In this document: positions 1 through 64,000 of the stretch, piece after piece
How positions within the stretch are numbered: the stretch's first letter is position 1
How the letters are laid out: every line of letters starts with the position of its first letter
Source of the DNA: a virus
Taxonomy: Duplodnaviria; Caudoviricetes
Length of the DNA: 64,000 nt
Direction: 5' to 3' (one strand)
Virus record (IMG/VR): IMGVR_UViG_3300031111_000003
Location: 2,165 to 66,164 of that record
Notes under the pieces: generated by a model
Seen by the model: the letters and a program-made list of their open reading frames with translations, nothing else
The model's database searches: none
Told to the model about the DNA's origin: nothing
Program-made: the position numbers and the translations under genes

Positions 1-315
1 GTGACGGACCTCACTCCGTTCATCACGGCAGCAGGGTTGCTCGTTGACAAGGTGGATGAAAAGGCCATCTTGACTGATGCCCAGCTGAAAGAGGTGGAGC
101 GGTGGCTTGCTGCCCACTACGTTGCCTTGCGTGACCCCCGCCGGGCCAGTGAAAAGGCTGGCTCGGTCGGGGAGTCATACCAATACAAGCTCGGACTCGG
201 GCTTGAGGTGACGACATACGGTCAGCAGGCCATCATGCTCGATACAACCGGGACGCTGTTCCAAATCAACAAGTACGGCGGGACACGTTCTGCCGTTCTG
301 CAGGCGCTGACATGA
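1..315 (+). CDS. head-tail adaptor/connector protein (possibly 5'-truncated by window edge)
   Basis: LAAH...T.YGQ pattern typical of adaptor proteins; first gene of the neck cluster. Confidence 0.6.
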   Translation: MTDLTPFITAAGLLVDKVDEKAILTDAQLKEVERWLAAHYVALRDPRRASEKAGSVGESYQYKLGLGLEVTTYGQQAIMLDTTGTLFQINKYGGTRSAVLQALT

Positions 316-671
316 GTATCATCTCACGTATGCGCAAGCAACAGGCCACGTACTGGCCTGCGACTCCAGACATGTACGGGGGAGTCGCGTTTGGCTCCCC
401 CATACTGGTGGAGTGCCGGTGGGAAGACATCACGGAAAACTTCATCGACGCTGAGGGGCGGGAAGCCGTCTCTCAAGCGAAAGTGTATGTAGACCAAGTC
501 CTTAAAGTCGGAGGCTTTCTGGCTCTCGGCGATTACACCGGCGTAACTTCAACAACTACAACGGCGGAAGAACCCACGTTCATGCCGCCAGATGCAGCTC
601 GTCCGATCCGCAAGTTCGAGAATCTGCCAAACCTGCGGGCGACCGAATACCTGAGGACAGCATGGCTCTAA
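312..671 (+). CDS. putative head closure/stopper protein with internal TSTTTT tract
   Basis: ATGA overlap with the previous gene; D.YG...F..P..V.CRWED pattern; synteny. Confidence 0.55.
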   Translation: MSIISRMRKQQATYWPATPDMYGGVAFGSPILVECRWEDITENFIDAEGREAVSQAKVYVDQVLKVGGFLALGDYTGVTSTTTTAEEPTFMPPDAARPIRKFENLPNLRATEYLRTAWL

Positions 672-1027
672 GAGGGATGTCAATGGTACTAGGCAACGTG
701 TCCCGCAAGATGGCCAAAGTGGCTGTTCGTGAGCGAGGGGCACTTGCCAAAGCGGCCCTGCTGGTGAAGCGGGGGTCGATGGAGCATTGCCCTGTAGGAG
801 ACACGGGCAACCTCGTGAACAGCCATGAAACGGAAGTGATGCCGGACGGTGCATTCGGTTCCAGGGCTGAAATTCGTGTGACGGCGGACTACGCTGTGTA
901 CGTGCACGAAATGCCAGAGACGTACCACTTCCGCAAGCCCGGTTCTGGTCCCAAGTTCCTGGAGCGGGCCTTGTTCGAAAACCAGAAACGTGTGTTCGAC
1001 ATCTTGGTAAGGGAGGGACGGATATGA
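662..1027 (+). CDS. HK97 gp10-like neck/tail completion protein
   Basis: PV.DTGNL..S, YAVYVHE and KFLERA motifs. Confidence 0.7.
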   Translation: MALRGMSMVLGNVSRKMAKVAVRERGALAKAALLVKRGSMEHCPVGDTGNLVNSHETEVMPDGAFGSRAEIRVTADYAVYVHEMPETYHFRKPGSGPKFLERALFENQKRVFDILVREGRI

Positions 1028-1413
1028 GCTCGCCCGCCGTGGACATGGCCACAGCCCTGCAGAGTGCTGGTGTGGGTACGACTGGCGTTGACATCTTCGT
1101 CAATGTGCAGCCGACGGATCCAGACCAGTGCATCACGCTCCGGGACACCGGATCGTGGCGGGAGCCTGAAAAGGGGTTGGACCTCTACTACCCCTTGGTG
1201 CAGGCCTTGATTCGTGGTGGTCCGAACCAGTTCGTCCCAACATATGCACTGGCAGAAACGGTCCGGGATACTATCCTGGGACTGTCGCCGCAAACGATCA
1301 ACCTGACTAAGTACAACGGGTTTTGGTGCAATAGCGATATCCTGACCTTGGGGCAGGACCAGCAGCGCCGCAACCTGTTTTCCGTCAACTTCCGTTTGAT
1401 GCGGAGCACATAG
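1024..1413 (+). CDS. tail terminator (minor capsid-like family)
   Basis: P.VQ.LIRG and LG.D...R..FSVNF motifs; lies just before the tail tube gene. Confidence 0.65.
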   Translation: MSSPAVDMATALQSAGVGTTGVDIFVNVQPTDPDQCITLRDTGSWREPEKGLDLYYPLVQALIRGGPNQFVPTYALAETVRDTILGLSPQTINLTKYNGFWCNSDILTLGQDQQRRNLFSVNFRLMRST

Positions 1414-1426
1414 GAGGATCAACGCC

Positions 1427-1861
1427 ATGTCTGATGCTTTCAGTGGTGTCGGAACAGTACTTTACCGAGAGGACACACCCGGTTCGTGGTCGTCCCTCGG
1501 TGAAGTCCGGAACATTTCCGGCCCCGGCATGAGCCGCGAGACCATTGACGTCACCAGCCTGAACTCGACCGGCGGTTACCGCGAGTTCATCACGGGCTTC
1601 CGTGATGGTGGCGAGGTGACCTTGGGCATGCTGATGACCAACGCTGCTTATGACAAACTGATGACTGACTTCGAATCGGACACGGTGGTCGACTACAAGA
1701 TCGTGCTGCCGGACGACGACGAGTCCACGTTCAGCTTCTCGGGCCTGGTCACCAACATCCCGCTCAACATTCAGCCCGACGATGCGGTCATGGTCGACGT
1801 CACCATCAAGGTAACCGGCGCCACTGACTTCTACGCCGGTTCGACCACCACGACCACCTAG
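1427..1861 (+). CDS. major tail tube protein, C-terminus STTTTT
   Basis: I.GPGMSRETIDVTSL.S.GGYREFI.G.RDGG motif of siphophage tail tubes; AGGAGG SD. Confidence 0.85.
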   Translation: MSDAFSGVGTVLYREDTPGSWSSLGEVRNISGPGMSRETIDVTSLNSTGGYREFITGFRDGGEVTLGMLMTNAAYDKLMTDFESDTVVDYKIVLPDDDESTFSFSGLVTNIPLNIQPDDAVMVDVTIKVTGATDFYAGSTTTTT

Positions 1862-1876
1862 AACATGGAGTAGGGG

Positions 1877-3154
1877 ATGGAACACCATCAGCCCAGGATC
1901 GGGATTCTGACCCACTTCAATAGTTACCAGGCCGGGTACGCTCTGTCCGTTGGTTGGCATGAGCGTGCCCGGCTCCTGGAGTACTACGACCAGGACTTCG
2001 AGTTCTTGGTCAACGAAACGTGTCCGCCCGATCTTTACCCGAGGCAGAGGAGTTGTCTAAAGTCCATCCCGAAGGACGAGGACTTTGACAAGCGCGTCCG
2101 GTTCTTCCGCAAGGATTATCGCAGAGTGTTGGAGCCGTACGACATCATAATGACCGCAGACCTCATCTACCAAGGCAAAGGCAATTTCCTGGCTTGGAAT
2201 GCGGCCATGCGGCAGGCCAACGAGGACTTCAAGGCCCGTGGTCAGCACAAGTATTGGCTCCACTGGATCCATTCGGCGTTCAACAAGCCCAAGAGAGCCC
2301 CGTACCCCGAATCCCTGCGGTTCACCCCTATGGAGAACTCGACACTCGTGTACATGAACGAGTCCGAGAAGTGGGGTGTGGCACAACAGTACGGGGTGCC
2401 AGAGGAAGACGTGGCGTGTGTCTGCAATCCCAAGGACTTCCGCAGCCAGATGGGATTTCACGACTACGCATGGCAGATCACCAAGATGCTGGACATTCCG
2501 AACAAGCAGGTCGTCCAGATCTTCCCGTTCTGCATCACGCGGGCTGACGCCAAGGGGCTGAACGAAGTCCTGCATATCCACGCCGCCCTCAAGCGCCAGG
2601 GGGCTTCCATCGCCCTGATCTTGGCCAACGCTAACGCGCGGGCGCATGCCTTCCAAATCCAGCGCAAGAAGGAGCTGGCTGAGCGTCTTGGGCTGGCCTA
2701 CGGAGAGGACTACATTTTCACCAGCGACATCGTGGATCAGAAGGGGCCGCTGCCCCGGCAGGCGGTGATGAACCTGTTCAGCGTCGCCAACGTATTCGTT
2801 TTCGGTAGCTGGCGGGAGGTTTGTCCCAACGTGCTGTTGGAAGCCAAGATTTCCGGCAACCTGCTCGTCGTCAATGAGAACCTCGCGCCCGGCGTGGAGT
2901 TCGCAGGCGAAGACGCCATTCTGTTCAAGGCAACGGCCAAGATTCCTGGCGAGCCTGACGCCCGATCCGGCGACAGGATCAAAGTCCGCAACGGTGAGGA
3001 CTACTACGACAAGCTGGCCCGCCGAATCTTGGATCGTCTGCCAAGCAGGGAGCACGTTTGGGAGTTCGGTTTCGAACGGATTTGGGACACGCAGCTTGTT
3101 CCGTTGCTAGTGCATGCTGTCAATCATTCGGGGGAGTCATGTCAGACTTTGTAA
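1877..3154 (+). CDS. GT-B (GT4-like) glycosyltransferase
   Basis: R...KG motif and ANVFVFGSWREVCPNVLLEA (E-x7-E) nucleotide-sugar signature. Confidence 0.75.
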   Translation: MEHHQPRIGILTHFNSYQAGYALSVGWHERARLLEYYDQDFEFLVNETCPPDLYPRQRSCLKSIPKDEDFDKRVRFFRKDYRRVLEPYDIIMTADLIYQGKGNFLAWNAAMRQANEDFKARGQHKYWLHWIHSAFNKPKRAPYPESLRFTPMENSTLVYMNESEKWGVAQQYGVPEEDVACVCNPKDFRSQMGFHDYAWQITKMLDIPNKQVVQIFPFCITRADAKGLNEVLHIHAALKRQGASIALILANANARAHAFQIQRKKELAERLGLAYGEDYIFTSDIVDQKGPLPRQAVMNLFSVANVFVFGSWREVCPNVLLEAKISGNLLVVNENLAPGVEFAGEDAILFKATAKIPGEPDARSGDRIKVRNGEDYYDKLARRILDRLPSREHVWEFGFERIWDTQLVPLLVHAVNHSGESCQTL

Positions 3155-3723
3155 AATCCGTCACCGGACACAAGATGCGGCCCGTGCCGAAGTGTTTCAT
3201 CGTGCTCGGTATGCATCGCTCGGCGACCAGCCTTGTTGCTCAAGGCCTCAGTCAAGTCGGTGTGAATATGGGGGACGTATCCCGGTTCCATTGGGAGGAC
3301 CAGCAGTTCATGCGGCTAAATGATAAGATTCTCAAGGCTGCCGGGGGTAGTTGGTGTTGCCCACCGCCCGAGGATGAGATTATCAATGCTGGGCTGCAAT
3401 ACCGGATGGAAATACTGGCAATCGTCCGTCAGACTCAGCAGAAAGCAATCTCCAACAAGACTTACTTGTGGGGCTGGAAGGATCCGCGAAATTGTTTGAC
3501 GGCCAAGTTGTATCTTCCCCTGGTGGAGAATCTCCACTTCGTTTACATCCAGCGGGAGGTGCTGGATGTGGCACAGTCTCTGGCCAGGCGCAACAAGTTT
3601 ACCCTCAACCGGGGGATCAAATTGGCGCGGGAGTACAACCGTCGAGCGCTGGAGTTGCTCAGTTGGTGGGATGGGGTGAGTTACGGCAAGGCCAAGTGCA
3701 TGAAGCCGGAGGTGGTTGAGTGA
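3139..3723 (+). CDS. sulfotransferase-family protein
   Basis: IVLGMHRSATS (5'-PAPS-binding loop), WGWKDPR and R...DVAQSL motifs; start moved to ATG 3139 behind GGGGAG. Confidence 0.75.
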   Translation: MSDFVKSVTGHKMRPVPKCFIVLGMHRSATSLVAQGLSQVGVNMGDVSRFHWEDQQFMRLNDKILKAAGGSWCCPPPEDEIINAGLQYRMEILAIVRQTQQKAISNKTYLWGWKDPRNCLTAKLYLPLVENLHFVYIQREVLDVAQSLARRNKFTLNRGIKLAREYNRRALELLSWWDGVSYGKAKCMKPEVVE

Positions 3724-4547
3724 TGTACCACCCGCCTGTTCCTACTCCGGAAAGAGACCGGACAGTATTTGCTTTGGAGAAGCAGCACGTCGGCGAGACG
3801 GTGTTCATCATAGGAGCCGGGCCGCAGTTGCTGTTCTTAACTCAGCCGCAGATGCAGCAGCTCAGTGGGAGTACCGCCATCGGTCTTAACATGGTGCCAT
3901 ACCGCATCCCGACTAAGTACTTCCTGTCGTCTTATGTAGCGATGGGGGTTTTCGCAGAATGCGAATATGAACGACGGGAGTACAAGGCTCTCTTATTGCA
4001 TCTGTGCTGCTCCAAGGGGATGCGGTCCTTCGGCAATCTGACTCCTATTGGCAAACGGCAGTATCAGGGATTCCTGGAGCGGGACTTTCGGGGTGGTTCA
4101 CATGTTCGGACCAGTAAGAATGTGGCGCTGGCAGCGACACATCTTGCTCACATTATGGGAGCTAATCGGATCGTTTACGTCGGAGTCGAGCAGAACGACT
4201 GGCGGCATTTCTACCAATACTTGCCGGATGTGCATCTGCGGGCTGTGGCGGACGTTGAGAAAACCTTACGCTCCGGAACGGATCTCGCCAAGCATCTGAC
4301 ACGGCGTTGGCAGGATTATCGGGATCGATACCTCAAGCAGTTTGCACTTCGTAATGGCAACGAACCGCCACGCCGCAATTGGGGACGGGATGGAATCTTT
4401 GCGGAGTACATCACCACGTTACAGGAGCGTGGTGTGGATGTCATAGCGACCATGTGGGACTCCACCCCCCGCCGGGCGGGGGCTAGGTACGTCCCGCTGG
4501 TTAAAATTTTACACGAGGAGCGTCAGACATGCGCGTTGCCGGCCTGA
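3720..4547 (+). CDS. Maf/MptE-like (DUF115) putative sugar transferase
   Basis: GETVFIIGAGP, IGLN and A.HLAHIMGA.RIVYVGVE motifs. Confidence 0.6.
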   Translation: MMYHPPVPTPERDRTVFALEKQHVGETVFIIGAGPQLLFLTQPQMQQLSGSTAIGLNMVPYRIPTKYFLSSYVAMGVFAECEYERREYKALLLHLCCSKGMRSFGNLTPIGKRQYQGFLERDFRGGSHVRTSKNVALAATHLAHIMGANRIVYVGVEQNDWRHFYQYLPDVHLRAVADVEKTLRSGTDLAKHLTRRWQDYRDRYLKQFALRNGNEPPRRNWGRDGIFAEYITTLQERGVDVIATMWDSTPRRAGARYVPLVKILHEERQTCALPA

Positions 4548-5116
4548 TGGCGATAAGCGACTTCTCCATGGCCACTACCATGGTCGCAGACCTTGCGCAG
4601 TACTGCGATACGTTAGTCTTGCGGTTTGACAAGATCACCGGGTGCAAGCAGCTTTACAAGGAATGTGTGGCTTCCATTCCGCCGACGGTCAAAGACGTGA
4701 TCGGCGTTCGGGGCCGGGAGAAGTGGAACCGCTGGAACTGGCGCGAGCAACTGGTCCGGGCATTGGATCCGGTGAAGCCGGATGTGGTTTTGTTCCCGGA
4801 CTCGGATGAGCGGTACGGAGAGGGTTTCGCCGGAGAGCTATCCGCGTTCATGGATTCGCAGCGGCACATGATGATGTTTGACTATGAAATGGTCGTGGAC
4901 AATCCAGGTCGTAAAGTCCGCAAGTACCCCGGCGCACGCCACTGTAAGGCGTTCAAATGGATTCCGAACATTGGCTACCGACCGTACAAGGGATATGCCA
5001 GGCCGACGTGGCCTGGCAAGGGCTGTATGGCCTGGCTGGCAGACACCAAAATTCACCACTATTGCTTCTATACGCCTGAAATGGAGGCGGAGAAGCTCAA
5101 CAACCTGCACAAGTAG
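4529..5116 (+). CDS. GT-A (GT2-like) glycosyltransferase
   Basis: PDVVLFPDSDE DxD-type motif, late I.HY motif; sits in the transferase cassette. Confidence 0.55.
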   Translation: MRVAGLMAISDFSMATTMVADLAQYCDTLVLRFDKITGCKQLYKECVASIPPTVKDVIGVRGREKWNRWNWREQLVRALDPVKPDVVLFPDSDERYGEGFAGELSAFMDSQRHMMMFDYEMVVDNPGRKVRKYPGARHCKAFKWIPNIGYRPYKGYARPTWPGKGCMAWLADTKIHHYCFYTPEMEAEKLNNLHK

Positions 5117-5125
5117 GAGGCAGTC

Positions 5126-5542
5126 ATGGAACAGGAACTGAAGTTGTTGGGTCGGGATGACATTCTTGGCACCAAGGACAGGATCTTTGACTACGTCGGC
5201 TGTCCTGAGTGGGGAGGAAAGGTTCGTGTCCGCTCCCTCTCCGCCCAGGAGAACGACGAGTATGAGATCTCCATCTATGAGAACAACCTCCCGGCGGTGG
5301 AGGGAGAGAAGCCCAAGGAGCGCAACGTCAAGGCAGTCCTGGTGGCGCTCAGTGTCGTGGACGAAAAGGGTCGTTGCTTGTTTACCACGGCTGACATCAA
5401 GGAACTGGGCAAGAAGTCCAATGCCCCGATCGTGCGCATCTGGCGGAAGGTCCGCCAGATTTCTGGTATTGGTGAAGGTGCCGTGGATCGGGCCGAAAAA
5501 AACTCCGAGACAGGCCAGAGCGGCGATTCGACTTCCGATTAG
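5126..5542 (+). CDS. tail assembly chaperone (lambda gpG-like)
   Basis: PEWGG.V.VR.LS and VDE.G..LF motifs; ends in AEKN slippery site. Confidence 0.8.
   Translation: MEQELKLLGRDDILGTKDRIFDYVGCPEWGGKVRVRSLSAQENDEYEISIYENNLPAVEGEKPKERNVKAVLVALSVVDEKGRCLFTTADIKELGKKSNAPIVRIWRKVRQISGIGEGAVDRAEKNSETGQSGDSTSD
5497..5503 (+). other. -1 programmed frameshift heptamer A AAA AAC
   Basis: X XXY YYZ in the gpG frame; the -1 frame reads KLRDRPERRFDFRLALRLGMTVAEM without a stop into ORF 5557-5895. Confidence 0.8.
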
Positions 5543-5895
5543 CTCTGCGCCTGGGTATGACCGTGGCTGAGATGAATTCCAAGATGAGTTCAATGGAGAA
5601 AACAGAATGGAAAGCGTTTTTCAAATTGGAGCCATGGGGCAGGCAGGCGGAAGACACCGGGTCTGCTATTGTTGCTGCCACCTTGGCCAACATCAACCGG
5701 CAGAAGGGGTGCAGGCCGTTCAGCCCCTTGGACTTCACCATGGATTGGTCTGGGGAACTGGCGGTGCTGCGGTCTCCGAAGCAGTCAACAGAAACGATGA
5801 AGACGTTGCTCAAGGGTCTTCACAAGGAACAGCAGCGTAAACTCGGCCGCAACAAGGGAAAGAAACGAAAACGCAAGAAGGACAAGGGGAAGTAG
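5497..5895 (+). CDS. tail assembly chaperone gpT part (frameshift extension)
   Basis: RF.FRLALRLG.T..E...MSS.E..EW.AF..LEPWG is gpT-like. Confidence 0.75.
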   Translation, partial: KKLRDRPERRFDFRLALRLGMTVAEMNSKMSSMEKTEWKAFFKLEPWGRQAEDTGSAIVAATLANINRQKGCRPFSPLDFTMDWSGELAVLRSPKQSTETMKTLLKGLHKEQQRKLGRNKGKKRKRKKDKGK

Positions 5896-5896
5896 G

Positions 5897-8359
5897 ATGC
5901 CTGGTGAGAACATTGGTGAATTGACCGCGCATTTGCGGCTGTCAGGCCACCAGCTTGCGGGAGACATGGCCCGCGCCAAAGCGCAGTTCCGCGGTATGGA
6001 GAACACCGTCGGCCGTTCCATGGCTACGATGCGCACCAGCGTCCTCTCCCTGCAATCCGCAATTGCCGGGCTTGGTATTGGCCTTCTGGCGAAGGAGATC
6101 ATGTCCCTTGGCATGGAATTTGAGCAGACCATGCGAACGGTTCAGGGCGTGATGCGGGCTGCTGAGGGGCAGTACAAAGAGCTGGAAGCAGCCGCCCGCA
6201 GGATGGGTGAGACCACAGAGTGGACCGCCAACCAAGCGGCTGAATCCCTGAAGTTCTTGGGCATGGCGGGCTTCGAGGCAGACAAAGCCATCGAAGCTCT
6301 GCCCGGAACTTTGGATTTGGCAACGGCTGGAGCTATAGATCTTGGTCGGGCTGCTGACATTTCCACCAACGCCTTAACGGCCATGGGGCTTGGAGTAGAT
6401 GAGCTAACCCGTGTTGGTGACACGTTCATTGGTACCATCACTCGTACGAACACCAATATGGATATGATGGCCGAATCGTTTAAGTACGCGGCTCCCGTAG
6501 CCAAGGGCTTCGGGATCAGCGTTGAAGAGCTGTCGGCCATGATCGGCACCCTCGGCAACGCGGGCGTCCAGGGCAGCATGGCCGGTACGCAACTTCGAAT
6601 GGCGTTCACTTTGGCAACGAAGGCGTTCGAGCATTATGGGGAGAGTGCCTACAATGCGGATGGCACGACCAAGTCATTCGTCGATGCTCTCAAGTTGTTG
6701 AACGAACGCGGGGCTGACACACAAACCATGCTGGACATTTTTGGCCAACGAGCCGGATTGGCTGCTCTTATCCTCAAGGAGAATATTCCGTTTTACGAGG
6801 AGCTGGCCGAAAAGCTGCGCAACGCCGATGGTGAGATGAAGACACTCGCCGACCGGATGCGCAACACCACTGCCGGAGCCTTCAGGGAATTGAAGTCCGC
6901 TCTGGAGGGGGTGGCTTTGGATATCTTCGCGCAGGAGGCGAGCGACGCAGAAGATGCCATTCGCAGCTTAACGAATTTCGTTCGAGAGAATAAGGGAGAA
7001 TGGGCGGACATGGCTGGGGATGTCGCGGCCCTGACGAAGAACGTCGTGTCTCTGTTTGCTAGCATAGCACAGGGATGGGCGAATCTGCCGCAGATCGTAC
7101 AAGAAACGGGTTTGTTGGTCGCTCTGTTTGGGGGCAAGGCAGGAGTTGCTTTTGCTGCTCAAGCTCTTGCCGTTGGTATTGCCATTGATGAGGTCATTCG
7201 CAAGCCTATGGAAGCCGCGAATGACTGGTGGCTGAAGTGGGGGGCTGGCTATTCTAATGAAGAACTGCAGCGGGCACGTGAACTCAGCAACATGAGTTGG
7301 GGTGAGCTCTGGACCCGCATGTCCAGCAGTGACGAAGAGCTGGATCGGATGAAGGGGATGGCCAATTCAAGAGACATCTCTCTTGACCCAGCCATTCGAG
7401 CAGCCCAGATCAATGCCAGCCGGGCCAAGTTCAACGAGGTCGACAAAGGCGCGGTCACTGGTGGTGGTAAGGGCGGAGAAGACCCGAATTGGCTGTCCCG
7501 TGGTGAGGAGCTGGTGTGGATGCAGCAGCGCCGGGCCGGGGATGGCGGTTTGGCTGAAGCCCGTAAGATCATCAAGAACCAGCAGGCCTTTCGTGATAAG
7601 CTGTACGAGATCAACGCCACTGCCGATCAGAAAGAAATTGATATGTGGCTGGCCAAGAATACAGCCATTGAGGAGAGCACTAACGAGCTGACGGACGGCT
7701 TGGTTCGCGGCTTTAAGGACTACGCTACGGAAGCGGGCAAGTTGTCCGACCAGCTTGCTAATGCAGTGGAGTTTGGTATGAAGGGAATGGAGGACGCCAT
7801 TCTCCAGTTCACGGAGACCGGCAAGTTTTCCTTCCGCGACATGGCGAATTCCATCATCAGCGATCTCATGCGGATCACCATTCGATCGTCCATTACAGGT
7901 CCTCTAGCCGGGGCTTTGGCGAGGGTCTTCTCCGGCCCGACGTACAACGTCCGTGGCTACAGCTCGTCGGGGGTCTGGACTGGGGCAAAGGGAGGGGCTT
8001 TCGGTCACGATGGCGTGATGGCTTTTGCCCAAGGAGGCATTGTCAGCCAGCCCACTCTGTTCCCCTTTGCAAAGGGGACGGGCTTGATGGGTGAGGCCGG
8101 TGAGGAGGGGATCCTGCCGCTGGCACGGATGAATAATGGAGTATTAGGTGTCCATGCTGTGGGTGGTGGCGGTGGAGATATCACAATTAACGTGTATGGT
8201 GGTGGTGACGCCGATGTCCGCACGTCACAAGGTGGTGGTGGCTTCAACATCGATGTGCTCGTTGGCGAGGCCATGGTGCGGGACATTGACCGTAACGGTC
8301 CTGGTACTCAGAAGCTGACGAAGACGTTCAACCTCAAGCGGTCCGGGAGGATAGGATAA
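5897..8359 (+). CDS. tape measure protein
   Basis: 820 aa, Ala/Gly-rich helical; TP901-type core (G.TT..TA.QAAE.L..L..AG); C-terminal A.GG...GEAG.E..LPL. Confidence 0.9.
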   Translation: MPGENIGELTAHLRLSGHQLAGDMARAKAQFRGMENTVGRSMATMRTSVLSLQSAIAGLGIGLLAKEIMSLGMEFEQTMRTVQGVMRAAEGQYKELEAAARRMGETTEWTANQAAESLKFLGMAGFEADKAIEALPGTLDLATAGAIDLGRAADISTNALTAMGLGVDELTRVGDTFIGTITRTNTNMDMMAESFKYAAPVAKGFGISVEELSAMIGTLGNAGVQGSMAGTQLRMAFTLATKAFEHYGESAYNADGTTKSFVDALKLLNERGADTQTMLDIFGQRAGLAALILKENIPFYEELAEKLRNADGEMKTLADRMRNTTAGAFRELKSALEGVALDIFAQEASDAEDAIRSLTNFVRENKGEWADMAGDVAALTKNVVSLFASIAQGWANLPQIVQETGLLVALFGGKAGVAFAAQALAVGIAIDEVIRKPMEAANDWWLKWGAGYSNEELQRARELSNMSWGELWTRMSSSDEELDRMKGMANSRDISLDPAIRAAQINASRAKFNEVDKGAVTGGGKGGEDPNWLSRGEELVWMQQRRAGDGGLAEARKIIKNQQAFRDKLYEINATADQKEIDMWLAKNTAIEESTNELTDGLVRGFKDYATEAGKLSDQLANAVEFGMKGMEDAILQFTETGKFSFRDMANSIISDLMRITIRSSITGPLAGALARVFSGPTYNVRGYSSSGVWTGAKGGAFGHDGVMAFAQGGIVSQPTLFPFAKGTGLMGEAGEEGILPLARMNNGVLGVHAVGGGGGDITINVYGGGDADVRTSQGGGGFNIDVLVGEAMVRDIDRNGPGTQKLTKTFNLKRSGRIG

Positions 8360-8727
8360 TGGCAGACGTCTGGCCGACAGCCAACGGCTTTCCTCAGGCC
8401 ATGATGCCTGATTCGGTCAAGGATAATCCTGGGGACAGCCGCGTGTTCAGCGAAATGAGTGCAGGCCCCCCCAAGGTTCGGGCCAGAGGATCTGCTGTGG
8501 TTCGTACCGTGAGTGGCCGTTACTACATGACGGCTACCAATAGGGTCACGCATGAGACGTTCTTTACGTCCACCCTGTCCAACGGTGTTGGCACTTTCGA
8601 GTGGCCCGGCCCGGCAGGAGATGAGAACCTGACCAAATGCCGTTATGGTAAGAAGAGGCCCGTCTACACTCCGGCGGGGCCGAACGATTATTTCTGTGAC
8701 GTCGAAATCATGGTGCTACCGACATGA
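8359..8727 (+). CDS. distal tail protein (lambda gpM-like)
   Basis: WP..PQ, M.AGP.K.R.R and L.NG...F.W motifs; follows the TMP. Confidence 0.65.
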   Translation: MADVWPTANGFPQAMMPDSVKDNPGDSRVFSEMSAGPPKVRARGSAVVRTVSGRYYMTATNRVTHETFFTSTLSNGVGTFEWPGPAGDENLTKCRYGKKRPVYTPAGPNDYFCDVEIMVLPT

Positions 8728-9236
8728 CACCCAGCGATGACTTTGTCCGAGAGGCTACCGCGCCCCAGAGCACAGACGTTCTGTGCATACTGGTCACGAT
8801 CGAACACGATGACCTCAGTGAGACGCTGTATTTTGTTCAGGACGAGGTGCGGCCAGAGACCAGCGGGGACAACGCGGGGATTACCAGCAACGGTAATTTC
8901 CATATTGCATTCCCCTTCCGCATCACGCTGCCCAACGACAGGGACCAGGAAGTGCCCAGGTCCACTCTGCGGATTGACAATGTCAGCCGGGAGATCATCG
9001 ACAGCATTCGGTCCATCTCGTCCAGTCCGACCATATCCATCAACATTGCTCGACAGTCGGATCCGGATACGATCGAACGTGGGCCTATTGTGATGACGTT
9101 GGAAGACGTCATCTACAATGCCATAGTCATTCAGGGCAACCTTGGGGCGGAGCTGTTCCTGGATACTCAATACCCGTACCAGAAATTCACCCCCAACACC
9201 GCACCGGGACTGTTCGGCCATGAAACGACAAGTTAA
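8724..9236 (+). CDS. DUF1833/lambda gpL-like tail tip protein
   Basis: LVTI.H, F.A.PF.I.LP, L.IDNV.R and FTP...PGLF motifs. Confidence 0.75.
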   Translation: MTPSDDFVREATAPQSTDVLCILVTIEHDDLSETLYFVQDEVRPETSGDNAGITSNGNFHIAFPFRITLPNDRDQEVPRSTLRIDNVSREIIDSIRSISSSPTISINIARQSDPDTIERGPIVMTLEDVIYNAIVIQGNLGAELFLDTQYPYQKFTPNTAPGLFGHETTS

Positions 9237-9639
9237 CATACCACAGATGGTGCGTGACGTGCTGGGGAAGCCATACCAGCGACGAGGTCGTGGCCCGGAT
9301 GGTTTCAACTGCTACGGTTTGTATTATTACTGTGCCACTGAATACTTCGGTCTGGATGTGCCCGCATACAGCGCCGCCATGGTGCTGGACGGGGACAGGG
9401 AGGCCGTCGCCGTCGCCGTCGCTGACCGTCTGGGTGAGTGGACGCAGGTGGGTCGCGTGTATGCCGAGCCGGGGGATGCCGTACGGCTGCTGGTGGCCGG
9501 GTATGACCATGTGGGGGTATACCTGGGGGGCAAAGAATTTCTGCACATACTGAAAGGCAAGAACGTGTCCACGGCAAAGTTTACCGACGGGGAATGGGAG
9601 AAGCGATTCAAGGGGATATTCAGGTATGTCGGAACATAG
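9220..9639 (+). CDS. NlpC/P60 tail tip assembly protein (gpK-like)
   Basis: G.PY...GRGPDG.NCYGL, HVGVY and FLH catalytic Cys/His; start at ATG 9220. Confidence 0.8.
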   Translation: MKRQVNIPQMVRDVLGKPYQRRGRGPDGFNCYGLYYYCATEYFGLDVPAYSAAMVLDGDREAVAVAVADRLGEWTQVGRVYAEPGDAVRLLVAGYDHVGVYLGGKEFLHILKGKNVSTAKFTDGEWEKRFKGIFRYVGT

Positions 9640-12600
9640 CCGGACTCAGATCAAGACGCTAGTTCGTCCCAGCATATTCAGCGACCAAGTTGACCTCATT
9701 TCGTATGGCGAGGGGGCCAGCATTGCTGAAATCGTGGCCCATGCTGCGGAAAAGATGCTGCCGGAATCAGACATCCTGGTATGGATGAATGATGGCCGAG
9801 CCATTCCAGTGGTCAAGTGGGAGTCGACCTACCCCACAGTAAACGACGTCGTTTACGTGAAGCAGATCCCCGCCAGTGGCGGGGGCGGTGATGGTGGTAA
9901 GGACACCGGCATGGTGGTGCTGCAGATAGCCATCATGGCGGCAGCCATTGCAGTGTCAGCTGGAGCCCTGGGCCCTGCTGGTCTTGGATTGCTCGGTGAG
10001 TCGTTTGCTGCTGGTGGGATGGGAGCCATGATTGCTGGTGCTTCCGTCAGCATCGTTGGTGGGCTGGCAATGAACATGCTCAGCCAACCGCCCAGTCCCA
10101 ATGCGTCGCTGCCCACTTTTTCTGGCGGCATATCCGGCATTCAGGCCGGATCCAATGTGTACTCCATAGATGGTCCTCGCAACCGGATCAACAAATATGG
10201 AATACTGTCCCGTGGGTTTGGTAAGTTCCGGTCTTGGCCGGACTATGGGGCGCTGCCTTACACGTTCATCAACGGGGATGATGAATACGTGCGGTGTCTG
10301 TTTGTGATTGGGGCAGGCGACTACGAGCTGTCGGAACACAAGCTCGGCGAGACCGACTTCGGGGACTACGAAGATGTTAAATTTAACATCTATCGCAATC
10401 TGGACGTGCGAGATTGGTACCCACCGTTGTACAAGGGCTCCGTGGTGCAGGAGAACCTGGAACTGGAATTGATATATGGAGACGACTACACTACGCGCAC
10501 GACGAAAGATGGTGTGACCGAGATCGGGTTCGACATCGGGTTCAACCAGTTGTTCGGAGTGACCAGTAGGGGTAAAGACAGGGAAGTATCGGTAGCATTT
10601 CAGGCACAATACAAGAAAGTGGGCAGTGCAACGTGGAAAGCTGCCATACTTGGTGGGACGACACCAGATTCGAATACGTTAACTGCACACGAAGGAATAG
10701 GGTACGGAGCAAGTAACAGCCGTGCAGGTAGGATGTATTTGTATGGTGCGTGGAGCAACAATGTAGGAGAGGACGAAAATACCATCCAGATGTTCAATGG
10801 GCAGACTGTAGCTATTACTGGATTTACAGATGCCAGGCTCAATGTGGATGATTTACAAATACAGAATGTGGAATTTCTTAGTGGGACGCGTGGCGGTGTC
10901 CCGTTCGATTTCGTAATATACGGATATAGTGCAACTTTGGCAGCAACTGCTGTAAACTACATAGACGCTCCTGGCGACGATTGTATAATAACAGAAACGT
11001 CGTATGGGACGACATACACGTTTACGGAGTCGACCCGATCCATGTTCCGCAAGTCGTTCCGTATCCCAGTGGCGGAAGGGCAATACCAGTTTCGCATCAA
11101 GCGTACGACTGAGAGCAATACGTCGTTGCGCCAAGTGTACGACACCATGTACCTGACGGCCATCAAGTCGTTCCAGAATTTTGCCCCGCTGAATTTCGAC
11201 ATTCCAGTTACCGTTGTGGACATGGAGATCAGGGCCAGTAATCAGCTGAACGGGGCCGTGGACAATTACAACTGCATTGCGGAAGCGCTGATACCGGTGT
11301 ACGACGATACACTGGAAACGTGGAGCACCGAGAAGACACGCAACCCGGCTTGGGCCTATTGCGAAGTGATGAAGGGGGACAGCAACAACTTGGCCATCAG
11401 CGACTCCCGCATTTACTTCGACAATATCGTGGACTGGGCTAATGATGCGGATACGAACGGGTGGTATTTCGACCACGTGTTCGACTACCCGACGATAGTG
11501 GCCGAGGCATTGGACTTCATCGCCAGCACGTATCGGGCCAGTCGGGGTATGTATGATAACAAGCACACGGTGGTACAGGACAAGGTGCACACCACCCCGC
11601 GAGCCTTGATCACGCCGCGCAATAGCCGGGATTTTAGCGCGTCCAAGAATTTTAAAAACGCTGCCCCTCACACCCTGCGGGTCCGATTCCCCAACGCGGA
11701 AGCCGGGTACCAACAGGACGAGATCGTGGTGTACGATGACGGGTACGACGCTGACAGCGCCACCAACATCGATACTTTGGACCTGCTCGGCGTATCCAGC
11801 GCGGATCAGGCTTGGAAAGAAGCCCGGTACCGCTTGGCAGCGGCCCGGTTGCGCCCGGAGGTGTTCAGCTCCGTTCAGGACTTCGAGTACCTGCTTCTCA
11901 ACAGGGGCGATATGTTCGTCTTCCAGCATGACGTCCCGCTGCTGGGGGTTGGTGTGAGCCCCCGCATTTCCAGCATCGATGATACGGACGGAAGCGGTAA
12001 CGTGACGCAGGTGAGCGTGGATGGTAGCTTCGACTTGGACAGCACCAAGACGTACCAGGCGCGGGTCCGGTTGGCCGACAATACGTTCGCCATCGGCACG
12101 GTGGAGCCGGGGGCAACCACCACGTATACACAGTTGACGTTTACCAACAGCGGTGGCATCGGCACTAGCGCGGCAGTGGATGACCTCATTTCCCTGCGTG
12201 AATCCACCATTGACGAATCCGAGATGGTGTGCGTTGGGGTGCAGCCGGTGTCCGAACTGGAAGCGCGGATCTTCTTCCAGGAGCATGCCCCTGCAGTGCA
12301 CTCGGCTGACACTGGGGCTATTCCCGACTATGACCCTAAGATCACGTACCCTGTGCGGTACGAGAGAGACGTGCCACCGGCCCCGTCCCTGCAGCAGATT
12401 TACGCGGACGAAACCGCCCTCGCTGTCTATACTGGGGGTATACTGCAGCCTGGTATCCGGGCGAACTTCATCTGGAATCGGGCTGGCTGGCCAGGACAGG
12501 TGGACTTTCAGTTCCAGTACAAATTGTCAGATGCGGGGGACAGTTCGTGGGCTCAAGGTGGAGTAGTTTCACACGGCACGTGGTCACAGTTCATGGGCCC

Positions 12601-13741
12601 ATGTACTGAGGGGGAATATTACGATGTCCGGGTCCGGGCCGTGTCCCTTGTTGGCCTTGGTTCCAAGTGGGCCACTCGTGAGGGCATATACATCATCGGC
12701 AAGTCCTCGCTGCCCCCGGACGTGGGTCAGCTGATGTATGAGGATGGTAGCCTCGTCTGGGCCGACATCTCTCGCCCGGCTGACTTCTCCCACTACCGTA
12801 TTGCCTACAATGAGGGGAACAACCGCAACGGCAACTCAGCCACCGACATCAAGGGCAGCCCGACTACGGCAACCACGGTGGACGTTTCCTGGGCCAGCGG
12901 CACCACCACATTCTTCGTGTGGGCGGTTGACAGTGCTGGAAATGAAAGTGAAAATCCCGCCATTCTCGTCCGTAACATAATTGGCGTAGAAGCGGCCAAT
13001 GTGATAGAAACGGATAGTGAGGATCCTACCTTCTCCGGCACCAAGACGAATTGTACTGTCGACGGTGGCGTGCTCAAGGCCGACGGTGCCGACATTTGGG
13101 AGGGGGACGACGACAACCCGACTTGGACTGGTACGAGCACGAACGAGTGGTGGAGCAGTACGTACAAGAAGATGACTTACGAATGGACATATTCGGTGCC
13201 AGCAGCCGCCAGTCCATTACGAGCTGAGGACCGGCTGATCATAGACAAGACCACTACAGGGGCCGATGTCAAGCTCTACTACGCCACTGACAGCCAGGCC
13301 ATCCTCTGGACAGGGAATGATGACAACCCGATCTGGACCGGGGATGACGACGCGGCGTTCTGGGAAGGCCCGACTGACTATGCCAACTGGCCTGGATACT
13401 TATCCCCACCCGAGGACGATCTGGAATACTTCTTCAAGCTGGAGATCGGGCGCGGCAACACGCAGGGAACTGTGTCCGAGCTGGATGTGGTGTTCGATGC
13501 CGTGGACGTCAATGAGTTCTTCAACGACGTAGCCATCGCAGCATTAGGGACTCGACTGCCCCTGACCAAGACGTTTCGGTCCATCAAGCAGGTGCTACTG
13601 ACGTTGCAGGATGACGGCGGGGATGCGGAGTCAGTCAGAGTGCATGATAAGGATGAAACGGATGGTCCATTGGTTAAGGCGTATAACGATCTTCAAGCGG
13701 CCACGACCGGATCTGTGGACGCACATATACAAGGCTACTAA
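9626..13741 (+). CDS. tail tip/host-specificity protein (gpI-like N-terminus fused to gpJ-like, FN3 domains)
   Basis: 1371 aa; P..GGGG and Gly/Ala hydrophobic segment, TRNPAW, YDVRVRAVS (FN3). Confidence 0.85.
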   Translation: MSEHSRTQIKTLVRPSIFSDQVDLISYGEGASIAEIVAHAAEKMLPESDILVWMNDGRAIPVVKWESTYPTVNDVVYVKQIPASGGGGDGGKDTGMVVLQIAIMAAAIAVSAGALGPAGLGLLGESFAAGGMGAMIAGASVSIVGGLAMNMLSQPPSPNASLPTFSGGISGIQAGSNVYSIDGPRNRINKYGILSRGFGKFRSWPDYGALPYTFINGDDEYVRCLFVIGAGDYELSEHKLGETDFGDYEDVKFNIYRNLDVRDWYPPLYKGSVVQENLELELIYGDDYTTRTTKDGVTEIGFDIGFNQLFGVTSRGKDREVSVAFQAQYKKVGSATWKAAILGGTTPDSNTLTAHEGIGYGASNSRAGRMYLYGAWSNNVGEDENTIQMFNGQTVAITGFTDARLNVDDLQIQNVEFLSGTRGGVPFDFVIYGYSATLAATAVNYIDAPGDDCIITETSYGTTYTFTESTRSMFRKSFRIPVAEGQYQFRIKRTTESNTSLRQVYDTMYLTAIKSFQNFAPLNFDIPVTVVDMEIRASNQLNGAVDNYNCIAEALIPVYDDTLETWSTEKTRNPAWAYCEVMKGDSNNLAISDSRIYFDNIVDWANDADTNGWYFDHVFDYPTIVAEALDFIASTYRASRGMYDNKHTVVQDKVHTTPRALITPRNSRDFSASKNFKNAAPHTLRVRFPNAEAGYQQDEIVVYDDGYDADSATNIDTLDLLGVSSADQAWKEARYRLAAARLRPEVFSSVQDFEYLLLNRGDMFVFQHDVPLLGVGVSPRISSIDDTDGSGNVTQVSVDGSFDLDSTKTYQARVRLADNTFAIGTVEPGATTTYTQLTFTNSGGIGTSAAVDDLISLRESTIDESEMVCVGVQPVSELEARIFFQEHAPAVHSADTGAIPDYDPKITYPVRYERDVPPAPSLQQIYADETALAVYTGGILQPGIRANFIWNRAGWPGQVDFQFQYKLSDAGDSSWAQGGVVSHGTWSQFMGPCTEGEYYDVRVRAVSLVGLGSKWATREGIYIIGKSSLPPDVGQLMYEDGSLVWADISRPADFSHYRIAYNEGNNRNGNSATDIKGSPTTATTVDVSWASGTTTFFVWAVDSAGNESENPAILVRNIIGVEAANVIETDSEDPTFSGTKTNCTVDGGVLKADGADIWEGDDDNPTWTGTSTNEWWSSTYKKMTYEWTYSVPAAASPLRAEDRLIIDKTTTGADVKLYYATDSQAILWTGNDDNPIWTGDDDAAFWEGPTDYANWPGYLSPPEDDLEYFFKLEIGRGNTQGTVSELDVVFDAVDVNEFFNDVAIAALGTRLPLTKTFRSIKQVLLTLQDDGGDAESVRVHDKDETDGPLVKAYNDLQAATTGSVDAHIQGY

Positions 13742-13760
13742 CTGACTGGAGGATAAAGAC

Positions 13761-15002
13761 ATGACGGACATTCCGGCTACTACTTACTTGAACGACGCAA
13801 GGGATGAGGGCGAGTTCAAGACCGGGTTGATCACACCCATCTTGAATGTGTTGGCGGAAATTCTTGGTGGTGCCGCCGAATCGGAGCTGACCGTCAGTGG
13901 CGGATCAATCACGCCGACCGCTGCCAGTCACACGGTCGATACCGAGTCGGATGCAGCATCCGATGATTTGGATAACATAGCCACTACCAACCACCCTGAG
14001 AGTCGCTTCATCATTTTGCGATGTGCAGATGCCAGTCGGGTAACGACTATTAAGCATGAAAGTGGTGGAGCTGGTCAGATACACACTGGTGGCAGTGATA
14101 TTGATCTGGACAGCGTAAATAAACGAGTGCTGTTGCAGCGGGTGGGTGCCGACTGGTATGTGGTGGCAATATTTCACGCCGAACAAGACACCTACCTTTA
14201 TAGCGCCAACAACCTTTCCGACCTGGCCGACCCGGCCACGGCCTGGAGCAACCTGGGCCTGGACCCGGCTATGACTGCGGTCATGAGCCGGGCCAAATTC
14301 ACCTACAGTGACACGGATGAATTAACCGTCGGGCCTGGGGTCTATTACCACAGTGGGACGACCAACCAAGTCGTTCACTGGGATTCAGACATTACATTCC
14401 AAATTGGTTCTGGCGGTACAAACGGCGATTCCTCAGACGCCGGTACCTCGCAGTGGCAATACCTCTATATCGACGATTCGGCAGTGGTCACGTTAGGGTC
14501 CAACGAGCTGACGGCCACGGAGCTGCTCAACTCCACCACGGCCCCTACCTGGAGCGATGCCAAGGCCGGGTTTTATAACGGCAACGACCGCTGCGTATTT
14601 GCGTTTTATATAGATGGTTCCGGCAACATCGAGTACTTCTATCATGACGGCGGCGATTTCGTGCAATTCGATGAATTACAGGCAACTAACATTAACGATA
14701 CGGACGTTGACGCGTGGACTGATTGTGTATTGGTAATCCCGCTCTTCGGTTGTGCTCAACGCGCTGTCGTTGCAGCAAAATTACGCTACGTTGATGGGAA
14801 TATGGTCGGGTATTGGAGAACGAACGGCAGTTCAGCCACAGATAATCAAATGGGTCAAATTGTAAATACTTCAACATTGACCTTTAGCTCGTTTCCCGTG
14901 ACGACCGATGCAAACGGCAAGATCGAAGTCCTCGGGAATGCGGCCAACAATTCAACTATTTATATATGGACAGTGGGATGGTTTCTGCCCAGGGGGATAT
15001 AA
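13761..15002 (+). CDS. tail fibre/receptor-binding protein
   Basis: follows TipJ; VDTE.DAA.DDL..I and ANNLSDL.....A..NLGL fibre motifs; beta-rich C-terminus. Confidence 0.7.
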   Translation: MTDIPATTYLNDARDEGEFKTGLITPILNVLAEILGGAAESELTVSGGSITPTAASHTVDTESDAASDDLDNIATTNHPESRFIILRCADASRVTTIKHESGGAGQIHTGGSDIDLDSVNKRVLLQRVGADWYVVAIFHAEQDTYLYSANNLSDLADPATAWSNLGLDPAMTAVMSRAKFTYSDTDELTVGPGVYYHSGTTNQVVHWDSDITFQIGSGGTNGDSSDAGTSQWQYLYIDDSAVVTLGSNELTATELLNSTTAPTWSDAKAGFYNGNDRCVFAFYIDGSGNIEYFYHDGGDFVQFDELQATNINDTDVDAWTDCVLVIPLFGCAQRAVVAAKLRYVDGNMVGYWRTNGSSATDNQMGQIVNTSTLTFSSFPVTTDANGKIEVLGNAANNSTIYIWTVGWFLPRGI

Positions 15003-15006
15003 CGCT

Positions 15007-15225
15007 ATGGAAATAGCAATTATCTATCAGGTGTCGGATGGTGAGATCGTGGATCAGATCGGTGTGGACGCGCAGGTGGCAGGCGACGGCTCCACGGCCT
15101 GGGATCATGTCCAACGCAAGCTGTCCGACCCGGCTCTGGCCGTGCTGTTGGTACCGTGGCAGGATGGTTATCCCGATCGCGAGACGCAACGTGTGGAGGC
15201 CGGGGCCGTGGTGGATTATGAATAG
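15007..15225 (+). CDS. hypothetical protein (possible fibre chaperone)
   Basis: ATG 4 nt after the RBP stop; 72 aa. Confidence 0.5.
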   Translation: MEIAIIYQVSDGEIVDQIGVDAQVAGDGSTAWDHVQRKLSDPALAVLLVPWQDGYPDRETQRVEAGAVVDYE

Positions 15226-15279
15226 CCCTCCCGTGGTAGCGACTTTTCCACGTCAGTGAATTAAGCAGGAGAACGCAGA

Positions 15280-15825
15280 ATGACCATTCCCTCGCATGAA
15301 GAAATGGACCTGAACTGGATTGCAGATGTCGCAGGACACCACGTTCGCAACCTTTGTGACGTCGGAGCTATCAAGACTTTGGTCGCACTCCCGGCGTCCT
15401 TGGCCACGTGGCTGTTCGGCGGATTTGGTGAGCTGCTTCTGTCCCTCATCCTGATCATGGTGATCGACTTCACACTCGGGTTCATCCGTGCTTGGCGGGA
15501 ACATAATGTCTCCAGTCACAAGATGATGGGATGGGTGGTTAAGTTCTCCATGTACGGGATCGGCGTCATCCTGGCCAATCGGCTTGATACGGTTTTGGGG
15601 ATGTGCTTAGTGGACTTGCCGGTAGACCAGCTCAATGCCAACCTACGCACGTTCGTCATAGCCTACTTGTGCATATCCGAGTCCATATCGGTTTTGGAGC
15701 ACATGGGGCACTTGGGATTCCGGGTGCCGAGAATATTCATTAAGCGCCTTCAGCAATATCGGGATGGGCTCGATGGCGGTGAAGGGGATGGCAGTCCGCC
15801 CACGGACAAAGGGGATGACAAATGA
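15280..15825 (+). CDS. holin (phage holin 4_1-like)
   Basis: LFGG...L..L...M.ID...G...A, S..M..., E..S.LEH...LG..VP motifs; TM segments. Confidence 0.8.
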   Translation: MTIPSHEEMDLNWIADVAGHHVRNLCDVGAIKTLVALPASLATWLFGGFGELLLSLILIMVIDFTLGFIRAWREHNVSSHKMMGWVVKFSMYGIGVILANRLDTVLGMCLVDLPVDQLNANLRTFVIAYLCISESISVLEHMGHLGFRVPRIFIKRLQQYRDGLDGGEGDGSPPTDKGDDK

Positions 15826-16265
15826 AATATGTGAAGGCAGGACTCTTCGTATTCGCGGTGGTCTTGGCCGTGTGCCTTTCGGCATGCAATAAGACCGAGT
15901 TCGAGAAGATGGCCTACAACATCGACAACACGGCTCAGACGACGTACGATCTGTCCATGACGTTGGCCGCGAAGATGGCCGACGACGGAACCATCTCGGA
16001 GGAGCAGTGGGCGACGATCGCCAAGTACGGCGGGCACGTCCAGTCTGCGGGCCTGGTCGCCACAGCGGCTATGAAGGAATACCACGCCGTTATCAACGCC
16101 GATACCGTCGACGCCACCAAGGCTGAAGCCGCCTTTGCCCAGGCGAGGGCGGCACTGCTGGCCTTGATTGAGAGCGCCGATGCTTTGATTGGCGTGGCCA
16201 ACAACTACGGGATCCAGGTGCCGACCGCCATTTGGCCATCGATACCCGAATCCGAATCCCAGTAG
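15822..16265 (+). CDS. lipoprotein (possible spanin-like)
   Basis: signal peptide with lipobox LSAC; helical Ala-rich body; follows the holin. Confidence 0.6.
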   Translation: MKYVKAGLFVFAVVLAVCLSACNKTEFEKMAYNIDNTAQTTYDLSMTLAAKMADDGTISEEQWATIAKYGGHVQSAGLVATAAMKEYHAVINADTVDATKAEAAFAQARAALLALIESADALIGVANNYGIQVPTAIWPSIPESESQ

Positions 16266-16275
16266 GAGGTGAACC

Positions 16276-16452
16276 ATGGAAGGTCTCAGCATAACCACTA
16301 TCCTGGCCATCGTCAAGTTCGGCATCGAGGAGGGCGTTCCGGCAGTGCAGAAATTGCTGGATGGATACAACAAGGAAAAGATCACGGACGATGACTGGGA
16401 CGAGCTGATGGAAGCCTGGGGCAAGCCCCCGGAGGACTACCGTAAGTCCTAG
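16276..16452 (+). CDS. 58-aa hypothetical protein (not in ORF track)
   Basis: AGGAGGT SD; MEGLSITTILAIVKFGIEEG...PPEDYRKS. Confidence 0.6.
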   Translation: MEGLSITTILAIVKFGIEEGVPAVQKLLDGYNKEKITDDDWDELMEAWGKPPEDYRKS

Positions 16453-16507
16453 TCTGGAATAGCCTGAAAGCTGCTAGCGGGTTCAGCCCCGTAGTGGTCT
16501 TGAAGGT

Positions 16508-16553
16508 GGCGGGAGCTCGTCCCACTGGGCGGACAGACGGGCTCCCGCCTTTT
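16508..16553 (+). terminator. intrinsic terminator ending the late operon
   Basis: GGCGGGAGCTCGTC / GACGGGCTCCCGCC stem followed by TTTT, at the convergence of the two transcription directions. Confidence 0.75.
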
Positions 16554-16574
16554 GTGTGTAGTACAGTTAGTTAC

Positions 16575-19500
16575 CTACAGTGCATCAAACTGCGCTTTTG
16601 CAGCAGCGAGGCGGGCTTTGAAGTCCGCAATAACAGCGGCTCTGAAATCGGCAACGATGTTCTTATCACATTTAGCACCGTTCATTGTACGGTATATACC
16701 GCTATCCCCGGGGATTCTGACGGATGGGACAATACGGTTGCCTTCCCAGTCACGTATTGCCTCGTTTAGCTCGTCCATCTCGTGCACAAGTTCCACTGCC
16801 TTGTTGAAAAAGTCTTTGTCCATTACCATCCCCTTTTTGTGACGTTTGCTTAGGGTTAGAAGACATCCTAAATAAAATTAAGGGCCGTGGTCCGCGTTTT
16901 ATGGTAAAACATGTCAGGCGAAGTGCTAGACGTGTTAAACGACGTCACCGTGTTTTTTGTTGATTCTTTCCGGGCTTCCATTTCGTTTGGATTTTACCCA
17001 CAGTCTAAAACGGCACTTCATTATAGAAATTTTCTTATATATTTTTGCGATGGTTTCACAGATGACAAAAATAAACAGCACTGCAAGGATTATTATATGA
17101 ACACCAGCACCACTTTCGTACACGATTTTTGTAAAAGGATCCATAGTTAATTCCTTGTTGAACAGTAAAAGGTGTTGGGTAGTATGCTAGATGCCTTATT
17201 ACTGTGTTTTGTTGGTTCTTTCCGGGCTCTCTCCAGGCTTCCACTCCTGCTCCACGGCCCGGCACCGGCCCATGAACATGTCCGGAACAATGCCGTGTGC
17301 GACCTCAACTTCCACCAACTCGAATTTCACTAGGCTGTGCTTAAATTCGACGATGAACGTGAACCCCCTTTGGGGGTGCGGCGTCTTCCAGCCATGCACC
17401 CTATACGTCTCACTGCCGCTAAGCCCCTTGCGCCGCACCTCGTCGTTATCCAGGTGGACGGCGTTGCCCCAGCCATTGTCACGGCAGTCGTGGTCAGCCT
17501 TCATCATCTTGTGTCTCCTTGGGCATCCCGGCCTCGACGGCGTCGAGGGCATTCTTGAACTCGCGCACTTGGCCATCCCAAGCCGTTCTTATCGAAATTG
17601 GCATATACTCATCTGCTGTTTCGTACATGCTATCAGAGGTATCGCAAAGACACCGCACCTTCTCAACCCACTCGCGGTTCACGGTGACGGTATCAGGCCG
17701 CGAAACGCCACCGTCGCCATGGCGGATGTGCTCTAGGTCCATGGGGACGGCAGGGCTGGGCTGCCATTCATCATAATCACAGACACCTGTATGACCACAA
17801 CCCTCACAGTTGCATTTATAACAGTTATTTACTCCAGCTAGTTTTGCTGCCATACGGTGTTTTATTTTTTCGTGATATTCGCCCATCACTTCCCCCTCCC
17901 GCCACTTGGCGAGGATGTTACAAATTCGCTTATACATACAGTAGTCAGCGTGATATTGTGGTTCGTCCGTCTTGGTCGTGCAGGTACAACTTGCAACCTG
18001 TAACCTAACAACGTCGGCAACCATGCCCTCCATGGCCGTTTTGGAGGCGGCGAGTTGTTGCTGTCGCCAGCAATATGTCTCGCCGTCCACGTCGCGGACA
18101 ATACCGCTTGGCATTGCAGCGCACTTTTCCTTTTTCGCGGCGGCGAGTTGGATGGCTAGATCATGCGCTCGATTGCGCCAGTGCTGGCGACGTTGTTCCA
18201 CAGCGGCGAGTTGTTCCTCCAGGTCTTCGGCCCGTGCCTTCCACACCTTTTTCGACCCCACCATCCACTGTTCCTTGCCGGAATACTCGACGTGGCCGCC
18301 ACACTTGGGGCAAGAAATGCCGCGCCTGTCGCCCTGTACCTCAAGGATAGATTCATTTGGTTCACCGACCCACAGACACTCCTGGTTGGAGCAGTAGATG
18401 ATGCAGTTATCCATGATGACGGACCAGTAGAAGTCCCGCTCCTCCTCCATGGCGGCGAGTTGGGCGCGGAGTAACAAAGCTGTCTTAGCAACTCTCCAAT
18501 ACACATGCGGAGTGTAATCAGAAGCGACTAAATATTTCGCTGTTTCTAGTCCTTCTTTGATATTGATATCTTCAAACATCACTCTCTCCCGTCGCTTCTT
18601 GATTTAATAGTTGCTTTAAGATATCTGCATTAGCAACACAAAGTCCTTTACAGCGGTTACACAATTCATAATCAAATGAATCCATATCAATTATTACTCT
18701 CACTTCTCCTTGCCCGTTACATTTTGGGCAAACTCCAAGTATTTTATCGCGCATTGTTTTATAAAACCTCAAATCATCTTCTATTTTTTTCTGTTTTGCT
18801 TCCAATTCACATATCTTGTCAAGAACATGCCTGCCGAACTCACTAATTGTTTTCATTACTTTTCTCCCATCGCCTCGCGGGCGACTGGTGAACCGCTGTA
18901 CCCATTGATAAATGCTTCCACTTCTGCAATGGCACTTTCACTTGGGCAATAATACTTTTCGGCATACTCAATCGCAGCCAATGCAGCAGCTAGCGCCGCG
19001 TCCTTGCTGGCCACCTCGGCCTTGAGCACCTCGTTTTCCGTCAGCACGGCGGCGACATCAAGGTCCGGCTGCGATCCGTCAGGATTGGCCGGGAAGCGTT
19101 TTTCGAGCAGCGAGACAAGCCGGTTGTAATCGGCCTCAAGCTCGGCAACGCGGGCCTTGAGGTCGTGGTATTCCTGGTAGGTACATTGCCGATGGTATGT
19201 TCTATCAGCGATTGTACCGACAACGCGCTCAAAGATGCGTGCAAGTTGTTTGTTCCCTTCGACCTTCTTGCGCGACAAAATACGCCTATCATCCTCGACG
19301 GTGTCTAACCGCTGGATAATCTCATCCAAGCACTCCACCGCCTCGTCGCGGGCGTTGGTCATGCACTCCAACCGCTCCGCGTAGTCCTTCAGCGCGGCGG
19401 CGATCAGTTTGTGCGAGGTAAGCACTTGAATATGTTGTAACCCGTCATCGTCATAAATACGTTCTCCCGTAGGAGTATCCATCATCAGTTGCGCCAACTC

Positions 19501-22010
19501 CAGCGCGTCCTTGTGCTTATCCATTGTCGGCCTCCTTCGGCCAAAGTGCTCTACGCAAATTTTCAAGTTTCTCCGCATCAGACAAGGGGCGAGTGGCCAA
19601 ATGGAAAGTGCTGTATGACAGGATAGACTCAAGCCGCTGTATGATGCAGCACCCACAGAGCAGCCCCGCGCCCTTGGCCTTCCCTTCTGGCTTGATCTTT
19701 TCCCAGACGTAATCGGGGACAATCAAGTCCATGGTGTATTGGCGTCCGCACCCTTGACATATGCAACTCATTTGTCTTCCTCCCAGCCCTCGGGCATGCC
19801 GGTGCGCTTGAACGTGTTGGCGAATACCCATGGGTTGGCGTCCCAGCCCAGGCCCCGCTTGGCGTAGATGGAGTCCCAGAGGGTGCGGAAAGCGGTAAAG
19901 ATGCCAGCATGATATGTGGAACCGTCCGCCGTCCAAAGGCCGAGTTTTGTCGGATGTGCTTTTATGCCTTCCGCCATTGCATCGCGGACCGTGATGTCCT
20001 GCACCCGCTGGACTTGCACGTCTTCCACTTCGAGGAACAGCCGGGCGGCCTCGCGGAATATGCCGTTGGGGATGCCGTGAAATTTCCGCGCCCAAAACGG
20101 CAAGTCACCGCCGCCAATGCGCTTCGGGAGGTCAATCCATTCCGATACCGTCCCGTCGGCAGGATATTTGACCTTTACCCTGGCAGGAACTCCAATGCCG
20201 CTATACGACGCCGCCACCACCCGCCCCGGTTCCCTGACCCAGAGAATATCGCCGCGCTGGTAGGGGGGCAATATCAGCCTTGCATGTTCGTCATAGACGT
20301 TGGGACCATCCTGCATGAACGGTTGCGGATTCACCGGCCTTCGCGTGTTCGTCTTCACGAAGTCCGTGCTCCCACAGGTGCAGGGAAACTCGACGCTCAC
20401 GCGACCACAACGGGCACAGGTCATGATCGCCCGCGTCATGGCGGCGGTGAACGGAATGGCTTTGCAGGTCATGAGTTGGCTCCATATTTTGAGGCTAGCC
20501 AAGCCGCGACTCGCTTGGACACGGCAGCATCGCCGTCGTTGGTGGATTCGAGCCATGCCATAATTTGGTCCAGCATGTTCATGGCTGCAAGCTCTGGGTT
20601 TTGTTCGGGCTCGACGGTCACGTTCATTTTGAGCGTTTCTTGGTTCATTTCCCACCCTCCTTGTCTCCGGGCATGATTTCGCCCTCCAGGTCGAGTCGGG
20701 CCGCACTTTTTTCCACGCTTGGCGCGGCAAAGTGATCGGAGACGGTACCGGCTTCCCAGAAATTTGCCCTATTCCGGTATGCCGCATGTCCGCTTGGCCA
20801 AACTCATACCCCTCATAAAACGATCTGCGCATGGCCGTGATGCCCACCTCCACGGCCTTCTCCGCGTCCTCGGCCTTGACGTACAGGGTCGCGTCCATCT
20901 CTTTGGTTTTTTCGGTCCATCCGGGGCCGGTGCACATCATGCGTTCGTGTTGGAGTTGTTTCAAAGACTTCGCGTCCATGGGGTCCTCCTTCGTTTTCAG
21001 TCCGTCCCCCATCGCCCCGGTCGCCCGAGGCTGATGGGAGGGAGGGGCTAGGTTGTTGCCTTACGCCTTCGGCGGTTGACATATCGACGGTGACACGTTC
21101 CTCACCGCACTCACAGTGGCCGATGCAGCCGCAAGCCAACTGTTCCTCCTTGGGCCCATCCTCCTTCAACTGGTAGACCTTGCATAGTGGATAGTTGCGC
21201 AACAGTTCAACATACCCATCAGCAACGGCCTTGGCACATGCATTGTCAAGGATGCTACCGTGCTTAGCCATGATGCAGCGGTCTTCCCGGTCCATCGCAA
21301 TGTTCACCACCAGTGGATCACGTTCGGTATCACTCATCATCACCCTCCCCTCTTACCATTTTTACCAGTTCTGTATTCCTTGCCTCCAGGTGCCCTATTT
21401 TTACCCTGGCTCGATACAGTTCCACTCGGCACAATATATGGTCTGCCAGCAACACTTTTGGCCACCGTTTGTAATATTCCCGTATCTCATATTCATCCGG
21501 GGCCTGTACCGTTTTTGGTAAACCACTAGCCTCCCCCATCCGGCCCATCAGGTCGTCCATGCGGTCCTGGGTTCGGCACGATGCTCGGTACGCTCCCAGG
21601 AGGCACGCCCCGTGGTAGTACAGGACCACGCCGTCACCCACCTCGTCCTTGACCGTGCTGTGGGCTCGGGGGTTGAGGTCCTTGTGGCAGATGGAGCAGA
21701 TGATCACGGAGTGGATCCTTTGTCCGGTTTGGTACAGTTGCACGATTTCGGCATGTTGCACGCGTACTCGTCGTTCCAGTCTATGACCGGGGAAGGAGTA
21801 CCATCCCTGCTTATGAGGAACGCTTGGCCCGTCTGTTCCCCGTCGAAGCAGGCACAGTAAGGAGTAGGCAGGTTAGATTCCACAATTGGCACTGTAGTTT
21901 CCGTCTGGCGCTGGACTCCGTCTGATATGATAAGTATGAAAATTACCGCCGCTATGGTAACCCAGGTCACAGAAATTGCAACGGAGTCACCGTCGAAAAA
22001 TGAATATAGT
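16575..22010 (-). other. mosaic array of small hypothetical ORFs
   Basis: tightly packed minus-strand ORFs (e.g. 16575-16829, 17199-17507, 17494-18582, 18572-18856, 18856-19524, 19517-19771, 20469-20648) with abrupt GC shifts and several CxxC motifs. Confidence 0.7.
19768..20472 (-). CDS. ASCH/PUA-like phage protein
   Basis: I.F...M.RAI, KT.TRR, PY..GD.LWVRE, R..LEV..V...RVQDI...A.AEG and W..NPWV motifs; start at ATG 20472. Confidence 0.7.
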   Translation of the reverse strand: MTCKAIPFTAAMTRAIMTCARCGRVSVEFPCTCGSTDFVKTNTRRPVNPQPFMQDGPNVYDEHARLILPPYQRGDILWVREPGRVVAASYSGIGVPARVKVKYPADGTVSEWIDLPKRIGGGDLPFWARKFHGIPNGIFREAARLFLEVEDVQVQRVQDITVRDAMAEGIKAHPTKLGLWTADGSTYHAGIFTAFRTLWDSIYAKRGLGWDANPWVFANTFKRTGMPEGWEEDK

Positions 22011-22017
22011 CCCATGG

Positions 22018-22434
22018 CTAGTAATGCTCCGTGATGGTGAGGTGGAATCGCAGATCGGCAGGGGCTATTCCTCTTTTGAACAGCTCCGTAAAGCCACCGA
22101 ACGCTTTGCCGCTTGCCAGCACGGCCCGGTCCGCTCCCAGGTGTCCGAACGACGAGCCTAGGATAATGCACCCCGCCGTGTCGTCGTCCGTATTCCCCTT
22201 GTGGAACAGGATGTTGGTCCGGCCCGGCACGTCCTTGACCATGAACGTCTCCCCGAACTTGGGAGACTGGTGGCGCACCGCGATGTACTGGCCCGGCGGG
22301 ATGGCCGAGATATTGTTGGCGTTCAGTCGATCCCTGGGCTCCAGGGTGCAGCAGAAGGCCTGCTTGTCGATCTTGAGGACGCCGAAGGTTCCCTGTTCGC
22401 CAGACTCCAGTCGTACGAGTTCAACGATACGCAT
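22018..22434 (-). CDS. DUF5675-family protein (L,D-transpeptidase-like fold, candidate lysin)
   Basis: T.G.L......C.TLE, IP.G.Y, VPGR..IL.H.GN...DT.GCI..G motifs. Confidence 0.75.
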   Translation of the reverse strand: MRIVELVRLESGEQGTFGVLKIDKQAFCCTLEPRDRLNANNISAIPPGQYIAVRHQSPKFGETFMVKDVPGRTNILFHKGNTDDDTAGCIILGSSFGHLGADRAVLASGKAFGGFTELFKRGIAPADLRFHLTITEHY

Positions 22435-22891
22435 GTGGCCCTCCTTACAGGTTGTTCATTGCTTCTTCCAGCGAATTTTGCATGCGCTGTATCTTGATGG
22501 CAACGAAGGCCATGACTTCATCCTCGTCGTAGGACTCTTCGTCTATTTCCTTCAATTTTGAAAGATGTGCGGCCACATTCTTTCCGGCATCGGCGAAACC
22601 ATCCACTACTTCTGTCAGTTCCTTCTTCCACTCTTCAATGGTCATGTCAATGCTCCTAGTAGTTGACTTCATGGGTTTCGACCACGCGGCCGATGCAGCA
22701 AAGTATCAAACCATACTTCATGCCGTGTTCAGTCATGTACTGTAGGCTGATATCCACCTTGAGACCAAGGCGACTGGCCTCGTGTAAAGCGGCGTTGAGG
22801 TTGTTGGCGGTCTCGCGCACAGCAGCGGCTGCTTCACGCTTTTCCTTCACGGCCTGTTCATGCTGAGTGGGCATGGTCTGTCTCCTTGTGT

Positions 22892-23113
22892 TTACCATCT
22901 GACTTCAACTGGTTCAATAGGTTTTGCATCGTCCTTTGGAAGTGGCGGTCTGTTCCCTGTGTCTTTCCCCTCTCCACAGTAATCCCCCGCCCGCACCACC
23001 GGCCATATACCCCTTTTCCCAGGCTCTGTTGCTTTCGGCGGATATATCCGGCATTCAAATTGCCCAAAGTCCGGTAATTGGTGAGAGTATTGACAGTCTT
23101 CACATTTGATCAT
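22892..23113 (-). CDS. small Cys-rich phage protein
   Basis: C..C.Y...CR..PP...WP.V...D.CGE pattern. Confidence 0.55.
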   Translation of the reverse strand: MIKCEDCQYSHQLPDFGQFECRIYPPKATEPGKRGIWPVVRAGDYCGEGKDTGNRPPLPKDDAKPIEPVEVRW

Positions 23114-23888
23114 TGTACAGCCCCTTTTCCTTGGCCGCCATGTACAAGTCCTCGTACATGGCGGGCATGGCTTCGTACAGCTCGGCCAGCAGGGGCAGCA
23201 TGAGGGCCTGCATCTGCGGGTGGGGCTTGCCCGTGGTACCAACAGCCCGAAGTGCCATGATGTGCCGCCACTCGCGCAGGTTGCCGCCGACGACGATTTC
23301 GGTCTTGAGGGAGTTGGGGAGAACCTCGCGGGCGAACTCTGGGGGCCACAGTTCCCCACCCCACGATTGGCGCAATTCTTGGTAGTGCACTTCTGCCCTG
23401 GCAATCGCCAGAAGCCAAGACACCAATGGACAGTTGCTTTTTGTAGAGTTCACCAGTTCCACAGAGTTGTGTTCCATGCACACGCTCTTATCCACCCACA
23501 CCGGCCTGATGAACTCGACATGTCCATCCTTGTAGTCGCAGAACCGCGTGCTCTCCTGGGCGAACGAAGCGATGCGGTGCCGAACCATCTCGTGCGTGAC
23601 GCCCCGGTTGGTGATGAACTTGACGGCGATCCAGCCGAACTCCAGCATGGCGTGGTGGCCACGCTTGATCAGCATGCGAACGAATTTGTTGCTGGAGTGA
23701 TGAGGGCAACTAGGACCATGACAGGCTGTCCCGCCCTGACAACCAGTGAACTCCTGTCGCTGTTCTTTGGGTACAGTGCACCCTATCTTGTCCTCGCTCT
23801 TGTAGCACGTCCGCCCAGCCCGTTCCACCAGGGCCAGTGCGTTCGGGTCCATCGCCAGTATCTCGTGTCCTTGCTCAACGATTCTCAT
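23100..23888 (-). CDS. thyX: flavin-dependent thymidylate synthase
   Basis: GH...LE, RGVTHEMVRHR.ASF.QESTR (RHRx7S), AREVLPN and NLREWRH motifs. Confidence 0.92.
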   Translation of the reverse strand: MRIVEQGHEILAMDPNALALVERAGRTCYKSEDKIGCTVPKEQRQEFTGCQGGTACHGPSCPHHSSNKFVRMLIKRGHHAMLEFGWIAVKFITNRGVTHEMVRHRIASFAQESTRFCDYKDGHVEFIRPVWVDKSVCMEHNSVELVNSTKSNCPLVSWLLAIARAEVHYQELRQSWGGELWPPEFAREVLPNSLKTEIVVGGNLREWRHIMALRAVGTTGKPHPQMQALMLPLLAELYEAMPAMYEDLYMAAKEKGLYNDQM

Positions 23889-24782
23889 CTTTATCCCCTT
23901 GGTGAGTTTTTGTGCACAATGGCACCGCCGATACCACCATTTTCGTGTGGAATTGCAGAAAATATCACCCCGTACCGTATGCAAATCTCGCGTATTGATT
24001 CAAATGTCGCTTCAACAGAGCAGTTATTGGAGGTGGCGTTGAGAATCGCCAGTATTTCATCAACCTCTGCTTCCGGGACTCCAATAAACGTGATTTGCAC
24101 TCCGTTTGGTCCTAAATAGTCGCTGATTTCCATATTTGTCCTCCTTATGCCCCTTTCTAATAATTTTCTTCTTCTTGGTTTTTGAAAAATGCTTTTCTTG
24201 CTGCTTCCAACTCAGCAGCAAGATCTTTCTTGTCACTCCGAAGTGCCGCCACTACGGCCCGCAGTGTTCGATTCAATTTGTCCATTCTGTGGTCCTCCAC
24301 TTCATAAATCACTACGGGACGGGTTTTTTGATTAGCCATTTGTTTCCTCCTGTAAACTTACTTCGTATGTGGTTGTGGCTTTTGCTCCACTGAGCAACCT
24401 GTCATACGCCAGCAACTGATCCACAGTTCCTCGAGGTGATACGTAACCAAGCCGGGCCTTGAGGTGGTGTAAAAGCTGTTCTTCAGGTACCTCAGGAGGT
24501 ACTATAAGCTCAATTTGGAGGGTGAGAGTCGCGTGGCGCATTACAAATCTTCCCTTTTGAATTTGAGTGGCACATACTGCATTTCGTAGCGAATCATCAC
24601 CGAGTTCTGCATGTAATCGAATCCGAGGAACCGAAAAGTACGCCGGTGGGTGCGGCGGTATGGATTTGGTTCTGCACAAGCAGAATCCAAGAGTGCCCGC
24701 GCCGCCAGTAGTCCCACACGGTAGTCTTCCGCAGTCGTTTTCTGGCGGGCGAAGCTGGTGTGTAATTCACGAGGTTGCATGC

Positions 24783-25442
24783 TCATTTTTCTCTGGACCT
24801 CCGTGGTTTTCTTCTGCGCCTGGAAACGGGGCTGCATTCTAATTTCTCCTTGCTGGACATGTCAAAGACCTTGTCAGCCGTGGCAACCAGGGAGGGGTCG
24901 TGACTGACCATCAGTATCTGTACTCCGAGTCGGGTGGCCAATTCTTTGATGATCGCGGCACCACGTTCTGGCATGTCTCCCCCCTTCAAGAACTTGAGGG
25001 GTTCGTCCAGTACTAACAGGGACCTTGTTCGAGGTGCTCTGAGAGTCCATAGTGAAATTTGCAGGGCCAGCGCGGCCGCATCCACCGGTCCACCGCCAGC
25101 ACACGCCATGGGATCCACCTCGTGTCCAGAGCGGGCGAACAGAAGACGGGCAGCGGTCTTACCGCGGTGCTCTTCAAACCGCAACACCAGTTCGTAGGGG
25201 TCGTCGAATACTGACGACAGCGCTAGGCTGGCGAGTTCGCTAATCTTGTATTCTAGTTGTTTCTGGGTAGCCTGAGCAACTGTTTGGATGATTTCTTGCG
25301 CTATCTTGGCGTCAGCGAGACGGTCTTCGGCCACTTCGAACTTCGCTCCGGCAGAGTCTAGGGCTCGGCGGGCTTGGGCGCGTTCGCCGAGCTTCCGATT
25401 CAGGATCCGCTCCCAGGTGGGCAGATTACGAGACGAGTTCAC
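24783..25442 (-). CDS. SbcC/Rad50 C-terminal ABC-ATPase half
   Basis: signature-like AGGG, Walker B/D-loop LLVLDEP, H-loop MVSH; GTG start 25442. Confidence 0.8.
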   Translation of the reverse strand: MNSSRNLPTWERILNRKLGERAQARRALDSAGAKFEVAEDRLADAKIAQEIIQTVAQATQKQLEYKISELASLALSSVFDDPYELVLRFEEHRGKTAARLLFARSGHEVDPMACAGGGPVDAAALALQISLWTLRAPRTRSLLVLDEPLKFLKGGDMPERGAAIIKELATRLGVQILMVSHDPSLVATADKVFDMSSKEKLECSPVSRRRRKPRRSREK

Positions 25443-25674
25443 CGTATTCCCCTTCAAGCTCGTCGAGCCCGTTGGCAATCTTGTCTTCGAGGTCCTGCCC
25501 CTTTCGGCGCAGTTTTTTCAGCGCCTTTTCAGCAGCAGCCACGGTCTTGTAGCCGAGGGATTTCAGTTCCTGTTCGGCTGCTTCCAGGGCTCCAGCAGCC
25601 CGGTCCTTTTCCGTTTGGTTGTCTTCGACAGCCTGCTTGAGTTCGGCCAGACGTTTTGCGTTAGTCGTCGACAT
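25426..25674 (-). CDS. 82-aa coiled-coil protein, likely middle piece of split SbcC
   Basis: heptad-rich; directly upstream of the C-terminal ATPase half. Confidence 0.55.
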   Translation of the reverse strand: MSTTNAKRLAELKQAVEDNQTEKDRAAGALEAAEQELKSLGYKTVAAAEKALKKLRRKGQDLEDKIANGLDELEGEYGELVS

Positions 25675-26251
25675 AAGGATTATCCTCATTTTGGTTAGTA
25701 GAAAGTCCTTGAATACGATTGAGTTCTTTGCACATTTGACATTGTGCCAAATCAACGTAAAGCAGCCCATGTGGTGGCCCGGCCCAACGGCCTGTCCAGT
25801 TTTCCAATTTATCCACGATCATCTTACCATTGATGATTTCTTTACCACCTGCAAACGATCCAGAACCATGTTCTTCTGCTTCCTGTTTCGTTGTTTCTTT
25901 GGTATGTGGGGGAATGAATACGTAAGCAAACAGTTCATTCTCCATAAACGGATTTCGAAATACTTCCACAATACCCAGGCGTTCCCCGTTCGGTCCAGGC
26001 AGTGGCCCGTCGTAGTAGAAGTGGCCGGGGTGCTCCGGTTGCTTGTCTGTCCAGTCATAGAGGAAGCGGGGTTGTACTGGGGCACAGGCAACCAGATCTT
26101 CGACCACTTCGGCAGCCTTTTCTTCTCTTTTCAAACAGTAGTACTCCTCCAGACAATCCTCCCAAAAATCCTCGCAGGTGTCACAATCTTCATATTGATC
26201 CACATCCTTACCGAATGTGTGACCGAAGGGACACTTTTTCTCGTCAGTCAT
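25661..26251 (-). CDS. hypothetical protein with N-terminal 4-Cys module
   Basis: CPFGHTFGKDVDQYEDCDTCEDFWEDC; GGAGGGAG SD. Confidence 0.6.
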   Translation of the reverse strand: MTDEKKCPFGHTFGKDVDQYEDCDTCEDFWEDCLEEYYCLKREEKAAEVVEDLVACAPVQPRFLYDWTDKQPEHPGHFYYDGPLPGPNGERLGIVEVFRNPFMENELFAYVFIPPHTKETTKQEAEEHGSGSFAGGKEIINGKMIVDKLENWTGRWAGPPHGLLYVDLAQCQMCKELNRIQGLSTNQNEDNPYVDD

Positions 26252-27206
26252 TTTCTCCCTCCATGGCTTCGTTAATGATGATGCGGAGCCGCTTTGGCAG
26301 CTTATTCACCCGCATGTATTCGTCCAGGTTGTGGCGGAAGGATAGCTCCACCTCAAACTCATGTTCCAAAGTTTCCACGAACGCCGAAATGCGTTGCTCT
26401 TGTTGGGACTCCCGTTCCAGGTGTTCCCGGCTGACAGCGTCTCGGTCGAACGGCAACGGCTCGATTACGATGCTGTTATTCTTGGCGTAGTACAGATACA
26501 TGCGGGGATCGTGGTCCACTTGGTCAGCACTGATCCGCATCAGGGAGCCAGGCACCAGAATCTTACGTCCGTTCTTGAAGCTGGTCAGGCTGGGCGTGTG
26601 GTTGTCCCCGGCGACCACGAGGTCATATCCTTTGAACTTGCGAAGCAGGGCCTTATCTGTGGGGGCCACACAGCCTGGCCAGGGGGCCTTGCCTTTGTAG
26701 GTGAAGGTATGGGTCAGGGCCACAATACGAAGTTCTGGTGTGGAATCCCAATCCGTAGGACGTTCAGGCGTTGTTCCCCAAGGCCAGCCTACAATGACAG
26801 CAGAACAATCTGGGAGGAGGACACCTTCTGCCGGACCTAGGATCCTCACCACACCAGCGGCCTCAAGAACACCAAGGGTGGACTTTTCAACCCGGTCCAG
26901 ACGGTGTGCTGGAAGATCGTGCTGTCCGCAGACAACGTATGAATCCGGTGGGAAATATTTGATGAGCCAGCGCAGGAACCACGGTGGATTGTTCCAGCGG
27001 TGTGTGATGTCCCCAGCGACGAAGATGGGAACAGGCTCACGCCATTGGCTGCGGAAGGCTTGGATATATTCCAGCTTGGTCCACATGGCGTGCAGAAACT
27101 CCCCCTCCTGCCTGCACTTTGGTGTGGTCGGCTGGAGGTGGAGGTCCGCGAGAAATATGGCGTCAGGGCGGGGTGGTTGTTCCATCAGCTTGATCTCCCT
27201 GTCCAA
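26244..27206 (-). CDS. SbcD/Mre11-like metallophosphoesterase nuclease
   Basis: DLH, GD, GQHD, H and GDNH motifs; PGSL.R; start uncertain. Confidence 0.88.
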   Translation of the reverse strand: MDREIKLMEQPPRPDAIFLADLHLQPTTPKCRQEGEFLHAMWTKLEYIQAFRSQWREPVPIFVAGDITHRWNNPPWFLRWLIKYFPPDSYVVCGQHDLPAHRLDRVEKSTLGVLEAAGVVRILGPAEGVLLPDCSAVIVGWPWGTTPERPTDWDSTPELRIVALTHTFTYKGKAPWPGCVAPTDKALLRKFKGYDLVVAGDNHTPSLTSFKNGRKILVPGSLMRISADQVDHDPRMYLYYAKNNSIVIEPLPFDRDAVSREHLERESQQEQRISAFVETLEHEFEVELSFRHNLDEYMRVNKLPKRLRIIINEAMEGEND

Positions 27207-27985
27207 GTATAGCTATCACTTGGCCCTGTGGGACAAACGGGGGGCTTGACGTGCTTATGTTTATCAACGGGAACGAGTTTGCCACTCACCAAATTGAATT
27301 CGCCAAAGTACTCTTCGATGGTTGTGGTTTTGGACACGTCATCTAAACGAATGTCCAATTCCCCCTCCGTTTCCACGTTGAGGTGACACATCTCGCTGAC
27401 GATGCCACGATAAAGATTCATCGCAGTTTTTCTGATAGCTGCATCAGGATGTTTATACCCCACGATTTCTAAGGTATAGATGAAGTGAGATACGAAATGG
27501 AGGGTGCAATAATTGAGTTCATTCTCCATATCTTCCCAACTAGCAACATCCTTTTTACGACACATAAATGTATGATTCTTGTCCGCGTTGCCCAAAACCA
27601 CACCCCGAACAAATGCCTCGGCCTGCCCTTTTAATTCGTCCAGCGTATCGGCCTCGAACTCACGCCTGGAAATTGTTTTTCCCAATAGTCGAATGCTAAC
27701 AGAGCCATCCCACTTGGGGCCGTAGTGTGTCTTTGGCGGGTAAAATCGGCTGGACACATCAACTAGTGGTCCATCGAAATCCAGCTTAAACCCACAGTCG
27801 AACGACCACATGGGCTCATACCAGTTCCCGGGATCACCCTTACCCTCGTTCGCTTTGTCTGCCCAAGCGTTTGCCTCGTCATAGGATTTAGGACATCCAG
27901 GAAGCGGATTGCCGCCATTTATAACGACTGTCCCGCGATCGTGTTCAATGATGCCGCCGTTGGTTTGCTTTATCGTATAGGCCAT
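27185..27985 (-). CDS. hypothetical protein (lower GC) between SbcC-N and SbcD
   Basis: TAATG coupling to the SbcC-N stop; GGAGG SD. Confidence 0.6.
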   Translation of the reverse strand: MAYTIKQTNGGIIEHDRGTVVINGGNPLPGCPKSYDEANAWADKANEGKGDPGNWYEPMWSFDCGFKLDFDGPLVDVSSRFYPPKTHYGPKWDGSVSIRLLGKTISRREFEADTLDELKGQAEAFVRGVVLGNADKNHTFMCRKKDVASWEDMENELNYCTLHFVSHFIYTLEIVGYKHPDAAIRKTAMNLYRGIVSEMCHLNVETEGELDIRLDDVSKTTTIEEYFGEFNLVSGKLVPVDKHKHVKPPVCPTGPSDSYTWTGRSS

Positions 27986-28893
27986 TACTTCCTCCTGGAT
28001 CCACACAGTGGACAAATGTTGGGCATTTGTTTCTCGAACCGCTTCTTGGCCTGGGTCAGATCATGTTCAGCGACCTTCACTAAGGCTTGTTTATTCCGCA
28101 CCGAATCGATGGCTCTGGCCAATCGAGATACCTGTTTGGTTATAGCCTTCTTGGCGTCGATGTGATCCTGGATCTGCTGCAGCTTGTCCTTCAGTTGGGA
28201 CAGATCAGGCAGCGTGTCAACCCGCTTTTGCAGCCCTGTGATCTTCGCGACGACACCCGCCAGCTCGTCGAAGGATTTTTTCACCTTGTTCAGCTTGGCC
28301 TGCTTGCGCTGTAACGCCAGCACCTGCTTTTTGAGCTCTGAGAGGTATGAGAATGTGTTCAAGGCCTCTTGTGCGGCCTTTATGGCGTTGTCGGCTTCGG
28401 AAAGTCCCTGTTGGTCCCTACGGACCCGCAAGGAGATATTACGCAGTGCCCTGTCGATATCGTCCAGGTTGGCAAACTCGTTGATGGTGCGGGCCACCTC
28501 CAGTGGGCTCGCTGACAAGAGGAACGGACTGGAGTGCTGTGGGCTGAAGTTGATGTCGCCAATGTTCAGCACCTTCTGCACGTCGTCCGGAACGGACGAG
28601 CCAAACCCTTTGTACTCTTCGTCGTCAATGAGGTACAGATTCTTTGTCTTGGTGCGCCGCCGCTCCACGGTGGTTCCGTTGGCAGTTTTGACTTTGACAC
28701 TGACGGAGCTGGTCCCGTGAGTGATTAACGGATCTACGGACAGGGGTCGGTTGAACACCAACCACTGAAGGGCACGGATAACGGTGGTCTTCCCTGTATC
28801 AGACGGACCGACGATGGCGTTTACACCCTCTGCCAGATCCAAGTGCAGGAATTTGTGCCCCTGGAAGTTCTCGAGTGTGATGGACTTGATCAT
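27985..28893 (-). CDS. SbcC/Rad50 N-terminal half ending in zinc hook
   Basis: I.LENFQ.H, Walker A GPSDTGKT, Q-loop, coiled coil, terminal CPLC. Confidence 0.85.
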   Translation of the reverse strand: MIKSITLENFQGHKFLHLDLAEGVNAIVGPSDTGKTTVIRALQWLVFNRPLSVDPLITHGTSSVSVKVKTANGTTVERRRTKTKNLYLIDDEEYKGFGSSVPDDVQKVLNIGDINFSPQHSSPFLLSASPLEVARTINEFANLDDIDRALRNISLRVRRDQQGLSEADNAIKAAQEALNTFSYLSELKKQVLALQRKQAKLNKVKKSFDELAGVVAKITGLQKRVDTLPDLSQLKDKLQQIQDHIDAKKAITKQVSRLARAIDSVRNKQALVKVAEHDLTQAKKRFEKQMPNICPLCGSRRK

Positions 28894-28904
28894 ACGTTCC
28901 TCTG

Positions 28905-29345
28905 TGAAAAACAAACGAGCTTGGGGAGGCTGGCGGCTGGTGTCTATTCACCTTTGATGGACCCCCGCTAGAGCAGGAGAACACCGCCAGCCTGGCCCGG
29001 AAGGCCATGGGCCTCCACTTACGGGACGCAGTGCGTCTCGCTGGGCCAAAGAGACAAGACCGGGCCAGGCTTGATACTGGCTGGTGCTTTTTGCCGCTGC
29101 GCGCTAGGAGTTTTGCTCCGTTTTCAGCCTAGCTACTTCGCACCGCAGGCGCGCTGATCCCCTCGCGTGTCCTTCCACGCCGCCGGTCCTGTCCCAGTCG
29201 GGGGAGGGTGTGGCCGGGGGGTTGCAACAACCAACCGCATACGCAGCCAGCACCCCGGTTAGATCACACACACCGTCCCCCTGTACGATCCGCAAGCCGT
29301 CTTGCGAGTCGTCCTCAAACTCGTTCCTATTTAGTTGTCAAAGTG
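28905..29345 (-). ncRNA. candidate ~410-nt structured ncRNA/attenuator
   Basis: no credible ORF; ends pair (29312-29325 with 28914-28927); two perfect 10-11 bp internal helices plus several hairpins; boxA-like CTTTGACAACTAAATA at the 5' edge. Confidence 0.55.
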
Positions 29346-29457
29346 GCCGGGGGCCTTGTGCTTTGCCGCTTCATCGCGTTTTGCTCCACGACTTGGCGAC
29401 CCCCGGCCAGGGGTGCCCTGAATTAGAGGGCTGGCATTTGCCGATGCCCAGGTCGGC

Positions 29458-29535
29458 CTAGTGGCCGCCGTGCAGGCCGTCGCCGATGATCAGATTCGCA
29501 TCCAAATTCAACATGTGGTTCATTTGCCATCGCAT
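29458..29535 (-). CDS. 25-aa small peptide MRWQMNHMLNLDANLIIGDGLHGGH
   Basis: AAGGAGGTG SD 6 nt before ATG. Confidence 0.5.
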   Translation of the reverse strand: MRWQMNHMLNLDANLIIGDGLHGGH

Positions 29536-29607
29536 ACACATCACCTCCTTTGGATTGTTTTTTGGGTGGGGGTCTGTGACCCCCACCGGCGTTGCTTGCC
29601 TGCCGTA

Positions 29608-29733
29608 TCAGGCGGTGTGTCTGTGCTGTCCTCCGGCCAGAACGGAGCGCTCATCAGACTGAGGCCAGATCGATGGCAGGCGAAGGAGTAGAATGGGGGT
29701 CGTCCAGATCGCCCCGATCCATTCATACAGCAC
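29608..29733 (-). CDS. 41-aa small peptide MLYEWIGAIWTTPILLLRLPS...
   Basis: AAGGAG SD 8 nt before GTG. Confidence 0.4.
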   Translation of the reverse strand: MLYEWIGAIWTTPILLLRLPSIWPQSDERSVLAGGQHRHTA

Positions 29734-29863
29734 TGCTGTTCTCCTTTTGTCTTTGTGACTCTTGGAGGAGCGGGAGGGCCAGCCGTTCCGGCCCTCCCTT
29801 ACCTCAGATCCTCGGACAGCTCCGGAATGGTGAAGGAGCGGAGCTATCGGCGGGCTGCATTCC

Positions 29864-29892
29864 GTTATTCGCATTCGACTCTAGTAGCGTCA
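29864..29892 (-). promoter_or_regulatory. phage-specific promoter copy (TGACGC-N15-CGAATAAC)
   Basis: one of five copies with identical spacing; upstream of the RNA/peptide locus. Confidence 0.7.
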
Positions 29893-30215
29893 CAGGCTTT
29901 TTTCGCTTCGTCCAATATCTGTAGATGTAAAGAGCAAAGCCGTTCGAGCATGCCATGTTCTTGTAAGTATTGTGCAAGACTGTGTGCTCTCCTTCGGGTT
30001 TGTATATGGCGTACGGCACAAGTTCCCCATGGGATGGCGGTAACGCTCCACGTCCCATCTATTGTTTTATGATAACCAATTTCACCAAAGGAAAACCCGT
30101 TCACCTTTATCATCTCGGGTCCACAATCTCCCTTGACGAAGATGGTGAAGGAGCATTTCTTCGCTTTGGGAGCAATTCGGGAAGGTGCTGGCGGAGGAAC
30201 ACATCTACGTGCCAT
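29865..30215 (-). CDS. hypothetical protein
   Basis: GGAG SD; 116 aa, tightly packed. Confidence 0.55.
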   Translation of the reverse strand: MARRCVPPPAPSRIAPKAKKCSFTIFVKGDCGPEMIKVNGFSFGEIGYHKTIDGTWSVTAIPWGTCAVRHIQTRRRAHSLAQYLQEHGMLERLCSLHLQILDEAKKACDATRVECE

Positions 30216-30546
30216 AGTATGGAATTTCTCCTTCTGGCCCGTGGAACCGGGTCCAGTGGCTGATGAATAAGGCGACGTTCACGAGGGCGTCGAACGCCGC
30301 AGGATCCGCCACGAGTCGAGCTGCATCTTGCCGGGCCACGCGAGCCACCATAACCCAGGGGCGGTTTAATTCGTAGTTCCAGACCAGAATGAGTTCGTCT
30401 GTATCCGGCGGCAGCCGTTTCTCGATTGAAATCCACGCGGAGCAGAGCAGCTCTAATCGAGACCGACGTTGCCGTACTCGGCTGCTGCTACCTCCGCCAA
30501 CCACATGGCGTCCGCTTGGTTGTCGTCTCCGTCCCATGTTGGCCAC
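30205..30546 (-). CDS. DUF551-like protein (start uncertain)
   Basis: WISIEKRLP...SHW pattern. Confidence 0.45.
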   Translation of the reverse strand: MANMGRRRQPSGRHVVGGGSSSRVRQRRSRLELLCSAWISIEKRLPPDTDELILVWNYELNRPWVMVARVARQDAARLVADPAAFDALVNVALFISHWTRFHGPEGEIPYYGT

Positions 30547-30959
30547 TTCTCCTTGGCTGCTTCTATCATGGCCGGCTTGCCAGCGTTTCCTTTTCCTGTT
30601 GCAAATTTCTTGATCGTTCCTACCGGGATAGCGTAGTACGGAACCCCTTGGACTTCACATTCTTGTGTGATTGTAGCGATGATCCCACCGTAGATATGGG
30701 CGGCGTCTACCCCTTTATGTTTGCGTACTTCTTCGTATGCAACGAACAGCGGCTTTGTCAGTAGCAGTAGTTCTCGGAAGTAGGACAGCAGGCGAATGAA
30801 GCGCATACCTCCGCCTTCGTACCGCTTTGGGGCGAGATTCCACGTTCCCACTCCTTCTATGTCGGAGCAGCCGCGGACTGCCCAGCCACACTTCGTGCCT
30901 GGATCTACCGCGACAATACAATGCGTCACTTTCTTCTTGGGTCTTTTGCGTCTGGCCAT
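30453..30959 (-). CDS. RuvC-like Holliday junction resolvase
   Basis: AVDPGT..GWA, YEE, IKKFATGKGNA.K..M and DDN.ADA motifs. Confidence 0.88.
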   Translation of the reverse strand: MARRKRPKKKVTHCIVAVDPGTKCGWAVRGCSDIEGVGTWNLAPKRYEGGGMRFIRLLSYFRELLLLTKPLFVAYEEVRKHKGVDAAHIYGGIIATITQECEVQGVPYYAIPVGTIKKFATGKGNAGKPAMIEAAKEKWPTWDGDDNQADAMWLAEVAAAEYGNVGLD

Positions 30960-32068
30960 TAGAAGCGCCTCTTGCGTCCGAGCTTCATATCTTCCACGAC
31001 TTGGGTCCATGCTTTCTGAACCAAACGCTGAAGCTTTCGCTCCTTGTCATTATTTTCGATGTAGCGGATGAGAGTTTCTCGTTTGAGCTTCTGACGGAAG
31101 TGCTTGGCATTGATCTTCCCCTCCGCCTTCGACCATACTTTTTCTTGCAGGAGAAAGTCGATGTTGGCTCCGACATCGTCCACACCCAGGTCATAGAAAA
31201 TGTCGAACTCCACCGGCCAGCACTTGCCCGTGATCGAATTCTTTTCAAAATCGGCCCGTGTCCGGACACCGGAGGGACGGGCAACCCCACGAACTGTCTT
31301 TTTGTGCGTTTTGATCTTTTTGAGGAGAGGACGGGCATGGCTATAGAAGAACGGAGCTTCTCCGCCGGACGTGACCCACTTCTTGTCAAACGGAGTCCGG
31401 GCCTTCGTATTCTGGCGGAGCTGCTGGATAATGAGCAAGGCCGACTTTGAATTGGACATGCTCGAAGCTATCTGCCGCAGGACTTGGCCCCCGATTTTCG
31501 CTTTCTCCATGTTAAAGCTGCCGGCGATCTTCTTGACTGCCTCGTCTGACTTGGCCGCAGCCAGCGCCTTTCGCATGTCCTTTTCGAGCTCTTCGTCACT
31601 GGTCATAGCGTCGAAGCTGTCCAGAATGTAGATGAAAGGATCCTCCGAATCGCACAAGGTCAGTGCATTGTGTTTGAACAATTGCACCGTGCGGGATGTA
31701 TCCAGCGGCGGCGGTTCTATCCGCTCCGCAAGAGCGTGGCCGAACAGGTACTCCACGTCGAAGGACTGGCGGCGCTCCACATCGTCAAAGATCAGGCGGT
31801 AGTCGTCGAAGGCGGGCAGGGAACTGGCCATCGCCAGACTGGACAAGGCGATGAGTGTTTTGCCTGCGGATGAAACACCGGGCAGTGTAGAGATATTGCC
31901 CAGGGGCCATCCTCCATCAATATGGTCCGTCATGGCAAGATTCAGCAGAGTACATCCGGTGGGCAGGTAGCCGGTGATTTTGTGCTTCTTAAACTTGACC
32001 GGGCTCTTGCTTGTACTTCGTATCTGGTCCACTTCCGAGACACGGGATGGCTTTCGTTTACGCGCCAT
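30959..32068 (-). CDS. RecA/UvsX-like recombinase
   Basis: TG...L..A....GG.P.G, GVSSAGKT, ILDS, I.Q.R and SGG.A..FY motifs. Confidence 0.88.
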   Translation of the reverse strand: MARKRKPSRVSEVDQIRSTSKSPVKFKKHKITGYLPTGCTLLNLAMTDHIDGGWPLGNISTLPGVSSAGKTLIALSSLAMASSLPAFDDYRLIFDDVERRQSFDVEYLFGHALAERIEPPPLDTSRTVQLFKHNALTLCDSEDPFIYILDSFDAMTSDEELEKDMRKALAAAKSDEAVKKIAGSFNMEKAKIGGQVLRQIASSMSNSKSALLIIQQLRQNTKARTPFDKKWVTSGGEAPFFYSHARPLLKKIKTHKKTVRGVARPSGVRTRADFEKNSITGKCWPVEFDIFYDLGVDDVGANIDFLLQEKVWSKAEGKINAKHFRQKLKRETLIRYIENNDKERKLQRLVQKAWTQVVEDMKLGRKRRF

Positions 32069-32261
32069 TGATGAACTCCTTGAACCGTTTCTTGTCTATG
32101 TGGTAGTGTCCACCACTTCCCGGTTGCTTTACCATATCCGGGTATTGTTTTTTCCACTTCTGGAGCCACAAACGGAAGGCGGCCGGTGTCATATAGATGT
32201 TGAGTTTCTCCTCGTACATTTTCTGGGCTTCCGAGGAGTCTATCATATCGCCTTTTTGCAT
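32058..32261 (-). CDS. small putative HTH DNA-binding protein
   Basis: 67 aa; excisionase-like GG.Y.I.K..F..F ending. Confidence 0.45.
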   Translation of the reverse strand: MQKGDMIDSSEAQKMYEEKLNIYMTPAAFRLWLQKWKKQYPDMVKQPGSGGHYHIDKKRFKEFINGA

Positions 32262-32314
32262 TTGTACCTCCGGAAGTGGCCCCGACCCTTGTTTGGGTCG
32301 GGACCGTAGTAGTG

Positions 32315-33553
32315 TTACTTCTTCTTGCGCTTTTTGTTGCTTTTGTTGGCGATGCGGAGGTCGTCACAGTTCTCCCACAGCTCACAGTCGTCGCACTCGT
32401 CGTGCTTGTCTGTGTCTTTGCCGTAGGTGAAGCCGTGTGGGCACTTGCCTTTCTTCCTGGACCTGGACTTGGACTTGGACTTGGATTTGGATTTGGACTT
32501 CTTGGCCTTCCGCTTCGGAGCCGGCTCTTCTTCCTCCTCGTCCTCGTCGTCGTCGTCGGAGTCCTCGTCGTCCTCGTCGCCGTCGTCGGAGTCCTCGTCG
32601 TCCTCGTCCTCGTCGTCCTCGTCCTCGTCGTCCTCGTCCTCGTCGTCCTCGTCCTCGTCGTCCTCGTCCTCGTCGTCCTCGTCCTCGGGGTCGGGCCTGG
32701 ACTTCTTCTTGGATTTGGACTTCTTGCGACGCGGAGGCGTGTCATCATCGTCCTCGTCCTCGTCGTCCTCATCGTCCTCCCCTTCGGGGATTTCGTAGTA
32801 CAAACGATTGAGCTCCTTGTAGGACATGATCTTGAGGACTTCTTCTAGGCAGACAGCCTGGTCCAGAATCTCCTCATCGAGAGGCTCATCCCGCTCGAGG
32901 AAGTCCACCCGGGAGATTTCGAAGAACTCCCGTTTGTTGAACGTCTTCTCCTCGAACAAGCACTGCAGATCGAATCCGTCCTCGTCGGGCAGGAAGTAAC
33001 CGGCCCACAGCTCGTCCCCGTCCTCCAGCCACTTGTCCATCTGCTTGCCGAAGTTGTGGTACGAAACGTCCCACAGCCGCACTTCGTCCCGGCGGAAGTC
33101 GTAGACGTTGTACAGCTCCCGATCCTTGGCACGCTGGGAGCCAATGATCTTCTTGTTGACCTCGTAGTCCTGGCGCAGGCGCTGGATGTCTTCGCAGATC
33201 GGACAGGGCTTGCCGAAGGTTGTCGGACAGATCACCATCCGCTTGTTGGCGCCGATGTTACCGTGGTACTTGTACGGCAGTCGGTACCACATCGATCCCT
33301 TGGGAGCCCGGCCGTTCCCGTTGTCCGGATGATCATCGATGGACACGATATACGGCAAGATGGCGATCTTGCACTTGGGGCGAGGAGAGAACATCTCTCC
33401 ATCGAATGCCAGAGTGCTGGATCCGCTCCTTTCTTTCTGTCGCTCTTTCGCCCTGGCGCGAGCGTTTTCACGCGCCTGTTGTGCTGCGGCCTTGCGGGCG
33501 TTGGCCTTCTTCTTGCCCTTACCGCCCTTGTTACCTTTCTTTGCTCTTGCCAT
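32315..33553 (-). CDS. gp32-like single-stranded DNA-binding protein with long acidic tract and C-terminal 4-Cys module
   Basis: H.....CP..FG.PCPICE, R.LYNV.D; D/E tract; lies between UvsY-like and RecA-like genes. Confidence 0.75.
   Translation of the reverse strand: MARAKKGNKGGKGKKKANARKAAAQQARENARARAKERQKERSGSSTLAFDGEMFSPRPKCKIAILPYIVSIDDHPDNGNGRAPKGSMWYRLPYKYHGNIGANKRMVICPTTFGKPCPICEDIQRLRQDYEVNKKIIGSQRAKDRELYNVYDFRRDEVRLWDVSYHNFGKQMDKWLEDGDELWAGYFLPDEDGFDLQCLFEEKTFNKREFFEISRVDFLERDEPLDEEILDQAVCLEEVLKIMSYKELNRLYYEIPEGEDDEDDEDEDDDDTPPRRKKSKSKKKSRPDPEDEDDEDEDDEDEDDEDEDDEDEDDEDEDDEDSDDGDEDDEDSDDDDEDEEEEEPAPKRKAKKSKSKSKSKSKSRSRKKGKCPHGFTYGKDTDKHDECDDCELWENCDDLRIANKSNKKRKKK
32530..32690 (-). 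repeat. GAC/GAG low-complexity tandem repeat (15-bp period) encoding poly-D/E
   Basis: (TCGTCGTCCTCGTCC)n on the + strand. Confidence 0.9.
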
Positions 33554-33688
33554 TGTCGTCCTCCTGTATCGGATAGGATTTGCGCATGACGTCGAACTTT
33601 GCTCGATGCCACGCTTGTGAAACCAGTTTTGTCGCCGCGTATATGATGAAAGGGGCCAAAAAGACTCCTAGGATCCACAGTAATGTTT

Positions 33689-34201
33689 TCACTTAGGAGC
33701 CCTCCTTCGTCCCTTCTTTTTGTCATGGCGGGCGGCCGCGTCAGCAGCTCGATCTCGAGCTTTTTCTCGAGCTTGGGCGTATTCCTCGGTCAGGTTTCTC
33801 GGGACTCTGGGTCCGGCGAAGTATTGCTGCCCGTGCAAGATCACCAAGTTCTCCAGCGCGGCCTTCCGTTGGTGGAAGGCAAACACAGCCGCGTCAAGGA
33901 TATCGGCTTCAAACTCTGCTGTGATCTGTTCTTCTTTTGCCTCGATGTAATCCGGATGGGCACGCACCCAAGCGTCCACCGTTGGTCCCGTCGGGGTGCA
34001 CCCAATCAATTTCTTGCCTCCGCTGTGGGCCTGCATTATTAGTTCGGAGCGTATGGTCTTGAGTTTTTCGTGTGTCCGTTTGGCTCGAAGAAGCGCCTTG
34101 GCTTTCTTGCGAGAGTACTTCATAAACAACTTGGGCTGCTCCAGCCACTCTACATCGAGCGCCTCGGTGTCTATTGTCAGTTCTCGTTCATATTTGTTCA
34201 T
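33689..34201 (-). CDS. UvsY-like recombination mediator
   Basis: L.ID...LD.EW..QP......, T...V.A....HP.Y, F.QRK.AL..LV.L....YF pattern; next to the SSB. Confidence 0.6.
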   Translation of the reverse strand: MNKYERELTIDTEALDVEWLEQPKLFMKYSRKKAKALLRAKRTHEKLKTIRSELIMQAHSGGKKLIGCTPTGPTVDAWVRAHPDYIEAKEEQITAEFEADILDAAVFAFHQRKAALENLVILHGQQYFAGPRVPRNLTEEYAQAREKARDRAADAAARHDKKKGRRRAPK

Positions 34202-34221
34202 TGTACCCTCCTTTCTCTGCT

Positions 34222-34250
34222 GTTATTCGGCTCCGTGTTAGTTTGCGTCT
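34222..34250 (-). promoter_or_regulatory. phage-specific promoter copy (AGACGC-N15-CGAATAAC)
   Basis: intergenic, just upstream of the AAGGAGG SD of the UvsY-like gene. Confidence 0.75.
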
Positions 34251-35178
34251 ATTCGGCCACCAACGCTTCGTAGCACGCCATGGTCAGGCCGGCACGGCCG
34301 GTATCGTAGAAAGGAGCACGGAACGAGTCCATAACTACATACGCGGACTCATCTCCACCAAGCATGACTTTGTCGAAGTATGCAAGGATCTTCCGCCTGA
34401 TAGATTCTGGATCTTCTTTTTCCAGTTCCTTCAACATGGGTAGGATCTTCTCCCAAGATACGTGTTTGAGCAAAGCACGACAAAGTGCTATCACAATGTC
34501 TTGCTTCTCAGCCGCTTTCTTTGCGGCAGCCACCATTTCGTCGGGATCAAGCCCTGCTACCTTGTCCAGAATAGCTAGGGCGAAGCCGGGACTGCCGAGA
34601 CAGTCTCGGCAGACTTGGTTGAGAAGCTGCTTCGTCGGCCGAATCCCCTCCGCTTTTGCCACACGCTTTAACAGCCCACGGATTTGTGCATCCGTCAACA
34701 TGCCCACCGTGTACTCCGCCAATCGGCGGCGAAACGTCGGCTTGAACGTCGACGGCTCGGTCGTGGCTAGGAGGAACCATGTTTTCGCAGGAGGATGCTC
34801 CAGCAGTTTGAGAATGGCCTCTCGAGCATCGGTGCTGAGTTTGTGGCACTCATCGAGCAGCCAGACACGAGCTGGGCCGGAGGGAGCATATTGGCTTTTC
34901 CGACGGATGTCCCTCACCATATCCTTCCCACCGAAATCTGAGGCGTTGATTTCATGGTAGTCGGGTGAGCCGGCAGGGTTCTTGGGGTTGAGGCTACCTA
35001 ATTCAATGGCAAGGATTCTCGCCAGGGTTGTCTTGCCACATCCGGCGGGTCCGGTAAACAACATGGCCCGGTTGCACTTGTCCTTACGGGACAAAGCGGA
35101 TTGCAGAGCGCGAACGACATCCTCATTGCCTCGGACCTCTTCAAACGACGTCGGTCTATAATCTATGTGTAATGGCAT
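34249..35178 (-). CDS. clamp loader AAA+ subunit (DnaX gamma/RFC-like)
   Basis: YRP..F.EV.GN, GPAGCGKTT, LDECH, LK.LE.PP and ATTEP motifs. Confidence 0.88.
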   Translation of the reverse strand: MPLHIDYRPTSFEEVRGNEDVVRALQSALSRKDKCNRAMLFTGPAGCGKTTLARILAIELGSLNPKNPAGSPDYHEINASDFGGKDMVRDIRRKSQYAPSGPARVWLLDECHKLSTDAREAILKLLEHPPAKTWFLLATTEPSTFKPTFRRRLAEYTVGMLTDAQIRGLLKRVAKAEGIRPTKQLLNQVCRDCLGSPGFALAILDKVAGLDPDEMVAAAKKAAEKQDIVIALCRALLKHVSWEKILPMLKELEKEDPESIRRKILAYFDKVMLGGDESAYVVMDSFRAPFYDTGRAGLTMACYEALVAE

Positions 35179-35396
35179 CAGATCAGCCCCTTCTTCTGAA
35201 GAATCCACGTTGTAATTTTGATGGACATTTCAAAATCGAGATCGCCCTTGTCGTGGAGGATGGCCACATCCACTTCATCAATTTGTGACTTGGGAATGAT
35301 GACTTCCTTGTTGGTCAATTCCGGTATTTTGAGAATGAACGCAGCGTCTAATTCGCGTATCCAAATGGCGTCATACTCTAAGTATTCGTACCCCAT
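35178..35396 (-). CDS. hypothetical protein
   Basis: GGAGG SD; IPKSQI...W...KGL. Confidence 0.55.
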   Translation of the reverse strand: MGYEYLEYDAIWIRELDAAFILKIPELTNKEVIIPKSQIDEVDVAILHDKGDLDFEMSIKITTWILQKKGLI

Positions 35397-35406
35397 TTCA
35401 GACCTC

Positions 35407-36804
35407 CTACTGTATTATATACTTTTCAGCAGTATTCCAAGATGAGTCGACCGGTGCCACATCTGCATCAACTTCTAACGGCACAATGATCCACGGCCAC
35501 GCTTCCGGCAGCTCCTTAGTCATAACCCGTTGTGCTGTCTGCAATACGTACTGTGTTTCATCTGGATGGAAGTCAAACAAAATACTGTCGTGAATTTGTC
35601 CCACGATTTTGGTCCGCCAATTCTCTTCGTGCATGATCTGATTCAGTCGGATCAAAGACCACAGCAGCATGTGGAAGGAGGTCCCTTGCACGGGAAAGTT
35701 GATGACCTGATTGTGCCGCATGTGTCCCAGGCAGCGGAACCCGGTCTTGAGATCCACATACCCTCGGCGTTCATACTTAATAATCTGCCGTCTTTTCCAC
35801 TCGGCGTACACCGGGAACCGGTCATACCAGAATCGGTGCTCCACCTCTTCCAAGTGATCCAGGAAGTCGTTGTACGACCGGATGCCTTTCTTGGTCAGAT
35901 GACGCCGCATGGGAACACCTTTTGCCGTCTTGAGCTGCAAAAGGTCTATCTCGTCCCACAGGTCCTGGGCGACTTGGGCAAAGTAACTTCCGTAGAACTC
36001 GGGGAAAACGTATTTGTTTTTGCCGCAGTGCCGCAGCATTTTGTAGATGGGAGATCCTTTCTCCCCCATATCCGCTGTGGACAGTTTGTAGCACTCCATT
36101 GCCATATCTCGGTGCATGTCTCGCTTGGAATTGGTCAGCTCGTCATACATGCCTGGATCTTTGTGATAGCAGTAAGCTGTCCGGATCTCGGCTCCAGAAA
36201 AGTCAACCTCACCAAGCTGGTGCCCGGGTCGGGCCATTATGGCCCTACGGACAATCCGCATGATGTATTCTACCCGCTTGGGGAAGTTCTGTGCGTTTGG
36301 ATCCGAACTGGAGGAGCGGAAGGTGCCCACCCTGGACAGATGGAAAAAGGGATGTAACCGCCAGGATCCATCCGGATATAGTACCGTCTCCCGCATGATT
36401 CGGTCTAGCACCTTCGCGGCTTCCTTAAGTCGGGATAGGCCCACAATATGTTCAACCGCGGGCAGACGTAGAGCTTCCAAAGCCCCCTGGGAAGTGGATG
36501 GATTGCCCTTCTCCGTGAACGTCTTGGCTTTGTACCCAAGCACGTTGTATACGATGTCGGCCATCTGCTCGTTAGAGTCCCAGTTCATTCGCCGGCCGTA
36601 CTTCTTCTTCCACTGCTTGACGAGATCGGTGGAAGCCAGGCGGGAGTGCAGCTTTTTCGTCTGCCTGTCCAGGTGTTTGCGTTTGCGCTGGCAGTACTCC
36701 ACATCAACATGAAGGCCGGCCGCGGTGACCTCGGTCAGCGCTAGGGTTCCATCATGCAAGAATTTATATGCTTGCGGAGTTCGTGGATGCAAAGTGATCG
36801 ACAC
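35407..36804 (-). CDS. family A DNA polymerase, polymerase domain only
   Basis: T.R.SSS.PN.QN.P, motif A DFSGAEIR, motif B R..GKN..VFP.FYG, N.PVQG, motif C QIHDS. Confidence 0.9.
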   Translation of the reverse strand: MSITLHPRTPQAYKFLHDGTLALTEVTAAGLHVDVEYCQRKRKHLDRQTKKLHSRLASTDLVKQWKKKYGRRMNWDSNEQMADIVYNVLGYKAKTFTEKGNPSTSQGALEALRLPAVEHIVGLSRLKEAAKVLDRIMRETVLYPDGSWRLHPFFHLSRVGTFRSSSSDPNAQNFPKRVEYIMRIVRRAIMARPGHQLGEVDFSGAEIRTAYCYHKDPGMYDELTNSKRDMHRDMAMECYKLSTADMGEKGSPIYKMLRHCGKNKYVFPEFYGSYFAQVAQDLWDEIDLLQLKTAKGVPMRRHLTKKGIRSYNDFLDHLEEVEHRFWYDRFPVYAEWKRRQIIKYERRGYVDLKTGFRCLGHMRHNQVINFPVQGTSFHMLLWSLIRLNQIMHEENWRTKIVGQIHDSILFDFHPDETQYVLQTAQRVMTKELPEAWPWIIVPLEVDADVAPVDSSWNTAEKYIIQ

Positions 36805-38053
36805 CGATCAGCTCCATTTGTTTGCGGGCCAGCATCATTTCATAGATGGAGTCAAGCCCGTTGTACGTTAACAGAGTGTTCCAACCATCCTTTTCTTGCA
36901 CCAGCTTGAAGATCTTGTTCTTTGCGTTGGCTCCGTATTTCTTTACATCCTGTGGACTGGAGTGCAGCCAAGTACCCATGTGACTATCGTAGTCGATCAC
37001 ACCAAAGTTGACGTACGTTTGAAATTTGAGGCTGGTGATATATGAGCGGTTGTCTATAATATGTGCCGCTAGTTGAGAATCCCACTGCCATCCCTGTACT
37101 ATTGTTTTGAGATCGTGCCCCGCCCATAGATGTTCAAATCCCATGTTGTGCGCTCCCTTACCCACACTCCAGTCGGAGAGTAAGCGCCGTAGGTGCACTC
37201 TCCGACTCTTGTGTCGTGGCATGGGGAAAGCTATCACATCCAGGTCAGGGGTGCAGATAGAACAAGAAACGATTCGGTGCCCCTTGGCGTACGGGCGAAT
37301 CCCTGTTGTCTCCCAGTCAAATACAAAGAAGGGGGATTGCAGATGGATTCGTTCAAGCTCTTGGTCCAATAGGTTCGGGTTCATGATTTGGCGGATCCGC
37401 TTGGCTTCATCCCCGTATTTGGGAAAAGGTGTCTCAAGTATGGTGCGGACGGCGTTTTCCAGATCCATTTCAAACAGGAGCTGAACGGATGGATCCTTTT
37501 CCGACCGATTGACGTAGGCCGGATGCCAAGTAGGACAAAGCCAACAGCCGAGGTCCTGGTCCGGTATCGTGAAACCCCGCCAGCGTTTGATCGCGTTGAC
37601 TCCCATTTTGTCGCCGATCCAGCGGTGCTGAATAACGGATTTGAGAGCAGGCAGGCCCATGACGATGATGCCACGGGGCTTGAGCCGTTTGATCTCCTTG
37701 AACAAGCGAGGGCGGCAGTATGCTATCTGTTGATCGGTAGGCGTCTTGTTCTTTTCAGGTCGGCAGATGTTAGCGTTGGTTCGCCACAGATCCAAGTCCA
37801 AGTCCAAGCCCATTCGCTCCAGGACCCGAGTCACGGTTCGTCTGGAGCGACCGACAAGTGGCTTCCCAACACGGTCCTCTCGTCCACCGGGCGCTTCCAG
37901 AACCAAGAGAATTCCCTTGCGCCCCTTACCGGCCGTATCCATTTTTGGAGAGAGGCAGTGCTTATACAAGCCACAAGCACCACACCCCGTCGCTTTTTTG
38001 GCAATGTCCACTTTGACCGTGGTCTGGTCCGCGGTGAAGAAGCCCTTGGACAT
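36764..38053 (-). CDS. uracil-DNA-glycosylase family 4-like domain fused to 3'-5' exonuclease (N-terminal polymerase half)
   Basis: C..C.L...C, EAPG..ED..G.P.VG, CRP.....P......C, HPAY; Exo motifs DWETTG, HN..FE, Y...D. Confidence 0.85.
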   Translation of the reverse strand: MSKGFFTADQTTVKVDIAKKATGCGACGLYKHCLSPKMDTAGKGRKGILLVLEAPGGREDRVGKPLVGRSRRTVTRVLERMGLDLDLDLWRTNANICRPEKNKTPTDQQIAYCRPRLFKEIKRLKPRGIIVMGLPALKSVIQHRWIGDKMGVNAIKRWRGFTIPDQDLGCWLCPTWHPAYVNRSEKDPSVQLLFEMDLENAVRTILETPFPKYGDEAKRIRQIMNPNLLDQELERIHLQSPFFVFDWETTGIRPYAKGHRIVSCSICTPDLDVIAFPMPRHKSRRVHLRRLLSDWSVGKGAHNMGFEHLWAGHDLKTIVQGWQWDSQLAAHIIDNRSYITSLKFQTYVNFGVIDYDSHMGTWLHSSPQDVKKYGANAKNKIFKLVQEKDGWNTLLTYNGLDSIYEMMLARKQMELIGVDHFASTNSASI

Positions 38054-38229
38054 GGGCTACCACCAGAATCCGCCCCACCACAGCAGGGCGTTCCAAATGA
38101 AAAGCCGGAAAAGAGCTAGACGAAGATCATATGTTTTTTGGAGTATGGGCTGTCCGTGCTTTGCAAGGTTTACACCAAGTATCAGGGACATATACACTAT
38201 CAAAATGATTTGTGGGGCATACATATCTT

Positions 38230-39249
38230 TTACTCCTCGGTCTCGTCTTCTTCCCCGAACAGTGAAACCACGTGGGAGAACGTGTCCGTATTGAACAGAA
38301 TGGCATGCTCCCCCAGGAGGGCCTTGCCCGAGTGCTTCAGGATTTCGCGGAGCATATGTGGGTTCAGACGTGCGGTCGTCTCCGGGCCTTTGTACTTGAT
38401 TTTGTAACGCCCCTCGAACCAGCCGCTGGCACCGTCCGACCGGATCTTGAGCTTGCCCGGCTTGAACGTGAGCTTCACCGCGGCTTCGAGACGGTGCTCC
38501 GCGTCGATGAAGACAGAAGCCGATTCCAGAAGGTCGGTGATGCCCTTTTTGGGTAGGATGACCTTGGTGCCCTTGTCCGGATACAACCGGGACAAGTCCG
38601 GATAGTCTTCGCTATAGGTTCTGCACGAGAAAACGATTCCGTCTCGGGTCCGGAAGTGGAGCCAGCCTTCTGATGTTTGGAGCGTTCGTATGGGGAAATT
38701 TCGCAGGTGCTCAGCATAGCGACCTGGAATCAGCACGGCCTTCTTGACGCCGGTGTCGAGCGGGAACCGGGTCAAACGGAAGTTGTCACACGACTCGACC
38801 AGATCCGGAGCGACGTGGATGCAGGTCAAGAGAGGTCGGGAGGCATCATCACTGACGCTGAACATGCACGCTCGGATGGCGTCCAGCAGATTCTTGTGCA
38901 ACCGCTTCTTCTTGCCAGGCTTGCCCATTTGCGGGACTAGCTCCACCGTCTGGCGTCGGACTCCCGACTTGAATCCCTTGCCGGTGATCCGGAGCTCTTT
39001 TTTCAAGCTCTTGATTTCGATCTCGTCCTGGTCCACTTTGTGGAGCAGATCATGCAGTTCCTGGGCGTTGACGGCACCCTCCAGGTCGGCACAGTCCTCC
39101 GGAAGGGGCGCTTGGACACAAATCTCGTCATTGAACGTGGTCACGGTCCCGTCCACGAACAAGAATGTGTTGGATTGTTCGACGATCTCCTTCTTGGCCA
39201 GACCCGGGCGGACCTGTTCCAAGGTGGACAAAAGTAGTTGGCGGTTCAT
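38230..39249 (-). CDS. sliding clamp (DNA pol III beta-like)
   Basis: 339 aa; FSVS.D.SRP.L..IH, .CD..RL and YPD motifs; near the clamp loader and polymerase. Confidence 0.75.
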   Translation of the reverse strand: MNRQLLLSTLEQVRPGLAKKEIVEQSNTFLFVDGTVTTFNDEICVQAPLPEDCADLEGAVNAQELHDLLHKVDQDEIEIKSLKKELRITGKGFKSGVRRQTVELVPQMGKPGKKKRLHKNLLDAIRACMFSVSDDASRPLLTCIHVAPDLVESCDNFRLTRFPLDTGVKKAVLIPGRYAEHLRNFPIRTLQTSEGWLHFRTRDGIVFSCRTYSEDYPDLSRLYPDKGTKVILPKKGITDLLESASVFIDAEHRLEAAVKLTFKPGKLKIRSDGASGWFEGRYKIKYKGPETTARLNPHMLREILKHSGKALLGEHAILFNTDTFSHVVSLFGEEDETEE

Positions 39250-39519
39250 TTGTGGCTCCTTTTCGGTCTACAGAGAAAACAACGAACAGGTACAAACCGT
39301 GCTTGGAAATTTATAACACGATCGTACAAAGAGGAGACGTTATGTGTTTCTAGAACGCAATGATATTTCTCACACCAGAAGGTGAAGCTGAACTTGTCAT
39401 GCTCCACGTTGCATTTATGTATATGTGGACAAGTTACAAGACATAATTTGTTCTTTTCAGCTTGTTTTTGTATTGCTTCGAGTGAAGCAATAAAAATTTC
39501 TGCTCGCTTCTTTGGTTTT

Positions 39520-39789
39520 CTACGTCGCATCTTCTTCCTCCAGCAGGCAGGCGTACAGCATGCAAGCATAGTGTGCGATCTTGAGAGCGTCTCGCTTGGC
39601 TTCCCCCACGCCCCGGCGATTGGTGCCGATCCGGCAGACGTATCGATCGATGCTCGCCTTGATGTCGGCAGCGGAGAACCTACTGGCCAAGTCGTTCGGC
39701 ATGTCCCCATATTGCGGCACGGTGTACTTCTCAACGTGGGCAAACACCTCACGAGAAAACTCGATCCACTGCTCTCCTCGTCTGCTCAT
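39520..39789 (-). CDS. small helical protein (D.LK.AHYA motif), possibly nucleotide-metabolism related
   Basis: GGAG SD; directly downstream of the DpdA-like gene. Confidence 0.55.
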   Translation of the reverse strand: MSRRGEQWIEFSREVFAHVEKYTVPQYGDMPNDLASRFSAADIKASIDRYVCRIGTNRRGVGEAKRDALKIAHYACMLYACLLEEEDAT

Positions 39790-39799
39790 GGTAATCTCC

Positions 39800-40714
39800 C
39801 TACAGATGGAATCCGCGCTTTTTGCGCGGGATGTAATTTATCGGGGCGAGGTGGTCCAGGACCAGCTCGAAAAACATGACGTTGACCGCAGCACGGACCA
39901 ACGTGGCTTCAGTCGTTGTAGCTTTGGCCTGCTCCAACGTGACACCCATCCCCAGAGATTCCACCCATTCTGCTACAAGGTCGTGCAGTGTTTTCTGTAG
40001 TGGGCTAAGGGATCGGCATTGCACAGCAGGATTGACTTTGAAGACTCCGAAGGGGGTGAACATACCACCAAACCGGGCTTCCACGTGGGCAGAAGTAGCG
40101 TCGGCACTGAACCAGGGAAACATTGACAGGATCTTAATGTCTTGTATGCCGAAGCCGTGCACTCGGGTTGTTGGATCCACCTGCCAGATCACCGTCCAAC
40201 AGTCGTGCAGCCATTCCTTCAGGCTATACCGGTTGCGAAGCTGGGCGACACCACCAAGTGCGATGTAGTCATAATACTTGGCGTAACGACGCAGGTAGTT
40301 GGCGGGCTCCCCATAGTGGTATGTGGGAATCGGTGTTATGCCGTGATCCTCGACGTACAACTGGTTCTCGTACGTGGCTTGTGCATTCCCGATCACGTCC
40401 AGTCCGGCGAAAGCGTAGATAGCTTTCGTGTTGTCCAACACGAACTGGATGTACTTGTCGAGATCTATCTCCACCCCACTTTTAAACGCGGAGAAGGCGC
40501 CGCTATCTAGGAAGATGTCCCGAACAAAGGGGAGCTCAGGCAGCTTCTTCAATCCGTGGAATGACACGAGAATGTCGATCAGGTGGCCGTCTGGCAGCAA
40601 CGTCTCGAGACCCTTCGCCGATGCCATGTTCGAGTGGAACATCTTGACCGGCTTGCGCGAGTCGTGTCCCTCACGAATGTGATCGATCAGATCTTTGTGG
40701 AACCCGACAGCCAC
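39800..40714 (-). CDS. dpdA: DpdA/TGT-like deazaguanine DNA transglycosylase
   Basis: FLDSGAFSA, LDVIG, IPTYH, IALGG, VHGFG and SADATS motifs of the TGT fold; directly after folE; GTG start inferred. Confidence 0.75.
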   Translation of the reverse strand: MAVGFHKDLIDHIREGHDSRKPVKMFHSNMASAKGLETLLPDGHLIDILVSFHGLKKLPELPFVRDIFLDSGAFSAFKSGVEIDLDKYIQFVLDNTKAIYAFAGLDVIGNAQATYENQLYVEDHGITPIPTYHYGEPANYLRRYAKYYDYIALGGVAQLRNRYSLKEWLHDCWTVIWQVDPTTRVHGFGIQDIKILSMFPWFSADATSAHVEARFGGMFTPFGVFKVNPAVQCRSLSPLQKTLHDLVAEWVESLGMGVTLEQAKATTTEATLVRAAVNVMFFELVLDHLAPINYIPRKKRGFHL

Positions 40715-40716
40715 GA

Positions 40717-41331
40717 CTACTTCCCGATGAGCTGCATGAGCTCGTTGCGCGCGGCCAGACCGTTGGTGTCCTTCTCGCGGAAGACACCCCGCAGAGAACT
40801 GGTGATCATGGTGGAATGTTGTTTGCTGACACCCCGCATCCGCATGCAATAATGCACGGCCTCTATGATGCAGGCGGCTCCTCTCGGCTGGAGGTGCTGC
40901 ATGAGCGCGTCGACGACTTGATCTCCGAGTCGTTCCTGGATCTGGAGACGTCTGGCAAACAAGTCGACAAGCCGAGCGAGCTTGGAGACACCCAAAACCC
41001 GCTTATCAGGCACGTACGCGACATGAGCCTTGCCCACGAACGGAAGCATGTGGTGCTCACACATCGAATACAGTTCGATGTCCTTGAGAACAACGATCTG
41101 GTCATGGCCGTCTCCATCGAAGGTCTTCATCAGGTCCGCCGGATCCTTGCCGTAGCCGGAGAAGATCTCCCGCCAGGAGTTGACGATCCGCTTGGGTGTC
41201 TCCACGAGACCTTCTCGCGTTAGGGGCAGTTCATCTGGGTTCATCTGTTTGAAATCTTCTCCGATGTATCGGAGAAGCCACCCGAGATAGTATTGTGCTT
41301 GAGGCTGGTCTAATTCATTCAAAGGTCTCAT
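40717..41331 (-). CDS. folE: GTP cyclohydrolase I
   Basis: [32 protein letters not shown] and H.CM..RG motifs. Confidence 0.95.
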
Positions 41332-42350
41332 AGCCCGAATCCTCCTCGCCGCTTGGCAACGGCTTTGTCCGTGACGGCCGCCTCACGGCCGGAAAGCATA
41401 CGGTCTTCGATCCGGTTGATCTTGAGCATCATGGTAAACCGGCCCAAGTCGAACGGAGGGAAATCTCCGACCGCGTCCTTGTACGTGAATTTGTTTTGCA
41501 GAGCGTATTGCACCCGAGCCGGATCGATCTCGTCCACGACGATCTTCTCAGGGACAGACTTGAGCTTGTCTTCTTTCGTCGGATGCCACAGCGTGTGATC
41601 CGCCTGACCGGGGATCTCGCAGATGGTCCCGCAGATGGGCATGGAGATCGGCCGTAAGCCCCAGCTGTTGGTGGAATTGACGATGGGGCATTTGACCTGC
41701 CATTTGCTGGCGACGTGGAGCCGCTCGATCCAGCCACCACCCTCGGCCCATGTCCCGTAGCCGAAATCAACGACTGTGGCCTTGCCTTTCCTTTTACGGA
41801 CTTTTGGCCATGCGTTGGGACCGAACTTGATCATGGAGAAGACGACGTCCGGTTTGAGCAGGCCGAGGCCAGTCCACAGCAGGTCACTGTAGACCTCCCA
41901 ACAAAACACGCCGGATACCAGCATGCCCTGCATCTTGAAAAGTTTGAAGCGGTTCATCATGTCCGTTTCGGGAACGACATCACCGAATCCGTTGGTGGCT
42001 ACGTGATCGTACTTCGGCAGTGCAAATTTGAATAGACTGCCTTGGAATTTCCCTTTTTCGTTGATGAACCAGATTGCTTCTCGGTTGGTCTTGTCGTCCA
42101 TGCGCTGTTGAACGCCAACAGCTAAGGCACACTTGTGTTTGAGAACCAGCTTTTGCAACGTCGGAAACAAGTCCTCAAAGCGGTGATCTCGGTTGTGCAG
42201 CATCTGGACTGCCCCACCGAAGAACTCTTGTGGAGTGACTACGATGTGTGGTCGATGTCTGGCCATGGCAGTGTCCAACCAGTCCAGCTTTTCATCTTTA
42301 TCCGTCAGCTGTTGGGGGACACATGATAAAATTCGTCTGGGGCCGTGCAC
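41328..42350 (-). CDS. nitrilase/carbon-nitrogen hydrolase superfamily protein
   Basis: Glu-Lys-Cys triad context: [14 protein letters not shown]...G......K..LP, GVFCWEV; stop overlaps the folE start. Confidence 0.7.
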
Positions 42351-42368
42351 GGTAAATCCTCCTACGTG

Positions 42369-42399
42369 AAAAAGGGAGGGGCTGATTTGCCCCTCCCTT
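42369..42399 (-). terminator. intrinsic terminator after the acidic protein gene
   Basis: AAGGGAGGGGC AAATCA GCCCCTCCCTT followed by TTT on the - strand. Confidence 0.7.
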
Positions 42400-42420
42400 G
42401 CCGGCGGATCGGGCGCCGTG

Positions 42421-43260
42421 CTACTTCTTCTTGGACTTCTTGGGCTTCGCGGGGGCCTTCATCAGGCCGTTGTCGCGGAGCAGGCCCACGATCTTGCGGA
42501 CGGATCCCCAGGCGGTCTGGATGCCGGCCTTGCCCGCGTCGGTGTCGATGCCGGCCTTGGTCAGGCCCTTGAGCAGGGATTCCTTGGACTGGTCGGGGTC
42601 GGCGCACATCAGCTCGACGGCGGTGCCGTACGGGCTGGGGCCGCGGTTGACCTTCTTCTTGGCGGCCTTCTCGGGCTTGCCGACGATCTTGATCATGGCG
42701 GCGCGCAGGGCCTTTTGGCCGTCGAGCCCCTTGGCGGACTTGGCCTTCTTGCGGAGCTTCTTGAATTCGTCGTGGTGGTCGATGATGTCCTTGAGATCAT
42801 CGAGCTTCTTGGTCTTGGAGACCAGGGTGGCGAGGTCTTCCTCGTCCTCGTCCTCGTCGTCGGAGTCCTCGTCCTCGTCGTCCTCGTCGTCGGAGTCCTC
42901 GTCCTCGTCGTCGGAGTCCTCGTCCTCGTCGTCGGAGTCCTCGTCGTCGGAGTCCTCGACTTCCTCCTCGTCGGTGCCGGTGGTGTCCACCTCGTCGTCC
43001 TCGGCGGCCTCGTCACAATCCTCGTTGTTCTCGGGCTTGCAGCCCAGTTCGAGGAGCACGGCCCAGGTGCGTTCGGTGTACTCGTCCTGCTCCTGCGGGC
43101 AGACGAACGGCAGGCCGTTCTTCTTCATGTCGGCGATCAGCTTGGACGAGTCCTTGACGATCTTGATCTTGGGGTCGAGGTCCATGACCTTGTTCATTTC
43201 GCGGGCCGCGGTCTGCAGCTCCTTGAGGGTCGGGGCGGACTTCTTCTTGCTCTTGGCCAT
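42421..43260 (-). CDS. bipolar Lys-rich/Asp-Glu-rich protein, probably highly expressed
   Basis: AAGGAG SD, own promoter copy and terminator, strongly G/C-ending codons, central D/E/S tract. Confidence 0.8.
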   Translation of the reverse strand: MAKSKKKSAPTLKELQTAAREMNKVMDLDPKIKIVKDSSKLIADMKKNGLPFVCPQEQDEYTERTWAVLLELGCKPENNEDCDEAAEDDEVDTTGTDEEEVEDSDDEDSDDEDEDSDDEDEDSDDEDDEDEDSDDEDEDEEDLATLVSKTKKLDDLKDIIDHHDEFKKLRKKAKSAKGLDGQKALRAAMIKIVGKPEKAAKKKVNRGPSPYGTAVELMCADPDQSKESLLKGLTKAGIDTDAGKAGIQTAWGSVRKIVGLLRDNGLMKAPAKPKKSKKK

Positions 43261-43317
43261 TGTTGATGCTCCTTTTCAGGGGTTGTGGTTGGTTTTGCAC
43301 ATTGCCTCAGACGCACC

Positions 43318-43346
43318 GTTATTCGGGACTGTGCGCGTTTCCGTCA
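43318..43346 (-). promoter_or_regulatory. phage-specific promoter copy (TGACGG-N15-CGAATAAC)
   Basis: intergenic, same spacing as the other copies. Confidence 0.7.
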
Positions 43347-44051
43347 CTCCATGTCAAGGAGCTTGTGAATCTGCACGTTAAGAACGGCATGGAAGGGAGC
43401 CAAGTCCTGCCAGTTTTCCAGGAACCAGTGCGACAGGAAGTTCTTGGGCAGATTCTCCGTCTGCCCGATGGCGATTCGTGTTCGGCTTAGGACCGTTGGA
43501 TCCGCCGCCAACCATTCGCGCAGTAGAGTCATCGTGTAAATCAGATCTGCCGGAGCATTCGCAACGAACTTGATCCAAGACCCTGCAGGCAGATTGGTGA
43601 ATGCAGCCGGATCGCTGTGCCCCCCGGAGCCGGGTAGCTTGAAGTCAATGACGAAGTTGACGCGGGAATGAAATGTCGGGTTCAGTTCCTCGAGGAACTC
43701 GGCGGGGGAACACGTGCCGTTGGTCTCGATCTGGACAACAGGAGCGCCGTATCGCAGAAACCCTTCAACGAGAGCTGCCAGCAGAAATTGGGGCTGCGTC
43801 AGCGGCTCGCCACCGGTAATGACGACGGGCAGTCGAGAGCTTCGTCCGGATAGCTCGATCCAGGTTTGGATCAGGGATTCGACATCCGTGGCCGTGTCCG
43901 CGCGCCCCCAGTTTTGGGCTTCGGGGGCATCACAATACTCACACCGGAGATTGCACCCTTGCATCCGAATGAAGATGCACATGCCTCCTTGGGGGATAGC
44001 TCCAACCTCGCCAGAGATCGAACGGAAGATGCTGTGGACATGCAGGGGCAT
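43344..44051 (-). CDS. queE: 7-carboxy-7-deazaguanine synthase (radical SAM)
   Basis: IF.SI.GE, FIR..GCNLRCEYCD, ITGGEP, IETNG, D.K.P.SG and Q.HK motifs. Confidence 0.9.
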   Translation of the reverse strand: MPLHVHSIFRSISGEVGAIPQGGMCIFIRMQGCNLRCEYCDAPEAQNWGRADTATDVESLIQTWIELSGRSSRLPVVITGGEPLTQPQFLLAALVEGFLRYGAPVVQIETNGTCSPAEFLEELNPTFHSRVNFVIDFKLPGSGGHSDPAAFTNLPAGSWIKFVANAPADLIYTMTLLREWLAADPTVLSRTRIAIGQTENLPKNFLSHWFLENWQDLAPFHAVLNVQIHKLLDME

Positions 44052-44449
44052 TACAATACCCTCCGCTCGGTCTTGGCCCAAGATGTCGGAGTTTCCGACA
44101 CCTCCACGGACACCAGCATTTCCCGAAAGACCTCGTCCAAGTACATGAACAGATATCTGCTGATATTCTCGGCCGTGGGCGGTTGGTACTCTTCGGGAAG
44201 GACGTCGTTCAAATCCTTGTGGTCCAGTTTCTCCAACAGGGGGCTGACATGGGACTTGATGCTCCCGAAGTCCATGACCATGCCGGCATACGCCTGACCC
44301 AGGCCAGTACCAGGGGAAATCGGGCCGGTTACGGAAACACGAACGACACTGTTGTGTCCGTGGAAGTTACAGCACTTGCCATTATAGTCGGGCAGATGGT
44401 GCCCGTAGCAAATGCTGAACTCTTTTGTCACAACCGTTCTCAGGTGCAT
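44051..44449 (-). CDS. queD: 6-carboxytetrahydropterin synthase
   Basis: H.L..Y.GKC..FHGH, GMV.DF..IK, LDH..LN, PTAEN and V.ETP motifs. Confidence 0.92.
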   Translation of the reverse strand: MHLRTVVTKEFSICYGHHLPDYNGKCCNFHGHNSVVRVSVTGPISPGTGLGQAYAGMVMDFGSIKSHVSPLLEKLDHKDLNDVLPEEYQPPTAENISRYLFMYLDEVFREMLVSVEVSETPTSWAKTERRVL

Positions 44450-44476
44450 TGAATCCTCCTTTTGTTTTGCTTTTCG

Positions 44477-44505
44477 GTTATTCGGAATCGCGGTTGGTTG
44501 CGTCA
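44477..44505 (-). promoter_or_regulatory. phage-specific promoter copy (TGACGC-N15-CGAATAAC)
   Basis: between the dnaB-like stop and the queD SD. Confidence 0.75.
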
Positions 44506-46032
44506 CTAGAACGAGGCAATCAGCGGGCGTCCTGTTGTTAAACTCTGAACAAGATGAACGCACCGTCTTGTATCATAATCGTCCTCGCGGACCACAATCT
44601 GGTTGACACGAAGAAGCCCGCGGGCCTTTTCCGAAGCAAGCTGGTTAAGCCCTAGCATGCTTGTAACGTGGGCAAATTTACGTTTGTCTCTAGAGAAGTT
44701 CTTCATGGTCAATGTTTTCTTCGTGTAGGAATCTGCGTCGGCCTGCGTCCCGGTTACAACACAGCACTTTTGTTCCTGTGACATACGCCGCATCAGCATC
44801 CACCGCATGTTTTCATTGTCCTGTTCACTGCGGCGTGGATCCTCCGGGGCCAGAATGTCGGCGTAGTCGATGATGATGAGATCGGGAGTGAACCCGTCTT
44901 CCACCTCGAGACGGTGGAGGATCCCCTGTATTTGCCGCATGGTCAAAGTGTACATCGGGTGGCAGGAGAGTCGGAAGTCAGCACCGTTGGCTTTCATAAA
45001 GCGTCGGCCATTGTCTATGGCCACGTCTGCCGTCAACGGAGAAATGTGCTTGGGGATTCTCCACACCGCGCCACGGAATTTCTTTTTGCCTTCACATTTG
45101 GTGCAAGGCTGATACCCCTCAGCTTCTTCCGGAGACAGGTAGATCGGATCTTCCCATGTGCCGTCTTCTACAACACCATCATCGTTCGGGCTTTCGTCAC
45201 ACTCACCTGTTTGATTGTGCCAGCAATCCAGCACAGGGAGAAGGACATCTCCACAATATTTGACTTTGTTGCTACGACCAGCTAGGCGAACACCAAAGCG
45301 AATGATTTGCTGGTGCTTGGACATATCTCCCGCCTGGACAAAGAGCACACGTAGCCCAGCGCGCAAGCCCCGCATGGCTATCTCCATCAACGTCCAGGTC
45401 TTGCCTATCTTCTCCCGGCCCATAATTCCGACCAGATTGTCACGACAGAATTGGTCGTTGATGGCTTTTCCTAAAGCCCCGGGCAGGGAGAGGAGTGGAT
45501 TTGATTGAAACTCAAAAGCATTCCTTATGGCGTTGGGATCGTCAAAAGGATTGACGATGGATGAAGATGACAGGCGGATGATGCGGTGCTCAGTCAAAGC
45601 CTGCTCGGCTTCCTCTAACTCGCCGTCTTCAACTTCAATCTGGATCCTCTCTGTCAGCCGCTTGAGCGATCGGGCCCGGAACAGATCCTCTGCTTGTTTG
45701 AGCAGGTACTCGGAGTTTAGTTTGGGTTCGCCGTCTTCATATTCTCGAGACAGCCCTTCAAGGAACGCGCCGACGTCTTCCGCCAGATCCGGATCCATTC
45801 GTTTGTAGTGTTTGGTAAAAATGTCCTGAATGGACTGACCTGGGGCTTCGCCATGCTTTTCTAAATACTCCACACACCAGCGGAGCACTGTGCGGAGCAA
45901 GTCCCCTTCCACCAGACTTTCGTCGTAGACAGAAACAATCCCACGGAGAAAGGAAGTACTGACAATGGCAGCCGTGGCAAGCCGGCGGTCTAGCATGCCG
46001 TCGTATTTGCGTGACTTGATTTTAATTCCCAT
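44506..46032 (-). CDS. DnaB-like replicative helicase
   Basis: Walker A GREKIGKT, IIIDYAD and T.TQ motifs; Cys-rich insertion. Confidence 0.85.
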   Translation of the reverse strand: MGIKIKSRKYDGMLDRRLATAAIVSTSFLRGIVSVYDESLVEGDLLRTVLRWCVEYLEKHGEAPGQSIQDIFTKHYKRMDPDLAEDVGAFLEGLSREYEDGEPKLNSEYLLKQAEDLFRARSLKRLTERIQIEVEDGELEEAEQALTEHRIIRLSSSSIVNPFDDPNAIRNAFEFQSNPLLSLPGALGKAINDQFCRDNLVGIMGREKIGKTWTLMEIAMRGLRAGLRVLFVQAGDMSKHQQIIRFGVRLAGRSNKVKYCGDVLLPVLDCWHNQTGECDESPNDDGVVEDGTWEDPIYLSPEEAEGYQPCTKCEGKKKFRGAVWRIPKHISPLTADVAIDNGRRFMKANGADFRLSCHPMYTLTMRQIQGILHRLEVEDGFTPDLIIIDYADILAPEDPRRSEQDNENMRWMLMRRMSQEQKCCVVTGTQADADSYTKKTLTMKNFSRDKRKFAHVTSMLGLNQLASEKARGLLRVNQIVVREDDYDTRRCVHLVQSLTTGRPLIASF

Positions 46033-46483
46033 GGAGTGTCTCCAGTGTGTAGATCTTTTCCAGATCTCCCCGCAGATGCACTCTGCGCAGTGCCGAAGCC
46101 ATAAGTATGATCTCTTTCTTGCGGCTGAAGCGTTTGAACACAGCCGAAGGTACTATCTTTCGTACTTTCTTCGGATAGCAGTAGAGTAATCCCCAGCCTT
46201 CTGGTTGTTTTCCTGGTTTTATTAGGTTCGGTGGACAAAACATAAAACGCCGGTGTCCCATGCCGCAGGCAGGGTACCTGCGCCAGATCTTCTTTTTGTC
46301 GGCGTATACGTCGGATATAGAAGCTTTACATTCTATCAGCACAGAGGTCAGACCACATTCTTTGAAACCGAGGACGTCTGGCTGCTCTCCGGCGAATGTA
46401 CGAAACTCATGGAAAGCGAAATCACACTTTCCAGCCCCGAGAACCCAACGGAAGGCACGATCTACTAACTGATCGTGTGTCAT
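46022..46483 (-). CDS. PD-(D/E)xK nuclease-like protein (MmcB-like)
   Basis: E.PD..G......IECK.S.SD..AD..K, G..R...CP and P.GWGL motifs. Confidence 0.65.
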   Translation of the reverse strand: MTHDQLVDRAFRWVLGAGKCDFAFHEFRTFAGEQPDVLGFKECGLTSVLIECKASISDVYADKKKIWRRYPACGMGHRRFMFCPPNLIKPGKQPEGWGLLYCYPKKVRKIVPSAVFKRFSRKKEIILMASALRRVHLRGDLEKIYTLETLHGN

Positions 46484-47007
46484 CCCGTTCTCCAATCCTT
46501 TTTGCTCATCGAGATAATTTGATATGTCTCCACAATTCTGGAGGCGATTCGCGTACTGATGCTCGTCATCTCGTCCAGCGATTTGTTGGACGAGATGACC
46601 GTTTGGAGCAAATCGTTGTAGCGGCGACTGATAATCGAGTCTAGGATCTGGAGCACCCATTCGGACACCTTTGACACACCAAAGTCGTCGAGGAAAAGAA
46701 CGTCCACGGTACTGCACCGATCCTCCATCAAATCGACCTCGGTGCTGCTCCGTATCTCAGATCGACACTGACGCAGTAGGTCGTCTACCGAAATAAACAG
46801 GCAGGAACGCGTGGCCTTCTCACTCTTGACTGCCAGCAGGTAGGCACACATAAAGTATGTCTTGCCTGTTCCTGGTGGACCGGTCACGAAGATAGAACGG
46901 TCCGTTGGAGAAAGCAGTTGAGGATCCACATCATCCGGCAACACGGACAGATACCGTTTGGGGACGCCGGCACGTTGAAGCACCCGTGGGAAGGCGGTCT
47001 TACGCAT
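46480..47007 (-). CDS. DnaC/IstB-like helicase loader
   Basis: GPPGTGKT, LFLDD.G, I..RY....T.I.SN and RI.SRI motifs. Confidence 0.85.
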   Translation of the reverse strand: MRKTAFPRVLQRAGVPKRYLSVLPDDVDPQLLSPTDRSIFVTGPPGTGKTYFMCAYLLAVKSEKATRSCLFISVDDLLRQCRSEIRSSTEVDLMEDRCSTVDVLFLDDFGVSKVSEWVLQILDSIISRRYNDLLQTVISSNKSLDEMTSISTRIASRIVETYQIISMSKKDWRTG

Positions 47008-47914
47008 GTATGGCTCTCTCCTCTTGGATCTTCCTGTACTTGTCCCGTTCTTCATCCGAGGCTGTGCACGCATTCCATGGTTGTTTTCTGTCAGTGGGGT
47101 TTGCCCCCTCACGATCTCGTTCCCAACAGGCGTATATGGACTCGAAAGGTGTTTGATCCTTGCCTCGCCGTTTTCTCGTTAAGTATTCGGGAGCCGCTCC
47201 TTTGAGGTAGTACGCCCAACCTTTGAAGTCGCCGTTACCTGGCTGGTTGATGGCCCAAAGTAAGCAGTCGCGGATTGTCTGGAATGTGTACCCCTGTTGG
47301 TGCAGTTGCTCAATGACCTTCGCCGCTTTGGGCAGCTTCATGGGGGACTTTGGGTTGAGTGTCCCGTATACTTTTTGGGCGATTGTTTCTGCCTTGGGGG
47401 AGACCTTCTCACCAGAACTGGAGCGAGCTTTTTTAACTCGACTCTTCAACGGGTCTCTTTCCTTTTGTTCTCTTTCTATATGGGTCTCTTTAATTAGTTC
47501 GGCCCTTTTGGCCGAACTGGTTATGCCCTTTTGGCCGAACTGGTTATGCCCTTTTGGCCGAACTGAAGGGCTTATTTGCCGGATTACTTGAAGAACCTGT
47601 TCATAATCTATCCAAAAATATTGTCTGGCGGGCACCCCACGACGTCGGATTTTTAATACACCACCATCTACAAGCTCTTTGATAAGTCGTCCAGCTTGCT
47701 TGTTGGAAACGCCAGTGTCTTCATAGATCATTTCCCTAGTGCGGAAGAACCAGCCGTTGGATGGGGCCAGATGTGTATCGAGGTCATTCAGATAAGCGAA
47801 AAAAGAAGCCGCTAACAGTCCGAATTGCTTTGCCAAGACTTTGTCCGTTCGCCAGAAGCGATTCTTCTGACGGCAGAGATCTCGACATTCTGATCGTGTG
47901 AGTTTGGAAGACAT
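47000..47914 (-). CDS. replication initiator (lambda O-like organisation)
   Basis: N-terminal wHTH-like region (WFF.T......TG.S......I..L...G.L.....G.PA..Y), internal iterons, followed by DnaC. Confidence 0.75.
   Translation of the reverse strand: MSSKLTRSECRDLCRQKNRFWRTDKVLAKQFGLLAASFFAYLNDLDTHLAPSNGWFFRTREMIYEDTGVSNKQAGRLIKELVDGGVLKIRRRGVPARQYFWIDYEQVLQVIRQISPSVRPKGHNQFGQKGITSSAKRAELIKETHIEREQKERDPLKSRVKKARSSSGEKVSPKAETIAQKVYGTLNPKSPMKLPKAAKVIEQLHQQGYTFQTIRDCLLWAINQPGNGDFKGWAYYLKGAAPEYLTRKRRGKDQTPFESIYACWERDREGANPTDRKQPWNACTASDEERDKYRKIQEERAIHA
47496..47565. repeat. iterons / candidate replication origin
   Basis: 23-bp unit GCCCTTTTGGCCGAACTGGTTAT at 47502 and 47525, partial copy at 47548; inverted half AGTTCGGCC at 47496; adjacent T-rich tract. 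Confidence 0.8.
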
Positions 47915-48048
47915 GAACAACCTCCCTTTAGGTTGTTTTGGGTGGGGAGGGATGGAAAGGGCCATCCCTCCCGTCGGCCGTGCGCGTGGCCTCACCCAAG
48001 GTGGAGCCAAGAGGATACACCGGGTCCCTTTCCGGTGTCAACTCCATG

Positions 48049-49005
48049 TTATTTCAGCCATTTATCCATGAAGTGGAGGGCCGCGTCCGGATCCGTGGAA
48101 AACACTTCATCCGGGTCCCCTTCCTCGAGAAGAATCTCATGCACTTCCAGGCCACGTTGTGACAATTCCGTACAAATACTTTGGCTTTGTCGCCTGGCTT
48201 GCACCTCCCCACCATCGAAAAGCACTACGGCTCGTTTGAAATGCTCGGCCACGAAGCGGACCTGCGGCCGGCGATACGAAATGCCAAACAGGCAGCAGGC
48301 CCCAGGTCCCAATCGAAAGACGTCGAAGAATCCTTCCACCAATACTACCGTGTCCGCTCCCGTTGCTTTCGCTTGGTCGTATCCTCCCACGATGTTCTTG
48401 TGGTGGACGGATTCAACTTCCTTGCGGCAGGCTTTATACGGGATGTCTTGCTTCCCAGTGTAGTCTCTCCCCTGAAAAGAAACAATCCGCCCCAGGTACG
48501 TGATGGGCATGATCACGCGATAGGGATAGTCTGGTGTTCCTGGGCCTGTGACACAGATTTGCCACATTTCAGCTAGTTCTGTCGGTGAAAACTTACGAGT
48601 ATTCTTTAACCAGAGGCGAGCTCCTTTTGCTCGTGGATCTTGGATGGGAAATGTGTTGCTAGGGAGGGGGATTGAGGTGGGCACCTCAGGAAGGTCGGTG
48701 GGCTGGCGAGACGATCTGGGCCGAAGGGAGCGGCCTTTGTACTTGTGAAAAATGTGTTTTGCTTCTGGCGTGGTCACTCCGAGGAGCTTTTTGATGACCC
48801 GGATCGGGCTTTTACCTTTACAGCGCCAACAGACGAAAGCGCCATAAAACTCTTCACTGGGGTTCATGCAGAAACCAAGGTGCCACCCTGGATTGCCCGA
48901 GCAGAAGGGGCAAGGGATTTGGACCCATCCAGGTCGACAGTGTTTGTGGCCGGCCTGGATGTGGTCGATGTTGTAGTCCCGGTAGAACTGGAGAACGTCA
49001 AACAT
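48049..49005 (-). CDS. DNA primase (Zn finger + TOPRIM)
   Basis: CPFC...H.....CWRC, R...PI...G..VS.QGR, LVEG.FD, LFD and GDP motifs. Confidence 0.88.
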   Translation of the reverse strand: MFDVLQFYRDYNIDHIQAGHKHCRPGWVQIPCPFCSGNPGWHLGFCMNPSEEFYGAFVCWRCKGKSPIRVIKKLLGVTTPEAKHIFHKYKGRSLRPRSSRQPTDLPEVPTSIPLPSNTFPIQDPRAKGARLWLKNTRKFSPTELAEMWQICVTGPGTPDYPYRVIMPITYLGRIVSFQGRDYTGKQDIPYKACRKEVESVHHKNIVGGYDQAKATGADTVVLVEGFFDVFRLGPGACCLFGISYRRPQVRFVAEHFKRAVVLFDGGEVQARRQSQSICTELSQRGLEVHEILLEEGDPDEVFSTDPDAALHFMDKWLK

Positions 49006-49280
49006 TACGACGATTCCAAAGGGGCATACTTGTTGATGGTGTTCATCACGTCTTGTACAGTATGCCAAGACATTTCTTCTTCGTCCGAGATATCCTCTCC
49101 TAGGATTTCTTCGAAGTCAATCCGCATTTCCACGAGATCGAGGCTGTCCAGGCCCAGGCTTGTGAGCCTCTCGTGGTATCCTACGTCGAGGACGTTTGGG
49201 TTCGTTTCGTGGATCTGCCTTGCGAATACGTCCAGAAGCGCCCCTCGTACAGTTTCAACGGTTTTGATCAGTTCAGGCAT
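49005..49280 (-). CDS. acyl carrier protein
   Basis: L..LGLDSLD.VE.....EE.....I.DEE......TV.D; phosphopantetheine Ser intact; acidic, 91 aa. Confidence 0.85.
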   Translation of the reverse strand: MPELIKTVETVRGALLDVFARQIHETNPNVLDVGYHERLTSLGLDSLDLVEMRIDFEEILGEDISDEEEMSWHTVQDVMNTINKYAPLESS

Positions 49281-49450
49281 GAGTTACCCCCAGATTTCGA
49301 AGATCATACAGAACCAGGCAGCGAGGCCGGTGCAGATGATCAGGTAAAAGGCTGCTTCCATCCAGTCACGGCTGACAACAAACCGTATACGATCCCAAAA
49401 CTGACCCCAGTGGATACGCCAGGTGAAAGTCCGGGCTTGGATGTGTTTCT

Positions 49451-49798
49451 TCACTTCCTTCTCCGGACGGGGTTTCTGCGTCTGGGCTTGGTAGGAATGT
49501 CACACTTTTCGTGCTTGACAGTAGGATCGTTCAGTGAGTAGCCTTCGAAGATAACTTCGATTCTGCCAGAGAAACAATCCAGGCGGAGTTCGGTGATTTC
49601 ATATTCACCAAGCACAGTACCAATATCAGCGGTGTGTTGTATCCAACCGTGTTCGCGGGTTTCGAACATTAGTTGAACGGGGATACCGTCGACCTGAACG
49701 GAGATTCCATCCGGTTCCGAAATAGTGAGGTTGAGAAAGTCTTTCAACTCATGAACCTGGATGTACCCGTGGATTCTGACTCGTGTGTGTTTGCTCAT
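49451..49798 (-). CDS. hypothetical protein
   Basis: ATGA overlap with the upstream gene. Confidence 0.55.
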   Translation of the reverse strand: MSKHTRVRIHGYIQVHELKDFLNLTISEPDGISVQVDGIPVQLMFETREHGWIQHTADIGTVLGEYEITELRLDCFSGRIEVIFEGYSLNDPTVKHEKCDIPTKPRRRNPVRRRK

Positions 49799-50145
49799 CC
49801 TTTATTCCTCCGTAGTTTCTGGCGAACTTCCTCCGCCGTTACACCTTTCTTGGCTCGCCGCCATGTCTTACGGTATGCCAAGTACCGCTCACACTGCTGG
49901 GGGCAGGCTCCACAGATGTTGACATCGATCCAGCGAAATTCGCCACCGTCAACAACGATCCGGTCTCGCTTTCTGCAGTTCCTTGGTGGGTTGTACATGA
50001 AGCCACCGCGGTTCTGAGCACGGGCCGGTGGTTCCCAGGGGAGCCGTGCTCGCATTGGTTTTCTCCTCACCGTCTTCTTGGGACGAGGGGGCCTTCGCCG
50101 GCCCCCTCGTTTGGGTTGCTTCTTCGCCAGACGTTTTCGGGCCAT
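49795..50145 (-). CDS. very basic hypothetical protein
   Basis: GGAGG SD; Arg/Lys-rich, C..C...C. Confidence 0.6.
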   Translation of the reverse strand: MARKRLAKKQPKRGGRRRPPRPKKTVRRKPMRARLPWEPPARAQNRGGFMYNPPRNCRKRDRIVVDGGEFRWIDVNICGACPQQCERYLAYRKTWRRAKKGVTAEEVRQKLRRNKG

Positions 50146-50157
50146 GGTGGATCCTCC

Positions 50158-52314
50158 TTATGCAGCTTGATCGATTTCTTTCAGAGCCTTTTCCATCAGC
50201 TTGACCAGGAGTGCGTCGTCCTCGGTGGCTCGGCCGTCCAGTACCGCGTCCAGGACCTTACGCTTTTCGTCCAGTAGTTCCACGATGTCTTCCTCGACAG
50301 TGTTCTCTGCCACGAGGTAGTACGCTTCCACACTGTCAGCTTCCTGGCCTATTCGGTGCACCCGATCTTCTGCCTGGTCGTGGGCGCCTGGCGTCCATCC
50401 CAGCTCGAGGAAGCAGGTGGCGCTGGCGGCAGTCAATGTGATGCCCACGCCAGCGGCCTTGATGTTACCGAGGAAGACACGGCAGCTGTTGTCGTTCTGG
50501 AAAGTATCGACAACTTCTTGTCTTGCGGCAGCCCGGGTGCTTCCGTCGAGCTTGACCGGGTTGTAGTCTTTCAGAGCACGTTCGAGGTTCGTCAGCGTTC
50601 CCTTGTGGGTGGCGAAGATGACCAGCTTGTTTCCTGAGTCCAGATAGTCCTTGATCCACTCGGTCGCGCTGGCCAGCTTACCGAGTACGGCAAGTTGCTT
50701 GGCTTCCTCGATCATGGTCAAGCCACCGGACCCTGCCTGGTGGGAGTCTGCCAGGACCTTTCCTCTTTCCTTGGCCGGCTTGGCCACCAGCCACCGCTTG
50801 AACTCGTTGTACACCTTGAGGTATCGTTTGTAATCTGCCTTGCTGACTTCCATAGGGACTACAATTCGTCGCTTGGCTGGTAATTCTGTGAGCACATCCT
50901 TCTTGAGTCGGCGCAGCATGATCGTGGAGGACAGTAGGTGGTGCAGCTCCTCGGTGTTGGATACACCGGTGAAATCCCAGCCGTAGCCGTTGTTTTCCGC
51001 GCCACAGTACTTCTGCGCAAACTGCCAGAAGCTGGGGAAGATGCCGGGCTCGACAAGGGAGATCGCTGGGTAGAATTCAACCGGACGGTTTTCGATTGGG
51101 GTACCGGACAGGACCAGGACATGCTCTGCCATCTTGCACAGGCGGGTGCACGACATGGATCGGGCTCGGTCTCGGTTCTTGATATAGTGACATTCATCTA
51201 GGATCACGGCGGACGGATCCGGCAAGCGATCGATCCAGCCACCAGAGTCCGGCAGTTCTTCGTACTTGGGGCGGCCAGACTTGGTCTTCTTGTACTTGTT
51301 CGCTAGCAGATCGTAGTTGATAACGATGACAGGGCCACCGGAGCCCTTGCGGACCCGGTGCTTCTTCCATTCGTCGGCGGCGTTTGCCGAAGTGGCCTTT
51401 GGGCGCCCGTTGATCACGTAGAGATCCGGGTCTTCCATCCAGACCCGGGCTTCCTTCACCCAGTTCAGTTTGACGGAAGCGGGAACAACCACGATTGCCG
51501 GGCGGACTTCCGGATGGGCCTGGAGCCAGGCCAGGATCTGGATTGTCTTGCCCAGGCCCATCTCGTCGGCCAGCATGGCTCGGCCTTTCTTGGCCTCGAT
51601 GAAGCGGATGCCTTCTGCCTGGTAGTCGTACAGATTCTCAGGCAGGACCAGTTCGGTTGTGGTGGATTCTTTTGTTATGGAGGCGTGGCGGGACAGGATG
51701 GCTTCCTCGATCGTGAAGCCCCAGGCCTGCAACTTTTCCACCGAGTCGATGGAGAACGGAGCAGTCCAGTGCTTGTTCTCCGCGTTCCACCTGCGGCCGG
51801 CCAGCGTCTTGATTTGAGCCACGAGAGTAGGATCGTACGGGAAGGTGATCACCATGATGTTCTTGTCGTACGTCGCCAGGCGGACGCGTTGGGTGCGCTT
51901 GGAGGGCTTCTTCTCTGTCTGTGTGAGCATCGGGTGGTCTGAAGGAACGTCGACATTCTCTACGTTCTCCTGCTCGAGGGTCACGCAAGACTTGGGGATC
52001 CAGCCCTCAAACTTAATGGACATGACCATCTGGCGGAGGCGTTCGGCGTGGGCTTCGGTGAAGCCGTAGGGGCCGAGGACGCTTTCGTCCCACCAGTGCT
52101 GCCCACACTCAGGGCCAATGCCGACGAGGCGGGAGACGGGGTGCGTCAGCTTGCGTCCACAACGGATGCAGCAGACCAGATCTCCGACATCACCGTGCCC
52201 GACGAGATACATGGCCTTGGGTGTTTGTCGGACGACTACCCCGGTGATACAGGTGGGGATGTTTTTGGCCTTTGCGAAACCGGGCTTGATCGCGTAGCGA
52301 TTTGCTTTAGGCAT
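50158..52314 (-). CDS. SNF2-family (HARP-like) helicase with N-terminal DUF6011-like Zn finger
   Basis: LADEMGLGKT, DECH, LSGTP..N, RRLK..V..ELP, G.GITLT and QAEDR.HRIGQ motifs; C.RCGR.LT.P.S...GIGPEC. Confidence 0.9.
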   Translation of the reverse strand: MPKANRYAIKPGFAKAKNIPTCITGVVVRQTPKAMYLVGHGDVGDLVCCIRCGRKLTHPVSRLVGIGPECGQHWWDESVLGPYGFTEAHAERLRQMVMSIKFEGWIPKSCVTLEQENVENVDVPSDHPMLTQTEKKPSKRTQRVRLATYDKNIMVITFPYDPTLVAQIKTLAGRRWNAENKHWTAPFSIDSVEKLQAWGFTIEEAILSRHASITKESTTTELVLPENLYDYQAEGIRFIEAKKGRAMLADEMGLGKTIQILAWLQAHPEVRPAIVVVPASVKLNWVKEARVWMEDPDLYVINGRPKATSANAADEWKKHRVRKGSGGPVIVINYDLLANKYKKTKSGRPKYEELPDSGGWIDRLPDPSAVILDECHYIKNRDRARSMSCTRLCKMAEHVLVLSGTPIENRPVEFYPAISLVEPGIFPSFWQFAQKYCGAENNGYGWDFTGVSNTEELHHLLSSTIMLRRLKKDVLTELPAKRRIVVPMEVSKADYKRYLKVYNEFKRWLVAKPAKERGKVLADSHQAGSGGLTMIEEAKQLAVLGKLASATEWIKDYLDSGNKLVIFATHKGTLTNLERALKDYNPVKLDGSTRAAARQEVVDTFQNDNSCRVFLGNIKAAGVGITLTAASATCFLELGWTPGAHDQAEDRVHRIGQEADSVEAYYLVAENTVEEDIVELLDEKRKVLDAVLDGRATEDDALLVKLMEKALKEIDQAA

Positions 52315-52537
52315 TGTGGAGTCCCCTTTCTTCCGGGGAATATACATTTTTCCACATCTGCAGAAAGGCGTCCTGTACCCATTGCGGAGCGGTTATTTTG
52401 TAGCCCTGTTCGTACCGCCGAACCCAATGCTGCACGTGGGCATGCAGACGGCGCGCTACCGGGATGGTACAGACACCATATATGCATTTGTTTGGCGTGA
52501 TGAAAACGGCAAATCCAGAGAAGGTTACTAAAAACAT
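52307..52537 (-). CDS. hypothetical protein, paralogue of 59183-59383
   Basis: AAGGAG SD; 46/62 identical residues to the + strand copy. Confidence 0.75.
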   Translation of the reverse strand: MFLVTFSGFAVFITPNKCIYGVCTIPVARRLHAHVQHWVRRYEQGYKITAPQWVQDAFLQMWKNVYSPEERGLHNA

Positions 52538-52580
52538 GGTGTTCTCCTTTATCCCTTACGGGGTCGGTGGTTTGCAGTCC

Positions 52581-52609
52581 GTTATTCGGGACCGTGGATA
52601 GTAGCGTCT
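52581..52609 (-). promoter_or_regulatory. phage-specific promoter copy (AGACGC-N15-CGAATAAC)
   Basis: same spacing; abuts the 3' tail of hammerhead 1. Confidence 0.7.
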
Positions 52610-52672
52610 GCCTACCTTCATCAGGGCCGGGAGGCAATTCCCGACCGACGGGGCCGAAGCCCCGTTTCGGCT
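52608..52672 (-). ncRNA. type II hammerhead ribozyme 1
   Basis: GCC GAAA C GGGGC UUCG GCCCC GUC / GGUCGGGA auugcc UCCCGGCC CUGAUGA A GGU; predicted cut 52647/52646. Confidence 0.85.
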
Positions 52673-52703
52673 TGTACAAAGAGGAAGCTCGTGTGTCCGT
52701 GTT

Positions 52704-52946
52704 TCACCACGTGATCTTGTAATAATTGAGTTTGGCTGGGGCTCCCTCAATGCACTCCACTTCGAAACCACGATTCAACAACATTTTTACTACATTGTTT
52801 CTTGTAAATGCATCCCCCTCCCAGTTCACGTTGGTTGTGTACTTCCCCTTATCAGAGGCTTTTTGTATTTCGTCCATAATTCGCGCCAGGACCTCTTCTT
52901 TTGTGTAGAAAAGGTCAGAGTTCAATCGGGCTTGTGCGGCATTCAT
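52704..52946 (-). CDS. hypothetical early protein
   Basis: GAGGGG SD; 80 aa. Confidence 0.6.
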   Translation of the reverse strand: MNAAQARLNSDLFYTKEEVLARIMDEIQKASDKGKYTTNVNWEGDAFTRNNVVKMLLNRGFEVECIEGAPAKLNYYKITW

Positions 52947-52960
52947 GTCTTTCCCCTCTT

Positions 52961-53464
52961 TTATAGCGTATGCTGTGCTACGGTTTGCAGTTCCATGACA
53001 GCCTTCCACCAGCGTGTGGTATTCTTGCTGCCGACGTGGGTCATTACCTTGGACACGAGAGCTCCTCGCATGCGTTTGGGGGCATGTAGGTTGGAAACGA
53101 CCTCGATGGGGGTCTCGAACAGGATCTGTAGAACTTGTTTGGCATCGTCCGAAAGCCGGCTGAGGGCTTCACGGAAGGCGGCGATTCGTTCCGGATCCTG
53201 TGCCAGGCAGGCGGATGAGGGTGCGTAGGCTGCGTCAATGTTGGACTGGCGAAATTGCTTGGGACACCACCATTTGAGATACTTTTCGACCACATGGTGG
53301 ATCCATGTGGACTTGGAAGTGCCTTTGCTCTTCTTCCACAGCTTTTCGGCTTCGAGTGCCTTCATGACGCACTGCCCGTACACTTCCTCGACTTCAAGAA
53401 AGTACGTGCTGGAGTATTTGAGTGCCAACCGCATCAGCATGTTGTGGTGCTGATATTGTTTCAT
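52961..53464 (-). CDS. putative phage sigma factor (sigma-70 region 2-like)
   Basis: LA.KY......EE.......A.....KG....TW...V; L..LS.D...V...F; AGGAGG SD. Confidence 0.55.
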   Translation of the reverse strand: MKQYQHHNMLMRLALKYSSTYFLEVEEVYGQCVMKALEAEKLWKKSKGTSKSTWIHHVVEKYLKWWCPKQFRQSNIDAAYAPSSACLAQDPERIAAFREALSRLSDDAKQVLQILFETPIEVVSNLHAPKRMRGALVSKVMTHVGSKNTTRWWKAVMELQTVAQHTL

Positions 53465-53516
53465 ACAAGGACCTCCTACACTTCGTTGAGTTGGTTGATC
53501 AGGGTTTGGCGATGGG

Positions 53517-53768
53517 CTATGAGGTCGCGGAGCATGGTTCCGCCTTTGCCTTGGCGATGGCGGCGCGGGCCTTTTCAAACCACAGCCCGCCACGCCTGCC
53601 ACCCGTCCCTCGACTGGCCTGCTTTTCAAACGCCTGGGCCACAGGAAGCAGGGCCTCCAGCGCATCCAGCAGGGTCGCGTTGACGGCGCGGAGGCGGGAC
53701 AGGTCTTGATTTCGTTGCCGCACCAAATCTTCAACTTCGGCACGGGTCATGTCGGCAAAAGTTCTCAT
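53517..53768 (-). CDS. hypothetical early protein
   Basis: AAGGAGG SD; LL.ALE....ARAAIAKA. Confidence 0.65.
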   Translation of the reverse strand: MRTFADMTRAEVEDLVRQRNQDLSRLRAVNATLLDALEALLPVAQAFEKQASRGTGGRRGGLWFEKARAAIAKAKAEPCSATS

Positions 53769-53803
53769 GGCTCAATCCTCCTTTGTCCAGGTTGGGTTGG
53801 AGT

Positions 53804-53867
53804 AGCCTACCTTCATCAGGGCCGGGAGGCAATTCCCGACCGACGGGGCCGAAGCCCCGTTTCGGTT
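53804..53867 (-). ncRNA. type II hammerhead ribozyme 2 (near-identical to copy 1)
   Basis: same core; starts at the TAA of ORF 53866-54132; predicted cut 53842/53841. Confidence 0.85.
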
Positions 53868-54132
53868 ATTTGGTTTTGAAGGCGAGATGTTTCGCCTTGT
53901 CGTTACGTTTCTTGATGACACGCTCGGCCCATTCACAGACATCGTTCCAGCTGGTCGAGAGTATGATGCCCACGAGTTCAGCGGTCTGCGCGTCGAACTC
54001 GTTTTCGACGCGATGGGCTGCTTCGGTGCAGGTGAGTGTGTAGGAGCCATACTCATCGTGCATAATAAACGACTTTTCACGCACTTCTGCCGCGTCCAGG
54101 ATGAAGCGGGCCAGAGCTGGGTTGATGTCCAT
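53866..54132 (-). CDS. hypothetical early protein
   Basis: AAGGAG SD before ATG 54132. Confidence 0.65.
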   Translation of the reverse strand: MDINPALARFILDAAEVREKSFIMHDEYGSYTLTCTEAAHRVENEFDAQTAELVGIILSTSWNDVCEWAERVIKKRNDKAKHLAFKTK

Positions 54133-54142
54133 GGTGTTCTCC

Positions 54143-54676
54143 TTACTCAAAAAAGAGTTGGTTAAAGGTATATCCGAGTTCCAGAGCCCCAATACCGACA
54201 TGGCAGTGGCCGTTGGACATGGCCCCCACCCGGCCCCCGACAAGGAAGCCGCCGAGCTCTCCCAGGTCGTACCAGGCGGACGCCTCGGGGATGATGATCG
54301 GGCCGTTGTAGTTGTTGGAGGGCTTGTTCATCCAGCCTGGCACGGCTCCGGCGTAGATGGAGAACCGATCGTTGCTCCAGATGCGGTACTCAACAAGACC
54401 GCCAACCACCCACATTGAGCAGTCACGGCCTTGAGCCGAGGGGACGTTGCTGTCCCCCTCCAGGTAAACGCCAAGGACACCCGCACGGACACGTTCCCAG
54501 CCCGTTTGCATGGTGAAGGTGCCGAGGATGCCACGGTGGCTGTCCTTGACTTCGTTGCGATTACCGGAATGAGCGGTTTGGAGCGCCGTGGTTCCGGTGA
54601 TCGTGTACTTGCGTTCCTCGGCCTGGGCCGGGAGCGCCATAGTCAGTAGGATGATGAGCAGAATGATGGAACGCAT
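54143..54676 (-). CDS. secreted, outer-membrane beta-barrel-like protein
   Basis: signal peptide ending AQA; amphipathic beta strands; near-terminal LELGYTF. Confidence 0.5.
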   Translation of the reverse strand: MRSIILLIILLTMALPAQAEERKYTITGTTALQTAHSGNRNEVKDSHRGILGTFTMQTGWERVRAGVLGVYLEGDSNVPSAQGRDCSMWVVGGLVEYRIWSNDRFSIYAGAVPGWMNKPSNNYNGPIIIPEASAWYDLGELGGFLVGGRVGAMSNGHCHVGIGALELGYTFNQLFFE

Positions 54677-54689
54677 GTTTCCTCCTCGG

Positions 54690-55370
54690 TTACCAGTGGA
54701 TCCGGCCGTTCTCGTCCAACTGGGCGGGCTGGCCGAAGAAGTTGTCCTTGCTGGTTTGCATGGCACGATGGTACACGTACTGGCGGACCGTGCTCGGGTT
54801 CAGGCCCCGCTCGCGGCCTTCGGCCACGATCTCACGCTGAGTGTAGCGACCGGCGGCGATCATGTCGCGAACGAACTCGGCCACGATGCCACGGCGACCG
54901 GACTTGCGGGCCGAGATGATCGGACGGGGAGCTTCGTGCTCGTCGGCCTGGACCCATTCCTCGGACAGCATGTGGATGCTGGCGTGGCACAGGTCACACA
55001 GTTGGGAAACGTCGTAGTCAGCGACCTCGATGAGGTACTGGTACTCGACCTCAGCGTCCAAGCCGAGCTCCCGGCGGGCCTTGTTGACGATGGACTTGGT
55101 GTTCATCCGGTTGGACACCAGCTCGCGGCCGGCGATTTCGTTGACGGTTTCGATCAGCATGGCTCGCTCCTGTCGGGACATTTGCAGCTCGACCTCTCCG
55201 TCCATCTTCTGCAGTTGCAGCATGGCGGTGGTGTTCCACAAGGACTCGAGCTCGTCCCGCTCCATGGTGGCCAAGGACTTCTTGGTGACCTTGGCTTCGG
55301 GAGCCAGGGTGTCAATGATGTTCTTGCGGGTCATGGTCTCAAACGTGTCGTGATCGATCGAATACAGCAT
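54690..55370 (-). CDS. hypothetical early protein with C-terminal HTH-like region
   Basis: GGAGG SD; YTQREIV...GLNPSTVRQ. Confidence 0.65.
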   Translation of the reverse strand: MLYSIDHDTFETMTRKNIIDTLAPEAKVTKKSLATMERDELESLWNTTAMLQLQKMDGEVELQMSRQERAMLIETVNEIAGRELVSNRMNTKSIVNKARRELGLDAEVEYQYLIEVADYDVSQLCDLCHASIHMLSEEWVQADEHEAPRPIISARKSGRRGIVAEFVRDMIAAGRYTQREIVAEGRERGLNPSTVRQYVYHRAMQTSKDNFFGQPAQLDENGRIHW

Positions 55371-55401
55371 TTTGTCCTCCAAAGGGTTACGCTGTTGTCT
55401 G

Positions 55402-55466
55402 TTGACCTACCTCATCAGCGTCAGGCGGTCAGTCCTGGCGGACGGTCCCGTAGGACCGTTTCGGTT
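55402..55466 (-). ncRNA. type II hammerhead ribozyme 3 (divergent stems)
   Basis: ACC GAAA C GGUCC UACG GGACC GUC / CGCCAGG acugaccg CCUGACG CUGAUGA GGU; predicted cut 55441/55440. Confidence 0.85.
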
Positions 55467-55743
55467 AGGGGCATTCGACGGCACAGTTGTCATCGAAGAA
55501 GTTGGAGCAGTCACGGATCCGTTCTTGCAGGTTGGCCTTGCTGATGACCTTGCCGTTTAGCTGGAATCGGACAGGGAAGGACCAGCTCCGGAGATTGCTG
55601 TTCTGCCGAACGGTCACGTACACCTCAATTTCACCGATAGGCGTTTGGAAGTGCTTGGCGGCGTAGCGGAAGTGCCCGGATTCTTCTGTCCGTCTCTTGG
55701 CGAGGTCTTGGGTCTCTTGGATCATTTCACTCAAAGTCTTCAT
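55465..55743 (-). CDS. hypothetical early protein
   Basis: GAGGAGG SD; 92 aa. Confidence 0.7.
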   Translation of the reverse strand: MKTLSEMIQETQDLAKRRTEESGHFRYAAKHFQTPIGEIEVYVTVRQNSNLRSWSFPVRFQLNGKVISKANLQERIRDCSNFFDDNCAVECP

Positions 55744-55745
55744 GG

Positions 55746-55928
55746 CTACCCCTCCTCAATTTCGTGGATCAGACAGTCGAGCTCGTACCCGTTGTGGACG
55801 ATCCCGACGACCTCGCCGGTGTCCTCGTCCATGATCTCGCCGGTGGCCAGATCGTGAATCAGTCCCAGTTGCTCCAGTCGGTCGGCGTACTCGGTATAGA
55901 ACCGGTCGGCGGTGATGTCGTTTGTCAT
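55746..55928 (-). CDS. first early gene, small acidic protein
   Basis: AAGGAG SD; 60 aa, D/E-rich. Confidence 0.7.
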   Translation of the reverse strand: MTNDITADRFYTEYADRLEQLGLIHDLATGEIMDEDTGEVVGIVHNGYELDCLIHEIEEG

Positions 55929-56304
55929 TGTCGTTCTCCTTTGTCCCTATATGGGGTCGGAAGGTTCAAAACAGCAATCCCGACGGTCCGGGCAACCGGG
56001 CCGCCAGGGTGGTGCTTTGAGCCAAGCGTAATTGCTTGTCGGGGTTGTGAGTCGCAGACCCCGTATCTGCTCCCGTGCGTTTCGTCCGTGCCCCCGAAGG
56101 GCACCGGCCAGTGTCGATGGTATCTATTTGCCCGCCCACTGACTGGGTGTTCGGCCTGAGGTTGTCGTTCGCGGGGTACCAATCCCGCGCCGGGGCAGCG
56201 TGACCTGCGACATCCGGCTTTTTCTTCGGTTAGTGGCCCAGCCGGTCTTCCCGACTTTTGATCCACCCGGCCTCTCGTTGGCCTTGTCCCGTGCTGTTGA
56301 TTAA

Positions 56305-56360
56305 AGAATATGTTCACCAACGGGGAAAGGCAACAGAAAAAACAAAAAAAAATAAAAAAA
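56305..56360 (-). promoter_or_regulatory. sigma70-type early promoter with UP element
   Basis: TTGCCT (56333-56328) - 17 nt - TATTCT (56310-56305), preceded by a long T tract. Confidence 0.75.
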
Positions 56361-56509
56361 CTTAGAACATTATTTCAGGCGATTAGCCCGCACTATTAGT
56401 GAATCTTGATCCCAGCCCAAAATCAAATTTGCCGAATCCTATGGACCTGACTTGGTAAAAGCCGTATACCCGTGCCTGAAAAACTGTGTCACTCGTTGGA
56501 GGAAAAATC

Positions 56510-57232
56510 ATGGCCCGCAGGCGCACTCCAAAGTCACCCCAAAAAGAACTTCACAATTCTCGCGACGTCGGTATCCGAGCCCAGGATCGACGCCTCAGCC
56601 GACGTTTCATGCTGGACAACGAGCTGACCCCGAAAGAGTCACTGTACGTGATTGAATACCTCGTAGACCTCAACCAGACCCAGGCCGCTATCCGAGCCGG
56701 CTACTCCCCCGAGGCCGCAGCCGGGATCGCCAGCCAGAAGATGGCCAAGCCTCATATTCGAGAGGCAATCGCCAAGGCCATGAGAGCCAGAGCAGCCCGA
56801 ACCCAGATCACCGCCGATAGGGTCCTTCAAGAACTCGGCCGGATTGGGTTCGCTGACCCAGGTCGCTACTACGACAGCGACGGCGACCTAGTCAGCATGA
56901 GCGAGCTCACAGAGGACGAGCGTGCGGCCATCAGCGAGACGAAGATTCGTACACACTACAAGCGCGACAAGAAAACAGGGGACGTCGCGGTCCAGGGATA
57001 CACCAAGGAGATCAAGCTGCATCCCAAGGAGCCGGCACTCAAGCTACTCGCCAAACACCTCGGGGTGCTCCACGATAAGATCACCGTCGACTACAACGAG
57101 ACCCACGAACACCGGGTGACGTTCGACTACAGCAGCCTGTCCGAGGAGGAAATGGCGGTGCTGCTGAAACTAATCGGAGCTAAGTACGCCACGGTGGAGG
57201 ATATGTTGTGTCCGAGCAACATGAGCCAGTAG
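56510..57232 (+). CDS. terS: terminase small subunit
   Basis: LT.K...V.EYLVDLN.TQAAIRAGYS, IT..RVL.EL..I.F and K..AL.LL.KHLG motifs. Confidence 0.9.
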   Translation: MARRRTPKSPQKELHNSRDVGIRAQDRRLSRRFMLDNELTPKESLYVIEYLVDLNQTQAAIRAGYSPEAAAGIASQKMAKPHIREAIAKAMRARAARTQITADRVLQELGRIGFADPGRYYDSDGDLVSMSELTEDERAAISETKIRTHYKRDKKTGDVAVQGYTKEIKLHPKEPALKLLAKHLGVLHDKITVDYNETHEHRVTFDYSSLSEEEMAVLLKLIGAKYATVEDMLCPSNMSQ

Positions 57233-58812
57233 ATCCTCAGGCAGCAGTCCTGAATGGGCTGATTGCCAAGGCGATCGAGAACGGGACCGCAGTACGGGCC
57301 GAAGCCTGTCGCCGGTCCTTTTTCACGTTCGTGCAGGAGTTCTGGGACGAGCTGGTCCCCGATCCTCTCCAGCTGAATTGGCACATGGCCGTTTTGTGCA
57401 GCGAGCTGCAGCAATTAGCCGAGGGGGTCGCTCGCGGAGACGACGCTCCCTACGACCTGATTGAGAACGTGCCTCCCGGGACGACGAAATCAACTTTGTC
57501 CGTCATCATGTTCCCCGCCTGGTGTTGGACTCGTTGGTTGTGGATGCGGTTTATCTGTGGCTCATACTCGGGTCCGCTGGCGGGGGATCACGGTGGATTG
57601 TGCAAGGACCTCGTCCAGAGTGAGAAGTATAAGGCGTATTTCCCTAAGGTACGGATCCGTTCGGACCATGACGCTCGGTCCAACTTCCGGCTGCAGGACG
57701 TCAAGGAAATAAACGAGGAGACCGGGCAGCGGTACACGATCAAGGGCGGACAGAGGATCGCGTGCTCGGTCGGCGGTACGGTGACAGGCCGCCACGCCCA
57801 TATCATCCTGATGGACGACCCGCTGAACCCTAAGCAGGCGGTGTCCAAGACCCAGGCCCAGACGGCGTGTGAGTTCATGGACCAGACGCTGTCCACTCGT
57901 AAGGTGGACAAGGCCAAGACGCCGACCGTCTTGATCATGCAGCGACTTCACGAGAACGATCCCACGGGCAACTGGCTGAGTCAGGAGAAAGAAGGCAAGC
58001 GGATCAAGCACATCTGCCTGCCGATCGAGTGTGTCAACTACGAGGTCAAGCCCGCCGAGCTCAAGGCATTCTACACTGCCGACGGCCTGCTCGATCCCAA
58101 GCGCATGCCGTGGACCGTAATAGCCGACATGAAAATCTCACTCGGCCAGTACGGCTTCGCCGGCCAGTGCGGCCAGAATCCCGCCCCGCCTTCTGGTGGT
58201 ATGTTTGACGTTGAAAAGCTGATGCAGAACACCGTCGACGTTCCACCTTCCAAGGTCGTTCGCACTGTTCGCTACTGGGACAAGGCTGGAACTGACAAAA
58301 AGGAAAATCCTGGAGCTGCTCACACTGCTGGATTGCAGATGGGCCTCATGGAGAATGGCGAGGTGATCATTTTACACGTGGAGCGAGGCCAATGGTCGGC
58401 GGACAAGCGAGAACGTCGCATGCGATCAATTGCAGAGGCTGACGGACATGCTACCCGTATCTACGTGGAACAGGAACCGGGTAGCGGTGGAAAGGACAGT
58501 GCCCGGATGTCCATCAAGAATCTGCACGGATATTCCTGCCGAGCTGATCCTCCTCGTGGCGATAAAATCTATCGAGCTGATCCGTTGAGTGCTGCGACTG
58601 AAGCCGGGCACGTGTTCCTGCTCCGAGGGGAGTGGAATCGGGCGTTCATTGATGAGGCCCGGTTGTTCCCCAACAGTACCTACAAGGACCAGATCGACGC
58701 TGGATCCGGAGCGTATATGAAGCTCGTGGGCGGCAAGCACCGGGCCGGTGCTCTCCGGGGCAGCAAGAAGAAGGAAAAGCTCCGCCGAGCGCGGATGGGA
58801 ATAGTTTCATAA
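57208..58812 (+). CDS. terL: terminase large subunit
   Basis: NVPPGTTKS Walker A, TG.HA...DDP, MQRLH..D..G, Q.P.P..G, WD.A, EQEPGSGG and DQ.DA motifs. Confidence 0.92.
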   Translation: MSEQHEPVDPQAAVLNGLIAKAIENGTAVRAEACRRSFFTFVQEFWDELVPDPLQLNWHMAVLCSELQQLAEGVARGDDAPYDLIENVPPGTTKSTLSVIMFPAWCWTRWLWMRFICGSYSGPLAGDHGGLCKDLVQSEKYKAYFPKVRIRSDHDARSNFRLQDVKEINEETGQRYTIKGGQRIACSVGGTVTGRHAHIILMDDPLNPKQAVSKTQAQTACEFMDQTLSTRKVDKAKTPTVLIMQRLHENDPTGNWLSQEKEGKRIKHICLPIECVNYEVKPAELKAFYTADGLLDPKRMPWTVIADMKISLGQYGFAGQCGQNPAPPSGGMFDVEKLMQNTVDVPPSKVVRTVRYWDKAGTDKKENPGAAHTAGLQMGLMENGEVIILHVERGQWSADKRERRMRSIAEADGHATRIYVEQEPGSGGKDSARMSIKNLHGYSCRADPPRGDKIYRADPLSAATEAGHVFLLRGEWNRAFIDEARLFPNSTYKDQIDAGSGAYMKLVGGKHRAGALRGSKKKEKLRRARMGIVS

Positions 58813-58852
58813 CCAAGCAGGCACGAACGCACTAACGTAAGGAGAAACGAAC

Positions 58853-59125
58853 ATGATTGCCAAGTTCAAGTCAGGAGACGGGTGGTCATTCCACGAATGT
58901 GTCAAGATAGACCTTTGCAGATACGCTTCCATAAACGGGCTGGTCCCGTATGAAACCTTTGCGGCGGGATCACAGTCACCATTCTTTTACCACGGTCCTG
59001 CTGAGAAGAACCCGGAGTGTAAGGTGGCCCACATCACGCGAAAGGACGGCACTGTGCACACCATCCTGTATGCACAGGAGGCTTACCTTCTGAACGACAA
59101 GGGCGATACCATCAACGCGATCTAG
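58853..59125 (+). CDS. hypothetical protein
   Basis: AAGGAG SD; AYLLND.G.TI ending. Confidence 0.65.
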   Translation: MIAKFKSGDGWSFHECVKIDLCRYASINGLVPYETFAAGSQSPFFYHGPAEKNPECKVAHITRKDGTVHTILYAQEAYLLNDKGDTINAI

Positions 59126-59182
59126 ACACAAAGGTGGGAGGGCGTGTGCCTGCTCCTCCTACCTAACTGAAGGGAATAAGTC

Positions 59183-59383
59183 ATGTTTGCAGTCACATAT
59201 TCAGGCTTCGCAGTATTCATCGCCCCGGATGATTATCTGCACGGCGTTTGCTCTATCCCGGTAGCACGACGGTTACATGCCCACGTACAGCATTGGCTCC
59301 GGAAGTATGAACGTGGTTTCAAAGTAACACTACCGCAGTGGGTGCAAGACGCCTTTCTGTTGATGTGGAGGAGGTCCACATGA
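59183..59383 (+). CDS. hypothetical protein, paralogue of 52307-52537
   Basis: conserved IPVARRLHAHVQHW and PQWVQDAFL. Confidence 0.75.
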   Translation: MFAVTYSGFAVFIAPDDYLHGVCSIPVARRLHAHVQHWLRKYERGFKVTLPQWVQDAFLLMWRRST

Positions 59384-59532
59384 TCATAGGTGGAGATTTC
59401 GTTATTTTGGGTTCACTCCGGGCTGCAGCTATGCAACTGGATTGGGCTTGGCAGTGTCTTTTACAAGAAATGGTGAAGTCGATAGATCCCTTGGTGCAGT
59501 ATTTTTCTGCACTGTTCGGAAGGAGATAGATC

Positions 59533-61020
59533 ATGGCCAGACGCAAAGCCCCCAAGGCCCATACCAAGGCCAGCCTGCAGCGGACCAAAATGCGGGTGCT
59601 CGAGTCAGCACTCGTAGCCCGCAAGAAGCTGTCCGGCATCCTGGGTCAGTCGTTCGACGGGGACCGGGACCTGTACGAGGCCCTCGGCTATTACCTGACG
59701 TTGACGTTCCGCCAGTACTATGGCCGATTCGAGCGGCAGGACATAGCTCACCGCATCATCACGGCTTATCCCGACGCAACGTGGCGGGGTGTTCCCAGCG
59801 TCTACACTCAGGACGGGCCGGAGAACGATTCGTTCAGCAAGGAATGGGATGCGCTGGTCAAGGACCTGAACGTCTACCACTATTTCAACCGGGTCGACAC
59901 TTTGGCGGGTATCGGTGAGTATGCCGTTCTGCTGATAGGTTTCAACGACGGGATGGATTTGGACCAACCCTGCACGCGGGCGTCCGAGGTCATGTACCTC
60001 ATGCCATACAGTCAGCAAAATGCTGAGGTGTTCCAAGTCGAGAACGACTCCCGGAATCCTCGGTACAGCCTGCCCACCGTCTATCGTTTACAGATGCAGG
60101 TTGGAGGCACTGGCGACGCGGACAAGCGGACCCAGGCTGTCAACGTCCACTACACCCGGTTGATCCACGTGGCTGAGGGCCTGTTGGAAAGCGAAATCTA
60201 CGGCACTCCCAGACTGCGCCCGGTGTTCAATCGCCTGGAGGATCTGCAGCGTATTACCGGTGGCTCGGCCGAGATGTTCTGGAAGGGGGCGTTCCCTGGT
60301 TGGGCCTTTATGGCCAAGGACGACGCCGACTTCGATACGCAAGACATCGACGACTTCAGCGACGAACTCGAGGAATATTTCCACGGCATGAAGCGGTACA
60401 TCCGCTTGCTGAACATGGAAGCCAAGTCGTTGGGCGTTCAGGTTGCTGACCCTGAGAAGCACGCCGAACTGCAACTCAAGCTGATCAGCGGCACCACGGG
60501 TATTCCGATCCGGATCCTTATCGGCTCCGAACGAGGGGAGCTTTCCTCGGCTCAGGATGAGAACAACTGGAATAGCCGTGTGGAGGAACGTCGACTGGAC
60601 TTCGCCGAGCCGTTCATCTTGCGGGCGTTCATCACCCGCCTTGGTGAAGTCGGTATCCTTGACGTGCCCAAGGAATACGTCGTCGACTGGCCTGACCTCA
60701 AGGCCCTGCCCGAGAAGGAGCAGGCGGAGATTGGGCTGGCACGGGCCAAGACCCTGGCTGAGTACATCAAGTCCGGTGCCGAAGTCATCATGGCCCCCGA
60801 GGACTTCCTGGTGCAGATCATGGGCGTCAATGAAGATGAGGTGCAGGGAATCATGGAACGGGCTGCAGGTTTGATAGCCGAGGAAGAGGCGATGGCAGCT
60901 CAGGACGGGGTGGAGGAAGGGGTGGCCCGGTTACCTGGCCAGGACGCCCCACAGGATGCGTCAGGTACGGCCATTGCTGTCCAGGTGGGACGGCACCACG
61001 TCAATAGGGAGGGTAAGTAG
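59533..61020 (+). CDS. portal protein (DUF1073-like)
   Basis: after terL; R..IA..I....P..TW, NPRY.LP..Y, VH.TR..H, G.P.L....N.L and IP..IL.G...GE..S..D motifs. Confidence 0.85.
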   Translation: MARRKAPKAHTKASLQRTKMRVLESALVARKKLSGILGQSFDGDRDLYEALGYYLTLTFRQYYGRFERQDIAHRIITAYPDATWRGVPSVYTQDGPENDSFSKEWDALVKDLNVYHYFNRVDTLAGIGEYAVLLIGFNDGMDLDQPCTRASEVMYLMPYSQQNAEVFQVENDSRNPRYSLPTVYRLQMQVGGTGDADKRTQAVNVHYTRLIHVAEGLLESEIYGTPRLRPVFNRLEDLQRITGGSAEMFWKGAFPGWAFMAKDDADFDTQDIDDFSDELEEYFHGMKRYIRLLNMEAKSLGVQVADPEKHAELQLKLISGTTGIPIRILIGSERGELSSAQDENNWNSRVEERRLDFAEPFILRAFITRLGEVGILDVPKEYVVDWPDLKALPEKEQAEIGLARAKTLAEYIKSGAEVIMAPEDFLVQIMGVNEDEVQGIMERAAGLIAEEEAMAAQDGVEEGVARLPGQDAPQDASGTAIAVQVGRHHVNREGK

Positions 61021-61401
61021 ATGTCTAAGGAAGCAATTTCATATGAGCATCCGTTGATTCGGCAGATCATCGAGGCTTGTGGATTCTCTCTTGACGGCAT
61101 CCAAGAGTTTCATCTGCATGTGACGACGGACGAGCCGGTGACTGCCAAGGTCAAACACCTTGTGCAGACAGGCGATAGCGAAGTCAGCACGTACCAGTTC
61201 ACGGAAGTGCAGCCTGTTAAGGCTGTTCGTGAAACTTTCAAAGATGATCTTGGCCAGGAAGGAACTCACTGGATAGATCGCAGCAGAGAAGAAAGATTAC
61301 CGGATGGACGCACCGGTATTAGAGTAGATGTTTCGCCGCCCCCTCCGGCAGAAGATGCCAAGCCGGTGGAGCGGATCGAGTTCAAGGGACTCCATTTGTA
61401 G
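61021..61401 (+). CDS. hypothetical protein
   Basis: abuts the portal stop; 126 aa. Confidence 0.55.
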   Translation: MSKEAISYEHPLIRQIIEACGFSLDGIQEFHLHVTTDEPVTAKVKHLVQTGDSEVSTYQFTEVQPVKAVRETFKDDLGQEGTHWIDRSREERLPDGRTGIRVDVSPPPPAEDAKPVERIEFKGLHL

Positions 61402-61411
61402 GATAATTTTC

Positions 61412-62332
61412 ATGTCTTACTGCACCTGCCATAACCGCACCCGCAAGGGACCCCTCCTCCATAAGGGTGGTGGTCTGCACGCCAATCGGGTTGTCCAGCT
61501 TGACCCAACGCGGACTACTACCCTACGAAGGGCGTTTATGGCAGCAATGAATAAGCGGTTTCGTTGGCTGAAGGGCCAGATCATTGAAGCGGTGGTGCGC
61601 CAAGATGTGTTTGGACTTCAGGCATCCCTTCCGAGAGTCCGGCTCCAGGCGGTCCCCCAAGCAAGGGCGTTTGAGTTCAAGACCGCTCCTGAGAAGGTCG
61701 AGTCATTTATGGCTTGGCTCCGGGAAGCTCAGGACGAGGGCATCCTCGAGGTTACGACTCGTACCGGGGGCCGTCCGGGGCTGGACCAACGGTGGACGGA
61801 CACCTATGTGCGGCGGGCCTACGACAGGGGGGTGGACAGGGGCAGGACTGAGCTGGAGAAAGTAGGAATCGAGATGGGGCCGGTTGAGGGCGTCTTCCGT
61901 TCCCCGGCCCACGCTGACCGGCTCGGCATGATTTACACTCGCACGTTCAGTGAGCTCAAGGGCATCACCGAGGCCATGGACCAGCAGATCAGCCGGGTGC
62001 TGGCCGATGGTCTAGCGGCTGGCAACCATCCTTCAGTCATCGCACGAGCCTTGAACAACAGGGTCGACAAGATCGGTATCACACGAGCCCGGACCTTGGC
62101 CCGGACGGAAGTGATTCGAGCCCATCATTCAGCGACAATGGCAGAATATCGGGCCGCTGGCCTGGAGAACGTAAAGGTCAAGGCCGAATGGTCGACCGCC
62201 GGGTTCAACGTCTGCCCAATTTGTGCCGACATGGAAGGACAGGTTTTTACCCTGGATAAAATGGAGACTATGATCCCGGCCCATCCGAATTGCCGGTGCG
62301 TGGCACTGCCTGTGCTGCCGACGGAAACGTAG
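61412..62332 (+). CDS. head morphogenesis protein (SPP1 gp7/Mu gpF-like)
   Basis: RA.TLARTE...A, VC..C....G..F and P.HPNCRC motifs. Confidence 0.88.
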   Translation: MSYCTCHNRTRKGPLLHKGGGLHANRVVQLDPTRTTTLRRAFMAAMNKRFRWLKGQIIEAVVRQDVFGLQASLPRVRLQAVPQARAFEFKTAPEKVESFMAWLREAQDEGILEVTTRTGGRPGLDQRWTDTYVRRAYDRGVDRGRTELEKVGIEMGPVEGVFRSPAHADRLGMIYTRTFSELKGITEAMDQQISRVLADGLAAGNHPSVIARALNNRVDKIGITRARTLARTEVIRAHHSATMAEYRAAGLENVKVKAEWSTAGFNVCPICADMEGQVFTLDKMETMIPAHPNCRCVALPVLPTET

Positions 62333-62389
62333 TGATACAAGTCTCAGTTTTGTATTTTTTTTGGCAAAAGGATTTCAAGGAGCAGTAGC

Positions 62390-63994
62390 ATGTATCAAAA
62401 ACATTTCATCAAAGCCCATCTTCGCGGTTCCATCTACCGTCGGGAAACTTTCAATGGCAGACCCCATATTGTGGTGCCTGTCATCATGATGGTGGAGGGC
62501 GTTCACAACGGATCACACGGTCCCATCCTCTACATGCGGGATGAGCTTTCTCGTTTTGCTGAGGCTTGGGATGGGCGTCCCGTTCCCATTTTCCACCCTG
62601 AGATCAACGGTATGCCAGTTCCGTGCAACATGCCCGAGGTGATCGAGACGCGGGTGGTGGGGCAGCTGTTCAACACACACTGGGATGATGGCAAGTTGAA
62701 GTCCGAGGCGTGGATCGACATTGAGAAGTGCCGACAGATCAGCCCTGAGACCTTGGCCATGCTGGAACAGGGTGAACCGATGGACGTATCCACCGGACTG
62801 TATTCCGAAGACGAGATGAAGGAAGGATCGTGGAACGGCGAGGCCTATGAGGCCATCGCTCGAAATATCAGACCCGAGCATTTGGCTCTTCTCCCCGGAA
62901 GTCACGGGGCCTGCTCGTGGGAAGACGGTTGTGGCGTCCGGGCAAACCAACAGGAGGACACCATGGAGAAGAAGGGCGTCTTCGCCCGCTTCGCAGGTAA
63001 GCTGATCTCCGTACTCAGCGGTCAGGACGACAATGATCCGAAGAAGTTGGAGGAGGCAGACGTGCTCCTGGAAAAGGCTTCTCATGTGGTCAGGATCAGC
63101 GAGGACAGCTTCAGCGACAAACAGCGCACCATCCAGGCGTACTTGGATTCACTCGATGTGCAGGAGCAAAAATATCATTACCTGCATGAGGCGTACGACG
63201 ATTACTTCGTCTACATGGTCCGAGTGCTGAATGGTCCGAACGCTGGTGAACTGCTGTTCAAGCAGAACTACGCCATCGATGGCGATGGCAAGCTCGAGCT
63301 CAGTGGTGATCCGGAGCAGGTGCGCGAGGACACGAACTACGTGCCCGTGGGCAACGACGTAAAAAACGAGGGAAAGGCCGACGAGGCCGATGAGGCCACA
63401 GTCGATATCAAGTCAACCACCAACAGCGAGGAAATGAAGATGGACAAGGAAGCGAAGGTCAAAGGCCTCATCGCCAACAAGGCCACCCGATTCACCGACG
63501 AGGACCAGGAGTTCCTGATGGGCCTGGAGCCGTGCCAGCTGGACAAGTTGGAGCCGGTTGCCAACGAGGACTCCAGTACCCGGGAAACCACCGACGCCGA
63601 CGCCGGCAATGAGTCCACTGAGACCGCCGACGCCGACGCCGACGCCGACGGCGAGCCCCCGGCTCAGAACGCCACGTCCGAAGATGGTGACAAGATCACC
63701 ATGACCATGGATCAGCTCGACAAGATCGTCGACGACCGCATCAAGCAGCACGCCTCCACGGATGCCAAGGCCCGCCGGGTCGAGGCCCTGATCGACAACG
63801 GCTGCCCGCTCGACAAGGGGGAGCTGATGAAGCTCGGCGACGCCTCCCTCAAGGTCTTCGAGGACCAGTACAAGGGCAAGAGCTACGCCGGTCGGGCCGG
63901 TGGCCCGACCCCGTCGCTGAACGACGGCGACGAAGGCCCCGGTGACATGGCGCCCTGCGTCCTGGCCGAGACCCAGGCCCCGAAAGACCAGTAG
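62390..63994 (+). CDS. capsid maturation protease fused to acidic scaffold (DUF2213-like)
   Basis: G.P....HP, VSTG, N..P.HLALLP...GACS..DGCG; acidic helical C-terminal half. Confidence 0.75.
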   Translation: MYQKHFIKAHLRGSIYRRETFNGRPHIVVPVIMMVEGVHNGSHGPILYMRDELSRFAEAWDGRPVPIFHPEINGMPVPCNMPEVIETRVVGQLFNTHWDDGKLKSEAWIDIEKCRQISPETLAMLEQGEPMDVSTGLYSEDEMKEGSWNGEAYEAIARNIRPEHLALLPGSHGACSWEDGCGVRANQQEDTMEKKGVFARFAGKLISVLSGQDDNDPKKLEEADVLLEKASHVVRISEDSFSDKQRTIQAYLDSLDVQEQKYHYLHEAYDDYFVYMVRVLNGPNAGELLFKQNYAIDGDGKLELSGDPEQVREDTNYVPVGNDVKNEGKADEADEATVDIKSTTNSEEMKMDKEAKVKGLIANKATRFTDEDQEFLMGLEPCQLDKLEPVANEDSSTRETTDADAGNESTETADADADADGEPPAQNATSEDGDKITMTMDQLDKIVDDRIKQHASTDAKARRVEALIDNGCPLDKGELMKLGDASLKVFEDQYKGKSYAGRAGGPTPSLNDGDEGPGDMAPCVLAETQAPKDQ

Positions 63995-64000
63995 GCCTTC

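Follow-up and report, generated by a model that had tools for sequence, protein, structure and literature searches.

To our knowledge, Nus-factor antitermination in phages is textbook material only for the lambdoid phages, which bring a boxA variant of their own and an N protein, and the lambda leader between nutL and N is reportedly sensitive to RNase III. For rRNA operons, excerpts of PMC10250234 describe boxA as necessary and sufficient for the antitermination complex, state that pre-16S rRNA needs a helix of more than 17 bp, and present a model in which NusB fixes boxA to the polymerase, so that the leader strand stays at the RNA exit until transcription has reached the trailer. In phage lambda, as given in the excerpted parts of PMC5725501, nutL lies about 200 nt before N, the intervening leader is highly structured and translation is repressed in a Nus-dependent manner; the lambda-type boxA reads CGCUCUUA (PMC2724277). 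What is more, excerpts of PMC7862264 state that a boxA placed before long non-coding RNAs improves their transcription. The phage locus described here, which has neither the lambda form of boxA nor rRNA behind it, appears to borrow the rRNA-type transcription machinery of its host.

The window, that is, the whole stretch of 64,000 nucleotides that was analysed, makes up nearly all of a 66,164-bp IMG/VR virus record with direct terminal repeats, whose probable origin is a marine-sediment metagenome. The phage is of the siphovirus type, encoding a tape measure and a J-like fibre, and carries further genes for terminase, portal, a split family-B polymerase, clamp, clamp loader, primase, a DnaB-like helicase and an O-like initiator. 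Its leftward gene block occupies the minus strand from about 55.5 kb to 17.5 kb, and the elements that matter here are the following.

52606-52672, 53801-53867 and 55401-55466, minus strand: three type II hammerhead ribozymes (48.6-49.3 bits, gathering score 37)
30959-32068, minus strand: recA/uvsX-like gene
30453-31010, minus strand: ruvC-like gene
between the ruvC-like gene and the structured region, minus strand: a few weak small ORFs
29410-29870, minus strand: upstream stretch of low coding potential, strongly structured (z -4.43; plus strand z -2.98)
29458-29535, minus strand: 25-codon ORF with a very strong ribosome-binding site and a positive codon score in frame, the last translated stretch before the untranslated region
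28902-28897, with the ATG at 28893-28891, minus strand: ribosome-binding site and start codon of the sbcC N-half, whose residues 2-13 align with homologues
27985-28893, minus strand: sbcC N-half
between the sbcC N-half and the sbcD-like gene, minus strand: separate 276-aa ORF that completes the SbcC region (27185-28893)
26244-27206, minus strand: sbcD-like phosphoesterase

Several observations on this genome stand on their own. The three hammerheads are intergenic in the leftward early operon, the first of them just downstream of the divergent-promoter region, where their probable role is to cleave the polycistronic transcript of that operon; a CUGAUGA at 29657-29651 that recalls a hammerhead was rejected, having neither a matching core nor a covariance-model match. 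The family-B DNA polymerase is split into two minus-strand ORFs (36764-38053 and 35407-36804) that match successive parts of one PHROG profile, and a queuine tRNA-ribosyltransferase (DpdA-like) gene at 39800-40849, also on the minus strand, suggests 7-deazaguanine modification of the phage DNA. Another ORF of 276 aa (31942-32772, minus strand) reads as TRTRT repeats, with an AT skew of -0.41 in 32001-33000, and is probably a wrong frame of the repeat-rich region between a 412-aa gene and recA. As for the host, a search with TerL returned only phage contigs that had been binned into unrelated MAGs.

Upstream of sbcC, translation gives way to a long silent stretch. The minus-strand interval 28894-29457 is closed in all six frames, each of which holds 3-7 stops of mixed type, so that no single codon reassignment opens a frame and both protein coding and alternative genetic codes are ruled out; codon-usage scores over the same interval are negative, with the coding signal absent. 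The sequence-only reading had placed here a candidate structured RNA of about 410 nt, and had named a conserved protein-coding signal as the finding that would speak against it: no such signal is present in the region, and the untranslated stretch is larger than had been noted. The zone may in fact be larger still. Namely, the stretch upstream (29410-29870 / 29587-30240, minus strand) shows little coding signal, its 88-aa and 61-aa ORFs look unlike proteins, the small upstream ORFs have no Pfam or PHROG match, and the non-coding structured zone may come to about 970 nt in all. The last ORF before the untranslated region (29458-29541 on the minus strand, 25-27 codons) may encode a leader peptide or a small protein; its ribosome-binding site can pair with the tail of 16S rRNA over about 11 nt, and upstream of that site stand a perfect hairpin of 10 bp and an A-run.

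The region belongs to no RNA family that we could recognise. On the minus strand, Infernal with Rfam gave no match at the gathering threshold and, at E<=10, four noise matches (E 0.8-6); covariance models of tmRNA, RNase P, group I and II introns, riboswitches and large ornate RNAs likewise found nothing on that strand. ARAGORN was negative, in agreement with the absence of a tRNA or tmRNA signature in the sequence-only reading, and tmRNA identity was rejected, two nonsense calls appearing only at the 70% threshold. Sigma-70 promoter and terminator scans stayed at chance level and produced no promoter-like site, and the minus strand from 28000 to 30500 contains no intrinsic terminator in the sense of a local GC-rich hairpin with a U run. 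The sequencing runs that carry the stretch include no RNA run. What the region does contain, in the order of transcription, is given below.

29345-29408, minus strand: GC-rich hairpin directly 5' of boxA, with an 11-bp stem (29408-29398 / 29355-29345; MFE; inverted repeat I7)
29328-29343, minus strand: boxA core and its 3' extension, identical to rRNA-leader boxA regions of many bacteria
29313-29326, minus strand: P1 leader strand, the 5' strand of a predicted long-range helix, starting 9 nt past the boxA core (MFE; probability 0.97)
29285-29312, minus strand: predicted hairpin A, 4 + 7 bp, which follows boxA (MFE)
29200-29281, minus strand: predicted arm B, long and made of G/C pairs, its 19 bp divided into four segments below a three-way junction (MFE; base-helix probability 0.996)
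29051-29195, minus strand: predicted arm C, a 13-bp stem around a multiloop, with copy B of a repeated motif at 29119-29081 (MFE; probability 0.993)
28994-29047, minus strand: predicted arm D, two hairpins on a 5-bp stem (MFE; probability 0.999)
28927-28993, minus strand: predicted arm E, an 11-bp stem around two hairpins (MFE; probability 0.92)
28913-28926, minus strand: P1 trailer strand, ending 10 nt before the sbcC ribosome-binding site (MFE; probability 0.97)
28907-28915, minus strand: U-rich tract after P1, a weak predicted extension of P1 with the A-rich end of the boxA region (-19.9 vs -19.2 kcal/mol)

The boxA region is the firmest of these elements. It lies on the same strand as all flanking genes, in untranslated sequence, and the window holds no second such site. 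Compared with the gamma-proteobacterial boxA consensus, GYTCTTTAANA (PMC5725501, in excerpt), it is a partial match, and because the published consensus was matched only in part we searched for the exact 16-mer, using one genome per prokaryote species. The 16-mer occurs verbatim at 120 genome loci or more. In 23 of the 120 matches listed it lies in sense orientation beside 16S rRNA, 20 of these at 86-297 nt upstream of the 16S 5' end and 3 in the spacer past the 3' end; this share is a lower bound, since rRNA was recognised by two primer-type motifs. Carriers of such rRNA operons among the matches listed include Zixibacteria, Ignavibacteriales, Verrucomicrobiota, Nitrospirota, deltaproteobacterial lineages and candidate phyla. 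Extended to 19 nt, the sequence is found at 13 genome loci, mostly contig ends of Deltaproteobacteria and Nitrospirota MAGs, as rRNA fragments are, and with one Deltaproteobacteria MAG the identity runs on to 29321, that is, over 23 nt. The rRNA leaders among the matches listed also have a hairpin shortly before boxA, as the phage does. The 16-mer at 29343-29328, which had been described as resembling an rRNA-leader boxA, is located where it was said to be, and these identities make it more than a resemblance: rRNA leaders actually use this boxA sequence.

That said, the three bases before the boxA core are CCA in the phage, and a G stands at position -3 in all 23 rRNA leaders among the matches listed. 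In other words, the consensus G (then Y, U) 5' of the CUUU core is missing from the window, and with it NusB binding may be weak or lost. Two of the genome matches of the 19-mer lie in the 5' UTR of a protein-coding gene and reach its ribosome-binding site, one in a Moraniibacteriota MAG (L330:6281-6305) and one in Lysinibacillus macroides (L214:1787-1805); these genes may be Nus-regulated outside the gamma-proteobacteria.

Just past boxA begins the strand that is predicted to close the region. The sequence-only reading had paired 29325-29312 with 28927-28914 over 13 of 14 positions, including one G-U, and this stem is present as described; in the MFE structure the helix, P1, consists of 11 bp, a 1x1 loop and 2 bp at 29326-29313 / 28926-28913, and encloses 386 nt with five arms. 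When the downstream 417 nt were shuffled 1000 times, 19 of the shuffles reached the duplex energy of P1 (-19.2 kcal/mol), and the geometry may be accidental. The comparison with rRNA is close in one respect. Namely, in four of six rRNA operons that include both 16S ends the trailer clearly complements the 3' part of the boxA 16-mer, so that the leader-trailer helix around 16S begins within that part of the 16-mer, the phage P1 starting just after it. With 13 bp, P1 falls short of the more than 17 bp of pre-16S rRNA, the form extended to about 17 pairs with three mismatches having a probability of 0.10-0.24, and it is short for RNase III. The U-rich tract is, on this analysis, better read as trailer strand facing the A-rich end of boxA than as the tail of a terminator; this pairing matches the rRNA arrangement, since the corresponding part of the rRNA leader pairs with the trailer.

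Folding of the enclosed RNA is well above expectation. The 451 nt from 29345 to 28895 reach -209.2 kcal/mol, compared with -180.3 +/- 6.2 for 100 dinucleotide shuffles (z -4.65), and not one of the 100 folds as well, so that the shuffle comparison, named beforehand as a point at which the idea of a structured RNA could fail, came out in its favour; the complementary plus strand gives z -2.97, and the enclosed 386 nt alone give z -3.99. As a control, 21 tiles of 451 nt on the same strand were folded with 25 shuffles each: 20 of the 21 fold more weakly, the exception at 31900 (z -4.4) being the repeat region, and 18 of 21 lie within z -1.7 to +1.7, the outliers being that tile, the hammerhead region (-3.4) and 46300 (-2.7). 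The predicted fold is one well-defined architecture, in which hairpin A and arms B-E all spring from one junction closed by P1, with mean pair probabilities of 0.97 for P1 and 0.92-0.999 for the arms. The long G/C arm at 29281-29200 noticed earlier reappears as arm B. Of the two overlapping perfect helices in the sequence-only reading, the one of 10 bp (28927-36 / 28984-93, or 11 bp with a terminal U-G) is there as described and overlaps the other; that other, taken to be 11 bp, does exist, with 12 bp (28989-29000 / 29060-29071), and lies outside the predicted fold. We rejected it as a structural part: its ensemble probability is 0.0, forcing it costs 11.4 kcal/mol, and it competes with arms C, D and E.

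The hairpin at 29345-29408 occupies a boxB-like position, as in rRNA leaders, and carries copy A of a bipartite motif whose layout is a 10-mer, 7 or 11 nt, and a 9-mer with a short tail. There are exactly two copies in the window, both on the minus strand, at 29387-29355 (in this hairpin) and at 29119-29081 (in arm C), and the motif may be a protein-binding site. A search for it in viral contigs led nowhere, since all but one of 29 matches are the same unrelated prophage gene start. An internal duplication of the region was likewise considered and discarded, its local alignment score of 41 not rising above that of shuffles (33 +/- 6).

How does this locus compare with the systems outlined at the beginning? 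The rRNA operon leader shares with it a boxA region identical over 16-23 nt, a hairpin before boxA, and a long-range helix just after boxA that encloses highly structured untranslated RNA. It differs in that the phage encloses 386 nt unrelated to 16S or 23S rRNA (no Rfam match), that the phage helix has 13 bp instead of more than 17, that the G of boxA is missing, and that the whole arrangement sits within a protein-coding operon. The lambda nutL-N leader, too, consists of a boxA, a long structured untranslated stretch and then the ribosome-binding site of the first gene of a recombination operon (PMC5725501, in excerpt), and is the closest single precedent, whereas the phage boxA is of the rRNA type and not the lambda CGCUCUUA (PMC2724277), neither a boxB with an N-binding loop nor an N homologue was identified in the phage, and its structured stretch has about double the length and a single long-range helix to close it. 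The boxA sites of CRISPR arrays and of the suhB 5' UTR, according to excerpts of PMC7862264 and PMC5725501, head a ribosome-free stretch prone to Rho termination, as here; those leaders, in contrast to the present one, are short and have no long-range closing helix. Finally, the phage RNA resembles GOLLD, ROOL and phage-borne tmRNA in size class, in multi-arm architecture and in its location in a phage, but it matches no Rfam model beyond noise at E<=10 and is negative in ARAGORN. GOLLD and ROOL are covered by Rfam.

Because of this layout of boxA, leader-trailer helix and structured stretch, we liken the region to the leaders of rRNA and of lambda nutL-N, and propose that it is a Nus-factor antitermination and processing leader of the sbcCD operon with an unusually large structured insert, a reading to which we give about an even chance of being correct. 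Binding of Nus factors, antitermination, tethered folding, cleavage and an effect on sbcCD are all steps that we infer from sequence and geometry. Translation would end at 29458 and leave the next 565 nt free of ribosomes and prone to Rho, a situation for which a boxA at the start is the established answer (PMC7862264 and PMC5725501). The nascent RNA would then form the GC-rich hairpin and expose boxA (29343-29328), at which host NusB/NusE (S10), with NusA, NusG and SuhB, would make the RNA polymerase resistant to termination; so modified, the polymerase could escape Rho-dependent polarity over about 450 nt of strongly folded RNA and proceed into sbcCD. Meanwhile, the polymerase would keep hold of the 5' strand of P1 as the five-arm domain of 386 nt is looped out, and this strand would pair with the trailer as it emerges, closing the domain 10 nt before the sbcC ribosome-binding site. 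Once closed, and possibly then cut in P1 or arm B, the domain would determine where the sbcC message starts and how well it can be translated, in the style of lambda nutL-N. The putative antitermination role is the best-founded part of the earlier interpretation, because the 16-mer is found verbatim in rRNA leaders and stands in sense orientation before a long-range stem; on the whole, that interpretation is partly supported: these identities strongly favour its boxA idea, a processed ncRNA is possible, and an attenuator switch is not supported. The proposal of a leader is weakened by the missing G before boxA, by the shortness of P1 and by the lack of a homologue of the enclosed RNA. As regards the 386-nt domain in particular, the chances that it serves as a spacer or regulator of the leader seem to us evenly poised, and that it is a product to be cut out seems distinctly less probable.

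The best placed of the alternatives, which we regard as possible though on the unlikely side, is that a stable non-coding RNA of about 390-420 nt is itself the product, made by a boxA-modified polymerase, closed by P1, excised and acting in trans, for example as a decoy or scaffold for host proteins, with read-through into sbcCD being incidental. P1 does join the 5' and 3' ends of five well-defined arms, the z of the enclosed RNA fits a structured product, the bipartite motif occurs exactly twice and only in this region, and boxA precedes long non-coding RNAs elsewhere (PMC7862264, in excerpt). A related phage even has an RNA gene at the same place: between ruvC and sbcC, at L028:2764-3153 on the plus strand, lies a permuted two-piece tmRNA (Rfam RF04321, 53.4 bits, with ARAGORN in agreement), the one such case among the 80 related loci scanned with ARAGORN. 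Against this stand the length of P1, which is short for RNase III, the lack of a terminator or promoter of a separate gene in our scans, and the position of the trailer, which abuts the sbcC ribosome-binding site and fits a leader better. The searches for known families and for homologues were also empty. In particular, no homologue of the RNA was found by blastn in 50,697 phage records, by looking for exact 28-mers and 21-mers in contigs of metagenomes, viruses and genomes, in the loci of close SbcC-N relatives in viral and metagenome contigs, by blastn and nhmmer in the 80 related loci, or by tblastx. Since the enclosed RNA has no homologue in the collections searched, its fold has no covariation to support it. 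A more far-reaching form of the same idea, that the five-arm RNA represents a hitherto unseen class of stable RNA in phages, made like rRNA, which would, for example, titrate Nus factors, ribosomal proteins or a defence protein in trans and would use the two motif copies as its protein-binding sites, we consider doubtful.

Could the region instead be a passenger without function? One can imagine that a piece of a host rRNA leader or of another phage's leader was joined to GC-rich palindromic DNA by illegitimate recombination, the fold being a by-product of the repeats; we think this improbable. The occurrence of the region is restricted. In 80 loci from phages that are only distant relatives, with SbcC-N about 30% identical, a recA match lies upstream of sbcC-sbcD in 70, with ruvC also present in 8 of those 70; where the upstream ORF has at least 60 aa, the gap before sbcC amounts to 1 nt at the median and does not exceed 254 nt. 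Nine of the ten largest gaps are unstructured (z -1.3 to +0.5) and the tenth has terminator hairpins, so a structured leader is not a trait of the sbcC family. With the gaps of relatives so small, and the largest of them mostly unstructured, the element is an insertion peculiar to its lineage that the related loci measured lack; we count this in favour of the leader reading too, and it is also what a passenger would look like. The boxA without its invariant 5' G, as if severed at a recombination joint, and the GC-rich short words that recur and can pair in several ways point in the same direction. On the other hand, phage genomes seldom keep 0.5-1 kb of useless DNA, the region has one well-defined structure and not many competing ones, with the better folding on the transcribed strand, and boxA, P1 and the ribosome-binding site come in functional order and orientation; what is more, nothing past boxA matches five MAG genomes or 230 loci in BLAST.

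Variation in the one relative available bears on this question from both sides. The stretch occurs in sequencing runs of its probable source sample and, in a small share, in one marsh run, a metagenome which yields two 151-nt pieces of a related phage at low depth (about 2). From the sbcC start to 28966 the relative has 2 substitutions and a 3-nt insertion at 28927/28926, the junction of arm E and P1; between 28967 and 29033 it has 13 substitutions and 2 indels, which makes it about 20% different where the adjacent coding DNA is nearly identical; and 29034-29066 is identical, so the variation is concentrated in arm D. Divergence of this kind would suit DNA without function, but the flanks (28894-28966 and 29034-29066) are conserved. 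On one read of 130 nt, 4 of the substitutions fall in loops or unpaired bases and 9 in 8 predicted pairs, of which 5 stay canonical (G-C/G-U or U-G/C-G) and 3 break. Compensatory double changes are absent, and the pattern agrees with the fold and supports it weakly, without proving it. A captured and decaying fragment keeps its small share of our belief because boxA lacks its G, P1 is short and the RNA has no homologue in the collections searched.

Still further down is the view that the region acts as DNA, being a replication origin or a hotspot of recombination or cleavage at palindromes in a replication-recombination module, which strikes us as highly unlikely. It does lie between the recA/ruvC and sbcCD genes, has many perfect inverted repeats and contains the motif D1 three times. 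However, the O-like initiator, helicase and primase, 18-20 kb away, mark a likelier place for an origin, regularly spaced iterons and an AT-rich unwinding stretch are absent, the strand asymmetry of folding, which comes from G-U pairs, points to RNA, and the identity of boxA would be left unexplained. As for the attenuator, in which P1 and the U-rich tract would form a long-range intrinsic terminator switched by alternative perfect helices, it is very improbable: the tract does directly follow the P1 trailer strand and two mutually exclusive perfect helices do exist, but the terminator scan has no minus-strand site and no local terminator hairpin precedes the tract, a stem around a 386-nt loop is not a known form of terminator, and the alternative 12-bp helix is not populated, its 5' arm being already paired when the 3' arm is made.

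The proposal of a Nus-factor leader in front of sbcCD gains a wider setting from other phages. In IMG/VR, the boxA 16-mer occurs at 88 loci in 67 distinct contexts (L237-L324), none of them near rRNA, and the G at -3 is present in 40 of the 67. These 40 contexts are intergenic on both strands in 32 cases, and 23 have the start of a same-strand ORF within 350 nt, typically at about 90 nt, from which it follows that boxA of the rRNA type is common in phage operon leaders. Named Bacillus phages of the Bastille group, for instance, carry the 16-mer, unannotated, just after the capsid gene and before the gene that follows it (KU737346.1 40689-40708). In 20 other phage boxA leaders there are local hairpins only and long-range closure is absent; what is unusual in the present phage is the 450-nt distance between boxA and gene together with the long-range closure. 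An unrelated phage (L304) has a promoter-like TTGACA-N17-TATACT, a boxA at position 267 of the oriented locus and a leader that extends to 820; this leader of 553 nt is free of ORFs, folds at z -6.96 and contains a terminator-like hairpin. Taken as sequence matches, these occurrences suggest that host Nus factors are widely used outside the lambdoid phages. A literature search, which was limited and is no proof of absence, found no paper on rRNA-type boxA in non-lambdoid phages.

In the uncultured sediment phage studied here, the form of boxA known from host rRNA is joined to a leader-trailer helix around an orphan structured RNA. If the leader proposal is true, the antitermination and chaperone machinery of rRNA would be hijacked widely among phages, the locus would allow the model of a 'tethered leader strand' in long-range helix formation to be tested naturally with an RNA that is much shorter than 16S, and variants of boxA would offer a sequence handle on the host phylum of uncultured phages.
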